Positions 1 to 64,000 of a stretch of DNA of 64,000 nucleotides are shown in pieces. The stretch comes from Microthyrium microscopicum (lineage: Eukaryota): NCBI GenBank assembly GCA_010405405.1, contig MU004234.1:1825275-1889274 (forward strand). Reading direction: 5' to 3'. Under the pieces are notes generated by a model. That model did not search any database and was not told the DNA's origin. It was given only the letters and a program-made list of their open reading frames with translations. Numbering within the stretch: the stretch's first letter is position 1; each line of letters opens with the position of its first letter. The translations under genes and the position numbers were made by a program.

Positions 1-2830
1 ACTTAAGGAAAGCTCTTAGAGTAGGCCTATACTTAAGAGATATAGTTCAAACTTACTATAGGTCTTAAGTAGGTAATAGTAAATTAAGAGGTATAGTTAA
101 AGTATACGCTACTAGTAAAGATATTAATATAAATAGACTAATACTATATAGCATAGTAGAAGGTAGTTACATTATACTATAAGTAGATTTAACTAGTAAT
201 AAGAATAGTATGCTAAGAAAATAGATAAACTATAGTAGCTAATCTATAAGAGCTAAGTAGAAAGATAGCGCTAGTATTTATATATATAATAAAGTAATAT
301 AATATACTCTAAATATGCCTACTATAGCTTAAGAAGTATAAAGTATAAAAAGACGTTATTTATCTTACTTATTCTACGTTTTAGCTTAAAGATTAGCTTT
401 ATCTTCTACCCTCTTATGCGCTTAACTCTAAGTAGCGTTAATTTCTTACTTATACTTCTTAAATTCTATATCTCTTAACTCTTTCTCTCTATCTAGCTTT
501 TCTTAAGATTAATAATTACGTTCTATAATATAACTCGCCTTAGTAGCTTAAGAATTAAGACGAGCTTATATTAATATATTAATAACTTATATAACTATAC
601 CTTATACTTCTCTCTATTCTTATTCTACCTACTTATTACTAGTATAAGCCTTACGCTCTCTCTAATACTTAAGTACTTCTAGTAAAGGATTTATAATAGA
701 ACTATTAACTAAATAAGTAGATACTTATTACTATAATTAAGAACCTATAATAGAGTAGTAAAGACTATTATTATTAATAAAATAAGAGTAATCTTTATTT
801 AGATATTCCCTTTTATTATAAACGTAAATAAATAAAATTTCATCCTATCTAGCTTACTTAGTAGTAAATACATTACCCTAAAGAGTAATATAATCTATAA
901 GCTAATTTTAATAAGGAGTAAGTATTAAAGTATATTTACTAATATTACTAGTAATAGCTAACGTAGTAGGCGCCTTTAGCTCTATTTTATAACGTATATT
1001 TATATTAACTTTATAACAACTACTCTTTAAGTAATTAGTATAATAAAAGATATCTAATACCTATATCTATAAATTAAAAAGTTTAATAGTTAAGTTAATT
1101 AGAGTAGTAGAAGTAAAGGTAGCTAATTTATACGTAGATTTCTAGTTAATATAGATATTATTAACTATATAATCTTAATCTTTTATATATCTACTTAAAG
1201 TAACTAACTTTCTCTTAATTATAGTAATAAAGAACTCTATATAATTAATTCTACTATGATCCTAAACTATAATAAAAGTACTACTACTTACTTTAATATA
1301 GACCTTAAGGGTAAAATTAATAATATAGTCTACTAAAGCCCTTAACGTATTACTAGTATTTAGATTAACGTTACTACTAGGTATAATTAACTTATTAACC
1401 CTAGTATACTTCTTCTATATAGAATAATACCTCTCCTTTTACTTCTCCTTCTACTATAGTATAAATTTATAGCGCTTAGTAGTAGTAGGCATAGGTAAGC
1501 TACCCTCTTTGCCTTTATCTTTATTAACATCTTTGTTATTATTAATATCTTTAACCTTATTAATATCTTTAATATCGTCTAGCCTACTTAAGCTATTATT
1601 ATCCTTATCCTTAATATTATCTAACCTACTTATCTTATTATTACTAACTATCTTAACCCTATTATCTTTATTATTAATACTAGACTTAAAAGTAATATAT
1701 TTACCTCTAAACGTTACTAACTTTATAGTTACCCTCTTATCTACTAGTATTATTAAAGAATATCTATCTATAATATAGTAGGTAACCCTCTTATTACTCT
1801 TAAGATTACTCTAAGCAATAACTTTAGCCTTCTTAGGGATTAGTTTAGTAGTAAGCATCTTATTAAGATTTAATTTAGTAGTAAGCGTCTTCTTAAGAAT
1901 TAGTTTAATAGTAAGCGTCTTCTTAAGAATTAGTTTAGCAATAGGTTTCTTTATAGAAATAGGTTTAGCTATAGGTATCTTTTTAGTATTTAGTATAGCC
2001 TTACTCTTTACGTTCTAAATTTTAAGCGCTATAACTATTTTCTTAAATAACGTAGTAGCTTCTACTACTTCTACTTATTTTTCTACTTTAGCGTCTAGTT
2101 GTTCCTATCTATAGCACGCCTAGTTAGTAATATTACTAGATTTTACGAATATAAAATTAATATAGAGAGTAATTAAGTTAAAATTACTAACGAAGTTATA
2201 GAACTAGAAACTAAGGATTACTTATAATATAGACTTAGGAATCTAATTTAAGCAACGTAATTAGGTACCTAAAGTATCTATTATAAGGCTAGGTTCGTTA
2301 TTAGCCTTCTTTTTAGCTCTAGGATTAGGACTAGAGGTATTTATAATAAGATTATTATCTAAGAATAGATTAGTTTACGCGTAGGTATACTTCTTAGTAG
2401 TAGAACGTTTATTTACTATATTTTTTATACTAAAATAATAACAAAGCTAAGGAGAATAAGAAGAGATATATAAATATATAAATTTTGTACTATTTATAAG
2501 AGTATAATATAATTTAGTATAAAATATTAAAATTACGATGTACGAAGATATAAAGAGTGCTGCGCGAGAATTTAAGGCCTAAGCGCCCTCTAAAAATAAT
2601 TCTACATACGGCAAATATAAAAATTCTGCTTAAATCCTACTTAAATCCTGACTCTTTATCCTTACTATCGCTTCATGGAAGCCAACTCAATGAATTAACA
2701 ACTAAAATTAGCACGCCCATTGGAATCCTTAGAGCCATTGAGACTCAAAAGCATACGTACTTTCTAGCAAAGTTCCAGGCAGTAGAATAAGCCTGACTTA
2801 CCACGTTCTTTTAAGCTTTTAAGCTTACGA
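1..2830. mobile_element. RIP-degraded AT-rich repeat/transposon relic (family not identifiable)
   Basis: Very AT-rich, with a strong excess of TpA and near-absence of CpA/TpG and many TAA/TAG. GC rises back to genic levels at about 2550-2850. The only ORFs are Leu/Ile-rich artefacts. Confidence 0.85.
1831..1980. repeat. Degenerate 30-bp tandem repeat (~5 copies) inside the RIP block
   Basis: Unit approximately tcttaagaattagtttagtagtaagcgtct, recurring at 1831, 1861, 1891, 1921 and 1951. Confidence 0.8.
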
Positions 2831-2839
2831 GTAGTTCCT

Positions 2840-3824
2840 TGGGTTAAGTTTCTACTCCCCCCTCCCAGAGGCCCCCCCTATCCAGAGGCCCCCCCAGCAC
2901 CTCCTAGCCACTCCCGCCGTCAGCACATACCAAGTTAAAAGACGCCATAGTGTCACCACCAAATTGATTGATTGGCCACGTAGACAAGATAGCACATTTT
3001 GGTAAAGTAAGGAATTCAAGCATAAACCTAAGGCACCAGCGGACGCGTCTAGATACCAAACAAACCTAAAAATTAGCGACAGCGACGTCAGAGAGGTGCG
3101 CGCGCGCGTGAAGCACGTATGTGTAGGGGTAGGGAGCACCAGGGAACGGGATCCACGTAGAAACAGGCACAGGAATAGGTAGGGGAACAGGCGTGGGAGC
3201 AGGCGCAGGAACGGGAGCTCAAAAGACGTAATTAAAGGTGTTAAAGATGTTGAAGATATTAAAGATGTTAAGCTACCAAAACACGTCTTTAGAGGTGAAG
3301 GAGTAAACGCTAAGCCTTACCAAGCCTACTTATAATTGGTCGATATTGCTTATCGATCAGATTGATTAGATTAGATTGCCAAGGCTTAGCAGTGATCCTT
3401 CACCTGAAGACATGTTTTGGTAGCTCAACATCTTTAACATCTTCAACATCTTCAATCACGTCTTTTAAGCTCCCGTTCCTGCGCCTGTTCCCGCGCCTGT
3501 TCCCCTACCTGTTCCTATGCCTATTCCTACGTAGATCCCGTTCCCTAGTGCTCCCTACCCCTACACATACGTGCTTTGCGCGCGCGCGCGTCTCTAACGT
3601 CGCTGTCGCTAATTTTCAGGTTTGTTTGGTATCTAGACGCGTCCTTCAAGGGCCGCTGGTGCCTTAGGTTTGTTAGGCAATTCCGTCCTAAGCTTAGGCT
3701 TGTCATTAATTTAGGTGGCGGCGCCACCTAACTTAGTAACAGGTCTAAGCTTAGGACGGATTTGGGCGAGGGGGGGCCTCTAGATAGGGGGGGCCTCTGG
3801 GAGGGGGGAGTGGAAACTGCTCCT
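2840..3824. mobile_element. Non-autonomous foldback (Mutator-like?) element with TIRs, long internal inverted arms and an 11-bp flanking direct repeat
   Basis: TIR 2847-2895 (agtttctactcccccctcccagaggcccccccta...) is the reverse complement of 3770-3818. Internal arms 3024-3318 and 3381-3671 are reverse complements, differing mostly by C/T and G/A. Direct repeat gagtagttcct lies at 2829-2839 and 3825-3835. Confidence 0.8.
3682..3760. repeat. 79-bp near-perfect palindrome nested in the foldback element
   Basis: tccgtcctaagcttag...ttaggtggcg-g-cgccacctaa...ctaagcttaggacgga, centred on 3721. Confidence 0.9.
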
Positions 3825-5401
3825 GAGTAGTTCCTACACGAGCGGGTAGTTACCGTCTTACCGAACCGGAGAACTGCAGCATTCAAAGCCACCACAATCA
3901 ATGCATCCGACATAGCCATGAACCAGTCTTTTCAAGCATGATACACGAAGCAAGCCCATTACGAAAAAGCCTTGTGCAAACCACAACACCCGTTCTCTCA
4001 CATCTTGTAGCCTAATCATGACGTCCCCTAACCCGCCACGCAAACCAGCACTGCTGCGGCTTTAGGTATGCGCTTCTCATCTTCCATCAGGCTGAACATT
4101 CCCCATCAAATCTATAAATTCCCACACCGAATAGCCATTGCCTCTCTTAAATCAATACCCATACCAGCGACCATCAAACAAGCGCTCACAAGCAAAATGA
4201 ACAACCAGCCGCGCACCAAACACCCATTTCGCCACCTAAAATCAAATACGAAACACGCGATGAAGCACTCCCCACAAAGCCTAAAGGGCTCCTTCCCGGA
4301 ATGAAAGCCGAACCACAGGGCCTACTGAAGTATATAAGAGAGCGGTGTTATGGGTGGGGCATAGCGATCAGATCGCTGACGACCACGCTGTGGCTGTGGT
4401 CGTTGAGGAGTCCATGCTTGTGCATATGTAATGTTCCGCAGTATAAAACATGATTTGAGGTGTATGATGTTTGTCAACTATTTCATTGTGATTTTGTGAG
4501 CTTGATTTCTTTATTAGCTGGTGTCAATGATGTTCTGAAGGTTTAGATTTTGGATATTGGAAGAGGCTAAGAGGCCACGCGGAGAGAATCCTTGTAGGAA
4601 ACGTGGGCGAAATCGTGGGAGTAGAATGGTGGTATTCTGTCTGCCATCACGCCCAAGCTCTCCCTCTTTATATATCGATTTCCGCATGACATGAAACGTA
4701 AAAAGATGAAGCAATTGGACAATGTTGAAAGACTCAAATGATCCATAGAAAGATGATTTGAGGCACGTTGAAGTTCGGCAGTTCGACGCGTAGCCAAGCT
4801 TGGCACCAGCCTTTTTGGGCCAAAGTCTTGAAGATGCAAGCTGTGTGGACAAGGGACCGGCGCCACGCGACGAGATAGCGTGCCAAAAGCGACCAGTACT
4901 ATTCATAGACTTGACTGCATGCATTGCTATCTTCAACCTCTTCTCCTCTCTGTTCTCCATCATTCTTCCATCTATCTTCCCCGTTTCCTCCGCCTGTGAG
5001 ACTCCCGCCATCTCCAGCCGCCTGCTACAAAACGCGATATCGGTCGTCATACAATTATAAGATGATGAGGTCACCGGCTTGACTCTGATAACAATACACA
5101 AGGATCCAAAGAGCGAGAGAGATACGGCAGATATAATTCGATTTTTAGGTCGTTAATCTAGCGAAGGAAGAATTATTATAAGAACCGCTTCAAAGTAGTG
5201 GTATAAACACTCGCAGCTCTATGGCTGCTTGACAAAAGGAATTTCCCCACCCACCCATCCGCCGAGCCGACTTCTTTCCATCTAAAGAGTCCGAGACAAC
5301 CCCAAAAAAGGTCCAGCGCCCGGCACCTGTCTCTTGGTCGGCTGAGCCATTTCACTGGCAATGCTGTACGTCTATAACTATGGGGTATCGCAAATTTTTC
5401 T

Positions 5402-6612
5402 TCACACAAAGTCCTTTTCACTCCAACTCGTCGATCGTCTCCGTCTTGATGTCCGTATTCGATGCCAGGCCACCAGTCCAATTATGAGTATGATCAGGAG
5501 GTATTTCTTGGAGAGGATAGCGGATACCAGCCTTGGAACTAAGTGACCAGGCTTGAAGAGGCTGATGATGACTCCGCCATCGGCAGCATGCCATGAAGAC
5601 ATCCCTAGATGCCGGAAGATTGGCGTTGTGACGGCGCCAGAGAGTCGATGGAGATTATTGGGTCCCCAAAGGACCCGTAGCGAATCGCGTTGAGGGAAGA
5701 TTGATTGCATTGTACTGTGTATCAAGTCAGTCTTCACCCGGACAAGAAAAAAGTGCGACCCATGCATCGCTCCGAGGGTCAAAACTTACGAAAGAAAATG
5801 ACAACCCGTACTAAACATTACAGTGGCATAAGGTAGGCCAAACCAATTAATATTGTAACTCCGGAGATTCTCCAGAGTGAATTTCATGAAAGGATGTTTT
5901 GGAGCTACCATTAGGAATCCATTGGAAATTCCCATGGGTGTGGCAGCTGGTGCGACAAATTCAAATTGTCTGAGTGGATCGAGCGGCCTGCGGCATTCGA
6001 GATCTAGATCGAGGAAGACACCTATTGAACGCACGAAAGTCAGCTTGGTGCTAGATTGAAAGAGCATGGAAACTCGAATCATCAAAGTATGATGTTTCGG
6101 ATCGTGCAGGAAAACTCACCTCCATATGCGTACAATACCATGTACCGCAAGCTGTCAGCCTTTTGGATGGTAAAGCGATATGATGACCACATATCAAAGA
6201 GATGGGGATATTCTTTGGCGACAAAATCGGCTGCATTATCGTCGGTCCAGAGCTTGAATTCATATCCCGGATGCATCCGGACGCATGCCTTTCTCGCGAT
6301 TGTGACGTTTTCATTTGTTTTTGGAGAGCCAAGGAGTATTTGATGCATAATTGGTGGTACCGGAAGAGAGGTATTGAGGGTATTTGATGGTGTTGTGGGA
6401 TAGGAGTTGAATGTGATGTCAAAGTCATCGCGCGCCTTGGAGACGTGCAGATGCTCGGAAAAGGCATGAGCGATAAAAGGCCCACGAAAGAGGATGTTGT
6501 AGGTGATTCTAATGTATCCATGAAATAGCAGGACGATAGCGAACAGGGCGGGGAGGATAAGCAGAGCCTTCCTCCGCCGGCGCCGTCGGTTGGCGACTAT
6601 TATGGTGGACAT
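5402..6612 (-). CDS. Glycosyltransferase family 32 (Sur1/Csh1-like mannosyltransferase), 3 exons
   Basis: N-terminal membrane anchor; PIMHQI; HPGYEFKLWTD; ADSLRYMVLYAYGG joined across intron ~6022-6119 to VFLDLDLEC (DxD motif); SNGFLMVAPKHPF; C-terminal TM segment. Second intron at about 5720-5789. Confidence 0.85.
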
Positions 6613-8889
6613 TGTTGAGCATTATAGCACGGCAGCATGGAGTTGATGTAGGTGCCTTGAGAATAGCCGGACGTGTATGAAAAAGGAGGTTCAGAGGATG
6701 AAGGTTTTGTTTACTGGATGAGTTGTAGTAGCAATGGGGATCAAGTAGCGATGGAGGCGATTGAAGGAAGAAGGAGCTGGCGCTTGGCGGTTGAGTGAAG
6801 AAGGCAGTAGCACCAGGACAGAAGGAGAGCACTGGGTAGTGACCAGTTTCGGATATTGAGAAAGAGCAGGTGCGAGTGAAGAGAAGGCAGGATGGGGAAG
6901 CCACGGGTGAGCAACCACTGAGCCAGGAAGGAGTGAAGGAAGAAAGGACCTGGAAGGAAGGAACTACCATCCAACGAGTCCAGTCACGGCAAGTGCAATC
7001 AATGGCAATGGGAAAGGCAGTCAGAGTACCACGGCTTGGACTGTTGCAGGTCTTGTTCCTACTTTGCTTGATCGGAACTACCGCACACACGACAGTCAGT
7101 GTAAATCCAGTAAGGGCCCGTTGATTCGTTTGTTCGAGTTATTTGGGTCCGTCTGCGTTTGACTGTTGGAACATCTCCGAATGCAGGCAGTCAAGGCAGG
7201 CAAAGCAAATAGCGAATACCGCCTACGACCTGGGAGCTGGGAGCTGGCAAGAGAAAAGTCTGAGCGGTTGAGGATGGCGGAAGCACGGAGAGCCCGCTGG
7301 TAAGTAGAGCAGAGTATGAGCAGCAACTCAATTAATTTCAATGTTGCCAACCGATCCTTCAAACATTGCTTAGAAAGTTAGGGTAGCCCATAGGAGGTAT
7401 CCCATGGCATAACCAACATGAGAGGCGCGGGCAAAGTCTCCAGAGCCGCGCTACCATGCCACACAGTAAATGCTTCACTTCCCAATCAACTTCAATCGGC
7501 CCTCCGCCCTTTTGTCGCCTCGGAGTGGTGGGCTGTGTTGTCCAACAATAACACGTATTATTCTTGTATACCTGCCGTAGCCGCGATTTGGGGAATCTAG
7601 GATCGAGCCAAATCCTCCAACATCCATCTCTGTACCGCCCAGACTAGTGTAGTATGTGGTCTGTGTAGTATTAAATGATGCAAAATCAGACCAAAACTTT
7701 CAAGCAGTGCCGCACAACAAGTACTAGCCTTGCAACATGTTGCTGTTGCAGGATTGTTTGCAACGCATCATGCCTGCCATTGGGCCGCAAAATTAATTAA
7801 TCTGACTACATGCTCGCATGTGGTTTGCCAGTGACGAGGGCTGTCAAAGTGAGGGCTAAAGGGCCGGTTACCAGATACAAACTGACCCTATGTCATTCAT
7901 GAACGCTTATCATAGCTCCTGTTCAACCCGACGTAATTAGCCGCGTACACAAAGAGAATATTCGGTCAAAGTTGTCTGTGAGCTGGCTGGTGGTACGTTA
8001 CGGAATGTCGTTGAGGTTGGAGGTCGTCTCACAAGGCTTGGAGAAGATGAGTGGTTCACAGGCATTGGGGTCTGGACTCTGATCGCCCAGCTTTTCCCGA
8101 CTGACGGATTCTGCATGTAAGCACGAGGGAAAGGGTGCCTTGCAGGACGTACGCAGGTATGGTACTCGTGGTACAAGACTTAGTGGCTACTCTTTCTATC
8201 TGTTAGCTTTGATTTTCCAAAGGGTTAATCCCTCAGGCTCAGATCGCTTAGATCGGTGGCATGGGAGTATTTTTGCATAGGGCTAATATGATATCAGCTT
8301 TGTGTTTGGACGTCTGACCTGACTTTTCGCAGCCGACTGCTGTTTTCATTTGCAACTTGCAGTCAGCTCATGCTGCTTTAGCCCATCTGGAACGGACATT
8401 CTTAGCATGTTTGTTCTCCTAACGTATGATATTGGATTGATGGGATTGGTGATCTTCATCATGTTTCAATACATCTACAATGTGATGGTGTGCCAAGTGA
8501 GTTTGATATATGAAACAAATCGGAGCCCAAGAAAAGCTTACTTTTCCAACCCTGTGAAGCAAGATCTACACGCCCAGGTTTTGATTTAGATATATTTCTA
8601 CCACATGGCTCGACCCATAAGTCCCAAGTCATAATTCAAGAGATGTAGGCAGTATATTAGCGAGTCGATTGAAGCGAAGAGTCTATTTTTGTTATGTAAG
8701 TTTCTCGTATGAACAAGTATAAACAAGGCTCGCTACGCCTTATATCTCGTTTCTTCAAAATCAAGCATTTGATACTAGCATCACTAGATTTTACATGGGA
8801 AGATCAAGAATTGGCAAGAGTGTGCCCAGTAATTGGCATAGTCATTGATTTGTTCAACATCTCCTCTTGACCATCACTTCAACACTACT

Positions 8890-9650
8890 CTAGAAAAGCT
8901 GTCTAGGATTCACTCGTTTCTCCTTCGGCACAGCTACCACTTGCTTGGTAAACAGGCTCAAAGCCGCAGAGCCTCCACATATCTGACTACTATCATCTTC
9001 GCAAGGCATATTACATGCTGCCTCTGAAATTGGCTGGCTTTGTGAGATAGTATTCCCGCAGAAACACTGGCCCGCACATTCAGTCCCCGCAATGCTGAAG
9101 CCCATTGTGCTACAATAAGCAACACAGCCACTAGTAGCCATCCGATGTTGGCAATGGTAAGTCCGGACAGGGACGGTGGATAGACCTTGTCCGAATAACA
9201 CCCTATATACGACCAGCCAGATGGTACGGATAGCGATGGGCCAGAGCCGGTTGTAGCTGGAGTGCTGACTGCGACGACTGCTGACTGGACTGAAGAGCTA
9301 GCTAATTGTAAAATCATTGGCGTCGCTGCAGCACTCGGAGTCACCACTGTACCTAATTTGATACACCAGTGATGCTTCCTCCGAGCAGTGATGTAGGATA
9401 AGCCCAGTTGCAGGTTGCTTTGGTAGCCGGCCCAGGTCCAGCCTGAGGCGGATTGCAACTGGGCAAGTGTTCAAGCCAACCATCAATAACTTCTGGTACA
9501 ACACTAGGCTGTTTGCATGCATTGCGCTCAGCGTCCGTATATACGTCAGCAATCGAAGAGTGGAGCACTCGAAACCTTCCACTTAATCCTGAAATCTCCA
9601 TACAGCAAGCAGTGCTAATATCAAAATCGGAATGAAACAGAAGAGACAAG
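8890..9650 (-). pseudogene. Frameshifted DUF1996-C-terminal plus WSC-domain gene remnant
   Basis: Pieces lie in three frames: LPSCNPPQAGPGPAT; a Ser/Thr linker with GWSYIGCYSD; and CVAYCSTMGFSIAGTECAGQCFCGN...CNMPCEDDSSQICGG (WSC). A frameshift near 9140 falls inside the WSC domain with no splice sites. Confidence 0.65.
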
Positions 9651-10113
9651 ATCTAGGTGAGGTCCACTGCCCACATATAAAAGAAAGAGTCCAGTCATCA
9701 GTATCATGACTCTCGATGCGTGGCGTTTCTCTGTACATTCCTACGTAGCTTGAGTATATGTGGCAAGCTTCTTGCATGCACGATAGCGTCATGAAAATCC
9801 TACAGAGTGAGGCGCAGTACTCAGCCTGTAGTTCAGAAATGACATATCACCAGATGAAAGTAGCTATGAAGAACGACTATATAATATCTGCAAAGAGCAT
9901 ATTGCCAAAACGAGCAAAGCCTTTTACCTGAATATGGATTTCACAAATACAGAATACCAAGCTGATCTACTTGACTTTCAAAGCAGTCATGGCCTAGATG
10001 GTTCCGACAATGCTAGAATATTGGTCAGTCAAACATTGCTATATATCCATTATCAGCACCGAGTAGTTGACATTCACACAGGTCATTAGCGGTATTCTGA
10101 ATGTAGATGCAGG

Positions 10114-11074
10114 TCACGGTCTAAGTTTCACGAAACGGACTGTTGAGAGATTGGGTAATGTGAGAATTGCGGATGCAGATATCGTGGTTCCCGGGGATGC
10201 CAATGGCCAGTCCAAAGGGTGAGCCACTACAACTATTGCTTTGTCTGAAAGCTTCTGCTGATGTTCTGCAGATATGCATTTGTGATTGCAGATAGCGCTG
10301 AGCAAGCTGCTGAACTTGCTGAGAAGGTGGATGGGTTTCGCGCCGACAGACAACGGACTTTCTCGGCTCAATTTGTACAGAATTGAGAATTCGAGAAGTT
10401 CTATACGCTGGTGCTTTCATATGGCAATCCATGACTTCTTTTGATGTTAGAGAACCACGGTCGCTCGAGCAGTTTGTAGAGACTTTGTCCGGCCTGATAG
10501 GTCTGCTGCGCATCCGATTGATCCCACGGATGAACGAGCTTCGCACTGAGTTTCTTATCCATGGCCTCAGGAATCCACATCGCACGATCGCTATCAACAT
10601 CCGGATCACCTAGCCAGGGGATGACTCGGTTCGAGCAACTGAAGATATCTCCCATCAAATTGACTTTGATGTGACCTTTCAGAGACATTGCTTTGATCAA
10701 TAGTGAGCTTACGTCAACCCAAAGAGTTCTACCTCGACCGTCTATCCGAGATAATAAAGGGCCGAGTACAGATTCTCGATGATGGCAAGTGCTTTGCCGT
10801 TCACAAATGCAGTCCTATTGTGGTCCATAGAGCCCCAGCATTATGAAAGATCTTTGTATGAGTGTTCGGGAGCAGTCGGTGGCCAGTCGTTGACGTGGAA
10901 GATCTCGCAAATCGGTAACTCTGGTCTCTCCCAATCGCTGAGCAAGCGTAAAAAGCGGACGCATGGTCGGCTTTGGTCCAGTGGTTCGTACTGAAATCTA
11001 TCCAGGTTCTCAATAAACTGCTCCAGTGATGACTGCGAGTGATGAGGTCTTTTCAGTTCGTTTGAATGGTTCAT
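10114..11074 (-). pseudogene. Heterokaryon-incompatibility (HET)-domain pseudogene
   Basis: FQYEPLDQSRPCVRFLRL; YKDLS*CWG (normally YxALSYxWG, in-frame stop at 10841-10843); ENLYSALYYL; MGDIFSCSNRVIPWLG; LLERPWFS. These motifs lie in different frames. Confidence 0.75.
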
Positions 11075-11775
11075 CTCACCGGATAAGTTTCGAGAAAAGA
11101 AGAGTGTCTGGATAAGAAATGTCAAGAAAGATCTTGATAGGACAACATATGCGTACCGCACATTTGGTTACGGTGGGATAGTACTTGATAAGCCTTTCAG
11201 GTAGTGCTTTGCTTTAGGTTACTAGGTGGAAATCTCACTATATCCAATTCGAGACTTATAAGGATCATTTCTTAGAAGATGGAAGCTCAATTTCAAATAG
11301 TGGTTAGGCTAGTGTTGTAAGATTGCTACGTCGCGTGCTGCGTCGCGTGTCGCTCGTGGTCGTGAACCCGTGGATCAGCTTGGACAGCGCGCCAGTGGTA
11401 GGGAATACCATGTGGCAATAGATGAGTTTGCTTGCATTGTATCGATGTCAAACTCGGGCCTTTAATGCAATAATGAAGATGGAAAAATGTACATGGCGTA
11501 GTATGTACTGTACCGTTACGGAGTAAAGAACAAAAGCTCCTCTCCAACACGAGGCAGGCGCTTGGACCGCGTAACTCAACGTCGCCCCAAATTGTTGTCT
11601 CTCTTTCTTCCTCTCAAGCTTCTTCTGCCCCGCCAGCTTTCTATCATCATATTCCTCTGTGTTTAAATTCCAGGCCGCCTGCTTTACCCTCCTCTTTCTT
11701 GGCCACCCCAGTTTCTGGCATTTGAGTCCATCTCAGCGACCGTATGGTCGTATACATCGTCTCTCTCCAGCAGCC

Positions 11776-14378
11776 ATGGACATGGACGTTGTTGGCCAGA
11801 ATGTATTGGTGACACTCATAGACCCTCCCGGTCGAATGGTTCAAGGAGTCATTGTTGAGGTTGTCACAAATCCTGAGACTGCGCAGGCTCTAGTTCTCCG
11901 CAATGGTAAGTGCTTGCTCATGTCTGTCAGAGCCCCAATGAACCTGTCTAATCTTCCTCAGCGCTGTTCCGTGACACTGGCCATCGCTTTCCGACAATAC
12001 CTCTTCCAGCAGCAAATATCAAGGACATTTCGACATTAAACCTGCCTCCCTTACCTCCTCCGATTGTCGAAGCTGCTGCTGCCCCTGCTCAGTCCCAAAA
12101 TCAAAAGCCTCCACCCGTTCAGTTACCTGTCGACCCAGCTATCGTTTCCGTTGGCAAGTCACGTCCTACTTCACAGATATATCGCGGTCAAGACCTGGTA
12201 CAAGCTACTCAATCAACGAGCCATCGCTTATCGACTACGTCATCATTGGCATCTGGCCATATCCCACAAGGCACCGTTACAACAGCTTGGGGCAAAGGGC
12301 CCAAAGTCACCAACGCTGCGCGCCTCAATGGACCATTTTCTGGCACGGATATAAACGGTCTGAAAGGTGGAGGTGATGCGACGGACGAAGAAGCTACTGA
12401 TAAAATCCCCACTGGTCCCAAGTCGCAGCGCAAGCAGCGTGCTGCTCCTGTGGCCAATCAACCTGCGCCGCGTCCGCCATTTACAATTCTACGGAGGGAA
12501 AGCAAGCTCAAGGAAGCAATTGTTCCTCCCGTGAATGATGAACTAGTGCGACGGGAATCGATCCAGACGTCTGTTACTGTTACTGCTGCGAAGATTGCCG
12601 CAACCCAGTCGCCAAAACGATCACGGAAGAACCAGCGCGAGTCCCGGCAAGGTGCCCAAACAGGCTATTCTGGAAAAGGTTGGCGTCAAAGCCCAATGCT
12701 TAAGGAAGCTGGTGGCGATGAAGCGGAGAACTCACATGCACCATCAACCAAGTCTCGTAGAAGGAAGGCTCAAAAAGGTCGCGTCACAAGGGAAGACCGT
12801 ACAGGTTGGGCTACTGAGGATGCCACTGATATTCAAGAGATGGGTGATTTCGATTTCGAGGGTAACCTTGGCAAATTTGACAAGAAAGGCGTATTTGAGC
12901 AACTCCGTCGAGAGGATGTTGTCCCAGAAGAGCAACGTCTTGTCGGTCACAACAAGATTGGAAAGAAGCCCATTGTTGCCTCGCGACCTGGAACCTTTGG
13001 TGGCACAAAGCTGCATCCTACTGAAAATGTTCTGGATGTGAAGCCAGTATCGCGTCGAGGTAGTGCCCGACAGCGTTCACTGTCTTCAGATACATCCTCT
13101 CAGGAGGACGTGGAAGATATCCGTGCTGGTAGCCGACTTTCTTCTCGGTTGCAACAGAAAAGGTTTCCCAAGAAGACTTCGTCCACGAACCTCTCAAAGA
13201 TGGGTCTTACCAGCATCGAAGCTGCAGCCAGCACCAGATTTGATAATTCCGATCTACTACCGCTGCATGTACGGCACACAAATACGGCATCATCAACATC
13301 TAATGGAGCGTTACCTAGAATGACCCCGTCCGAATCCGAAGGCCTTGCTTATGAAGAGGCTGAAAGCACAGTAAGCGTCAACTTTTATGTCGGGAAAAGT
13401 CGTACAATCTGCCCAGTTATTACCCCAGGTGGCATGTCGGCATTGGAAGATCTAGCAATCTCGGAGCACAAATTAAAACTGCAAACCATCAACGAGAATG
13501 CTGGGCGCAGCTTGGCAGAAATCGTCCTTGCAGAATTCACCGAAGGCAAACACCAAATGTCCACATCGCCCACCGCCATCTTCCTTGTTGGCAACCACCG
13601 AGCTGGTGCCCGCGCTCTCGTCGCTGCTCGCCATATGCGCAACCGCGGATTTAAGACTGTCTGCTGCGTTCTCGGCCTCGATCGCCCGGGCAGCCAACTC
13701 GACGTGGAAGTAGACAAGCAGCTACGCACCATTCGCCGCACACCCGAGGCTGTCGTTGCCAATTGGCGCGAAGTCCACAAGTACCTTCTCGTTAATGAAG
13801 AACAAGGTTACTTTGCCGACGTCTGGATAGATGCGCTCCTTGCACCAGGTCACTCCTACGACACTCTTGTACCTGAAGACCAGAACGCTGTGCGCGATAT
13901 GGTCGCTTGGACTAATAAGCGGCCAGCAGGCCACGGACCACGTGTAATCTTCAGTATCGATACACCCTGTGGTATTAATGCAAGCAATGGTAGGCCTGAA
14001 GTACACACTCTCCTTGAATCTCCTACTAATGCGCTCGCAGGCGAGATACTATCGACAGAGACTAGCAGTCGTGTCCATATGCATTCGAGCTATATAGTGT
14101 CCATGGGTGCGCCGCGCACGGGTTTACTGGTGGCATTAAGAAATGCTTGGAGCGTGTTTACGGCTGAGGGTGCCAGAAACTACTCGTCGGCGTGGACAGA
14201 GGCGCTGTTAACGGTCGCGGTGTATGTCGTTGATATTGGCATCAATGAAGTTTGGCGCGCTTTTGGCCAGCAGCTTGGGCTAGCGACGGGCTCTGGCGTG
14301 GACTTTGGTATGAAGTGGTATCGCACACTAAGGCTTGATACACCGCCGGGTAGCGATCAGGAACTGGAGACTGAATAA
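11776..14378 (+). CDS. EDC3: Enhancer of mRNA decapping protein 3 (LSm-like N-terminus, FDF motif, YjeF_N domain)
   Basis: GWATEDATDIQEMGDFDFEGNLGKFDKKGVFEQLR (FDF motif); YjeF_N motifs ENAGRSLA, GNHRAGARALVAARH, IDALL, SIDTPCG, SMGAPRTGLL and DIGI. Introns at 11906-11960 and probably 13990-14040. Confidence 0.92.
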
Positions 14379-14742
14379 TTCTCGAAGCTTTAGAAAGGGT
14401 AGGAAGAGACGGCATGTTTTGGAACGTAATGGTAATGAAGGTACGAATCACAAGATGACTAGCATGGAAGGAAGAAGAACATTAAGCAGCATACATTTTT
14501 GTAATATAGCATCAGCACTGGGCATTTTCAGAAGTGCGAAGCGATAAAAATATTGTAATCAAGCGTGGCATTTGCTCGTCTTATAGACATATGCTACATA
14601 AAACCATCATCTCAATTAACTCATATCTACCCAACCAGATCCTAGTTGTGCAGAGAGCCATGTCCAAACCCAATATCTTCGCCTACCAGCTATGCATCTA
14701 GTTTATTTACCATCCAAAAGGGCTTTTATGTCGTATCCACAT

Positions 14743-15549
14743 TTACTGGGAAGATCCACCAGAAATTGTGATGATTTGTCCGTTGACCCATCCACCATCG
14801 TCGCTGGCGAGGAAAGCGACCACGCGTGCCACATCCTCTGGCTCAGCACAGCGGCCGAGTGGGCAGTTATCTGCCATCATCTTCTCGATAGTGGAGCCGG
14901 GAATATCTGGTGTGCCGCCGGGAATGTAGTGCCATGCGTTTTGAGTGAACATGTCGCTCTTGATGCCACCAGGTGCTACGCCGTTGACTGTGATGCCGCG
15001 GGCACCGAAATCAGTCGCGAATGCCTTGACGAAACCAATAACCGCCATCTTGCTGCCGTTGTATAGCGCATGGTTCTTAACACCAAGAAGCCCAGCTGCG
15101 ATACTGCTCATGAGGATCACACGTCCATCATTCTCGAGGTATTTGAACGCCGCTTGGCCAACGAAGAACTGTGCGCGGGTGTTGAGGTTAAAGACATGGT
15201 CGAATTTCTCTTCCGTGATATCTTCAGTCTTGTCCCAGCTTTCTGTGCCGCTGTTGCTCATGACAATGTTGATTTTGCCCAGTGCCTTCTTGGACTCGGT
15301 GAACAGGCGGTCGATTTCGGACACTTTGGAGACATCTGCTTGGATGGCGACGGCTTTGGCACCATTGTTGAAACCTTCGATGATCTTGACGACTTCGTTG
15401 GCTGGGCCTTCGGATGAGACGTAGTTGACGATGACGGAGCAGCCGCGCTTGCCGAGCTCGATGGCGCAGCCGCGGCCGATTCCGCGGCCGGCGCCGGTGA
15501 TGAGGGCGACTTTGCCTTCGAGGGAGGCGGTGGGGACTGCGAGAACCAT
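14743..15549 (-). CDS. arp2: 1,3,6,8-tetrahydroxynaphthalene reductase (DHN-melanin SDR, Arp2/4HNR-like), intronless
   Basis: TGAGRGIG, SNSG, FNLNTRAQFFVG, YNGSK (YxxxK) and APGGIKSDMFTQNAWHYIPGG, typical of naphthol reductases. Confidence 0.85.
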   Translation of the reverse strand: MVLAVPTASLEGKVALITGAGRGIGRGCAIELGKRGCSVIVNYVSSEGPANEVVKIIEGFNNGAKAVAIQADVSKVSEIDRLFTESKKALGKINIVMSNSGTESWDKTEDITEEKFDHVFNLNTRAQFFVGQAAFKYLENDGRVILMSSIAAGLLGVKNHALYNGSKMAVIGFVKAFATDFGARGITVNGVAPGGIKSDMFTQNAWHYIPGGTPDIPGSTIEKMMADNCPLGRCAEPEDVARVVAFLASDDGGWVNGQIITISGGSSQ

Positions 15550-17249
15550 GGTTTGTTTTTGGAGGTGGTTATGGAAGGGTGGTTAAGTGGTCTTGAGAGG
15601 GTTAATTAGCTACGTGAGTTCGATACAACCAACGACCATGAGCTGACTCTACATACAGTTGTATAGATGTCAATTGAGACAAGATAGCGAAGGTTCAGGA
15701 GAAGCAAATGATATTCGAAACCCCATCGCTGACAACCAGCCGCCTCCATTTATATACAGCGGGTCGGGTGGAGCCCAAGGCGGGGATCCGGCATACCAAC
15801 ACACGCAACGAAAATCATAATCCAATGGATAGCTTACCGTACCGACCAAGCTCTGCCGCGCCAACTTCATTTCTGCCGACCAGCCAAAACGCAGAGTGCA
15901 GACATTGCAGATGAACTGTTACGAGGTGGCCATAGTAGCTACACGAGAACGGTCGAGGGTGTTGATGAAGAGACGTGGGGAGCAAAGTGTGAGAAGTGTG
16001 TATATGTGCGGCAGTAAATGGTGGAGCGTGCGCTAGAGCTGTCAAAAGATGATTGCCGTTGAAACAATTGATGATGGGCATCCGGTCCGAAGCTGCAAGA
16101 GCTCCTGAAGCTACGATTTAATCGGGGCCGATCGTCGGCGATGTGGGTTTCAGCCGCATGCTAATTCTCTTGGAGTTTAGTTGCAAGGCTGGCAGGTCTT
16201 GTTGGCTGCTTCTCCGTGGTGGTTCTATTTCTAGCCTGCCTGATCGAGTTATTTTCAGCCTGATGGACGGATTAGAAAATTTATACTTGGGCGAACAATT
16301 CAGTTCTGGCTCAAATCAATTGAGATGTGTCAATCCAAATCCAGATTTGGACTCAAACTTGTTTTCGGAGGCAGAAACATATTTCGTTAGATGCAGATTT
16401 TCAAATCGAGCATATTCTGTTTCGCCTTGTGTCTGAGCCTTGTAGCAATAAGCCGTTCAAAATAGCTGAACTAATCCCCTTTTATTTTTCATCTTTCATT
16501 TGAAGTCCTGATTAATTGCGTGGAGCAGCAATTCTTTCTACGGAGAATTCTTTAGAAGACAGATGGAAAAAGTGTTTTGGCGTTCCCCGAGTAGTTCATG
16601 TACAAAGTTAGCGAAAATGGCTAAAATCATCAGGTTTACATGTGGTCTAGTTGTTCGCAGAAATTAGCACGAAGAAAGGGCAAAGCTATCATCGCTAGGG
16701 TCTTCTAAGGTCTAAATACCGGCTTACTAACAAAAGGTTTAGAAGCAAAGAGTTTGACCAGCTTTACCTCGAGTATTGAAATTTCCCAAAACGTAAGGCT
16801 ATAAGCCTAGGAGTAAAATCATCGATCTTACGAAAACCTAGGTAGTGCTTACGGGGAATAGACAGATGCCTAGTAGGTCCAGTACTTGACGAAGTCTTGT
16901 GCGCCCCTAACCTTGCGAGCAAATCCCACATAGCAAGAGGACGATTTCCGCCTGAGGACTGCATGAGCAGTCCTTTTTTTGAGTATCGGTGATTCGGATT
17001 TCATTGAAATGAGTATCTTTAATATCTGACCGTTTTTTCGAAGCGCATTATTCCAGTTTTTATTGCTCTTCGATTCGCTTCGTTGATTTGATTAACGTTT
17101 AAGGCACCTGAACATTGATCTGTTTGTGTTCCTTCAGATACGGTGGTTTTAAAAAGCATGTCTCTTGCCCAGATATCATCTTACTTGAGTATTTACCGTT
17201 CAAAGTCTTTTAGAAGCTTATGAACGCAATACCAAGATTGAATCGGTGT

Positions 17250-17267
17250 ACTTTTCAGCCAGCCAGT
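17250..17267. promoter_or_regulatory. 18-bp element acttttcagccagccagt, copy 1 (contains GGCTGA on the minus strand)
   Basis: An identical 18-mer lies at 20139-20156. This copy is ~470 bp upstream of the lactonase ATG. Confidence 0.45.
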
Positions 17268-17739
17268 AAGCGAAGTTGTCAACATGTCGTCGGCATATCC
17301 AGTATGGCATTGCTAGGGCTTAAGAAGCACATTCCATAGCGCACTCTCTGGGTGAAGTGAATACTGTACTTTCTGATGGAGATATCCAGTAGTTTTTACC
17401 CGAAAGAGCTACCGCTGACATTGATGAACTCAAGAATTTTCGTTCTCGGTCAAAGTCTGTGTTTCCTCGAAAATCAAATAATGAGCATATCACGGTCTCT
17501 AAAACAGCTTCAACAGTGGCTAGTGTCGCCACATCAGACTTGTCCGAAAGCCGACGTCCGTGCGGATATATATATGAATGGTACTTGGTCTATCCTCAAT
17601 TTTATACAACCTAACAAGTAGCTTCCATTGACGAAGAAATCTAAAGAAGCATCATGCCAACTTCACTCCTTCTGTTGACCAATTTTGGGAGCAACAAAAC
17701 CAACGATACTTTGCCTGATCCCCAGAACATGGAGTAAAG

Positions 17740-18968
17740 ATGCTGTTCTTATATCTCCTAATCCACAGCTTGGGGTTGGTGAAAGCAGCAAAGCATCAGC
17801 TGTTCACAAGCACATATGGAACACCATTTATATACACAGTGGAATTCGACGACGAGGCAAACACATTAAAGCTACTAGCCAACACGAGCGTACCCGCGGC
17901 GAGCCAATGGTTAGTGTTAAGTGTAAGTTCATAAGCCCTGTGCAGCAGACGTCAGTGGATTGACAGTATACTAGCATGATAAAAAGAACTTGTATGGAAC
18001 TTCAACCACAGACAAGAGAACAGAGTTTCTCAGTTATGCGGTGACGAGTCCAACATCCATTAAATACAAGACCACAACTGTTGCGGGTACTTGTGCCGCC
18101 AGGACAATCCATGTGGACGCCTTGCAAGTACCACCATACACAGTATATGGCGTACCATGGTATGGAGCAGACAACAACTGCGGTGGCGTTATGGCAGTTG
18201 ATGATCAGGGAGTTATTGTCAAATCCGTCCAGAACTATACTTACTCTCCGGGCTCTGCCCTCCACGGTCTTGCATTTCATCCGGAAGGCACTTTCATGTA
18301 TTCGGCAGACTTGAAGGGCAAAAAGCTATGGACTCATGCAATCGATCGAGCTACTGGAAAGCTGACGCTCGTCACGAGTGACAAGAGTCATGGAGAACCA
18401 AGGCATGTCAGCGTGCATCCCAAAGGCAAATATGCATACGCTATGCTGGAAGATACTAATGAGGTCTCTGTGTATTCTATCGACAGCACAACTGGCGCCG
18501 CCAAGTATACTGGAAAATCACATTCTGTTCTTTCATCCAGTGAGATAACCAACGTCTTGTAAAAGTATCACTATAGGTCACTAATACTGCATAGAAGATA
18601 AGACTGCGCACAGAGCGGCTACAGTGCGACTATCTGCAAGCGGTAACATGCTCTACGCTACGACTCGCGGCTCAAGAACTCCCGGTGCAAAAGGCTCCGT
18701 GTCTGCTTTCACTTTGAAAGCAGATGGTAGCATTGCGAGTCAAGATTTTATCATTCCGACCACAACTGGTGGCGGAGGTGCTAATCAAGTGGCACCAACT
18801 ATCTTCGATGACAACTATTTTGCTATCATTGACAGTGGGACTGGTTTCATTGAAATGTGGAAGAGGAACAAGGACGGAGCTGGTGCTGCCGTCATTGCCC
18901 ACTTGGATTTGGCGGATAGCACAAGGCCTGGCAATGGTTGCTGTTCCAACGCCGTGTGGTATTCTTAG
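17740..18968 (+). CDS. Secreted 7-bladed beta-propeller lactonase (carboxy-cis,cis-muconate cyclase / aldonolactonase family), 3 exons
   Basis: Signal-peptide-like MLFLYLLIHSLGLVKA; SALHGLAFHPEGTFMYSADL; EPRHVSVHPKGKYAY; TTTGGGGANQVAP; ends CCSNAVWYS. Introns at about 17922-17974 and 18540-18593. Confidence 0.85.
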
Positions 18969-20138
18969 ATATAAGGACATTCGAATTGAAATTAGGGAAG
19001 GAGCATCAAGAAATACACTTATATCCTACTGAAGCCTCCTTTGCATACAATATTGTTATGAATGATGAATCTGCCAGCCAGGCCTAGTAGCTACAAGCAC
19101 AACAGGTCATTCATAAATCGATGAAAAAAGTAGTTGCATGGCTCAGAAGGGCGACATAAGGAACCATCATAATCTAATATTTGCCGATCGTTCATCTGCC
19201 ACTGGGTAGCTTGAAGGAAGTCTTTTTCAAAGTAATGAGGTACCATTGCGCGTCTTTTACGTGTATGCTAGCAAGACGTACTCACAGTAATACATTCCTA
19301 CAGACACGCGTATATATAGCGTTGGATAGATTACTCATAGTTCCACGGTACATGTGTATTGGACCCTTGCTTAACAGTAGGCTCAGATCCAGCCTATGAA
19401 GTTACACGTTCTAGAAGATTTCGAAATCTAGGGGAGTAATGCTAGCGAAATTGGAAAAGCGATCGGTCATTGGCAGTGTGGACGCTTTTCATATCTCTAG
19501 CTAGGGTAGGGATTCACAACTTCATATAGTTCTAATCTAATTTATCACAGAACCCTACCACACCAAGACTGTCACCTTGGGAAGGGCCCGCGGTCCATAA
19601 GATTCGTCAAGATATATTGGATTGTCCATCTTTTATCTGTCGGATCTGGCTTAGGCCTATGAGCTACACTAGTATTTACCGAGATCTACATGATTAGCTG
19701 CAGCCAATATCCGATTGGATTGTCAATGTCTTTTGACTGTTCTTTGACTTACAAGAACATGTGTGTCAGGTGCAACAGAAAGACATTCTCTTTGGCCCAG
19801 TGACGCGGCCAAAGCAATGCTAATCCTAGTTATTTCAAGTCTCTCGACACTTCATGGCTTTATGCTTCTATAATGTTGTTTGCTATTCAATGTGAATGCA
19901 GTTCTACTGAGTTCAGCAAGGGTGCAGAGACAGGAACTAAACTTTGACATGTACATTTTCTGGATCAGTGGCAAATGAATACTTTGAACGAAATCCAGCC
20001 AATCAACAAAAGAAAAACATAATATCTATGTATTCGATGTAAAGTTATTCAATGCCTCAAGTCTATCTACTATCTAGAACACATCATATATGGTTGAAAT
20101 CGGCATGTCGGCGTGATTTCCACAGGGCTAAAACTACG

Positions 20139-20156
20139 ACTTTTCAGCCAGCCAGT
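20139..20156. promoter_or_regulatory. 18-bp element acttttcagccagccagt, copy 2, with neighbouring GGCTAA sites
   Basis: Identical to 17250-17267. GGCTAA at ~20126 and TTAGCC at ~20189. Lies ~335 bp upstream of ATG 20492. Confidence 0.45.
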
Positions 20157-20491
20157 CACTGAACAATATTATGCAAAGTAAGCACCTATTAGCCTTAATG
20201 ATATATATTGAATATTCGGCTATGTCCCGGCTTGGTAGGTACATATTGCTACTTCACTTTATTCCATACCATCTTTACTATCGCCCATGGCCGCAAGACC
20301 AATTTAAATGGAATTCTCACAAAACCGTAGCCCGATGACCCCGTGGTTCTCGAGGGCCATGCGGAGATCTATAATACTACAGTATCTTTATAGCGCGGCT
20401 GTCATCTTCTTTGCTTGAAGTTGCTAACCAACTTGGACACACTCTTTTCAACCATTTCACTTCACCAAGAGAACATTCGCTCCCTATCACA

Positions 20492-21627
20492 ATGAAGTTC
20501 GAACTTGCTGCTGCGTTGCTCAGCATCGCCTCGGTGCAGGCCACTGCTATTCCAGCTGCCTTCCCAGAGCCTCAGCTTACTGCCGCTGCTCTCAATGTAC
20601 CCCGAATGATCACACCAAAGTACCGAACTACCGCGAAGCGTGCCATTATCCGATATCCCGCCTTCACATTGGCCGCCAAAGGAGTACGCGAACAAACCAT
20701 TCTCTCTAAGAACCCCATAAACTAACAAAAATGTAGAAAGGAAGTGGACTCTCCATGGACCCCAAAGGCCAAGCCGGTATTTTGAGAGCTGGTGCAGGCA
20801 TGTGCAGCTCATGCACTCTTTTGTCTGCCCATTACCGTCTGGTTCATCCTGATGGCAAGGAAGCCACTGCCCACGAGGGTGTCTATATCCATCACATGAC
20901 TTCTTTCTTGAGCCCCAAGAACTCTTCGAACCCAATTGGCGGTCTTTCTTCCGGTGGCGGATCAATTGGAGGAGCAGCTTACTTTATCGATCGTGGTGAG
21001 GATTCTGGTCAGACCGATACCATCTTCACCTCCCATGATGGTACATTCAACTCCGGTTACCACATTGTCTCCAAGCCCTCAATTACCGTCTCATATGATT
21101 TCGTCAACTACGAAGATAGCCCCAGACAGCTACACCTCGAGCTCGAGTATGAGTACATGGATGGTATTGTCGGACAAGACGCTGGACACACACTCAAGTC
21201 TGTTGCTGGATCCCCAAAGACCTCCGGAAAATCCACCGGATCTATGACCGTTAGCCGAGCCACCACCATCATGTGGGCTCGTGGCCATTTGCACGCCGGT
21301 GGAGACAGCATGACCCTAAAAGTCAACGGTGTTGTCAAGTGCGTTTCCAAGCCAACCTACGATTCTGAGGGCGTCATCACCACCATGTCAATCTGCCCAG
21401 AGTCAATCCCACTCAAGGCGAGAGACGCAATCACCATCGAGTCTGTGTATGACACTACCAAGCATCCTCTGTAAGTGACCCTCAAAACCGTTACCCTGAC
21501 CTGTCGAAATCACGATACTAATAACCTGAATAGCCGCAAGGCCACAGATGGCTCCGGTCACGGTGCACATGGTGTTCTAGGTGGTTCCGATGTTATGGGC
21601 ATGTTCGCAATGTCATATACCACATAG
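20492..21627 (+). CDS. Secreted protein with copper type II monooxygenase (PHM/DBH/SURNod19)-like motifs, 3 exons
   Basis: Signal peptide MKFELAAALLSIASVQA; YIHH (20890-20895); GHLHAGG (21286-21294); DVMG near the C-terminus (ATG 21595). Introns 20684-20736 and 21471-21533; stop at 21625-21627. Confidence 0.7.
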
Positions 21628-22029
21628 GAGATGGATTTCTAAAACTTAAATACGCATGTAGCGTTGTATTTTGTAAATATATACAGTCAAATGACTTTTT
21701 CTTTCGCAGTAGCGATCTCTTCCATTGGCGGAGTTAGTTTCTCAACGAAATAGTGTGGCATGAAGACGATACGTTCTAGGCAGTGGTGTTTCGTGACGAA
21801 ACTTTCGCCGTCATGGGCACTTGAGAGTCGGGCGTCATGATGTAGTATGTGTAATGGTCTCGAATACGAGAAGACGTTCACTTTTAAACATTACTAGCTA
21901 AGGCGAACAAGAAACCATTAGGATGAGGCTCTCCCAAAGCATGTAAGCTCTGGAAACCTCATTACCATCGAAGCATATATCATTCCAACACTATCGGAAA
22001 AAATAGTAGAAGGGCAAAGGTCGAGATCT

Positions 22030-24951
22030 TCACCAGCCCGACTTTGTGACAGACACAGCAGCACTAGTCTTAGATGCATCATGAGGCGGAACGGACGACA
22101 CAACCGGCTTTGAGTATGATGGCGCCGAGGGCTCTGTTGAATGAGGCGGCGGCACGTATGCTGACGATTGCGGTGATGGTACATATTGACTTGAATGAGC
22201 TGGTGGTTCAACCCATTTACTGCTAGAATGCTGAGGTTGAGATGCCCAAGAATTGCCTGAAGGCTCAGGCGGAGGGCCTTCCCAGCCATTGCTCGGATAC
22301 TGTGACTGAGGTCCCCAGGCCTCGCTTGAATGTTGGGGAGGAGAGGATCCCCAACCGTTGCTTTGATACTGTGAATGAGAACCCCAAGCATCGCTCGAGT
22401 ACTGGCCTGGTATGTTCCATGTACCTCCTGAGTACTTAGGTGATCCCCAGCCAGTTGGGGTGGGACTTTCATAAATTGTGGGTTTTGAGTGTGTGTCCCA
22501 GTTCTTGGGCGACGTTGTGCTTGATGTGCTTGAAGTGGTGGAAGAGCTCGTGGGAGAAGAGCTTGTAGTGGACGAGCTTTTAGTTGAGCTTGAAGTGGTC
22601 GAGGAGCTCGTACTTGAAGAGCTTGTGGTAGAAGAGCTTGTTGTAGAAGAGCTCGTGGTGGAAGAGCTGGTAGTAGAAGAGCTGGTAGTAGAAGAGCTGG
22701 TAGTAGAAGAGCTGGTAGTAGAAGAGCTNNNNNNNNNNNNNNNNNNNNNNNNNNNNNNNNNNNNNNNNNNNNNNNNNNNNNNNNNNNNNNNNNNNNNNNN
22801 NNNNNNNNNNNNNNNNNNGTAGTAGAAGAGCTGGTAGTAGAAGAGCTGGTAGTAGAAGAGCTGGTAGTGGCGGAGCTGGTAGTAGACGTGCTTGTGGTGG
22901 AAGAGCTCGTGGTTGACGAGCTTGTAGCTGTGCTTGAGGTGGTTGAAGAGCTTGTGGTTGACGAGCTTGTTGTGCTTGAGGTACTTGACGAAGTTGTAGA
23001 GCTACTACTGATCGAGGTTGTGCTAGTCGAGCTAGAATATGTCGTCGACGATTTGGAAGACGGTGTTGATGTGGACGAGCTTGTAGTGGAAGATAAGCGA
23101 GTTCCGGGAGTACTTGTCGCGGAACTGGACGACGACGACGTAATTAGGCTAGAAGATATTGGTGTAGAAGATATTGGTGTAGATGATATTGGTGTAGAAG
23201 ATATTGGTGTAGATGATATTGGTGTAGAAGATACTGAGATAGAAGATACTGAGATAGAAGATACTGAGATAGAAGACACTAGGGTAGAAGAAGGGGCCGT
23301 TGAGGAGCTTCGGACAGAAGATGCTGGAGTCAAAGAAATAGAAGGTTTCATCGTGGTAGTTGTGATTACTGGAGGCGTTACGAAACTCGTAAAAGAGGAA
23401 AGGAAAGATGTGGCACTGTTTGGCATCGTCGAGGTTTTAGGTGTAGCAGACGTCGTAGTTGGGCAAGTCCCGACTCCCGATGTGGGCGCTGCCAGGACTG
23501 GAGGAGCGAATAAGAGCTATATTCGATTAGTTTAGGAGTGACCTGAGAAGGAAGTATATGATAGGGTAGCACGAAGTCCTTTAGGCTAAAGATCGCTACT
23601 GAGAAGCGTGCACTTACTCGATCAATCACATGAACGACGCCGTTTTTGATGATACTGTCCGATTTGATGACCTAAATTCAAGTCAGTCATGGTCTAATGA
23701 TTAAAGAAGGAGGGACGCAGACCTTTGCTCCATTGATGAATATGTCACCTTGGACATCAGTGGTGACATCTATGATTGAGCCGTCTTGAGCCCGAGCTTG
23801 CAGTCCTTCTACAAGGACGGGAGAATATGCCGTGAAGCCAACTATGATATGGGCTCGAAGTAGACGAGCAATGTCCAAATTACCCTGTGAGCATTGCAAA
23901 GCTGTCTTGATAGCCGAATCACTTGGTACGAACACCGTTATTTCAGGAATGTTGTCCAAATACATGAATGCATCAGAGATGTATGAAGAGAAGATTGAAG
24001 TATTGGTTGTGGATGCGAGGGTTGCTGAGAGCGTCTGCGGTCTAGTAAAGAAGCTTGAAACGTTTCGTTAGCTCAATGTTCCTTCAGGGACTATAGTAAA
24101 GTTGACGTACTCGCTGACAATATGTATGATTCCACCGTCGAAGGGGATATCCGCTTTTATAATGGTAACAACGTCTCCGAATCCAGAGTATATTTTGACT
24201 GGATCTGTTGCGTTACAGAGGCCACCAGATTCTCGTGCTCCTGGATATCATTAGTATGCAAAGCTTCAATTTTCGATGTTCAAGCCGGCCATCTTCTGTT
24301 GGATAATCCTGTGTATCATGCTCATGTTTGCAAAGGGTACAACATAGCATTATCAAACATAAGACCTGAACTATGACTGGGATGAAAAATCTCACCATGA
24401 GTTGTGGCAACTTGACCCCTCCCACTGAGAATAGCGTCTTGATAGTCATATGTTGGAATGACTGAGCCCGTGAATGACCTTAGGAGCGCCGAGGGTAATA
24501 CATGGGGAGAAATCTGGTACAAGAAGCTCGGATTGGTTGCCAGTTGACGCCTAACCCAACTACTTCCAGCCTCCGTATCTCTTTTGAATTTAGAGCTCAA
24601 AGTCTGGGGAACAAACACAGTTCCCGCATCATTAGCTGGAGTCTGTCCTCCAGAGGCTCCCGACTCCCCAGTCATTGGAGCAGCTGTAATAGATTAGTGT
24701 CTACTCATGATATGGAGTGGTTTGCTAGCCAACGGTCGTATCTGGCTTGTTAAACCGTTCAAAACCTTCGATTTAATTATGCGATATCAAAGTTTCAACA
24801 AGCGATCAAAGACTTCTGCATAATAATACTCACCCCACTGGTCACCACCAACTGAAGTCACTGCAGAGACCGCAGACCCAGCATCTCCTCCATGAATAAT
24901 CCATATGTGTACCGATATCAACGATAGTAGCGTATAAAGACGTGAAAACAT
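22030..24951 (-). CDS. Secreted fasciclin (two FAS1 domains) protein with a long Ser/Thr-repeat stalk and Trp-repeat tail, ~6 exons, spanning an assembly gap
   Basis: Signal peptide MFSRLYTLLSLISVHIWIIHG; TVFVP, ADIPFDGGIIHIVS, ITVFVPSDSAI and SDSIIKNGVVHVIDR (FAS1 H1/H2 motifs), joined by canonical introns; then SSTTS repeats; stop TGA at 22030-22032. Confidence 0.8.
22540..23280 (-). repeat. 15-bp coding tandem repeats (SSTTS, ISSTP, ISVSS) with a 90-N assembly gap at 22729-22818
   Basis: gaagagctggtagta arrays flank the N-run; gaagatattggtgta and gaagatactgagata arrays lie at about 23150-23280. Confidence 0.9.
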
Positions 24952-26907
24952 AGTTCCTGATGGAGAGGACTCGGATCCTTCGAAAAGTTGAGGCTGATAT
25001 CAGATAAGTTTGGAACAGTACCCGAAAGGCCAACTTTGAGCGATAGAATGTACTTATAATATTATTAGCTTCCTATTCTCAAGGCATGATGATCCCGAAC
25101 TAGAATACTTACGCCACGATTCTTGACCTATCCAGCGGCACGACAAGGCACGTTCGCCCCGGAATAATCTCAAGTGCGATGGACCGGACACGACGAACTT
25201 TCCTGTGAGGCTGTGAGAAGCAGCCACCCATCCCATGTATCCGACAATTCATAAGCATTACGAGGTACCTCTCCGGATCAGATCTCCAATGCAGCAGCAG
25301 TATGCATGCGCTTGGACGCGGTTATGCAGTGATGAATATCATGAATGCCTGTATCATCAGCCCGATCAGAGAGCTGTGGACGAAATATCTTACCACAGAA
25401 TGACTGGCAGGACGAAGTTCTGACTTTCAAAGTGATGAGACCCTGTTGAAAGCAAACCTTAGACGACTCTTTTAAGTGGTACGAAATACAACTCCACGGA
25501 AATGGAATATTGGAAACTCAAACCGGAAGCGTGACCTAGTTGCCAGTTACACATGAAAGTTGACTTTGCATGCGTTAGCAGCGTTACGAAGCTCAAAAAT
25601 CATGGTGCTTTTGAGCCTCAAACTAAACGCTACCTGTCTGTCTAAGTGCGCTAATTTCAAGCATTGAATGCAACCATATCCAGCCGTCAAATAGGATGTG
25701 CCAATTCATCTGCAACTTGAACTAGGCGAGTTGAACTACAAATCGTAAGCCACCCGGAATCCGGGGTTGGAGAAGCGAGCGGCGAAGCATTGGAACAGAC
25801 ATGCATTGTGGTCCAAAAGCAGGGAAAAACAAAACATGATGCAGGTTTAAGCCATGGCTAGGTCACTGAAATAGGAAGAAAATACACTAAACCATCTCTC
25901 TTATGTGGAAGGATTAAACAAACTCCGCAGGCGTGGTTGGTGGCGAAATTCATTGGCTAGATTTTGTGAGGCAGGATCTGTCGCTCATCAGGCTGAGCCC
26001 CTTGAAGCCGCACGCATACATAGACCTTGTTCCCTATGGACTGCCAAGACATGAAGATTGCGTGGTCTCTCCGAATGCATGTGCAGTGAGAGAGGACAAC
26101 AGGGATGAGGTATTTGTCGAGAAAAGAGTATATTGATCTACTCTCACTTAGGGAAGCATTGCATGGTTTCTGATGAAGGTGATTAGAAGATGCTTCCAAG
26201 TATCATACACGATACCCAACTACTGTAGCCTTGCAAGTACATGGTTACATCATAAAAATAGAGCAGAAATGAGCTGGCGTAATTTTATATACTGGCTTTC
26301 GCGGTTCTCATGTCGCCGAAACTTAGACAAGTCGCGGAATAGCCATCAAGAATGACTTGTGACTGGCCCTTCTGGATAGCTTGTTCGGATTGTTGAATCT
26401 TAAGCAAAACCCTGAGCTTAAGTACGAGTTTTCCGATACAAGGGAGCTGATAGTATGCGGGAAGAGAAGTTCACATGGCTCGATGCCGACCTTGCCGGTC
26501 ACTGGTCACAATAACGATGTCCCTTATGCGAAGTGATGGGGCTTCAGCCTCAACAATGCCATCTTCTGGATCTCATGCGGGCTTAGACCACATGTGGGAT
26601 GAGCGACTACATGTAGCCTCAAAGTCTAGGATGTCGTGGTTGTTCTATTCGTGAAGCCCGACACTGCATTCGGACCGGATTCATTGCCAAAGTATGTGGC
26701 AGTAGTATGAGCCTAACAAATTAGATTCGGCAAGATAACTTGGGAAATAGTACTTCGGAAAGGGCCAATTATACAGCTCTCAGGCTACAACAGATCACCG
26801 TGATCTTATTTATACGAGCATTGCTACAAGCTACAGCACTGTGACTGGACTGCGCTGCACCAACATTTATTTATCTAACCATCAATATTTACGACTTCGA
26901 CGTTATC

Positions 26908-29821
26908 ATGGCTCTTCCACGAGAGCAGGAGAATACGGATATTAGTGAGCCGCTCGCATCCCTTCCGCTACGAAATGACGAGAACGAAGAAATCTTTGAA
27001 GAACGAAACGCAATTCCACAGGAACGGAAGCGCAAACGCCCCAAATTGTATTCCCGGCGAGTCAGGAACACCCTCACTCTTCTTTTTGGCGTATGTTGGA
27101 TTGTGCCAGCAGTGTGCTTGATGTATCTTGATATTTCTGGGTACGTTGTTGGCGCCGCGATAGGGTGTCGTTCATGTCGAATCAACCCAAACCTGGCAAA
27201 TGCCTCAAGGAATGAACAAGCGCAAGATAAGCGCAATCACAACATCTTGGGCGCGCTTCAGCTACTTGCAAAATTATTAGAAGCATGGTTCATATTTGCT
27301 GCTGGAAGTCTGGCATACAACTACGCTATCCGCCTAGCCAAAAAGGGTGTTCTTCCTGTGAGCATGCTGACGGTTCACGCCGAGTTTCTAAACTTGCCAT
27401 ATATGAGGAATCTCATGGGAAGGACCATAGGTGTCATGAAAGAAGGATCCAGCGAAACAAGAAGCCATCACAGTCGAGAAAACAGTCAGATATTTGAAAG
27501 CTCCGCGGCCCACGACCTGGTGCCACAACATATTGGCCCTGGCTCTTCAGCTTCCAGCATAAACCGACTGACGCCACTCCAAGCTAGAAGAAACCGACTT
27601 CAACTATATGTCTTCGTCTTTTGTATGGTCTTCCTATGTCTTCTTGCCAACTTGATGAACCCGGCGTTGGCTATTCTCATCTTGCCGCAACTACAGTTCA
27701 AGACCATCAATCTACAGCAGACTAGCATTTTCCAACAGCTGTTCTCATCGAGCAGTCCAAACTACGAGGCTGGCGACTTTAGACCTCTTCCAGGCTGTTC
27801 AGCTGCTCAGATTGCAGGAGGGCTTTACAACTGTACTTCGCTTGTGTACGGAACAAGTTTAGATGGACTACTATCCTCTGGAAGCTCATCGTATTGGCAA
27901 GTCCAGGTAAGAAGTCCCCGTGACAATCGATTTTGGCAACCCCATCACGCACATAGAATGCCTCTTACACGGTCTATTGGTCGTTGGTGTATACTATTAT
28001 CGCCCATTCCAATGTCGAATGGGCCCGGTCTTTGGGTTTTGAGCGCCGTGGAGGCCTCGTTGTTTTTTGGGAGAGTAGTTCTACACTGACAAAATACAGG
28101 CTCGCCACGCAAATTATCTTCCAGCAGTATCCCAAGAAATGAACATCTCCTTTAGTTTCAATACTTCAACAAGTGCAGCTGGAAGCAGCTTAATCTGGAC
28201 GCCTTCCCGTCAAGTCCTTCGAAACCTGTCATCAGATCTTCAGAACTACAAAGATGTTATTGCAAGCGCAAGTACAGATAAGCACTTTCATTACAATGCT
28301 ACTCGCGCCTATCCCGATTCAAGCCTCTTTGCGCAATCAACGCAGGCCAAGCTCTTACGGTATGGTCCTGTGTACGGAACTTCCTCAGCTTGTCACCTCT
28401 TCAACGTTATTCGTATTCCAGACGGACAGAATCGTGAAATTCGCTGCTACCCAACACTGGGGAGAAGTTATACAAAGTGTATACAAAGTGGATCAGGTTA
28501 CCCACAGAACTCTAATTGGCCTGGCAGCTCAGCGAACTTGACCTTGGAGGCGTATATTGCAGCTACGGCGGGAGTATTGAAACTAGCAAACACCACAATC
28601 TCCATATATTCCACACCGAAGGCCCGATATTTCCAACAAGATGAGAACGGGAATAGCTGCGCCTCGTCATCGCCCCCCTCCTGTGGTAATTGGGATGACA
28701 TATTCTCGAAAGGCCAGCCAAATTTTGACATTGGAGATGGAAACGATGCAAGCGCCAGAGCCCAGAACCAGCTGACCTTCGAATACGGTCTCACTGCAGC
28801 AAATGATGGGAATAACACAATGGTCTGGTGTGATACACACCTGTGGCTTGGATTTTCAAACTATGTATGAACTGCTAGTTGAGTCTCATGAGAAAAGCTA
28901 TAATGTCGGATGTTCCCCTGAAATGCTATCGAGCAGCATTTCAGTGGAATAGCTACAATTTGAAAATGGGCGAGAAACCAACAACGATGATGGTACTAAC
29001 AATCCCAGATCCTTGACCTCAATCCCCTTTACAGCACTTTAAATCTAGTGGAGATTGATGTACCTACTGAGACTTTATCCGGCGATACTTCTATCCCTCT
29101 CCATCCCGACTGGATGCTCGCTGCCTGGTCCGCAAACCGAGAAGATTCAAGGGCCACAGGTGATATTGTTGGCCTCAATCACCCTTCCGCTTCCCAAGTC
29201 ATCACCGGCCTCAACACTTTTGCCAATCCACCTTTTAATGACACTCTCGCCTTCGCTCCATTACACATCTATTCCGTTGCACAAGGCCTCTCCTTTGTTC
29301 CGTTCTCTTCCATCGACGATCCCGCAGCTAGCAACAACAAGGGCGGCGTTGTGCTCTTCTCGTCAGCGAGCGTCCAGCTCTGGCAATATAGCGCTTCAGC
29401 AGCAACCTCCATCATCGCTCTCGTAGTCATCACTCTGGGCATTCTCGTAGTATTGCTACGCACAATCTTCTACCTCGAGCGCAGCAGAACACCAACCGAA
29501 CTGATTATCGATGCGCTGCGAAGCCATCGTGCCATTCCACCGACAGTAGCGGCACAGATCGACCAGAAGAGCGGGGAGCCACTCAGGGTGAACTGGACAC
29601 CACGACCAGACAAGAAGCAAATGAGTCCAGACATGAAGGTGAGGCCAGGACATCGTCGCACTTCGAGTTCTTTCATGTTCCACTATCCCAGTGACGAGCC
29701 TTCGCCGGGCATAGAACAACCAGGACAGCAGGGCGACGAAAGCAGCCAAGAAGATGTTCATGGAGCAAGGGCGGGAGCGAGGCCATTGGCATTGCTACCA
29801 AGCCCCATGGAAGAAGTTTAA
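26908..29821 (+). CDS. Uncharacterised multi-pass membrane glycoprotein (about 3 exons)
   Basis: Three long same-strand ORFs (393, 243 and 257 aa) with several hydrophobic segments and many N-x-S/T sites. Putative introns at 27908-28099 and ~28864-29034. Confidence 0.65.
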
Positions 29822-30052
29822 ACGCACGCCGCTCCGGAAAAGTACTATTCCCATTTCATGATAGGTTTTTGGCGGTTCGGAATTTTCCGCGCCGCGGATA
29901 CTGTCGTAATCACGCTCGCTAGCATGGGGTTGCGGTTTTTCAAGCTATGCTCCCTTTTGAGTTCCGGTGTAAGACGATACCCTCGTTTCTGGGTGATTGA
30001 CCACGTTCTTAGTCTCCATATAATAACAGAGCGTTACCAAGATACCTAACAG

Positions 30053-31192
30053 TCATTGCTCGTTTTCACCCATTGTACCGCCAATAGCAGCATTTGCAAC
30101 ATTTCTCGCAAATACAGCGAGAGCATAGAAGCTCCCCGAGTACTCCATATCATACCTGTACCACTCGTTAGCTCTCTCAAACCACTACCAAGCTCGTGCA
30201 TACCAATAATTTACCGCACAGCAAAATTCCTCGTTGCCACATTCCTGCTCCACCTGATGGAACCACAACGCCGGCAAATACAACATATCGCCCTCCCCCA
30301 GCCTTACCCTCACAGGCCTGCAAAGCTCCCTCAACCCCCCTTCTTCCCCTACCTCCGTGACTCCGTCTGGATCCCAGGTTGGAAACGGCACACTCGCTCC
30401 ATCACCATCCAACCTAGCCTCCAACCCAACCTCTTCCACACCAAGCCCCTCTGTCGCATCTTGTTTGGGCACATATCTTGCCCCCTTTAACAATCTCTCT
30501 CCAACACCCGCCACAGCAACCGGCGGCAACAAAGTAAACCTCTTCGCCCCCCTAACCTGCACATAGACATTCTCATAGGGGTCCTTATGTAGCGCAGTCT
30601 TACTCCTCTCATTACCAATCCATACATTCACCGCATCCGGTCCCCTCCCCAACGCCACGCGCGCCCAAGGAATATCAGGTGGCACATCTTCCGCGAGTGC
30701 CGCATACTCGTCTTTCAAATTGCCATCTTGGCTTTGCAGATATACCGTATTTTTGCCTGTCCCGTCGCGAATCAGGTCAAAAGCTTCATTGAAGGGGAGG
30801 GTCGTTTCGTGAGGCTTTACGAGCCAGATATCTCCATTCTCCTGCCGTAGTGGTGCATCTGCGTTGCCGAGGGGCGTTACGGCGACACATACTGGTGAGT
30901 TTGCAAGGGTTTTGGTTAGATAGGAGGCGGACCAGCGGTCATAGGCTGAGAAAGATTTGGCAGCGTTGCGGATTACGAAGGGGCGATTCTGGGCGACGTA
31001 GCGGTGGAATTCGAGCGGGGATGGCTCGGTGGGTAGTTCGTCGATGGTGCTGGAGTTGAGATCGTTATAGTCGCGTAGGAGATCTAGGATATGTTAGGAG
31101 AGTAGAGTAATAGTTGGTTGAGGATTGGTACCTTTGATTGCGCTGTTTAGAGATTTGCTGCTTTCGTTTTGGGGGTTAGTGTCGCGATCCAT
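30053..31192 (-). CDS. JMJD7: JmjC-domain protein, JMJD7-like (cupin_8), 3 exons
   Basis: EPSPLEFHRYVAQNRPFVIR; VAVTPLGNADA; YLQSQDGNL; WIGNERSKTALHKDPYEN (HxD); YLPALWFHQV; AVNYW|YDMEY across the last intron. Confidence 0.88.
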
Positions 31193-31442
31193 CGCTAGAT
31201 TTATCGTAGATGTGGTGATTGGTTATTCGCCAAAGAGATGAAGAAACGATGATAAAAGAGCTCTAAAGTAGGTTTAATTTGGCTAAAAGTCAGGTGACTT
31301 GTCTTTAGCTGTACAAAACAAGAAAATACTCTGTTCAGGTTGGGTATCAAACAGTGTTAAGGTATGCCACTTAACGTCCATGTATGCATAAAAGTCGTAC
31401 TTCAAGCGGTCATACCGCCTATCTCGCCCAGAATATCAATGT

Positions 31443-32729
31443 TTAGGGTACCCGAATCTTGACTCCAGTCCCGCTAAATCTTTTCACGCTATCCCATAAG
31501 CTTTGAGAGACTTTAATGGGTAGCTTGGACCCTTTCAATCTCTGGTCTATCAGCCACAAACCCACAATGAACTGGTTCTTGGTCAATTGACCAATTCTTC
31601 GATCATCTACAAGCTCCCATATTTCAGAGAGTGTCGATGGAGAAAGTCGACTACGTTTCCAAACCTCGCGGACAACCAGATTGAGCACTTCATCTTCTGG
31701 TCGTGATTCCGCGTCGTGTGAAACAGTACGTGGATAAGGCCTTGCAGGGTCTGCAATATAGTAACCTCTGTTCGAAGCCCACAGTCCCGCATATCGTTTG
31801 TATTCTTCCTCCGTCATCTTTTCTCGCCATCGTTTGCGATTCCCTTCATCATGCTTATTCGGATGTCGACGTATTCTCATCCGGTGTTTATCGTCAGAAC
31901 TGGAGCCTGATGACTCTTTCCGTAACGTATGCCTCAGATTGGTCGTTTTATGCGGACTGGATCCTCTAGCTTTGGAATCCTTGGCCGGAGACCGTGAAGG
32001 GTGTTCATCTGACGTCGGGTACTTTGGTGGGCTTCGAGATATGGCGAGGCTAGCTCCGACTATCGCATCTGCAAGACTGTCTCCGGTAACGTGCGGACTA
32101 AGCATTTTCATTGATTGATCTCTGTAATGTTCATTTCCCCGCAAGAGATTTGTATTATCTCTGCGGTTGTCAGTCGGGACATTGAGCGATGCACTACTCC
32201 GGGCATAGGGTGACTGTGATGATGCAATCAATGCGGCGGCTGCGGCTGCGTGCCCTCCTGCGTGGGAGTCCACCCTTGTAGCTGCTCTTCTTGGAAGCGG
32301 CGGATTAGGTGGTTCCTGCCCAATGGGCTGCATGGCATTCAGGTGCGAGGAACGACGTTGATCAATTTGCGATGCCGCTCTCGGTAGTATTGGAGGTGGC
32401 AGGCTTTGGGCGCGAATGTCCGTCACTGACACAGTTCGAGCCGAAGATTGTATAGAAGGCGGAGGGAGTATGTTTCTCTGGCCCAGCTGGTGCTGTTCGT
32501 GATGCTCGGGACGACTCGGACTACGTGACGGCGCTCGTGAGTTGGCTTGGGATTGCCATGATGAAGTAGCAGCAGCCAAGGCTCCATTGGTGGGCTGATC
32601 GGGCTGGAGGGACTGGTTCCTGGCGATTATAGGAGGCTTTGGTTTGACTGGAGGTCTACCAAAAGCTTTGGTAGCTCCGGTGAGAGCGGTGGCAGCGGCA
32701 TCCTCTTGTTTCTTCTCAGGGGTACTCAT
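31443..32729 (-). CDS. IRS4: EH-domain protein, Irs4/Tax4-like
   Basis: Low-complexity N-terminus, then HPNKHDEGNRKRWRE...KRYAGLWASNRG...NLVVREVWKRSRL...LSEIWELVD...FIVGLWLIDQRLKG.KLP. Confidence 0.85.
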   Translation of the reverse strand: MSTPEKKQEDAAATALTGATKAFGRPPVKPKPPIIARNQSLQPDQPTNGALAAATSSWQSQANSRAPSRSPSRPEHHEQHQLGQRNILPPPSIQSSARTVSVTDIRAQSLPPPILPRAASQIDQRRSSHLNAMQPIGQEPPNPPLPRRAATRVDSHAGGHAAAAAALIASSQSPYARSSASLNVPTDNRRDNTNLLRGNEHYRDQSMKMLSPHVTGDSLADAIVGASLAISRSPPKYPTSDEHPSRSPAKDSKARGSSPHKTTNLRHTLRKESSGSSSDDKHRMRIRRHPNKHDEGNRKRWREKMTEEEYKRYAGLWASNRGYYIADPARPYPRTVSHDAESRPEDEVLNLVVREVWKRSRLSPSTLSEIWELVDDRRIGQLTKNQFIVGLWLIDQRLKGSKLPIKVSQSLWDSVKRFSGTGVKIRVP

Positions 32730-33328
32730 GGGAGCTTCTGGCGTGAGGCAGTAGAGTATAAACTACGGAGATAATGAAGCGAAAGGAGGTTCCATGATCT
32801 GCTCAGACCAGACCAAAGACTTATGAAGAACGCAGCGGCATGGAAGGAAGGGCGTTTCCTCAACAAGGCGTTGGGAAGGAGAGAGTTTGCTTGGTGATAT
32901 AAAGTTGGAAGTTGTAGACTCAGACTGAAGTTGAGCAAGGCAAGCATAGCAACAAGGTACAGGAGCTTGAAGCAATGACGCTAAGGCAGAGGCTAAGTCA
33001 GCGCTAGTCTCCACGTGCGTCTTAGATAATCCCCCGGTAATTTAAAGACTTACTAACAGGTCTTCGGCAAAACAGATGATCCGAGTATTGACGCTATGAC
33101 TTGATAAATGCTTGGCGGAAAGAGCTCTCTACGCCTGGGAGATGGTCACGGCTTCCGCAATCGCCAACTTCAAGCTTCGTCTATCAGCTCCCATCTACCC
33201 TCTATCACGACTTTCTCTCTCTATCCCCCAACATCTCCTTCATTACGCCGCTCAATCGGTCGATTGTCCAGCCTAGTAGTCTTTGACACCTTCAAACACC
33301 TAGCCCAAGCCTTCATACAACCGCCAAA

Positions 33329-34109
33329 ATGACTGATCTCTGGTATGTTCGCCTCAATCAATTCACTTCAACCCCCCATCTCCAAGCTCCAGATATATCC
33401 CAAATCATGCAAAAGCTAACTCAATACCTCTCAGCCCCGTCTATGCCGTAAGCTCCACCCCTATTCGACGTCAATATGCCGCCCGCGATCTCTTCAACCC
33501 GCTATCGATGACATGATCCAACCACATACTAACCCGCGATAGCCCTTCTTCGGCGCCATGGGTTGCACATCCGCCATCGTCTTCACCTGCTTTGGCGCCG
33601 CCTATGGTACAGCCAAGTCCGGTGTTGGTATCGCCGCCATGGGTGTCCTCCGCCCCGACTTGATCGTCAAGAGTAAACACCAAACCCTTCCCGCCACCAA
33701 GGCAACAGCGCTAACGGCAACTTCATAGACATTATTCCCGTCATTATGGCTGGTATCATCGGTATCTACGGACTCGTCGTATCGGTTCTCATCTCCAATA
33801 ATTTGACGCAACAAACTGCTCTGTTTACCGGCTTCATCCAGCTTGGTGCCGGTTTGTCCGTTGGTCTTTCTGGTTTGGCTGCTGGCTTTGCAATTGGTAT
33901 CGTTGGTGATGCCGGTGTTCGTGGTTCGGCTCAGCAACCTCGTCTATTCGTTGGCATGATTCTTATCCTTATTTTCGCTGAAGTCCTTGGTATTTTCCTC
34001 TCTTGACCGTTGCTCATCTTTCATCTAATATCAATTAGGTCTTTATGGTCTTATTGTTGCACTTCTCATGAACTCGAGAACCGGTGGAGATGTAACCTGC
34101 ACTCGCTAA
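33329..34109 (+). CDS. VMA3: V-type ATPase 16-kDa proteolipid subunit c, 5 exons including 14-nt and 13-nt first coding exons
   Basis: Spliced sequence [36 protein letters not shown]...[17 protein letters not shown]...[33 protein letters not shown]. Confidence 0.95.
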
Positions 34110-34868
34110 ACCAACTGGAGGAATCATCTAGACAAAGTACATAAGTTATGTACCGGTCACCGGTTCAGTGGGAAAAGCAGGCCTTGCAAGGAGGAGTAGT
34201 GGCGAAGTGACAGAGATATAGAGCTTTGAAGTAATTAACCCATATGTTGTTGGTCTTGGTTACGCTAGACTTGGATTCTGAGTACCAGCTTCGGACCTTG
34301 ATGAAGCTGACACGCGGCATTGTGTATTTTAAGACAGGCGTTGCTGGATGATTTTCAGAAATCGATATAGGAATTCTAGTTGATATATCTGTTTATTCAA
34401 ATTATACTGACTGATGTATCTCATCATCCACCACCTGATCATACAATCATCACCGGAATCAATAAACTAAATAGAGCCCCTGGCTCCAATATTCCAAGCT
34501 CAACCGGTAGGCAAATAAATGTACTGCAGATATGCACGATACAAACATTTGTCCATGGGCTACAGTGTCTTACAGATTGTTATATTTGCCACAAAAGGCT
34601 TCTAGACTTGGGCTGTTTACCAAAAAACCATGGGAAATGTCGAATATTCTCCAAGCAAAGCAGGAGCAGCTATTGCCGTTAACGAAGTTGTGAGATTTAC
34701 TCTTCAAGACTAACGTAGGAACAATAGTGAATCTTTGCATTCAACAAAGATACCTATCAGCGAGCCCCATCTATATACAACAGCTTCGGTTCGCTAGTCT
34801 CGCTATCAATGCTTCTAACAATGCTAAAAATGCTTTTCAAACCGACACTTTTGCGCCCTCTTGGCCAC

Positions 34869-37800
34869 TCACTGGCCCTTCTTCCGCAACTGTACATGCC
34901 CATTCTGACTGACAACAGTTTCATACCCATTGAGGTCTAAAACTTCCTGCGGAACTTCCACCCCACCTGACAGGATTAGTGTCAAATTAACCCCCATCAC
35001 AAGGGCGTCTGCTTACCCAGCATGTACTTGTACTCTACGCCATCCTTTGCCTCCCATACGCCCTTCTTTCCGCTCTCTGTCCGTAGTCCTTCATTACTTG
35101 CACTAGCGCTTTGATGGCTCGCGCTGTGATGGCTTGCACCTGCCTGCGCGTCGTTCATTACGGGCGTATCACCGGCTGTCTTGTCATCCTGTGGCTGTAG
35201 TGCACGCACAATTTCTTGGTTCTCGGGACACTCTTCGAGGGCGAATCTGAGAGCCATGACCGCATGTTCGCGCACGTAGGGGTTGAAATCATCGTGTTTG
35301 CAGCAATTTAGCAATGCACGGATGCCTCTTCCTGGTCGGCCAGCGCTATCAGGGGCGCCAAGCTGTGCTTTCACAGCGGCGTTGTGCCATACTAGGCTGG
35401 AGAGCACTAAGACGGCGAGTTTCTTGAGATTTCGCCATTCGAAATTGCTTGGCTCTTCTTCCGATGGGCCCATGGGGTAGTTGTCTGCAACGTGGAGAGG
35501 TGGTATAGAAGTTTGTGGTGTTAAGTTTCGTGCTGCACCTGCTGGTTCTTCCCCTGATGGCTGCTCTACGGCTGCTTGATACGTGTCGAGTGCTTGGCGG
35601 CTAGCGGGCGTCGAGCGTGGAATGGCGGCATCGAGTTCTTCAACAAGAGAGACGAGCTCGCAGGCCAGGTTCCATGAGGTCAGCATGTGCTTCCAAACAG
35701 CGTGCTCGGTGAGAATGGCGAGCATCTCGAGATACTGGTAGATGCCTTCGTACATGCGCTCCATGTCCCAGAGGTTAAGCGGGAAATCATCTGGACCCGC
35801 GTGACCGTGCCGAATTTTGCCTTGAAGGAAGATGAGAGCACATGTTTGCGGGATGATGGATTTGCGGAATTCGGTGAGGATGAAGTGGACCATATGTGCT
35901 TCGACTTTGAAGGGATAGGTGCTGTTTGGATTTTGGACGGCAGCGAGTTGACGTGAGCGGAAGATGCCAGTGAGAAGCTTCATGATTACAGATTGAGCGG
36001 GGCTGACGATGTCTTTGCTCTCTTGGAACGCTTGGTACGCAAATGGCATAAGACCGTTCAGTAGGATGGCTTCCAGTATGGAGGCCATCAATTTGAAGTA
36101 GAGTTCGTCTTCCCGGAGATCCCAGGCGGCAACGAAGATGAGGAGTTCGCGTAGGAGATTGCGCCCATTATCTTGTGCAAGTAGCAAATGACATCGCACA
36201 ATATGCATATTTTTTATGGCGGCTATTTCGGTTGGTGTTGTGCCGTAGCCTGGGGTGTTGCGATCCAGTGGCGCGACGATGGCAGATTGTATTATCATGG
36301 GCAATACTTCAACTTCAGTTGGTCCTAGAATTAAAGGCACATCGGTGAGTAACCCGCGGTTATTATCGCCGGGGATGGCATCGTACTCTTCTTCTGAGCT
36401 GTCTCCCTCCTCGCTAGCAGCATCTGTTCGATCTTTCGGGGCAGTAGGTGTAGCGGTTGGTGCCTCGGATGCTGGTGTTTCTGGAGCGGCTGGTGCCTTT
36501 CCTTTGTTTTCAGCAATGTTCTGCGTCCTTTTCTTCTCTGTGTCGGGTTCAAGGCGTTTCAGGAGTTCAGTCTTGCCTTGCTCCAAGATATCCAAGCCAT
36601 AATCGGCGGTATGGACCATTCTGAAATCGACTTCTTCTGCCTGAGCCATGGTAGGTGTTGATGATGATGCCGGCATGTGTAAATCTCCATTCTTAGCCTT
36701 GACAATCGGATGATCGATTGGTCTACCTTGTGGGGTGCCCGGTGCCGTGGTGCCATCGAGAGTTTTCAATGATGCAACTTCGGTCCGTGAGCCATCAGTC
36801 TCCGTAGTTGAATTATTATGGACTAATGTCTGCCTCGCCATGACCGCTCGGAGCTCTTCTACTGAAGCGTTTTTAAGGTCGAAGTTAGATGGAGCTCGAA
36901 CCGGGTTGTGTGCGCCTTGCATGTCCCTCGCATTATTCATCTGGCCAGATGATGTGCTCTCGGGATCAAGGACATCGGGGGACTCTTCCCATCTTCTTTG
37001 GCACTCGGCCAATACATCTCCTTCACTTGCTGGTAGACCTGATTCCTCCATTTCTTTCTGCACATCCAGGCGTAGTGCGCCATAATAGAGTTGAAATGGG
37101 TCTGTGATGAGACCAGGAGTGAAATTAGTCCCGTGCGAGGTAGTATCCTGTGCTCCAGGCGTGGCGGGTAGCGCCGAACTCGATGGTATTGACGGATCGC
37201 GCCCCGAAGATGTGGGCAGAGTTCTGTCTCTAGAAAAGTCCTTCTCGGCCTCTCCGATGCTCAGTAAGCCATCCGCCGTACTATCAAACAACTCGATCCA
37301 CAGCATCAGCTTTCTACGCTCATTCTGAACTGTCAAGTTGTTGATAAACTGTAAGCATTTGACCAGTAGCTTTTTGAACTCGTCAATTACGCTCTGCCAC
37401 TTTTCTTCATCTTGAGACGAGCCTTCAGATGTAAATCCACGCGCTGTAATTTTGATACAGAGTGTAATCAAATCGAACATTACAGCGCCGAACCCCTGTT
37501 CTGCAGCGAGATTTTGTGCGGTTTGGCCAATCGTCAAGACGTTTCGCGCGATGCCCACTAGATCTTGGATGCGCGGTAGATCTTTCTGTAGCTTCGAATG
37601 ATTCAGGACTATTCTCTTGGAAGAGGCGGCATCGTATTCGTTAGAGGTCTCGTTGACTTTGGGAGCAAAGCATTTATCGTGAAGGGAGGGTGTGGCAGCT
37701 TTGAAAAGCGTGGCCATATCTTGCCAGAATTTTGGATCTGTTCCAAGGCCATTGCGGGCTTCGGGGTCTTTAACCTGAACTTTGTTAGTGTAAGTCTACA

Positions 37801-38215
37801 AAAAATTGTTCCCGAAGCAATTGCGCATCGAATACATCAGATGGTTTTCTCAACGCGATATCCCGGCATGCTTGATGGTAGCCAGCGAGTGCTGCGGAAA
37901 ACTTACCGTTGCAGTCAACACACGTTTGAGGATGCGCTTATCGTAATCGAGTAGCTGGTTCTGGTTCGTGGCGGTCCATTCAGAGTTGAAGTGCGTTGTG
38001 AGCAGCGCCAGGTCTAGGCGAAGCAGCACGCTGTAAGGACTTTGCTCTGTAGGAGGCGCGGTCGCGGGAGGGGCGTGCCAGCCATCCAGTACAGCGGGAA
38101 GCGATGTCATCGCCATGATCAAGTCGGGTGGCAGCGTGCGATACCATGAAGGGTAAGATTTCGGCAGCTTTCTTTTGAGAATGTTCCACCACGGCACAGG
38201 ATATGGCGCGGCCAT
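34869..38215 (-). CDS. Ataxin-10/Ctr86-like ARM-repeat protein
   Basis: 906-aa core ORF with FEWRNLKKLAVLVLSSLVW and C-terminal NPYVREHAVMALRFALEECPENQEIVRAL (ataxin-10-like). 5' exon from 38215 with an intron at about 37775-37905. The 3' splice site and stop are uncertain. Confidence 0.8.
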
Positions 38216-38748
38216 AATGCAGGTGGTGGGGCTCAAAACTCTTGGCGTTGCTAGGATAATCAGCCTTGAATGATCAAAGTGTAAAAACTATTTTTGAGCG
38301 AAGAAGGAAACAAAGTAAATTGTAGTTGCGCAGATTTAGTATTTCGGCGACAAAATGTCAGAAATGATGGCAAACTATAGTTTTGGCGAATATGGCAAGA
38401 GCAAACTACCCATATGGGCCTCCCACAGAAGGCAAGCACTACCCGCCGTTATTTTCAGCCTTTCCTTCAGCCTTATACATTTCTACACCACAACTCAGGC
38501 CACTAACTGAGCAATCCATCACGGCGCATAATCCCATCATCTTCGATACCTACCAAGAATTACGGAGTTCATACAATGTTCTTGTTTACCCTTGTATATA
38601 TATAGAAGCTCAATCGTATTATTGATTGCGCTAGATTCAAAGCTGTCCGTCCTCAACATGTTATAGCAAATTTGATAGTATTCTGTAACAAACCACTCCC
38701 CTACTCAACCTATAAACAACCACTCACCACTTCAACCCGCTCCCCCCC

Positions 38749-39090
38749 TCACGCTCCACCAGTCCCCCCATCAGTCCCATCCGTCGCCGTCGTCGCATCC
38801 CCCTCCCCACCCGTCTTCGGTTTCATAAACAACCGTCCCCCTCTATACTCAAACGGACCAGTAGTATGATACGGACCATTCTCCCCCCGCTGATGTGCAT
38901 CGTCTTCCTCTTTGATGCGACGCACGACGAACGCATAGCGTTTCTTGCCTTTTGGTTTGTTGGCCACGTTGTTGTAGGTTGGAGTTTTGCGACTTGGGTC
39001 GCGCTGGATAAAGAGGTCGTTGTCGGGGTTTTTGGAGGCGGCTTTGGCTTTTTTGTGGCCGGGTTGGACTACGGTGGGGAGAAAACACAT
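38749..39090 (-). CDS. Small basic hypothetical protein (113 aa)
   Basis: ATG-initiated ORF with protein-like composition between two conserved genes; no recognised domain. Confidence 0.35.
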   Translation of the reverse strand: MCFLPTVVQPGHKKAKAASKNPDNDLFIQRDPSRKTPTYNNVANKPKGKKRYAFVVRRIKEEDDAHQRGENGPYHTTGPFEYRGGRLFMKPKTGGEGDATTATDGTDGGTGGA

Positions 39091-39916
39091 TGGTGGTGCG
39101 GTGGATGGGTGCTGTGGATGTGGGTTTGAGGGTAATTGGCTGTGGTGTAGTGTTGAGGCATGATTGGGTTTGTTGATGGGATTGGCTTATGTGGAATTGT
39201 TGTGGTGTTACTGCTGGAAAGTGAGTTGATGGTGTGAATATGGATGGGGTGTTGGTTATTTGAACTGTTGATATGGGGAGAGACATGGTGGCTGGTGAGA
39301 GGAAGTTAGTGATTGAATGATATTGGCAGCGTGAAGTGCGATGAAGATATGGGAGTTTTAAATAGCCCGGTTATGATGCAGGTGTTGAGTCAATATTATG
39401 GGCTGAAGAATCGGTGTATTTTGACAACATTGTAGGAACCAACAATAGGTATTGTAAAAAGGGGTCAACGAACGCAATTTATGGGGAGAAGAGACAGACC
39501 AGCACTTCAAACACAAAGCAGATGTCTTACATGACAAATTCCGCTCAGCTCAAGCTCACTCAAGACACATCCCATGGCATACAGTATCTATTTGTCTACT
39601 TCATATAGCTCTTCAACACTGGTTAATGTATTCTAGCAAGTCAAAAAGCCAAAACATCAAACAAGGCAAAGCACAAAACACACTACATCATCACTCATGA
39701 CACTCATCAACCATTATCATCGTCCATCACCCGTCAGCCATCACCGACGACATCAATTGAACCCAGGCACCAACCACCCCTCCCCCATCATCGAACCAAA
39801 CCCATCGGGATCCAATGAGGAACTATGACAGAGTATACCCAGCAGTGAATTTTTCTTAGATAGATACCATTCACTTGTCAAGGGCTGAAAGAGGTATGTG
39901 CAAGAAGACGGCACCC

Positions 39917-42900
39917 CTAGATGTAGAACATGTCGTTCCTCAAGCGCTCATGCACTTCAATGTCCGCCTGCAGAACCCTCTCCCCACTGCCACCCGTCAC
40001 TGAAGTGCCGGCTGGCGTGTCAAACCGACCTGACATGTATACGCGCGTTCGGTCACACACCATGTCCGCATACTTAGCAGGCGGGCAGACGCGCACTGCT
40101 TTCGTCGCGCGTCCAAACGCATAACTCATGCCGTGAGTCATATCTTCGAGCACGTCCGCTACGCTGGTGTAGCCTGGGGGAAGTGCCGTCTTGCCCTTAG
40201 CATAGTGGGCGCGCAGGACCTCATCGCAGAGGATCATGTAGTGTGCGGGACGAGCGGTGCCTTGAAGCGCAGAGTGGGGTTGGAGATAGAAGTCCCAGGC
40301 ACGGGCGTCAGTAATGCCGCGATCGACGACGGTGCCGGGGCGACAGTTACCGTTACGGTCTGCGTCCTGGAGACTGGTGGGATAAAAGCGGGTATGGTGG
40401 CGCTTTGCGACGATGAGGAGCGTCATGCGCGGAAGACCGGCTTTGGTGTCATTGGCGGGATATAGTCCTTTACACGGTTCACGGAGTTGGGGAAGTTCAG
40501 TGTTCAGGGCCATTTCGTATTGACCTTCAGAAACACCATCGCGGTAGATGATGATATTGGAAGGATACTTTTTATGCTTAGAGTACCAGAGCATAAGATG
40601 GCGCTTGAACATATCTCCCAGGTTATCGACCTGCTCTTTGCGAGTTTCTGATTGAACACGAACAGTCGCAGGCCATTGCCCAAGGTTCTTGTCAATTGTT
40701 GCGACCATGGCAGCGATGGACGGTCCTTTGGAACCAGGGGCCGGATGGGTGACATCCAAGCCAACTATCATGGTCTCGCCCTGGTCGATGAGCGAGAATG
40801 AGGCATTGCGCGCGATCTGGTTCGTGCCGCCTAGCTTCAAGTTGAACTTCAGTGCTATGTTGGCCATGTACATGGGCTGACCCCTATCTTCAAAGAGTTT
40901 CGGACTACAGCAGATGGTGTGAATGCCGTACTTAACGTCGCCAAGTCGCTTGATAATTGGGTACACCGGATGGTTAGCCATTGGGAGAGCGATGAGAATT
41001 ACTCTGAGCTTTCCAGCAGCACCTTTGAGCGTGTTTTCAAGAGCTGCTGTGTCGTCGGGGTTACTCATGTGGACTACTTTTCCTGGCAAGGGTGCCAAGG
41101 CAGTGACTCCTGATGCCCTGAGCGAGTTGTGCATCGCCTTCATGGTGTTCCCTAAACGTTCCATTTGGCCTTCGACATCACGCTGGTTCTGGCGCGTCAC
41201 AAGCAGGACATACGACCAGGCTTTCATATCCTGAGCTTGGTAGAAAGAAATGTCTCTCATGTTCCAAGAGCCGTCGGCTGGCTGAATTGACTTGTTCTTT
41301 CCGTACGTGACCTTGGGCACTGGTAGCACGCGACCGCGGACCGTGATCAGACCATCTGCAATTTTGATCTGGTATTTTTCCTAACAGAGTGTTAGTCCAA
41401 CCGTAAATCATTGTGAAACTCATTCTTACTAGAAGTTTATTTTTCGCAGATAGTCCCGTGAGGTCGTAGCCCTGCTCCACAATGGAGCGAGCATTCTCAA
41501 TAGGTCGTCGGACAGCAAATTTGATCATGCCAGCAGTTTGGTTGGGGTCGAGCTGTCTTGGATATGCCTGACCTGGGAGGACAACGCAATACTCAGCCGG
41601 CATGTAGTTTGGATTCGTTTTGTTGCCGACATTGACGACAGGAAGAGCGGTGTTGACTTGTTTGCCATGTTCTACCGTTGTTAGCTCCTGATACGGCAGA
41701 GGAGCTGCTTGACTGACCTTGCTTGAAGTATTCCTGAACCGTGATATAACGACCACCTTGGGATGGGCCTTCTGCCTGAGGTCCACCTTTTGGCTTTTTC
41801 TTCGCACCCGCAGGCTTGATGTCCGTACTGGGTCCCTTGTCTTCAAGCCAGAAAGACACCTCATGGGGACCAGCGCCATGGCGCTTAACCTTGGGCGGAT
41901 TGGGGTTGGGTGGTGACTTCTTGTTGGAGGAGCGGCCATCATCGACGTTGGCCAAGCCACATATACCCTTCGCTCGCACGACCACCTGGCCAGCTTTGTT
42001 CTTTCGCTCTTTTAGATGGGTCAGTTTCACGCGAACGCGAAACAAGAACCGAGCCAGTCCGTGCATATTGGCAGTACCGTAATCACCCCAATAGGACTTC
42101 ATGAGCTCGGGCAGTGGCCCGCCAGGGTAGAAAGCTGCACTGCTCACGTTGACATTGACCAACATGCGGGAAGTCGCAAGTCGAGCACTGGTGTAGTATC
42201 CGCGGAGGGCCAATAAGCCGCCATTGAGATAAAGCTGTTGCAGATCGGCTCCGACAAACGGAAAGACCTTTCGTGGTCCAATTGTAGCCACGTTTGCGTT
42301 AGATCGGCAAAAGTGGTTGAAGAATATGTTGAGAGGTTGGAGAAGGGTTAGCTGATCGTCGTAGCTAGCGTCAGATGCTGTGGAAAAGACATATTTGAGC
42401 ATATCTTCAAATTTTAGCTCATTGGTGTATGTGACCGAAACGTTGTAGATCTGTGCGTTCGGTCGAGCTTCATCTTCTCCCTCGTCTCGGAATGTAATTG
42501 GGATTGTGGTAAGGATTCGTTCGTCCTCAAGAGGCACTGGGACCAGAAGTGTTGAACGATAGTCCGTCACCAGTTTATCCTTGACAGAAGCGAGCTGCAG
42601 CGTATCGAATAATGTATCTAGAAGAAGTCGAAAGACTTGAGTGACCTTGCGCTTCGGCATTTCGTTCGGTTCAATTTTGATGGCATATCGATATAGGACC
42701 AGTTTAGGAGCCAGCTTCATCTCGAAGTAATTGGCCCAAAGTGTTTGTGCTTGGCCTCGAGAGCCAAATCCAGGACGCATTGGGTATTTCGCAACAACAC
42801 CTAGCGAACCAAGTCCAAGGCTGTCCTTCGCACCTTTGAGAATGGCATCCTCAGCCTTGGTAACGGTGAGATCAGGTTCTGGTATACCACTTTTTGGGCT

Positions 42901-43180
42901 TCGTTGACGTTAGACAGACTGCCCCAATGTATGATTGCGATAGGAATACTCACCTCCAAACAGCGACTGGTCCTCCTCGACCACCACCCCCTCCACGACC
43001 ACCACGAAAACCACCACGGTCTCCTCCACGATCGTAGCCTCCACGACCGCCTCGACCTCCACCGAAGTCACCACGAGGACCTCCACCACGACCACCGCCT
43101 CTTCCTCTGTCAAACCCACCTCCGCCTCGACCACCTCGGAATTCGCCTCCTCGGCCACCGCGATCACCGCGGTAAGACAT
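39917..43180 (-). CDS. qde-2: Argonaute (QDE-2-like) with an RGG-rich N-terminus, 4 exons
   Basis: RPGFGSRGQAQTLWANYF; LRGYYTSARLATSRMLVNVNVS (ArgoL1); PAZ ITVQEYF...NYMPAEYC; PIWI NIALKFNLKLGGTN, GLDVTHP, YRDGVSEGQY, KRHHTRF, GTARPAHY, PAKYADMVCDR. Confidence 0.95.
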
Positions 43181-45058
43181 TTGAAAAAATGTTCAAGCCG
43201 TTGAGACAAGTAATCAACGAGTATAGGTTGAGACGCAAAGGGGATTTGGAAGTGGAAGTTGGAAGACTGAGAAAAGGTAAAATAACTTAAGGGGATGATA
43301 GGGGGTTAGCTACCTTTGAGCAAAGAAGAAGCGGAAGAGAGGATGGAGTTCGGGGAAAGACTGAGGCCTTAAAAGGTGAAGAGAGAGAGTGTGTGTTTTT
43401 GAATGGAAGGGGTTTTGTGTGACAGCAGTTGAAATGAATTGTGATGTTGGAGGTTGGGTAGCAACCGAAATTGTCTTGCCGGCCTCTCAGGAGATTGGTC
43501 TTGGGGTTGAGCAATCGCACTACGGGATGCTGCAGCCGTAGATCACGTTCTCAAATCTTCCGAGCTCAATCGCGCCAGTATTTGTGGAGCTGTTTTGTTG
43601 TTGCAACTTGCTTGGCTTCAATTCTTCAGACAAGCTGCTTGAGATGGGAGAGGGGGAGTAGTGGAGAGAGTTTGCTGCTTCGAGATGTGATCATACAAGT
43701 ACAGTACATAGCAAACTGCTGCCTTGTGCTGCCTGTCAGGCTGTGCAATGGAATATGGAATACATACCGTATTAGAAAGCACAGGAATGGCGGGGCAAAT
43801 TATGACGCTCCAATGCTCCATGGGCAATCAAGGGCGAAGAGAGTCTCTTTCAGTGCTCACCGACTCTTCTCCCTTGGGGCGAATTTGGCAAAACTTCGAC
43901 CTGTCGCCCAATGGAAACCGGCAGTAGAGACCCGTCCAACTTGCCGATTTCCAAGTTTCATATCGTCGAAACCTCAAGACGAAAAGTCGAAAGACATGCA
44001 TACCCAGATAGAAACTAGGAATGCCTTGACGCGAACCCGACGCGAATTCACGGGTTTCTGCATCGGCGCGCGCTCCGCGAACAGGCGGATCATGTGCAAA
44101 GCCTTGTGATTGGTCTTCGACACAATTCAACACTTTGACCCGCATTCGCTCCAACGCCACAATGAAACTTTGCTTCAGTTATTTTGTTATTTGGAGGTTG
44201 AAGTTGGAAACTGACTGCAAAGGCGGTGAGCAAGAGACATGGTGGTTGCTGGTTGAAAGTGAAAGGCCCTGGCCGTTCCGAATGCCATAATAGGCGACCG
44301 GAAGCATTTCCGCAGAGCCGCCGCTCTCACGTTTTGAGAAATTGAGATTTCTCACATCTGCGCTCATCAGATCAATTGAAAGCTTTGAAAAGGTTGAGAT
44401 GTCGTTAACTGCGCATAGAAACCTTTGGAAAGAGACACCATGTTCTATGCAACTGCCTATGCATCTCATGCAATGATTAGATGAGCGCTCCTCCCTTCGG
44501 TCACATTATCGTATCTTCTACCTGCGGTTACGAGAACGGGTAGTGTCTATTGACCTTGGTCCTTCTACCTAGGTACATGATCAGGCACAATATCTTTTCA
44601 CCTCTATCGTCGGTACTAACAGAGGGGTTCTATCATTCCATACATCACCAAAGCGACTAGCTGGAGCTTGCTGTTTTTGGAGTACCGGAGAAGCCCAGCC
44701 CAGCTTCAACCACCAAGATCTTTGATTCAGTCTAGAGGAGAAGTAAATATTCGCATATTTAGCTACGTCTAATGGAAAAAAAGTAGACTCATGTTCGATA
44801 CTACAATTGATCTTTAATTCAAGTATTACCTTGCAGATGACCCAATCAAAAATGAAAACCCCAGACTGCGCATCATCGGCCCATGGTACCAATTGACGTC
44901 AGACTTGCTACACATGGAAATCATTCAGCAAAATTTGAGGTCATTCAATCACCAGCCTCATAAAAATTTTACACTCACGATTTTGACGACGCATCAAATC
45001 AAAGCTGTCTTTCAACTCCTCAAACAATCATTATCGAGACTACTACTCACAAGACACC

Positions 45059-45549
45059 ATGAATTGGAACAGTAAAGCTGCACCAACAGGTCCAAAATTC
45101 GATTCTGGAGCAGAGCAAGACCGCTATGGCTCCTTCTTCGGTCTCGGCAGTGACGGTCTAGCTCGCATCAGAAAGGCTGCCACTTATCAAGGCGTTGGCG
45201 CAGAGCAGGACCGCTACGGATCTCACTTCTCCCTAGACTCCAAGCAGGTTCGAAAGGCGGCCGATTCTGTGCTGCAGAGCGGAAGGTCGGCGGTACATAA
45301 AGATATCACAAACGGTAATCATTGGCTTGGCTACGACGGACGACAGGTGATGAAGGGACTTCTGAATACAGGAGGGGTGGGAGCAGAACAGGTATGTCAT
45401 TGATAGCTATCAGCAACGTAGAGCTAATGGTTGTTCCTTAGGAGCGATACGGCGCACACTTTGGAGTGGATAGTGCGAATGTTAGGAAGTTTGGTCATCG
45501 GGTGGCAGATGGGATTGAGAAGAATGATGGAGTTGAGCATATGGGCTGA
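45059..45549 (+). CDS. Small (146-aa) protein with GAEQ(D/E)RYG(S/A)(F/H)F repeats, 2 exons
   Basis: Exon 1 45059-45391; intron 45392-45441 (gtatgt...gctaat...ttag); exon 2 to TGA 45547-45549. Splicing restores a third complete repeat exactly. Confidence 0.8.
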
Positions 45550-46390
45550 GCCTGATCGTTAATGTTCATGAGGTGAGTAATTTGGAATCTGGATATACAA
45601 TGCTGTCAAATGTCTCATACTAACCAATGCAGTAGACTGTAAATCATTGTATATTATCATCGCGATCAAGCTCAACAATAGAAGCTGAATTCAATAGTCG
45701 AAAGGTCCTACTTCTTTTATACTGTTCAAAAAGACCTTATGAGTGTTGGCTTTGCCGAAGCGACCTATTTCCAAGTCCGCATCAGAAAGACAACAACACA
45801 AGTCTATCAGAGAGCGATATACCCAACAACGGAACCTCCCACTACAGGGAGTATGTCCCCACACTGTGGACTCTAGAAGCTAAAACGAGCCACGATGCCG
45901 CCATGACATTTATGAGCTATCTCTGTTACCCTACTTGGATGAACCTGACATTCCAACCCACGTGAAGCTGGACACCAAGCAATCCACTTCCAAGCGCCGT
46001 AGTAAAAGTTAAAACGACGACTCTCCTTCTGCACCCTACTAGGATTCATGTCAGGGCAATATATAGCTGACGTCGAAAACAAGGTTGTATGCGGGGTATT
46101 AACACCAATAGGGCATTTGATTTCCCAAACTCGTTCACCATCCATGCTCACATCATAGGATTCATACTTCATACTGGATAGTTTGGCTGCATGTATGGTG
46201 AGATACGGCGAATCAGTTTCATGTAGCAAGCTAGTCCCCTGGCAGCTTTCACGAGCCTCTTCTACTACTCTTGTCCCGCGGCTCGTCAGATGTAAACTGA
46301 TTGGAGTTGTGGTCAACTCTTATATCGTATGAGCCCAGGCTGAGGTTGATCTGTAAGACTGGCGACGGTTTGTCACTAGCAAATCCAAGC

Positions 46391-48082
46391 ATGATTGAAG
46401 ATATCGTTACCAAATTGACTCCTGGCTACGCTGTGGCCGGAGTGGTTGCTTTTGGTATTCTTGTGAATATACTTGTGCGACTTCATTATGACTACAAAGT
46501 TAGACGAGCTGGTGGTGTTCACGCTCCAAAGCTTTGTAGCAATTCATTGACAGGTAATGGTAAAAGTTAAATAGTCAATCGCTCTGCTAACTCATCTAGC
46601 CTTACCATGGCTCTACAAGATCGGAATGGCGCAAGCCAATAATCGACTACTTAGCCTTTTCCAAAGTGTCCTGAGTACAATGACAACGGCTGCATATCCA
46701 AATACAACCGAAATTAATGTCACCGGAGGCCAACGATACATCATGACCACAGAACCAGAGCATATTAAAACAGTATTGACTGGAAAGTTTGCGGACTATG
46801 GAAAGGGACCCGAGTTCCACGACGTCTGGAAGCCATTCCTAGGAGACTCTATCTTTACCACAGATAAACAGCTATGGCAAGACAGCCGAAATTTGATCCG
46901 GCCAATGTTCATGAAGAACAGAGTCAGTGATCTTGAGATATTCGAACGATGGACTAGCATCATGATCGACCAATTTCCAGCCTCAGGTCAGACATTTGAC
47001 AGCATGGATCTATTCTACAGAATGACCATCGACGTGATCACTGAGTTCCTACTCGGTCACAGTGTTGATAGTCTACGACATCCATCGTCCGATTTTGTGG
47101 AAGCATTCTCTAGCGTACAGCGCTGGCAGATGATGCTTACCGTTCTCATGTAAGTTTCAAACAATACCATGTATCGCACAGTGATCTTACAAGCTATACT
47201 TAGTCCAATCGAGAAAGCCATCCCGCGCGGCAAATACCAGAAAGGCATTAAAGTAATCGAAGACTTCATAACCCCCTTCATAACCCGCACTCTCGCCCTC
47301 CCATCAGAGGAGCTGCAAAAGCTCAGCAAGTCCGAAAAGTCATTCACCTTCCTTCACGCCCTGGCCAACTACACGCGCGACCCCAAGGTAATACGCGACC
47401 AACTCATCGCCGTCCTCCTCGCCGGCCGTGACACGACAGCCGCCACGCTCTCATGGACAATGTACGAGCTCGCCCACTACCCAGCAACCTACCAGAAACT
47501 GCGCGAAGAAGTCATGTCCGTAGTTGGACCAGACCGCACGCCAACATACGATGATTTGAAGAATCTAAAGTACTTGAACCACACGCTAAACGAGGCTTTA
47601 CGTCTCTATCCAGCCGTCCCATTCAACATCCGCCAGGCCCTCTCTGATACATCACTACCAAGTAATGATCCGAGTATACCAGACATCTCAATCGTCAAGG
47701 GCGATCAAATCATCTACTCGACAATGGCAATGCAGCGGCGCGAGGACTTGTATCCGCCCACTTCAGAAAAGTTTGCGCCACCGCATATGTTTAGTCCTGA
47801 GCGCTGGGAGCATTGGCAGCCGCGGCCGTGGCAGTATGTGCCGTTCAATGGAGGGCCGCGTATCTGTGGTAAGTACCATCATGTATTGATGGTGTTCAGC
47901 TGAAGCTAATGGGTGTGGTAGTGGGTCAGAATTTTGCGCTTACGGAAATGGCGTATGTGATGGTGAGGATTGTGCAGCGTTTTAGTCGGGTTGAGTATCG
48001 GGGGGATTGGGAGGATCAGTTTCATAAGGTTGAGATTGTTGGCTGTCCGGGGCAGGGGGTGCCGATTGCTCTTTTTGAGTAG
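46391..48082 (+). CDS. Cytochrome P450, CYP52 clan (alkane/fatty-acid hydroxylase-like), 4 exons
   Basis: N-terminal anchor; LGDSIFTTD; AVLLAGRDTTA (I-helix); EALRLYP (ExxR); PERW; PFNGGPRIC|VGQNFA (heme Cys). Confidence 0.92.
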
Positions 48083-48782
48083 AGTGCTTCATGAGGTCGG
48101 ATGAGTGGAAGAAGCTGAGTTGGTTAGGTTGTGAGATTAGTAGGGAAGACTTGGCCTCGTGCTTGTGATAGGAAATCTGAAAGTCAATTGAAGTAGAACC
48201 CATAAAGATCAACAACTGAGCCTGAACTGTGAATCAACACAAAGGGGTCGCTATCGGCCCAGCCTCCCGGTAACATCTTCAACAAACGGGGCCTGGGCTC
48301 TTCGTTGTAAGTGTGGCTAGAACTTTCTGGCTCATACGAGACAACAGAATTGCCGCGTTCCGGTAGGATCAAATTGATTTGTATAATTGGTCGAAAGGGT
48401 GGAGTATCTGCAGATTTCTCTACCTGCAAAGTTCAGAGCAGTACATGCATAGTGCATATACTCAGAACGATAAGAGTCCCACGGAAGGACGGATAGTCAT
48501 TCGACCACGTAGAATGAGAGAATCAAAGTAAGACAGATAGACAGTACAACCGATAAAATATGATTGTGATTGGTCGCGATAGCTTCCATTAGTTTTATCT
48601 AGTAAACGACAATAGTGACTCGAGACAGCCTCTACATGACCCAGCAGGTGAAGAAAACTCATACTGTCACGCCATACAATTCTACTACATGATATCTTAC
48701 GAGTCTCATCAACACCAAGGGGTATATAGACAAATTCAACACCTCCAATTAATTCTAACTTCCATGCATGTATATAAAAAAT

Positions 48783-50323
48783 TTACACCTTTGCGTTTGG
48801 AGCTTCCTCAATCTTCTCTGCTTGAGTCGATGTGCTGGAAGAAGGTCCATGTTGATGGTGCTCATCGACTTCAACACCGTGTGTGACATCCCCCTTTGGC
48901 TTCTCATCAGTTGATTCGAAGAGGGCCCATTCGCCGACGATCTCATCGTTGAACTGGTAAACATCGTAACCGATCATCTCAACCTCATCGGTGACACGGA
49001 GATGGAGACCGGGGATGTACTTCATGATGAGGAGAACGAGGAAGGAGACAGTGAAGGAGTATGAAGCGATGGCACAGATTTCAGCCAGCTGTCTGCCAAT
49101 TTGGACGCCGTTGCCGTCAATGGCACCAGATGCGATGGTTGGGATACCATCGAGGGAGCTGACGGATGCTGAAGCGAAACAGCCGGTGAGGAAGGCACCG
49201 ACCATTCCTCCAATGCCGTGAAGCTTGAAGACCTCTAGGCCATCATCAATTCCGAGCCATTCGTTGACGTTCTCGAAGCAGCAGATGACGATGGCGGTGA
49301 TGAAGCCAATGGCAGCAGCAGCCCAAACGGAGACGTAACCTGCGGCTGGAGTGACACCGACAAGACCAGCAATGGCTCCTTCGCAAGCTCCAATGACGGA
49401 GAACTTGCGCTTATGGCGGATGTATCCAAAGAGAGTCCAGCCTAGTACACCGGTAGATGCGGCAGTGTTTGTATTGTAGATGGCGACCATAGAGCGGACG
49501 CTAGCATTCAAAGCAGAACCACCGTTGAAGCCGAACCAGCCGAACCAGATGAGAACAGTTCCGAGGAACACAATCGTAACGTTGTGTGGTTTGTAGAAGG
49601 TCTTCTCGCCATACTTGGAACGTTTGCCGAGTAGTAAGGCGTAGGCAAGACCAGCTGAGCCGCTGGAGATGTGGACGGGTCCACCACCGGCGAAATCTAG
49701 AGCTCCGAACTTGAAGAGCCAGCCGTTGGGATTCCAGGTCCAGAAAGCGATTGGGCAGTAGGCGATTGTGCACCAGATGAAAGAGAAGAGGATAGATGGA
49801 ACGATGCGGCCACGCTCGAATGAACCTCCAACGACAATCATGGTTGCGCATGCGGCGAACATGAGTTCGTAAAAGCAGAAGACGATATCGGGAAGAACAG
49901 CAGAGCCAAAAGATGGAGCAGCGAGAACGTTTCGGAGACCAAAGGCGCTCAGGTCACCAATAAAGGGACCACCAGTGCGAGAGAAAGCGATCGAGAATCC
50001 CCAAAACATCCATTGGAAGCTGACAACGGCCATGACAATGATAGACTGGAAGATCATAGCAAGAGCGGACTTTCTGCGAGCCATACCGCCGTACAAAAGA
50101 CCGATACCAGGAACGATGAGGAAAACGAGGCAGCCCATGATGACCTGGAAGACATAATGGTACTCGTAGCCTTGGAAAACGGCGTTGACGTCCATCTCCA
50201 GGGGGTTGCCGCCATTGGGAAGGCTTTCATTGTAGACTGGCGGCTTGAAGATGTTAGAGGGTGTTCATAGCTATATGAGTAGACTTTGCTTACCGGAAAG
50301 AGATCCGCGTATGAGGTCGCCAT
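48783..50323 (-). CDS. Ammonium transporter (Mep/Amt family), 2 exons
   Basis: PGIGLLYGG; FYELMFAA; GGSFERGR; LDFAGGGPVH; WFGWFGFNGGS; DDGLEVFKLHGIGG. Short first exon MATSYADLFP. Confidence 0.93.
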
Positions 50324-50686
50324 TGCTGCTGTGGGACGCAGTGTCGATGCTACAGAATGAGTGAGGAGACTGTTGTTGATAGAAATGAGAGTCGCACGAC
50401 GGACGGCGCAGTTTGAGGCGATGATATATATACACTTGCAACGCCTCAATTCATTTCACGACGAAAAAGTTCTAGACGAAGGGCAAAAGCAGTTTATGGT
50501 TGCGCCATTGGTGCACAACGTGGGAGGAAGCAAGTAGTCGTCCATTTGGCGAAGGCATTCTCACGAATCAGACAACTCAAATTGCAGAGTCAGGACACCG
50601 AGAAGCTCCGACAAGACTTCTTGGAAGCTCAACCCTTGTGAATTTGGCGAGTTTGGGGGTCTAGAATAGCCTCAGTAAGCATAGGT

Positions 50687-50956
50687 GATAAGTTTTGATG
50701 AGTATGCCGTGGAGTTTGCAATGACAATTCGCACAATTCCTTATCAGTTGCACCCCTTTCGGGCCTAGTGTCGCCCCATGCTGCATACCTACACGCGACA
50801 GCCTTCATACCACTTGGGACTGTGATTCGCTAGAGCTAGAGTGGACTGCGAGGCTGTACGATATTGGCGCATAATATTATCATCTCTTGTTTCAACCCCA
50901 ACAGTCCTTGACTTCCCCTCGACTCCGCAAACAGTCCTTTCTTCAACTCTCTTATC
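50687..50956. promoter_or_regulatory. GATAAG/CTTATC cluster (AreA/NIT2-type sites) upstream of the ammonium transporter
   Basis: gataag at 50687; cttatc at 50740 and 50951. GATA-factor control of mep genes is established. Confidence 0.45.
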
Positions 50957-51442
50957 ACTTGGCACGAGCGCCTGAAGTGACTAGACCCGCTCTTGTGCAG
51001 GTGGACCCTGCGTCTCTTAACATTTTCTACTCCATCCTGCGAAGGATGATGCAAACTCTCCACTGATCAGAAGGTTAATTTCTCTCCATTCCTGGTGTCT
51101 GGATTCCGGAAGCACGAGTGGGGTGCGCGGTTGGGACTAGCATCCGGTTGCCTGGATCCGTTGCTTGCTACTCGATCTTGTATCTTCAGATCATTTGGAC
51201 AAGGATGGCAAAAATTCTTCTTCCAGCTTCACTTTCAATATGACAGTACTTGTTATTGGATGGTATGATGGACGGAAGGAAAATGATAGTGTGCTTGGGT
51301 TGAGGTGATCGCGTGTTGTCGGAAGCTGCACCAGCATATTTGCTCACGATAGCGAATTTAATTCTTAAGATTGCTTCAGGTAAAACGTACAACCAGAACA
51401 CTTCTTTTTCAACCCAATTTCTGACTTTTCAGCTTAGTCGTA

Positions 51443-51916
51443 CAGTGCTATCAGGGTTCTCTTGTCCCCCCCCTAAAAACATGAAATGGCGCTTCAGGGC
51501 CTGATTGGAGGGCGAGAAGATCTGAAGAGTGCGTTAGTATGCAAATTTGTAAGCGCAGCCCCTTAGATCAATCTTACCAACTCCATCTTCTTCCCAAATC
51601 ACAATATTATCTGTCCTGAAGCCAAATCTTTATCGAATATCTTGCTTTTTAGTGTTTTAATGCATCTTCAAGTTAGTAATGAGTAGTTATTCAATATCAG
51701 GATTGATGTCTTACTTGGTTACTATAGCTTCAAAAGCGACCCAAGATGTGGTATTTAGGAAGGATAGTTTTTAGGGGCTGCTAATTGGCTGCGACCGGGA
51801 GGCGCTCTACAAATTTGCACTGTAACGCCCATCTCGTCCCGTACATCTACCCAATTACGGCGTGTTCCCCAAACTTATTAAATCCAGGGGGGGACAAGAG
51901 AACCCTGATAGCACTG
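51443..51916. mobile_element. Tc1/mariner-type MITE, 474 bp, ~31-bp TIRs, TA target-site duplication
   Basis: ta|cagtgctatcagggttctcttgtcccccccct ... agggggggacaagagaaccctgatagcactg|ta; no transposase ORF. Confidence 0.88.
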
Positions 51917-54255
51917 TACCTTCCGTGTTCGGCGTAAATAGTCCCATGAGATGATTCGTATTCAAAAATATGACGCATCAATTGTAATTGAATCGATGAT
52001 GATCCCGACTACTGAAGACTTAAGGCCCCTTTCAGAACTCAAGATCAAGCTAGGAGCTCCGTTCCGATAACGATGTCGCTGCTCATACGATCAGACTTAA
52101 TATGTAGGCATCATCTTCAGATGCAAGATCAGAGATCGCCGTCGTCCCTTTTGGTCCAGATAGGTTCGTTCATATTTAGTTACCACTAATAATTGCCTTT
52201 CTAAAGAGCCACTTACTTTTGCCTAGGGACGGTGCCCGTCAGGCGGCTTGGCTGCCTAAAGCTAAGTGCGAACCATAACTGTTTTGGAATTTAAAGTCTT
52301 AGGATCAATTCGTGCTTCAAAACCTCCAGACAAGTCTCCAATATCATTATTTAAAGCACTGACATTCCCATTCTTCGTTCCATGCATTACCCAAAACTCA
52401 ATATCAAAGCTATGATCCCAGTTTAAGTTGCAGGAAACCGGACCGGCTGCACTCCGGACCAGTATACCGCTGTCAGTGCATTCAGCTGGCCACAACAGAC
52501 ACTACGGAGTCACTCCGAAGGTTGTTTGTTGCGAAAACAACCCGTGCAACGTCGATATCTGCTCTGCTGCTACCCAAGTGGCTGCCCGGAGTACTTGGCG
52601 TTCACGAAGCCTCACTATTCGGAAATGAGAATACTGACAGAATCAAAGGATCAGTTATGCTTCATAAGGTGGCGCACGTTCGATTTCGCAGAGACTTAGC
52701 TGACAGAAGGGAAACTGCCAGAAAGTCACAGTTCTCTACCTTTTCAAGGTTAAACCCGTAGCAAGTGGCTTTTATTCCCGAATCTCACTTTGTAGAGGTG
52801 GTTAAAGAACTGATAAGGACTCAAGGAGTGAGGCTTTACTTGCGAATCTGATTAAGCTAAGGCTTATTTGGGCCTAACGCCAGTATGGCACGCTACGGCC
52901 ATGTGGGAGAACCACTATTTCGCGGTATTATTAGTCGCCCTTCCCCTATTTGAACTAGTTCCATACTTTTAGAATTCTTGGATACCCACGTAGGATTCTC
53001 TCGTGCGTTCTGAACTTCTCATGAACATGTATCAACATTGGAATATTATATCACCAAACTATAGTGCAAGCAATCAAATCGAAGTAAGTAGCATCATCTT
53101 TCAGCAGTTGTCAGTGGCAAAGTCTATGCTTGGACAAACAAGTATCTCCTCCAGCTTCAAGTGTGATATGTCCTATATTGGACTCAAGCCAGTGGTTCAT
53201 ACCGGTATCTATACTGACGATGTCCCAAATTCCCAACACGCCAACGGATTTCTGCATGTACTGGAGCAAGTATCAAAGCAAGATCTGCAAACTTTACCTG
53301 CACGCCGTTACTTCATCTCCTATAAAATTAATTCCTAAGTTCCTAACTACTCGAAATGATTACCAAACTCACAGACCTGCTTCCTCCAAAATGAAGTGTA
53401 TCTGGAGCATCGCTTTTGTCTTCCTACTTCTTTCATGCCGATACCAGCTCATTGGCGGCATAGCTGCATTGGCTGTTCTCCTTAACGAGATTTGTCGTGA
53501 TGAAGCGCGGAAGACTTCAGTTGCTATTTCGTCAGTGAGGCATATGCGAGTTGGCTGTAATTCAGCGGTTCTACAAGTGAGATACAGCCAGCCATCTGGA
53601 GTAAGACAGGATACCTCTCTGTGATCGGACTATATGTATACCACGTCAATGACCAAATCGTCGCAATGGTAGTCATTGAAGCAATGAACAAGTGACAACA
53701 GCTACTTCCAAGCTACGAGATCAATCCCCATTTCTCGGAATGAACAAATATGCAAAACAAACCTATATTTCCCAGCTCAGATCGTGCAATGCAACAGGGA
53801 GCAATATCCATGCAAATATACCAAGAGTCTGGGAAGCAGCAATTATACAAAATTGAAATATTTTATTCATCCCCATGAATAACAAGCGGGCCGGCGGCGG
53901 GCAAGGAAGATCATCAGGGGTTTCAAAGTCCCTTGGGGGTGGATCCGATGCAATCCTTGACCGGCTGAGAGATGCTGGGCAGATGGATGCTGTACCTCGT
54001 ACGATCTTGAGATGAACAAGATCCACTCGGAAGCACGAGGATGTTGCTTTTTCTACGCGCATGTTACGAAAAAAATACCTGTAAGGTAGTGTTTGGGTGT
54101 ACGATGATTACCTTATTGTTCCGATCATGACCATCGGCACGCCTGACGGTACGTAAGAGCTTTGTAGGAGGAAATTATGTGTTAATCATACAATTCTAAA
54201 CAGACTGGGGTATCGATACATAGCTATAAATCTCACGCGCATGTCTTTCATCATC

Positions 54256-57157
54256 CTACGCTCCTTTGCTGGGAAGTTCGCGGAAGACCCACTTGAACAC
54301 CTCTCGACCCCTATACAAGTTGACCAACCGTAACCGCTCATTGTCCAGATGGGCATTGTCGCTAGCCTGTCCGCAGGGAAAATGGGCAGCGGGTGCATCA
54401 AACTCTTTTTCGAGAAAGCGGATTGCAGGAATGGATCCACCTTCGCGAATATAGAGGGGTTTGATGATAGCTGAGCTTCGCGGGCCTTTGGGACCTGAGC
54501 CATTTCGTGAGTACTGAGAGAACTTTTCGGGCCACGCGTTGATGATTCCGTCCTCGAGGGTCTTGTATATTTCATTCTTATAGTCGCCTAGCCATGGATC
54601 TGCTTTGTGATCGATCGTGACATTGAGGCTGTTGGAAGTCTGAAGATCTTCGAATCTTGTTTGCAGAAACTCTTCAAGATTTTCGGCTACTTTGCTGGCT
54701 TCTTGATGCGGCACAAGGCGGAGTGAGATGCTGGCTTTCACTAATCGTGGGATGATTGTTGCATTATAAGGACCGGATGTTTCTATACCATGAACAGTAA
54801 GCGATGGTTCCCGCCATTTCTGCTGAAGTTGCTTCGTAAGCAATTGCGGATCTCCAAGCGCTGGATTTCGAGAAACAAGTGTCTCTGTAATGCGTTTGTA
54901 ATGAGCTATTTCGTCATCTGCAAGTTCTGGTATCGGGTCATAAAATCCAGGGAGGTTGACCTTTCCGTGCAAGCCGGTAATTGAGCTTAGGAGGTTGATC
55001 ATATCCTTCATGGCTTCATCTCCCTGAGATCTTCCATCCACGCCAGAATGCAAATCTGGATTCTTGCTTGCAATCTCTAGAGTGGCATGTATAACACCTC
55101 GAAGACCGTAGGTCAGACATGGAACCTCGTCATCAAGCCAGTAACTATTAGAAAGCAGGATCCAGTCAATGTTACCAATCTTCTCTTTGTGCTTCTGTAC
55201 TACTGGTGCGAAACCACGAGAGCCGCATTCTTCTTCGCCCTCAATGAGAAAGACAATGTCTGCATCCAAGGCCTTTTCCGCGAGCAGGTCGGCGACAGCG
55301 TAGATAGCGGCAAGAATGGGGCCTTTGTTATCAGAGGTTCCGCGCCCGTAGAAGAACTCATCGATACCTTCCATTCGAAATGGGTCAATGATCCAGCCAT
55401 GTTCATTCTCAGCTTGAATGACGTCGTAGTGTCCATAGAATAGAATTCGTTTCCGTGCCTTGGTCTCGGACTGCGTTGCATTACCCTTGAACGTTGCGAA
55501 AACTACTGGATTGCGATCTGGGTTTTCTAATGGCAGAAGCTCTGCGACTGCGCCTAGCTCATGAAAAAGTGATCGCAAAAATGACGCTCCACGACGGCAA
55601 TCTGTTCGGCATCGCTCCAATGATGAGACTGTTCTATAGCCAACAAAGGATCGAAACTTATCGACTAGCTTTTCTGATAGATGGTTAGTACCGTAAGCAA
55701 ATGTGGGGTACTTCTTGATGCGTACCGTTACTCGTTGCAGAAAGAGGTGGCGGCTGGCTAGATATGCAATCATGAACATCCCATATGTTGATAGAGTTGT
55801 CATTAGCCCCTGTGATGTAGATCGGTTTGTTACCGATGCTTGAAAACCCCGATGCTAGAATTCGGCCATGATGATGTGCTGTATATGAATTCGTGCGTTC
55901 ATATTGCCGGTTAAACGTCTTCCTTTGATTAGCCTCAAACACGTCTTTCTGTAGGTTTGCCTACCTCGACTTTGCCACTCGATCCCGCTGCAAACAGACA
56001 GCCTTCTCCAACCGAAAGTGCAAGGACATCGCCGATGTTTGCGCGCAAGTTCTTAACAAGCTGACGAGTTTCCAAATCCCAAACTTTTATTTTGCCTTCA
56101 GCTGTTCCACTAATCAAAAAGGTACCGTCTAAAGCCAGAGAAGAGATCGAGTCGCCAGTGGAATCGCCAAGTTGAAAGAGCTCCTTGATGGCTCCACCTT
56201 TTCGAGCATCGAGGCGCCATAGTTTGATTGATCCATCACCACCACCACTGACTAATATTTCTTCGTCGGGGTCATCCACTACAATTCCTCGTAAGCTAAG
56301 CATGCAATAGACATATCCAAAATGAGCAAAAGGATGGATATATCTCTTGTCAATTTGAAGATTTTGGACTTCGGTCTCGTCAAGTGGGTTCTTGTGATAC
56401 TCTGGTCGCGGAGTTCGAACACCTCCAGGGCCAGCTGAGTCGAAGAAGCGATCCTCTCGTTGATAAGGATGAGAAGTCGGCAATGGAGTAGGTCTTGTAT
56501 CCTTTTCGTTTAGATTGTACCACTGAAGACCTGTTAGCTAGTCAAACTCGCGTCCTGGGCATCCGAGAAGAATAGTACCAAGATAGACGCATTTTGTGTC
56601 CCGAGGTAGAATGTATTGAGTTTAGAAGCAAAAGAGACACAGTAAATGTCCCCAATATCATGCTCTTTATCGGGATAAATGGAGTAGATTTTGGCTAATG
56701 TTGTTGCATCCCAAACCTGCCATAGTGGTTAGAATTATTTCAGTCTTTAGGTAGGTTTCATACTCACATTGACGAACCGATCTGACGCGCAGGAAACAAG
56801 AAATCGGCCATCTTGAGAAAGACATAGACCGAGCACGCTTCCTTTATGTGCTTCTATCGTTTTTGTCTTTTGATATGTCCGGAGACCAAATATCTGCCTC
56901 GAGTTAGCCGCATCGCCCAAGACTGACGTCACGCTGGTCTGGCTTACCAGAATTTCCCCGCCCTGAGTTCCAGCATAGACTGTCGTCAAAGAGACTACCA
57001 GCGAGAGGATAGATTTATCATGCTTCAAGCTGTGCGAAAGTAACGGGGCAGGAGTGACATGGCTGGCATCAATGGATCCTGTCTCGCTGATGGGAATGCT
57101 AACTGGAAGGCTTGTCAGCAAGTTGATGCCCTCAACGCCATCTCCGATAGATGCCAT
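54256..57157 (-). CDS. DUG2: WD40 + M20 peptidase, glutathione degradosome component
   Basis: N-terminal WD40 repeats (AHKGSVLGL, SGGGDGSIKLW, GANDNSINIWD). M20 motifs FYGHYDV, GRGTSDNKGP, EGEEECGS, DLHSGVDG, REGGSIP and AHLDNER. Several introns. Confidence 0.92.
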
Positions 57158-58822
57158 CTCCGCATAATTCCCAAGCTCTTTCAGTATAGATATTGTTCAT
57201 AATAGAAGAATTCTGATTCCAGGAGAAAGAGTACGGAGATACTTCGGTCTCACAGGGCTGGCAGTCACTAAGAGCTTCCCTGCAAGCACCAAGTCTAGCG
57301 TGCGAGCGGCTCTTGAGCAAAGTCTAAAGAAATTCTCCTTCTCACCTTGGAGGTCCCTACGGATTCCATTCCCATTCATCTTTCCGCGACACTTTTCATC
57401 AATTGCCATGTTGGTTGGAGAGCGTGTAAGAAGGCGAAGTTCAGGCGCGCAACCTGGAATGTAATATGGGCAGTCCATGCTCACCGACTTGTCGTGCTGC
57501 CTTTGTACCGTGACGTGCTCCATCACACGCCTCACACCGATATCTGACTGCCTTGGATTTCTGGGACGGGCTGAGCGATTATGTTGCTGCTATTTTCAAC
57601 AATTGGATCCCTCGCGGTCTTCGCTCAAATATTGATGTATCCAATACGCTTCATCACCCAAGCTCAGCACTGTGAATTTGATTCAAAAGCACCTCAATAG
57701 CAATCACAAGAGCATAGCAAAGCGGCAGGATCATACCAAACACGTCAGTGTGAAGCACGCTCTATTGATATTTATCAGGAGAGTCTCAATGTGTGATCGA
57801 CACTTTCTATGGCTTGCTGAACTTCTGCTGGTCTTTTGCTGTCATTATCTTGATGCTATGCACGCGGTCCGAGACACTCCCGCCATGTACACGTCTGCTC
57901 ATGCAACACAAATTTCACGGGAAAGCAGACACAATTCGCTAATTCATTGATAGTCTATCGGAATCTTTCTATTCAGCTCTTCTCGGTGCATATCATCTAG
58001 TCCCGATTCTCTACATCTATAGCTGGGCCTGAAGAATATCGCTTCGAATGGCTACATTTTGCTGTACCTAGCTGCAGGATCCATGTTCGCAGAACGATCA
58101 CTTCAACCTTTACTACCTATCAAATCACTCTTGTTCCTGAAATCGGGACGTGGCGCATCTAACATACCTTAATGCAGCGTACGACGGCCGGGGCTTTACT
58201 GACCCGAACAACTTCGCGATTACACTCCATACCTAGGACAGTCTTGAAGTTAATGGAATTTCAGATGATAGCTCACGTTGTGACCCTTGATCAAACTTAT
58301 ATTTTCACGTCACGATGTAGACAAATTGACATCTGGGTTCCAACTATCACGCCTATGTTAGTCATAGAGGCCAAGTGTTTTGACTACAGCTCTGTTCATC
58401 TGCAGAGGACAGAAGATGGAGAAAAAAGATGCAGTGGCTGCTTTGCGTAAGATGTATTTGTCCAGATACGTACAAGCACGACGCAATTCTTTGTTATTAG
58501 GTGCAGCTTCTGGTCTAGTCCAGTTCACACTTTGTTCAAAGAGGTAGCTATAGCCGGGACATTTCCGTCAGCACTGGTAGCTCAGACGAGACCAGGTCCT
58601 TGGGTTTGGTTATAGGTCGGTAAACGAAACGACTGGAACTGAATGCGAGCCTTCCAACCGAGCAATGGAGGTTTCCACCAGTCGTTTTCGAAATCACTGT
58701 TGCGCAAGTCTTCAGGATCTAATCACGATCACAGACATCGCAACGTCTTTAAATCATGCCAGGCGACATAAAACACCCGTATGGACGCGAGCAATTCAAT
58801 TCTCAATGTAATCTTTTTCGAT

Positions 58823-59755
58823 TCAAGCACCTTGCAAAAGCTCCTTGCCTCTCTGCACAAGTCCCTGGTTCAGCATCACCGAGTCTTCATCACCCACGCA
58901 TCCATTGATGGCTAGATCAACCATGACAGCGCCGAGCTCGTCATCTTGGATCACCCATCCACGGCCCAGAATTGTAGACATCAAGCCAGCAGTAACTGAG
59001 CCTTTGGGGAACACTCCGCCAGGCTTTACAACAATACTATGCCAGGTATCACCATGCTCGGAATTCCGCTGGAGTGTTCGTGTGTCACATCTTCCCTGGA
59101 AGGCTTGATTAGCGGGCAGCAAGAACTGATTGTTGGACGAGGACTCACCTTTGTTTTTCTGGGTGTCTCTAGAAACCAGAGAGGAGCAGATTGATCTTGA
59201 ACGACAAACTATGAATGCGTCAGTAAATGTCCTTTCAACGTCTTTTACATTGGTGAGCATGGTAATGAAGCATCAATCTGGCAAGACTATTTCGTGCGGT
59301 ACTTTGCGATATCGTACAAGCTACATTGAAAGACGAGTAATGGAGCGGCTTACCTTTCCAGAAAGTTGTATCCACCTGAACGGCGCCTTGCCATTTCGAG
59401 GCTCGAGAACCTGGACGAACGCGTCTTGAAATGCCACAGGATACTCCAGATTTGGTCCCTGGTTGTTGTCAGAAGTACCAAGAGCCCTGATGTACTAATT
59501 AGCAATGTGCCTGCTGAGGGTGAGAGACAAGTACCATATCATGGCATCTGCGTTTTTTATTTCTTCCAAGATACCTGACTCCCACTTGCTGAAATCTTTG
59601 ATGATGAAGGTTTTGACCTTGTGGTGACTAGAAATATTCGCGGGCAGATCTTTTCGACTCAAGGCTATAATTGAGTTTATCTCTGGGCGTAGGAGGGCTT
59701 GGTTCAATGCTCCTCCACCTATGAGACCAGTTGCGCCAGTAATGAGAACCTTCAT
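58823..59755 (-). CDS. NAD(P)-binding Rossmann-fold protein (atypical SDR), about 4 exons
   Basis: MKVLITGATGLIGGGAL...IIALSRK...IKDFSKW...ADAMIW; downstream exons FRWIQLSGK, LWFLETPRKTK and IVVKPGGV. Confidence 0.8.
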
Positions 59756-60367
59756 GATTATTGAGCTACAATGAACTGAACGCGAACTGGCCGTCTGGTT
59801 CAGAGACAAAGTCGCCCTCCGATCAGGGAGTGGAAAAGGTACGAGATCAGTGATGAGCTCAGCACGCTAAAACCGTCAACTCAACTTATATCTCCACCAA
59901 ACGCCCAGCCGAGATGACCTCAGAAACTAAAATTGAACCACTAAACCCATCGAATTGACAAGCTTTTATGTCTAATAATCAAGCGAGCAGTAATAGCAGT
60001 ACCCAAGTGCTTTTCAAGTCTTCCGGCACACATGCTGCGCCGAAAGAGACATCGCATGGCACAATTTGGAATAAATAAGTTCATTCTGCATACATGAACT
60101 ATAAAGTTGCCGTCGAATGCCAATCAAGCCAAAGCCAATTTTCAAACACCTCAACGATCTTCATTGCAAAACAAAGTAAAACAAATAGCCAGCTTTGCTT
60201 TGATGCCCACTCTCCGCCAGCCTCACTCGCTTCGATGAGCAGAATAATAACGATCTTGTAGTGTCATCACGCTTTTTGAGTCCTCATCAACAATGTCAAT
60301 CATCCAAGCGCCGTGAACACTCAAAACCGCTGCTTTCGTACCTGCTCCTGCTTTCTACTCTTCTTCG

Positions 60368-61796
60368 CTAAGCGGCCATGGTGCACTGAAGCTTGTTTGA
60401 TGGTGGCAGTGTTGCCCATTTGGTGTTGGGAAACTCCCGGCGGACTTCGCCCTTATCAGTGGCTACGAGCACAGTTATGTTTCCAGCGGTATTTGCTTCA
60501 AACGAGAAAGACAACCACTTGGAGGACGCTGTAAGCAGCTGGTCCAATAGATCTTGAGGAAATGCCAAGTACAATCTCGGTGATTGCTGCAAAGAGCAAA
60601 TTACTGAATCCCAGGCCAGCAGAATATTGAATGGTACACCGAATGCTAGATCACCTTCTGTTGCCCGTTAGCTGTGTGATCTTCTAATGCGGAAGTCGAA
60701 TTCCTGCAGCAGAAGAGCACTTACCTGGTTCCCAATGTACAAGCGAAAACTTTTGAACATTGTGCAGCTTTTGCACCAGTGCACTTATTGGCCATTGACG
60801 TCTCAGAGTGGAAGTCATTACGGAATCTATCACAGAAACGTTCGTCATCAGATGACCATATCGAGCCACAGTTTCGCTCTCAGAGTAATCAAGGGTTTCC
60901 AAGTTGAACTCGTTTTGGCTGTACAGCACATGGGAAGCTTCTTCATGAATCTGCTTGCTCATACGAAGAAATGGGAGGGCCGGCCTGACCTTTGAAGTTC
61001 TTTGAAGACATGGCGGGAGAGCTTCGCATATGTAAAGGGGTCTTTTGGCAACAAATAGCTCCCTGTAGATCATGTTGCGGATCTCACCTGGAAGCTTCAT
61101 GAATGGAAACGGTTCTCCTGGCAGGCGCAGCGGGAAAGGCTTTGGTAGGCGCTTCACTTTTGGAAGATAGCCATCACTGTCAGAGCTCGCGTCGCTGTCG
61201 TTCGTCATGTCATCGTCACTATCAAAGTGCACATCGCTCTCGCTCAGTCCATCGTCCTCGTCATCTTGACAAGCGCTTGTCGGAAGTTCTCCATCGCCAC
61301 TGCTAATAATGCTTTCATCTTTGTCTTCATTGACATCACTTTTGCCATCACCTTCTTCACTTCCTGCCTCAAAGTGACTAGGATTCTCGGGTGTTCCATT
61401 TTCGATGTCGCCCTCAGTGCCGTCTTCAGTGTCGTCACCATTGTCTGACTCGTCATCGCTTTGGTCGGCCATGTTGGTGTCATCGTTGATATTGGCGCTT
61501 ATATCTGTATCTTCTTGAACGTCCCCCAAAGTAAGACTAGGAGCTCCACCACATGATTGGCCTGCTGGTCGTTGACAGCCTGCCATTGCCGCTTTGATTA
61601 TACGTTCATGTGTCTCAGTAGGCTGACCAAAAGAGTTCTGTAAGGGTTCTTCGGTATTGCTCATGGCGGTGCCTGCAGCAAAGTCTGTACAGATGTTATC
61701 GCTGTCTGAGGATGAAGAAACGCCACTGTCACGGCGTTCCAGCTCGTTAATGGACGAAGAAGACTTCATCTTTGCTGATATTGACTGGGTACGCAT
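60368..61796 (-). CDS. Protein with an acidic N-terminus and an F-box-like (PFMKLPGEIRNMIYREL) domain
   Basis: 370-aa ORF with ALPFLRMSKQIHEEASHVLYSQNEF; intron at about 60658-60724 to a second exon ending at 60368. Confidence 0.65.
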
Positions 61797-63330
61797 CTTG
61801 GCTACTCAAGACTAGAGTAAGTTGCAGCCCAGATATGAAGTTCAGGTGCCAGTAAATTTTCAGGCTGGTTTGATAAACGCAAAGTGAGGATTGATGTTTA
61901 GCAGATTGAGATGGTGGCGAGTTGAAGACGTTGGGACATATCTTGGTGGATGAATTCATTCTTGAAGCAAAAGATATGAGCAGAGACCTACCTACTACAG
62001 TAAATAAAGGTCGACCTAGGCCAAGACCGAACCTTGAGTAGCACGGATTTGATAATCAGGCGGTGAGCAAGTCAAGAGTGGTTGAACCGAATGATGTCTT
62101 CAGTAACAGCAATGGCCTGTGGTCTTCACCAAATGAGGTTTCGCGAGGTTTTCTGCTACTTCTGTTCGTAGCAAAAGGATTATCCTTCTAGTTGTGGTGG
62201 GTACAAGTCTGGCAATTCATTTCTTTAGCTTCCTACTCAAGAAAGAGGTAGCTTCAACTTACTGCATGGCTTGGGACAGCCTAAAGCAGACCGTAAGTAT
62301 TTGAATTTAATTTATGTTCATCCTTCCATTATTCTTGACTGCGCATGAAAAGCGCTTCCCATGTCTTATCTGTCTGATAATGGGCTGATATACCTGGTTC
62401 CTTTTGGGAAAAGAAACCCCCTGCATCGCCCATGGATTTGTACCATTAGTAAAGCTCCGGTCATTTCGAGATTTTGGATCATTTCGAACTGGTAAAACAG
62501 TTTAATTACCCAATCCGATCAAATTTTCTGAATTTTTTTATCAGACGCTCTGGCGTGCGGTGTTCCCAGCAGGAGGTGGCGCAGTGACGTGCCGCAGCCA
62601 CTTTCAAAATATTCGTTTCTCGAAACAACTGTACTTTGTGGGGACTGCTCCATCAATAAACAGGTCTGATTTGAGATGTACAAGATGTAATAAACCGAAA
62701 CCTACGGGCAGAGCTGGTAGCGACCCCGAAGTAGAAGCTAGGAGCGACAAATGTTTACATAAGGTACTTGATCATCACTGCTGCGATTATGCTCTCCGTG
62801 CTGAAGTCAGCAAAGTTGATTGACCTAGCTTGCACCCATAGACATTACACATGGTGATAATGAAGGACAACCCTTTGTTGTTGAGCTTGTAGTAAATAAG
62901 TTATGCAAAGGCCGAAAAATATGTTGCTCTTAAAGCCAAGTTGAAAGCACATTAAAGGATGGACTACGAAATTTCTATATAGCTGTCATGCAAATATCGA
63001 TGTAGCTCCCATTACCACAGCCTATTGAGAGCACAAAATTGACCACTAGAGATATTAGCGAGATATACTTACATTTATCTGATTGATACTTCACCACTAG
63101 TATGCTTATGCGCTTATGGCTCGCGTGGTGTGGCTGTTCCAATCTCGAGATGGTTTTTCATGATGATAGAGGTCACGGCTTTCCGATTCTGGCCATTAGG
63201 AAATGACTGCCAATCCTACATCCTGCGCTCGTCGCCCTCTACAAAAAGGGCTACTTACATATCTGATCAATCTGACCTCTGCTACCACATATATATCATT
63301 CTCTTGTATGGGTCAACAGTCTTCAAAGCA

Positions 63331-64000
63331 ATGGCTAAAGGTAGAGAACCAAGCAAGACGGCTGAAGTTGGTAATGATGGTGAACGGCCAAGAAAGCGAA
63401 CACGAATGACGGTTGATTCTTTTCCATTCATGCGACTGCCAGATGAGCTAAAAATTGAAATTCTCCGCCAAGCACTTACTCATCCTACCCCGGTTCATTT
63501 ATCTTATGACGAAGAGAGATATTGGGATGAGAAGAAAATCCTGGATGCTCGTATCGCCGAAGGCTATATCGGAGCTTTCGATTCATCAGATAGACCAAAT
63601 TCCGGTGAACCAAAAAAGCGGTTTGTACATACTTTCACGGGATTTCCATTAAATAGCTCCAGCTTGATATCAAAAAGGGTCTTGACTGACTAACCTCTCC
63701 TAGACTACATATCAACACCTCCCTTCTACGGGCGAACAAGCACGTTGCTAAAGTGGCTCTTCCGGTGCTGTACGGCGACAATAGATTTTCCTTGCGACTA
63801 CGAACAGCATATATAGTCATAGAGGTACTCAAGCCAAACAAGAAACATGTCAAACACTTGATCTTCGAGGCACACCGCGAAAGGGATATAACAGACTATA
63901 ATCCAAGGGGGCTAGTTGAGATGGGTCGACGACTTCGTTACTACTTCTTTCTCCAAGACGTTGAGCTTCCGTTGTGGCCGGATTGGAACCCAATTACTGG
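63331..64000 (+). CDS. F-box-like domain protein, truncated by the window end
   Basis: FPFMRLPDELKIEILRQAL, then after a short intron INTSLLRANKHVAKVALPVLYGDNRF. Confidence 0.65.

What the first reader, a model, noticed from the sequence alone, without database searches (positions are those of the whole stretch)
17250..21627. Secreted lactonase and secreted copper-monooxygenase-like gene: a tandem pair sharing an identical promoter element
Seen: two neighbouring same-strand genes, both with signal peptides, each preceded 335-470 bp upstream by the same 18-mer acttttcagccagccagt (17250, 20139). Known: GGCTRA-type motifs are bound by XlnR/Xyr1, and secreted beta-propeller lactonases of this family can hydrolyse aldonolactones made during oxidative polysaccharide decay. 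Inference: an undescribed co-regulated extracellular module in which a PHM-like copper enzyme oxidises a substrate and the lactonase opens the product. One chance 18-bp match somewhere in 64 kb is roughly a few-percent event, so its position in two adjacent promoters is suggestive but not proof.
Basis: partly seen in the sequence, partly recalled or inferred. Interest (0 to 1): 0.72.

Follow-up and report, generated by a model that had tools for sequence, protein, structure and literature searches.

The report
Fungal gene pair sharing 18-base word
Two neighbouring secreted-protein genes of a fungus share an identical 18-letter word upstream, but about one such match is expected per genome by chance and nothing else ties the genes together; the better lead is that one of them belongs to a large, unstudied family shaped like animal copper enzymes.

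Summary
The 18-mer lies at 17250 and 20139, nowhere else exactly in the 37-Mb genome, upstream of two spliced, probably secreted genes. The co-regulated module is not supported. An empirical null from 864 kb gives about 0.7 such non-coding matches per genome. The word is absent from 45 paralogue loci, and GGCTGA alone occurs in 12 of 45 paralogue promoters. None of 41 Nod19 paralogue loci holds a similar lactonase gene. Gene A is a signal-peptide paralogue of carboxymuconate cyclase; the genome has a separate cytosolic cyclase and a separate gluconolactonase-type gene. Gene B is one of at least 47 Nod19 (PF07712) loci, a family already reported as expanded and of unknown function in Venturia. 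A model of an 86% identical relative has the PHM/dopamine-hydroxylase fold. It keeps the His-His-Met site, but the other site has only two conserved His plus probably Asp/Glu. This scan noted the PHM-like Nod19 reading before on another genome (e1-7703590). Synteny and co-expression could not be tested. Verdict: ordinary members of known families, with a probably incidental shared word.

The parts
17250..17267 (+). 18-mer copy 1; its reverse strand holds one GGCTGA; 472 nt upstream of gene A's ATG, in the intergenic region shared with a divergent reductase gene
17565..17579 (+). TATA-like tract of gene A, near-identical to that of gene B; local alignment score 23 against a null median of 22, so not significant
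17740..17922 (+). Gene A exon 1: hydrophobic N-terminal extension of about 18 residues that the cytosolic cyclase 1JOF lacks, then the start of the propeller
17975..18539 (+). Gene A exon 2 (PF10282); encodes H158, R204, E220, which align with H148, R196, E212 of 1JOF
18595..18968 (+). Gene A exon 3 with R274 (aligns with R274 of 1JOF), a C-terminal Cys-Cys and the stop; product 373 aa, matching public protein P0235
20139..20156 (+). 18-mer copy 2; 335 nt upstream of gene B's ATG and 67 nt upstream of the first base of the RNA-type contig
20200..20213 (+). TATA-like tract of gene B
20492..20683 (+). Gene B exon 1: signal-peptide-like N-terminus and first strands of domain 1. The following predicted intron (20684-20736) has GT..AG ends and is absent from relatives' proteins, but was not skipped in the one RNA-type contig
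20737..21470 (+). Gene B exon 2 (Nod19/PF07712): H116 and H117 (20890, 20893), D185 (21097), H248 and H250 (21286, 21292)
21534..21627 (+). Gene B exon 3 with M330 (21595) and the stop; full product 339 aa
14743..15549 (-). Divergent neighbour: hydroxynaphthalene-reductase-like short-chain dehydrogenase; shares the intergenic region that holds copy 1; no evidence that it belongs to the pair

Best explanation
Two independently transcribed secreted-protein genes sit side by side, and the identical 18-mer is a coincidence of the size that a fungal genome holds about once; it carries no joint function. Gene B is a member of the expanded Nod19 family. It most likely works like PHM or dopamine beta-hydroxylase outside the cell: copper bound by H248, H250 and M330 activates oxygen, and a second site built from H116, H117 and probably D185 relays an electron or binds substrate, so that a small organic or peptide substrate is hydroxylated. 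Gene A is a secreted seven-bladed propeller of the carboxymuconate-cyclase subfamily that keeps the His-Arg-Glu-Arg acid-base set; it most likely closes or opens a carboxylated lactone ring, for example on aromatic ring-cleavage products in plant litter. Shown: gene structures, splicing of three introns, family membership, predicted fold of a close relative, residue conservation, the null counts. Inferred: secretion, copper binding, all catalysis, substrates, and the D185 role.
For: Null of about 0.7 non-coding and about 5 total isolated direct matches of 18 nt or more per genome; other promoter pairs reach 16 nt in 3 of 1,081 pairs. No site within 3 mismatches in 60 fetched 10-kb stretches, 45 of them paralogue loci. 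Motif 8-mers in 6 of 45 paralogue promoters against 48 of 150 background kilobases; 10-mers in 0 of 45 against 8 of 150. Similarity stops at the word: with it masked, the best scores are 23 and 29 against a null 99th percentile of 33. No cyclase-like gene in 41 of 41 Nod19 paralogue loci, no Nod19 gene in 4 of 4 cyclase-like loci. Separate RNA contigs for the two genes. Fold: pLDDT 87.9, Foldseek best hit PHM at E 1.2e-7, Z 13.6 with rmsd 5.0 over 231 residues. Ligand conservation. Cyclase alignment.
Against: The word is unique in the genome, is the only isolated 18-mer among the non-AT-rich 776.6 kb (the sample includes this window by selection), is the top of 1,081 promoter pairs, and lies upstream of both ATGs in the same orientation. 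Requiring promoter position and two secreted products would lower the chance figure well below 0.7; I did not measure by how much. Both genes are spliced in the same RNA-type run. Two 13-base halves of the word occur 5 and 6 times against 2 and 1 for the reversed controls, although 2 of each are these copies and the counts are small. No relative's DNA could be examined.
Confidence: 0.55

Rival explanations
1. The word is a real shared binding site for a transcription factor (XlnR on the GGCTGA core, or an unknown factor), so both genes respond to one signal, without their products acting in one reaction chain.
For: Unique, same orientation, within 500 nt of both ATGs. GGCTGA is a documented XlnR site in Aspergillus oryzae (PMC6323846, abstract and passages). 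Promoter B also has 2 GGCTAA and promoter A 1 GGCTAG within 1 kb. Both genes are spliced in one RNA-type run.
Against: A 6-base core does not explain 18 identical bases. GGCTGA is in 12 of 45, GGCTAA in 15 of 45 and GGCTAG in 20 of 45 paralogue promoters. The same paper says XlnR specificity is relatively low and links response to GGCTGA plus GGCTAA together; promoter A has no GGCTAA within 1 kb. Of the 6 other genomic sites at up to 2 mismatches, the 1-mismatch site and at least two more lie inside long ORFs, so no wider regulon appears. The distance to the TATA-like tract differs: about 300 against 44 nt.
Confidence: 0.2
2. The two copies are a scar of a local rearrangement. The 2,889-nt unit that holds all of gene A is bounded by the direct repeat, as if gene A had been inserted or duplicated into the promoter of gene B with an 18-base duplication.
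For: The repeat brackets gene A completely. Gene B has named relatives in Tothia, Venturia, Trichodelitschia and Aulographum at 46-70% identity, whereas none of the 15 relatives returned for gene A is labelled with those genera (a weak, word-based search).
Against: Perfect identity implies a recent event, yet the closest relatives of gene A are only 59-60% identical over the full length. No second copy of either intergenic region exists in the genome. Gene A's GC3 of 0.47 lies inside the 0.46-0.62 range of window genes, and RIP indices near the copies are not raised. Gene A keeps introns, so it is not a retrocopy.
Confidence: 0.17
3. The first reader's module: a co-regulated extracellular two-step pathway in which the Nod19 copper enzyme oxidises a substrate and the propeller opens or closes the lactone product.
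For: Both products look secreted and keep catalytic-type residues. Secreted aldonolactonases are co-regulated with cellulases in other fungi (PMC3948607, passages). Animal PHM is partnered by a propeller lyase (recalled, no call).
Against: Gene A belongs with carboxymuconate cyclase, and the genome has another gluconolactonase-type gene. None of 41 Nod19 paralogue loci has such a partner. With at least 47 Nod19 loci and 6 lactonase loci, chance adjacency for some lactonase is about 5% if the genome has about 12,000 genes (gene number assumed, not counted). The catalytic Glu is Gln in gene A's two closest relatives. PHM-type chemistry is C-H hydroxylation (recalled), which does not directly give aldonolactones.
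Confidence: 0.08

Closest known systems
Nod19 family (Pfam PF07712, SURNod19), as reported for Venturia inaequalis (PMC9632046)
   Same: 85 of 95 aligned relatives of gene B match PF07712 at E up to 0.05. Secreted and expanded: 39 entries in that paper's protein list (supplement), at least 47 loci here. Function stated as unknown.
   Different: Gene B's own exon 2 scores 15.7 bits, below the 25-bit cut-off. The paper's supplement gives the model a 'double-stranded beta-helix' label and its main text has no hit for monooxygenase or PNGase, so the PHM likeness is not drawn there.
Peptidylglycine alpha-hydroxylating monooxygenase (PHM; PDB 1YIP, 1SDW) and dopamine beta-hydroxylase (4ZEL)
   Same: Two-domain fold; His-His pair in domain 1; His-x-His and a C-terminal Met in domain 2.
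   Different: Only 11-14% identity and rmsd 5.0 at best; no sequence-level match. No third conserved His in domain 1; an Asp/Glu (87 of 95) probably takes its place. No partner lyase domain. No activity known.
[quoted passage not shown]
   Same: Full-length alignment at E 3.4e-54 with His, Arg, Glu and Arg aligned.
   Different: Gene A has an N-terminal hydrophobic extension, 4 Cys and 2 N-glycosylation sequons. The genome has a separate gene without signal peptide (L085) whose aligned pieces read like 1JOF and that is the likely pathway enzyme.
Secreted fungal aldonolactonases and bacterial PpgL/6-phosphogluconolactonases (PF10282)
   Same: Same Pfam family and propeller; secreted.
   Different: Much weaker match to gene A (PpgL E 6.5e-7). 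Another locus (L137) is the best Pfam scorer and is barely alignable to gene A. The fungal aldonolactonase sequences themselves were not compared; the original paper is not held.
XlnR/Xyr1 binding site GGCT(A/G)A (PMC6323846)
   Same: One GGCTGA on the reverse strand of each copy.
   Different: Explains 6 of 18 bases; common in paralogue promoters; no binding data for this fungus.

Membership tests
Nod19 (PF07712) | Match to the Pfam model or to members that pass it | tested here: met
   Exon 2 alone E 0.0066, under the cut-off; the identical public protein P0001 and 84 more of 95 aligned relatives match; the Atlas's best feature hits are clusters carrying PF07712, scores 0.92-0.94
PHM/DBH copper monooxygenases | Two-domain PHM/PNGase F fold | tested here: met
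   Model of P0002 (86% identical relative, not the window's own protein): Foldseek E 1.2e-7; Z 13.6, rmsd 5.0, 231 aligned
PHM/DBH copper monooxygenases | Catalytic copper site His, His, Met in domain 2 (ligand set recalled) | tested here: met
   By sequence: H248 93 of 95, H250 94 of 95, M330 75 of 95 (18 rows have a gap there). Geometry could not be inspected
PHM/DBH copper monooxygenases | Electron-transfer copper site of three His in domain 1 (ligand set recalled) | tested here: not met
   H116 and H117 are 95 of 95, but no third His of domain 1 reaches 90% conservation; Asp/Glu at column 184 in 87 of 95. That this column matches PHM's third His is my inference from strand order and a recalled pattern
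PHM/DBH copper monooxygenases | Copper- and reductant-dependent hydroxylation with O2 | not testable with these tools
   Needs purified protein
Carboxymuconate cyclase (CMLE) | His148, Arg196, Glu212, Arg274 equivalents (their catalytic role is recalled) | tested here: met
   H158, R204, E220, R274 align; Glu is Gln in the two closest relatives
Carboxymuconate cyclase (CMLE) | Cytosolic pathway orthologue without signal peptide | tested here: not met
   Gene A has an N-terminal hydrophobic extension; L085 encodes the form without one
Secreted aldonolactonase | Closer to gluconolactonase-type propellers than to CMLE | tested here: inconclusive
   Solved structures favour CMLE (E 3.4e-54 against 6.5e-7 for PpgL), but the characterised fungal aldonolactonases were not available for direct comparison
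Secreted aldonolactonase | Hydrolysis of gluconolactone or cellobionolactone | not testable with these tools
   Needs an assay
XlnR regulon | GGCTRA core in the promoter | tested here: met
   One GGCTGA in each copy, but also in 12 of 45 paralogue promoters
XlnR regulon | XlnR-dependent induction and binding | not testable with these tools
   One RNA-type run kept as contigs, which cannot rank expression
Conserved gene pair or cluster | Adjacent orthologues in related genomes | tested here: inconclusive
   Two metagenome scans confirmed no locus; no related fungal genome could be read; paralogues are not paired

The most novel reading that the evidence does not exclude
Fungal Nod19 proteins are an unrecognised class of secreted PHM-fold copper oxygenases with a His-His-Asp/Glu second site, and here one of them has been coupled, through a shared 18-base control element, to a secreted cyclase-type propeller. 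Together they would form an extracellular hydroxylate-then-cyclise-or-cleave pathway for litter aromatics or peptides, echoing the PHM-plus-propeller logic of animal amidating enzymes.
Probability: 0.07. Interest if true: 0.78.

Novelty: new member of a known kind. Interest (0 to 1): 0.3.

Why it matters
The pair itself matters little unless the word proves conserved. The lasting lead is gene B's family: dozens of secreted paralogues per genome in this group of fungi, listed as non-enzymatic effector candidates of unknown function in the apple scab fungus, yet folding like PHM and keeping five of six copper ligands. If they bind copper and use oxygen, they are a new secreted oxygenase class beside the lytic polysaccharide monooxygenases, and the question of what Nod19 proteins do becomes testable with one purified protein. 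I estimate 0.6 that the family binds copper and is catalytic (inference from fold and ligands only). The scan has noted this reading before, so this window adds a second case and the Asp/Glu detail.

Tried and rejected
Metagenome scans with the gene B alignment (73 pattern matches, none confirmed) and the gene A alignment (285, none confirmed) gave no loci, so synteny and motif conservation are untested. The look-up of accession numbers for a synteny check could not be made. No RNA holder was listed on record; one run guessed as RNA did show spliced contigs; contig depth was not used. No cover between 19076 and 20179 in that run is not taken as evidence. Repeat origin rejected: both intergenic regions are single-copy and show no RIP signal near the copies. 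RNA or hairpin reading rejected: no Rfam match in 15500-22000; 4 of 4 folds no better than shuffles. A family-wide Nod19 promoter motif related to the word was not found among 38 promoters; top words were mostly AT-rich (6 of 45 automatic start picks were dropped as doubtful). A first null that kept AT-rich tracts gave 32-38 per genome and was discarded as inflated. Sequence searches of solved structures with gene B profiles found nothing meaningful. No complex prediction was run, as no binding is claimed. Paper searches: 'SURNod19'+'fungal' gave 2 plant papers; 'stress up-regulated Nod 19'+'copper' 6 plant papers; 'Nod 19'+'Venturia'+'secreted' none; a Venturia/PHM search gave 1 unrelated listing; the 20 listed of 42 hits had no 'peptidylglycine'; PMC9816061 main text has no PHM or monooxygenase hit (supplements not seen). 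'GGCTRA' found no paper. These searches cover open-licence papers only.
Full report
Observation. The 18-mer is at 17250 and 20139 on the + strand, with nothing else within 3 mismatches in the window. The 37.1-Mb genome holds exactly these 2 copies and 8 sites at up to 2 mismatches; the single 1-mismatch site lies inside a long ORF. The copies end 472 and 335 nt before the start codons at 17740 and 20492. Public proteins identical to the products carry the label Microthyrium microscopicum.

Gene structures. Gene A has exons 17740-17922, 17975-18539 and 18595-18968 (373 aa). Gene B has exons 20492-20683, 20737-21470 and 21534-21627 (339 aa). One run guessed to be RNA gave two separate contigs that skip both introns of gene A and the second intron of gene B. 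The first intron of gene B was not skipped in that contig, and the public model starts at an internal Met without signal peptide (P0001). Full-length relatives read straight across this junction, so I take the spliced, secreted form as the main product; this is inferred. Contigs cannot rank expression.

Gene A. It belongs to PF10282. Its best solved relative is Neurospora carboxymuconate cyclase at E 3.4e-54, with four His/Arg/Glu/Arg positions aligned; PpgL scores only 6.5e-7. That these four residues are catalytic is recalled. Gene A adds about 18 hydrophobic N-terminal residues, 4 Cys and 2 sequons. The genome has 6 lactonase loci (7 matches). One lacks a signal peptide and reads like the pathway enzyme (L085); that enzyme is needed for protocatechuate use in Aspergillus niger (PMC10406623, passages). 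Another (L137) scores best on the Pfam model, has a hydrophobic N-terminus and barely aligns to gene A; it is the better aldonolactonase candidate, by inference. Secreted aldonolactonases under cellulase regulation are described in PMC3948607 and PMC4647334 (passages); the original paper was not held. In gene A's two closest relatives (59-60% identity) the Glu is Gln.

Gene B. It is a Nod19 protein: 85 of 95 aligned relatives match PF07712, and the Atlas agrees. The family is large here: 51 exon matches that I grouped into 42 loci, 2 more found in fetched loci and 3 more places in the family search, so at least 47; some may be pseudogenes. Venturia inaequalis has 39 listed members, function unknown (PMC9632046, passages and supplement hits). 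An AlphaFold model of P0002 (86% identical; pLDDT 87.9) matches PHM and dopamine beta-hydroxylase first in both searches (E 1.2e-7; Z 13.6, rmsd 5.0, 231 residues). Across 95 sequences H116 and H117 are invariant, H248 is kept in 93, H250 in 94 and M330 in 75 (18 gaps). No third conserved His exists in domain 1. An Asp/Glu on the strand at 178-187 of the model is kept in 87 of 95 and is my candidate for the third ligand; I could not view coordinates, and the PHM ligand set is recalled. So gene B works like PHM by fold and five ligands, but it fails one defining feature and is not filed as a PHM.

Is the word more than chance? I counted isolated exact direct repeats 0.5-6 kb apart in 864 kb of this genome (45 paralogue loci, two contiguous blocks, the window). 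With AT-rich tracts masked and both copies outside long ORFs, the counts for 11 to 18 nt were 118, 40, 6, 3, 0, 0, 0, 1. The fit gives 0.016 at 18 or more in the sample and about 0.7 per genome; without the non-coding condition, about 5. Over half of the sample is in 10-kb pieces, which undercounts long distances. An unmasked version gave 32-38 and was discarded. Among 1,081 pairs of upstream kilobases this pair is the longest, but 3 pairs reach 16 and 3 reach 15 (about 6 of the 45 automatic start picks were doubtful). The match is therefore a roughly 1-in-1,000 event per window and a once-per-genome event for a scan that reads every window. Promoter position and two secreted products make it rarer than that by a factor I did not measure, which is why I leave 45% for non-chance readings.

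Does the word behave like a control element? No site within 3 mismatches occurs in 60 fetched 10-kb stretches. Its sub-words are not enriched in 45 paralogue promoters (the background includes coding DNA), and de novo counts in 38 Nod19 promoters gave nothing related. GGCTGA is a documented XlnR site (PMC6323846, abstract and passages) but occurs in 12 of 45 paralogue promoters; promoter A lacks GGCTAA within 1 kb. Outside the word the promoters share only a TATA-like tract and an inverted 16-of-17 match, scores 23 and 29 against a null 95th percentile of 27 and 99th of 33. Two 13-base halves occur 5 and 6 times against 2 and 1 for controls, a small excess that includes these two copies. The intergenic DNA is single-copy and not RIP-marked near the word, does not fold and has no Rfam match.

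Is the pairing conserved? Within the genome, no: 0 of 41 Nod19 paralogue loci hold a cyclase-like gene and 0 of 4 cyclase-like loci hold a Nod19 gene, in 10-kb stretches reaching about 6 kb upstream and 2.5 kb downstream. Across species it is untested: both metagenome scans confirmed nothing. Gene B has named relatives in four related genera, while none of 15 relatives of gene A carries those names; that search is weak evidence by its own note.

Verdict. Chance word beside two ordinary family members, 0.55; shared factor site without a joint pathway, 0.20; insertion or duplication scar, 0.17; coupled module, 0.08. The finding as framed is of low interest. The Nod19 family's PHM-like fold and altered second site are the lead worth following; I found no paper that draws the link in the searches listed under Tried and rejected, which cover open-licence papers only, and supplements other than those of PMC9632046 were not seen. 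Interest 0.30; new members of known kinds.

Noticed in passing
window 20684-20736: The predicted first intron of gene B is retained in the RNA-type contig while the second is spliced. Retention gives a 77-aa peptide and leaves an internal Met at 20755, where the public 269-aa model starts without signal peptide. It could be incomplete splicing or a switch between secreted and internal forms.
   Followed up: partly
G000, at least 47 loci on many contigs: Large scattered expansion of secreted Nod19/PHM-fold genes; 33 of 41 paralogue loci show the His-His motif by a simple pattern search. Two loci (L081, L083) hold two members each.
   Followed up: partly
gene B family, position 307 of P0002: A further His is kept in 92 of 95 sequences in domain 2, besides the presumed copper ligands; role unknown.
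   Followed up: no
window 14743-15549 (-): Hydroxynaphthalene-reductase-like gene (best solved match 1JA9, E 5.4e-85), divergent from gene A; a melanin- or polyketide-type reductase with no polyketide synthase seen among the window's long ORFs that were scanned.
   Followed up: partly
window 21918-24479 (-): Fasciclin-domain gene with a long Ser/Thr tandem repeat (15-nt unit) and an assembly gap of N; the RNA contig of gene B runs on beyond 22000 into this convergent gene.
   Followed up: no
window 39917-42909 (-): Argonaute gene (Piwi, Mid, linker and N domains).
   Followed up: no
window 2854-3783 and 51440-51919: Two inverted-repeat elements: a long imperfect palindrome next to the AT-rich window start, and a 33-base perfect inverted pair 447 nt apart; both look like small transposon relics.
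   Followed up: no
L086, L087, L088 (G000 C10, C3, C14): Three more cyclase-like propeller genes, apparently secreted; in L086 and L087 the His that aligns with the catalytic one is replaced, and L086 and L088 have long C-terminal extensions.
   Followed up: partly
homologue list of gene B: Many close relatives come from contigs of 900-1,400 bases that hold the complete spliced protein, which suggests that this subfamily is often seen as transcripts in environmental data; habitats were not examined.
   Followed up: no
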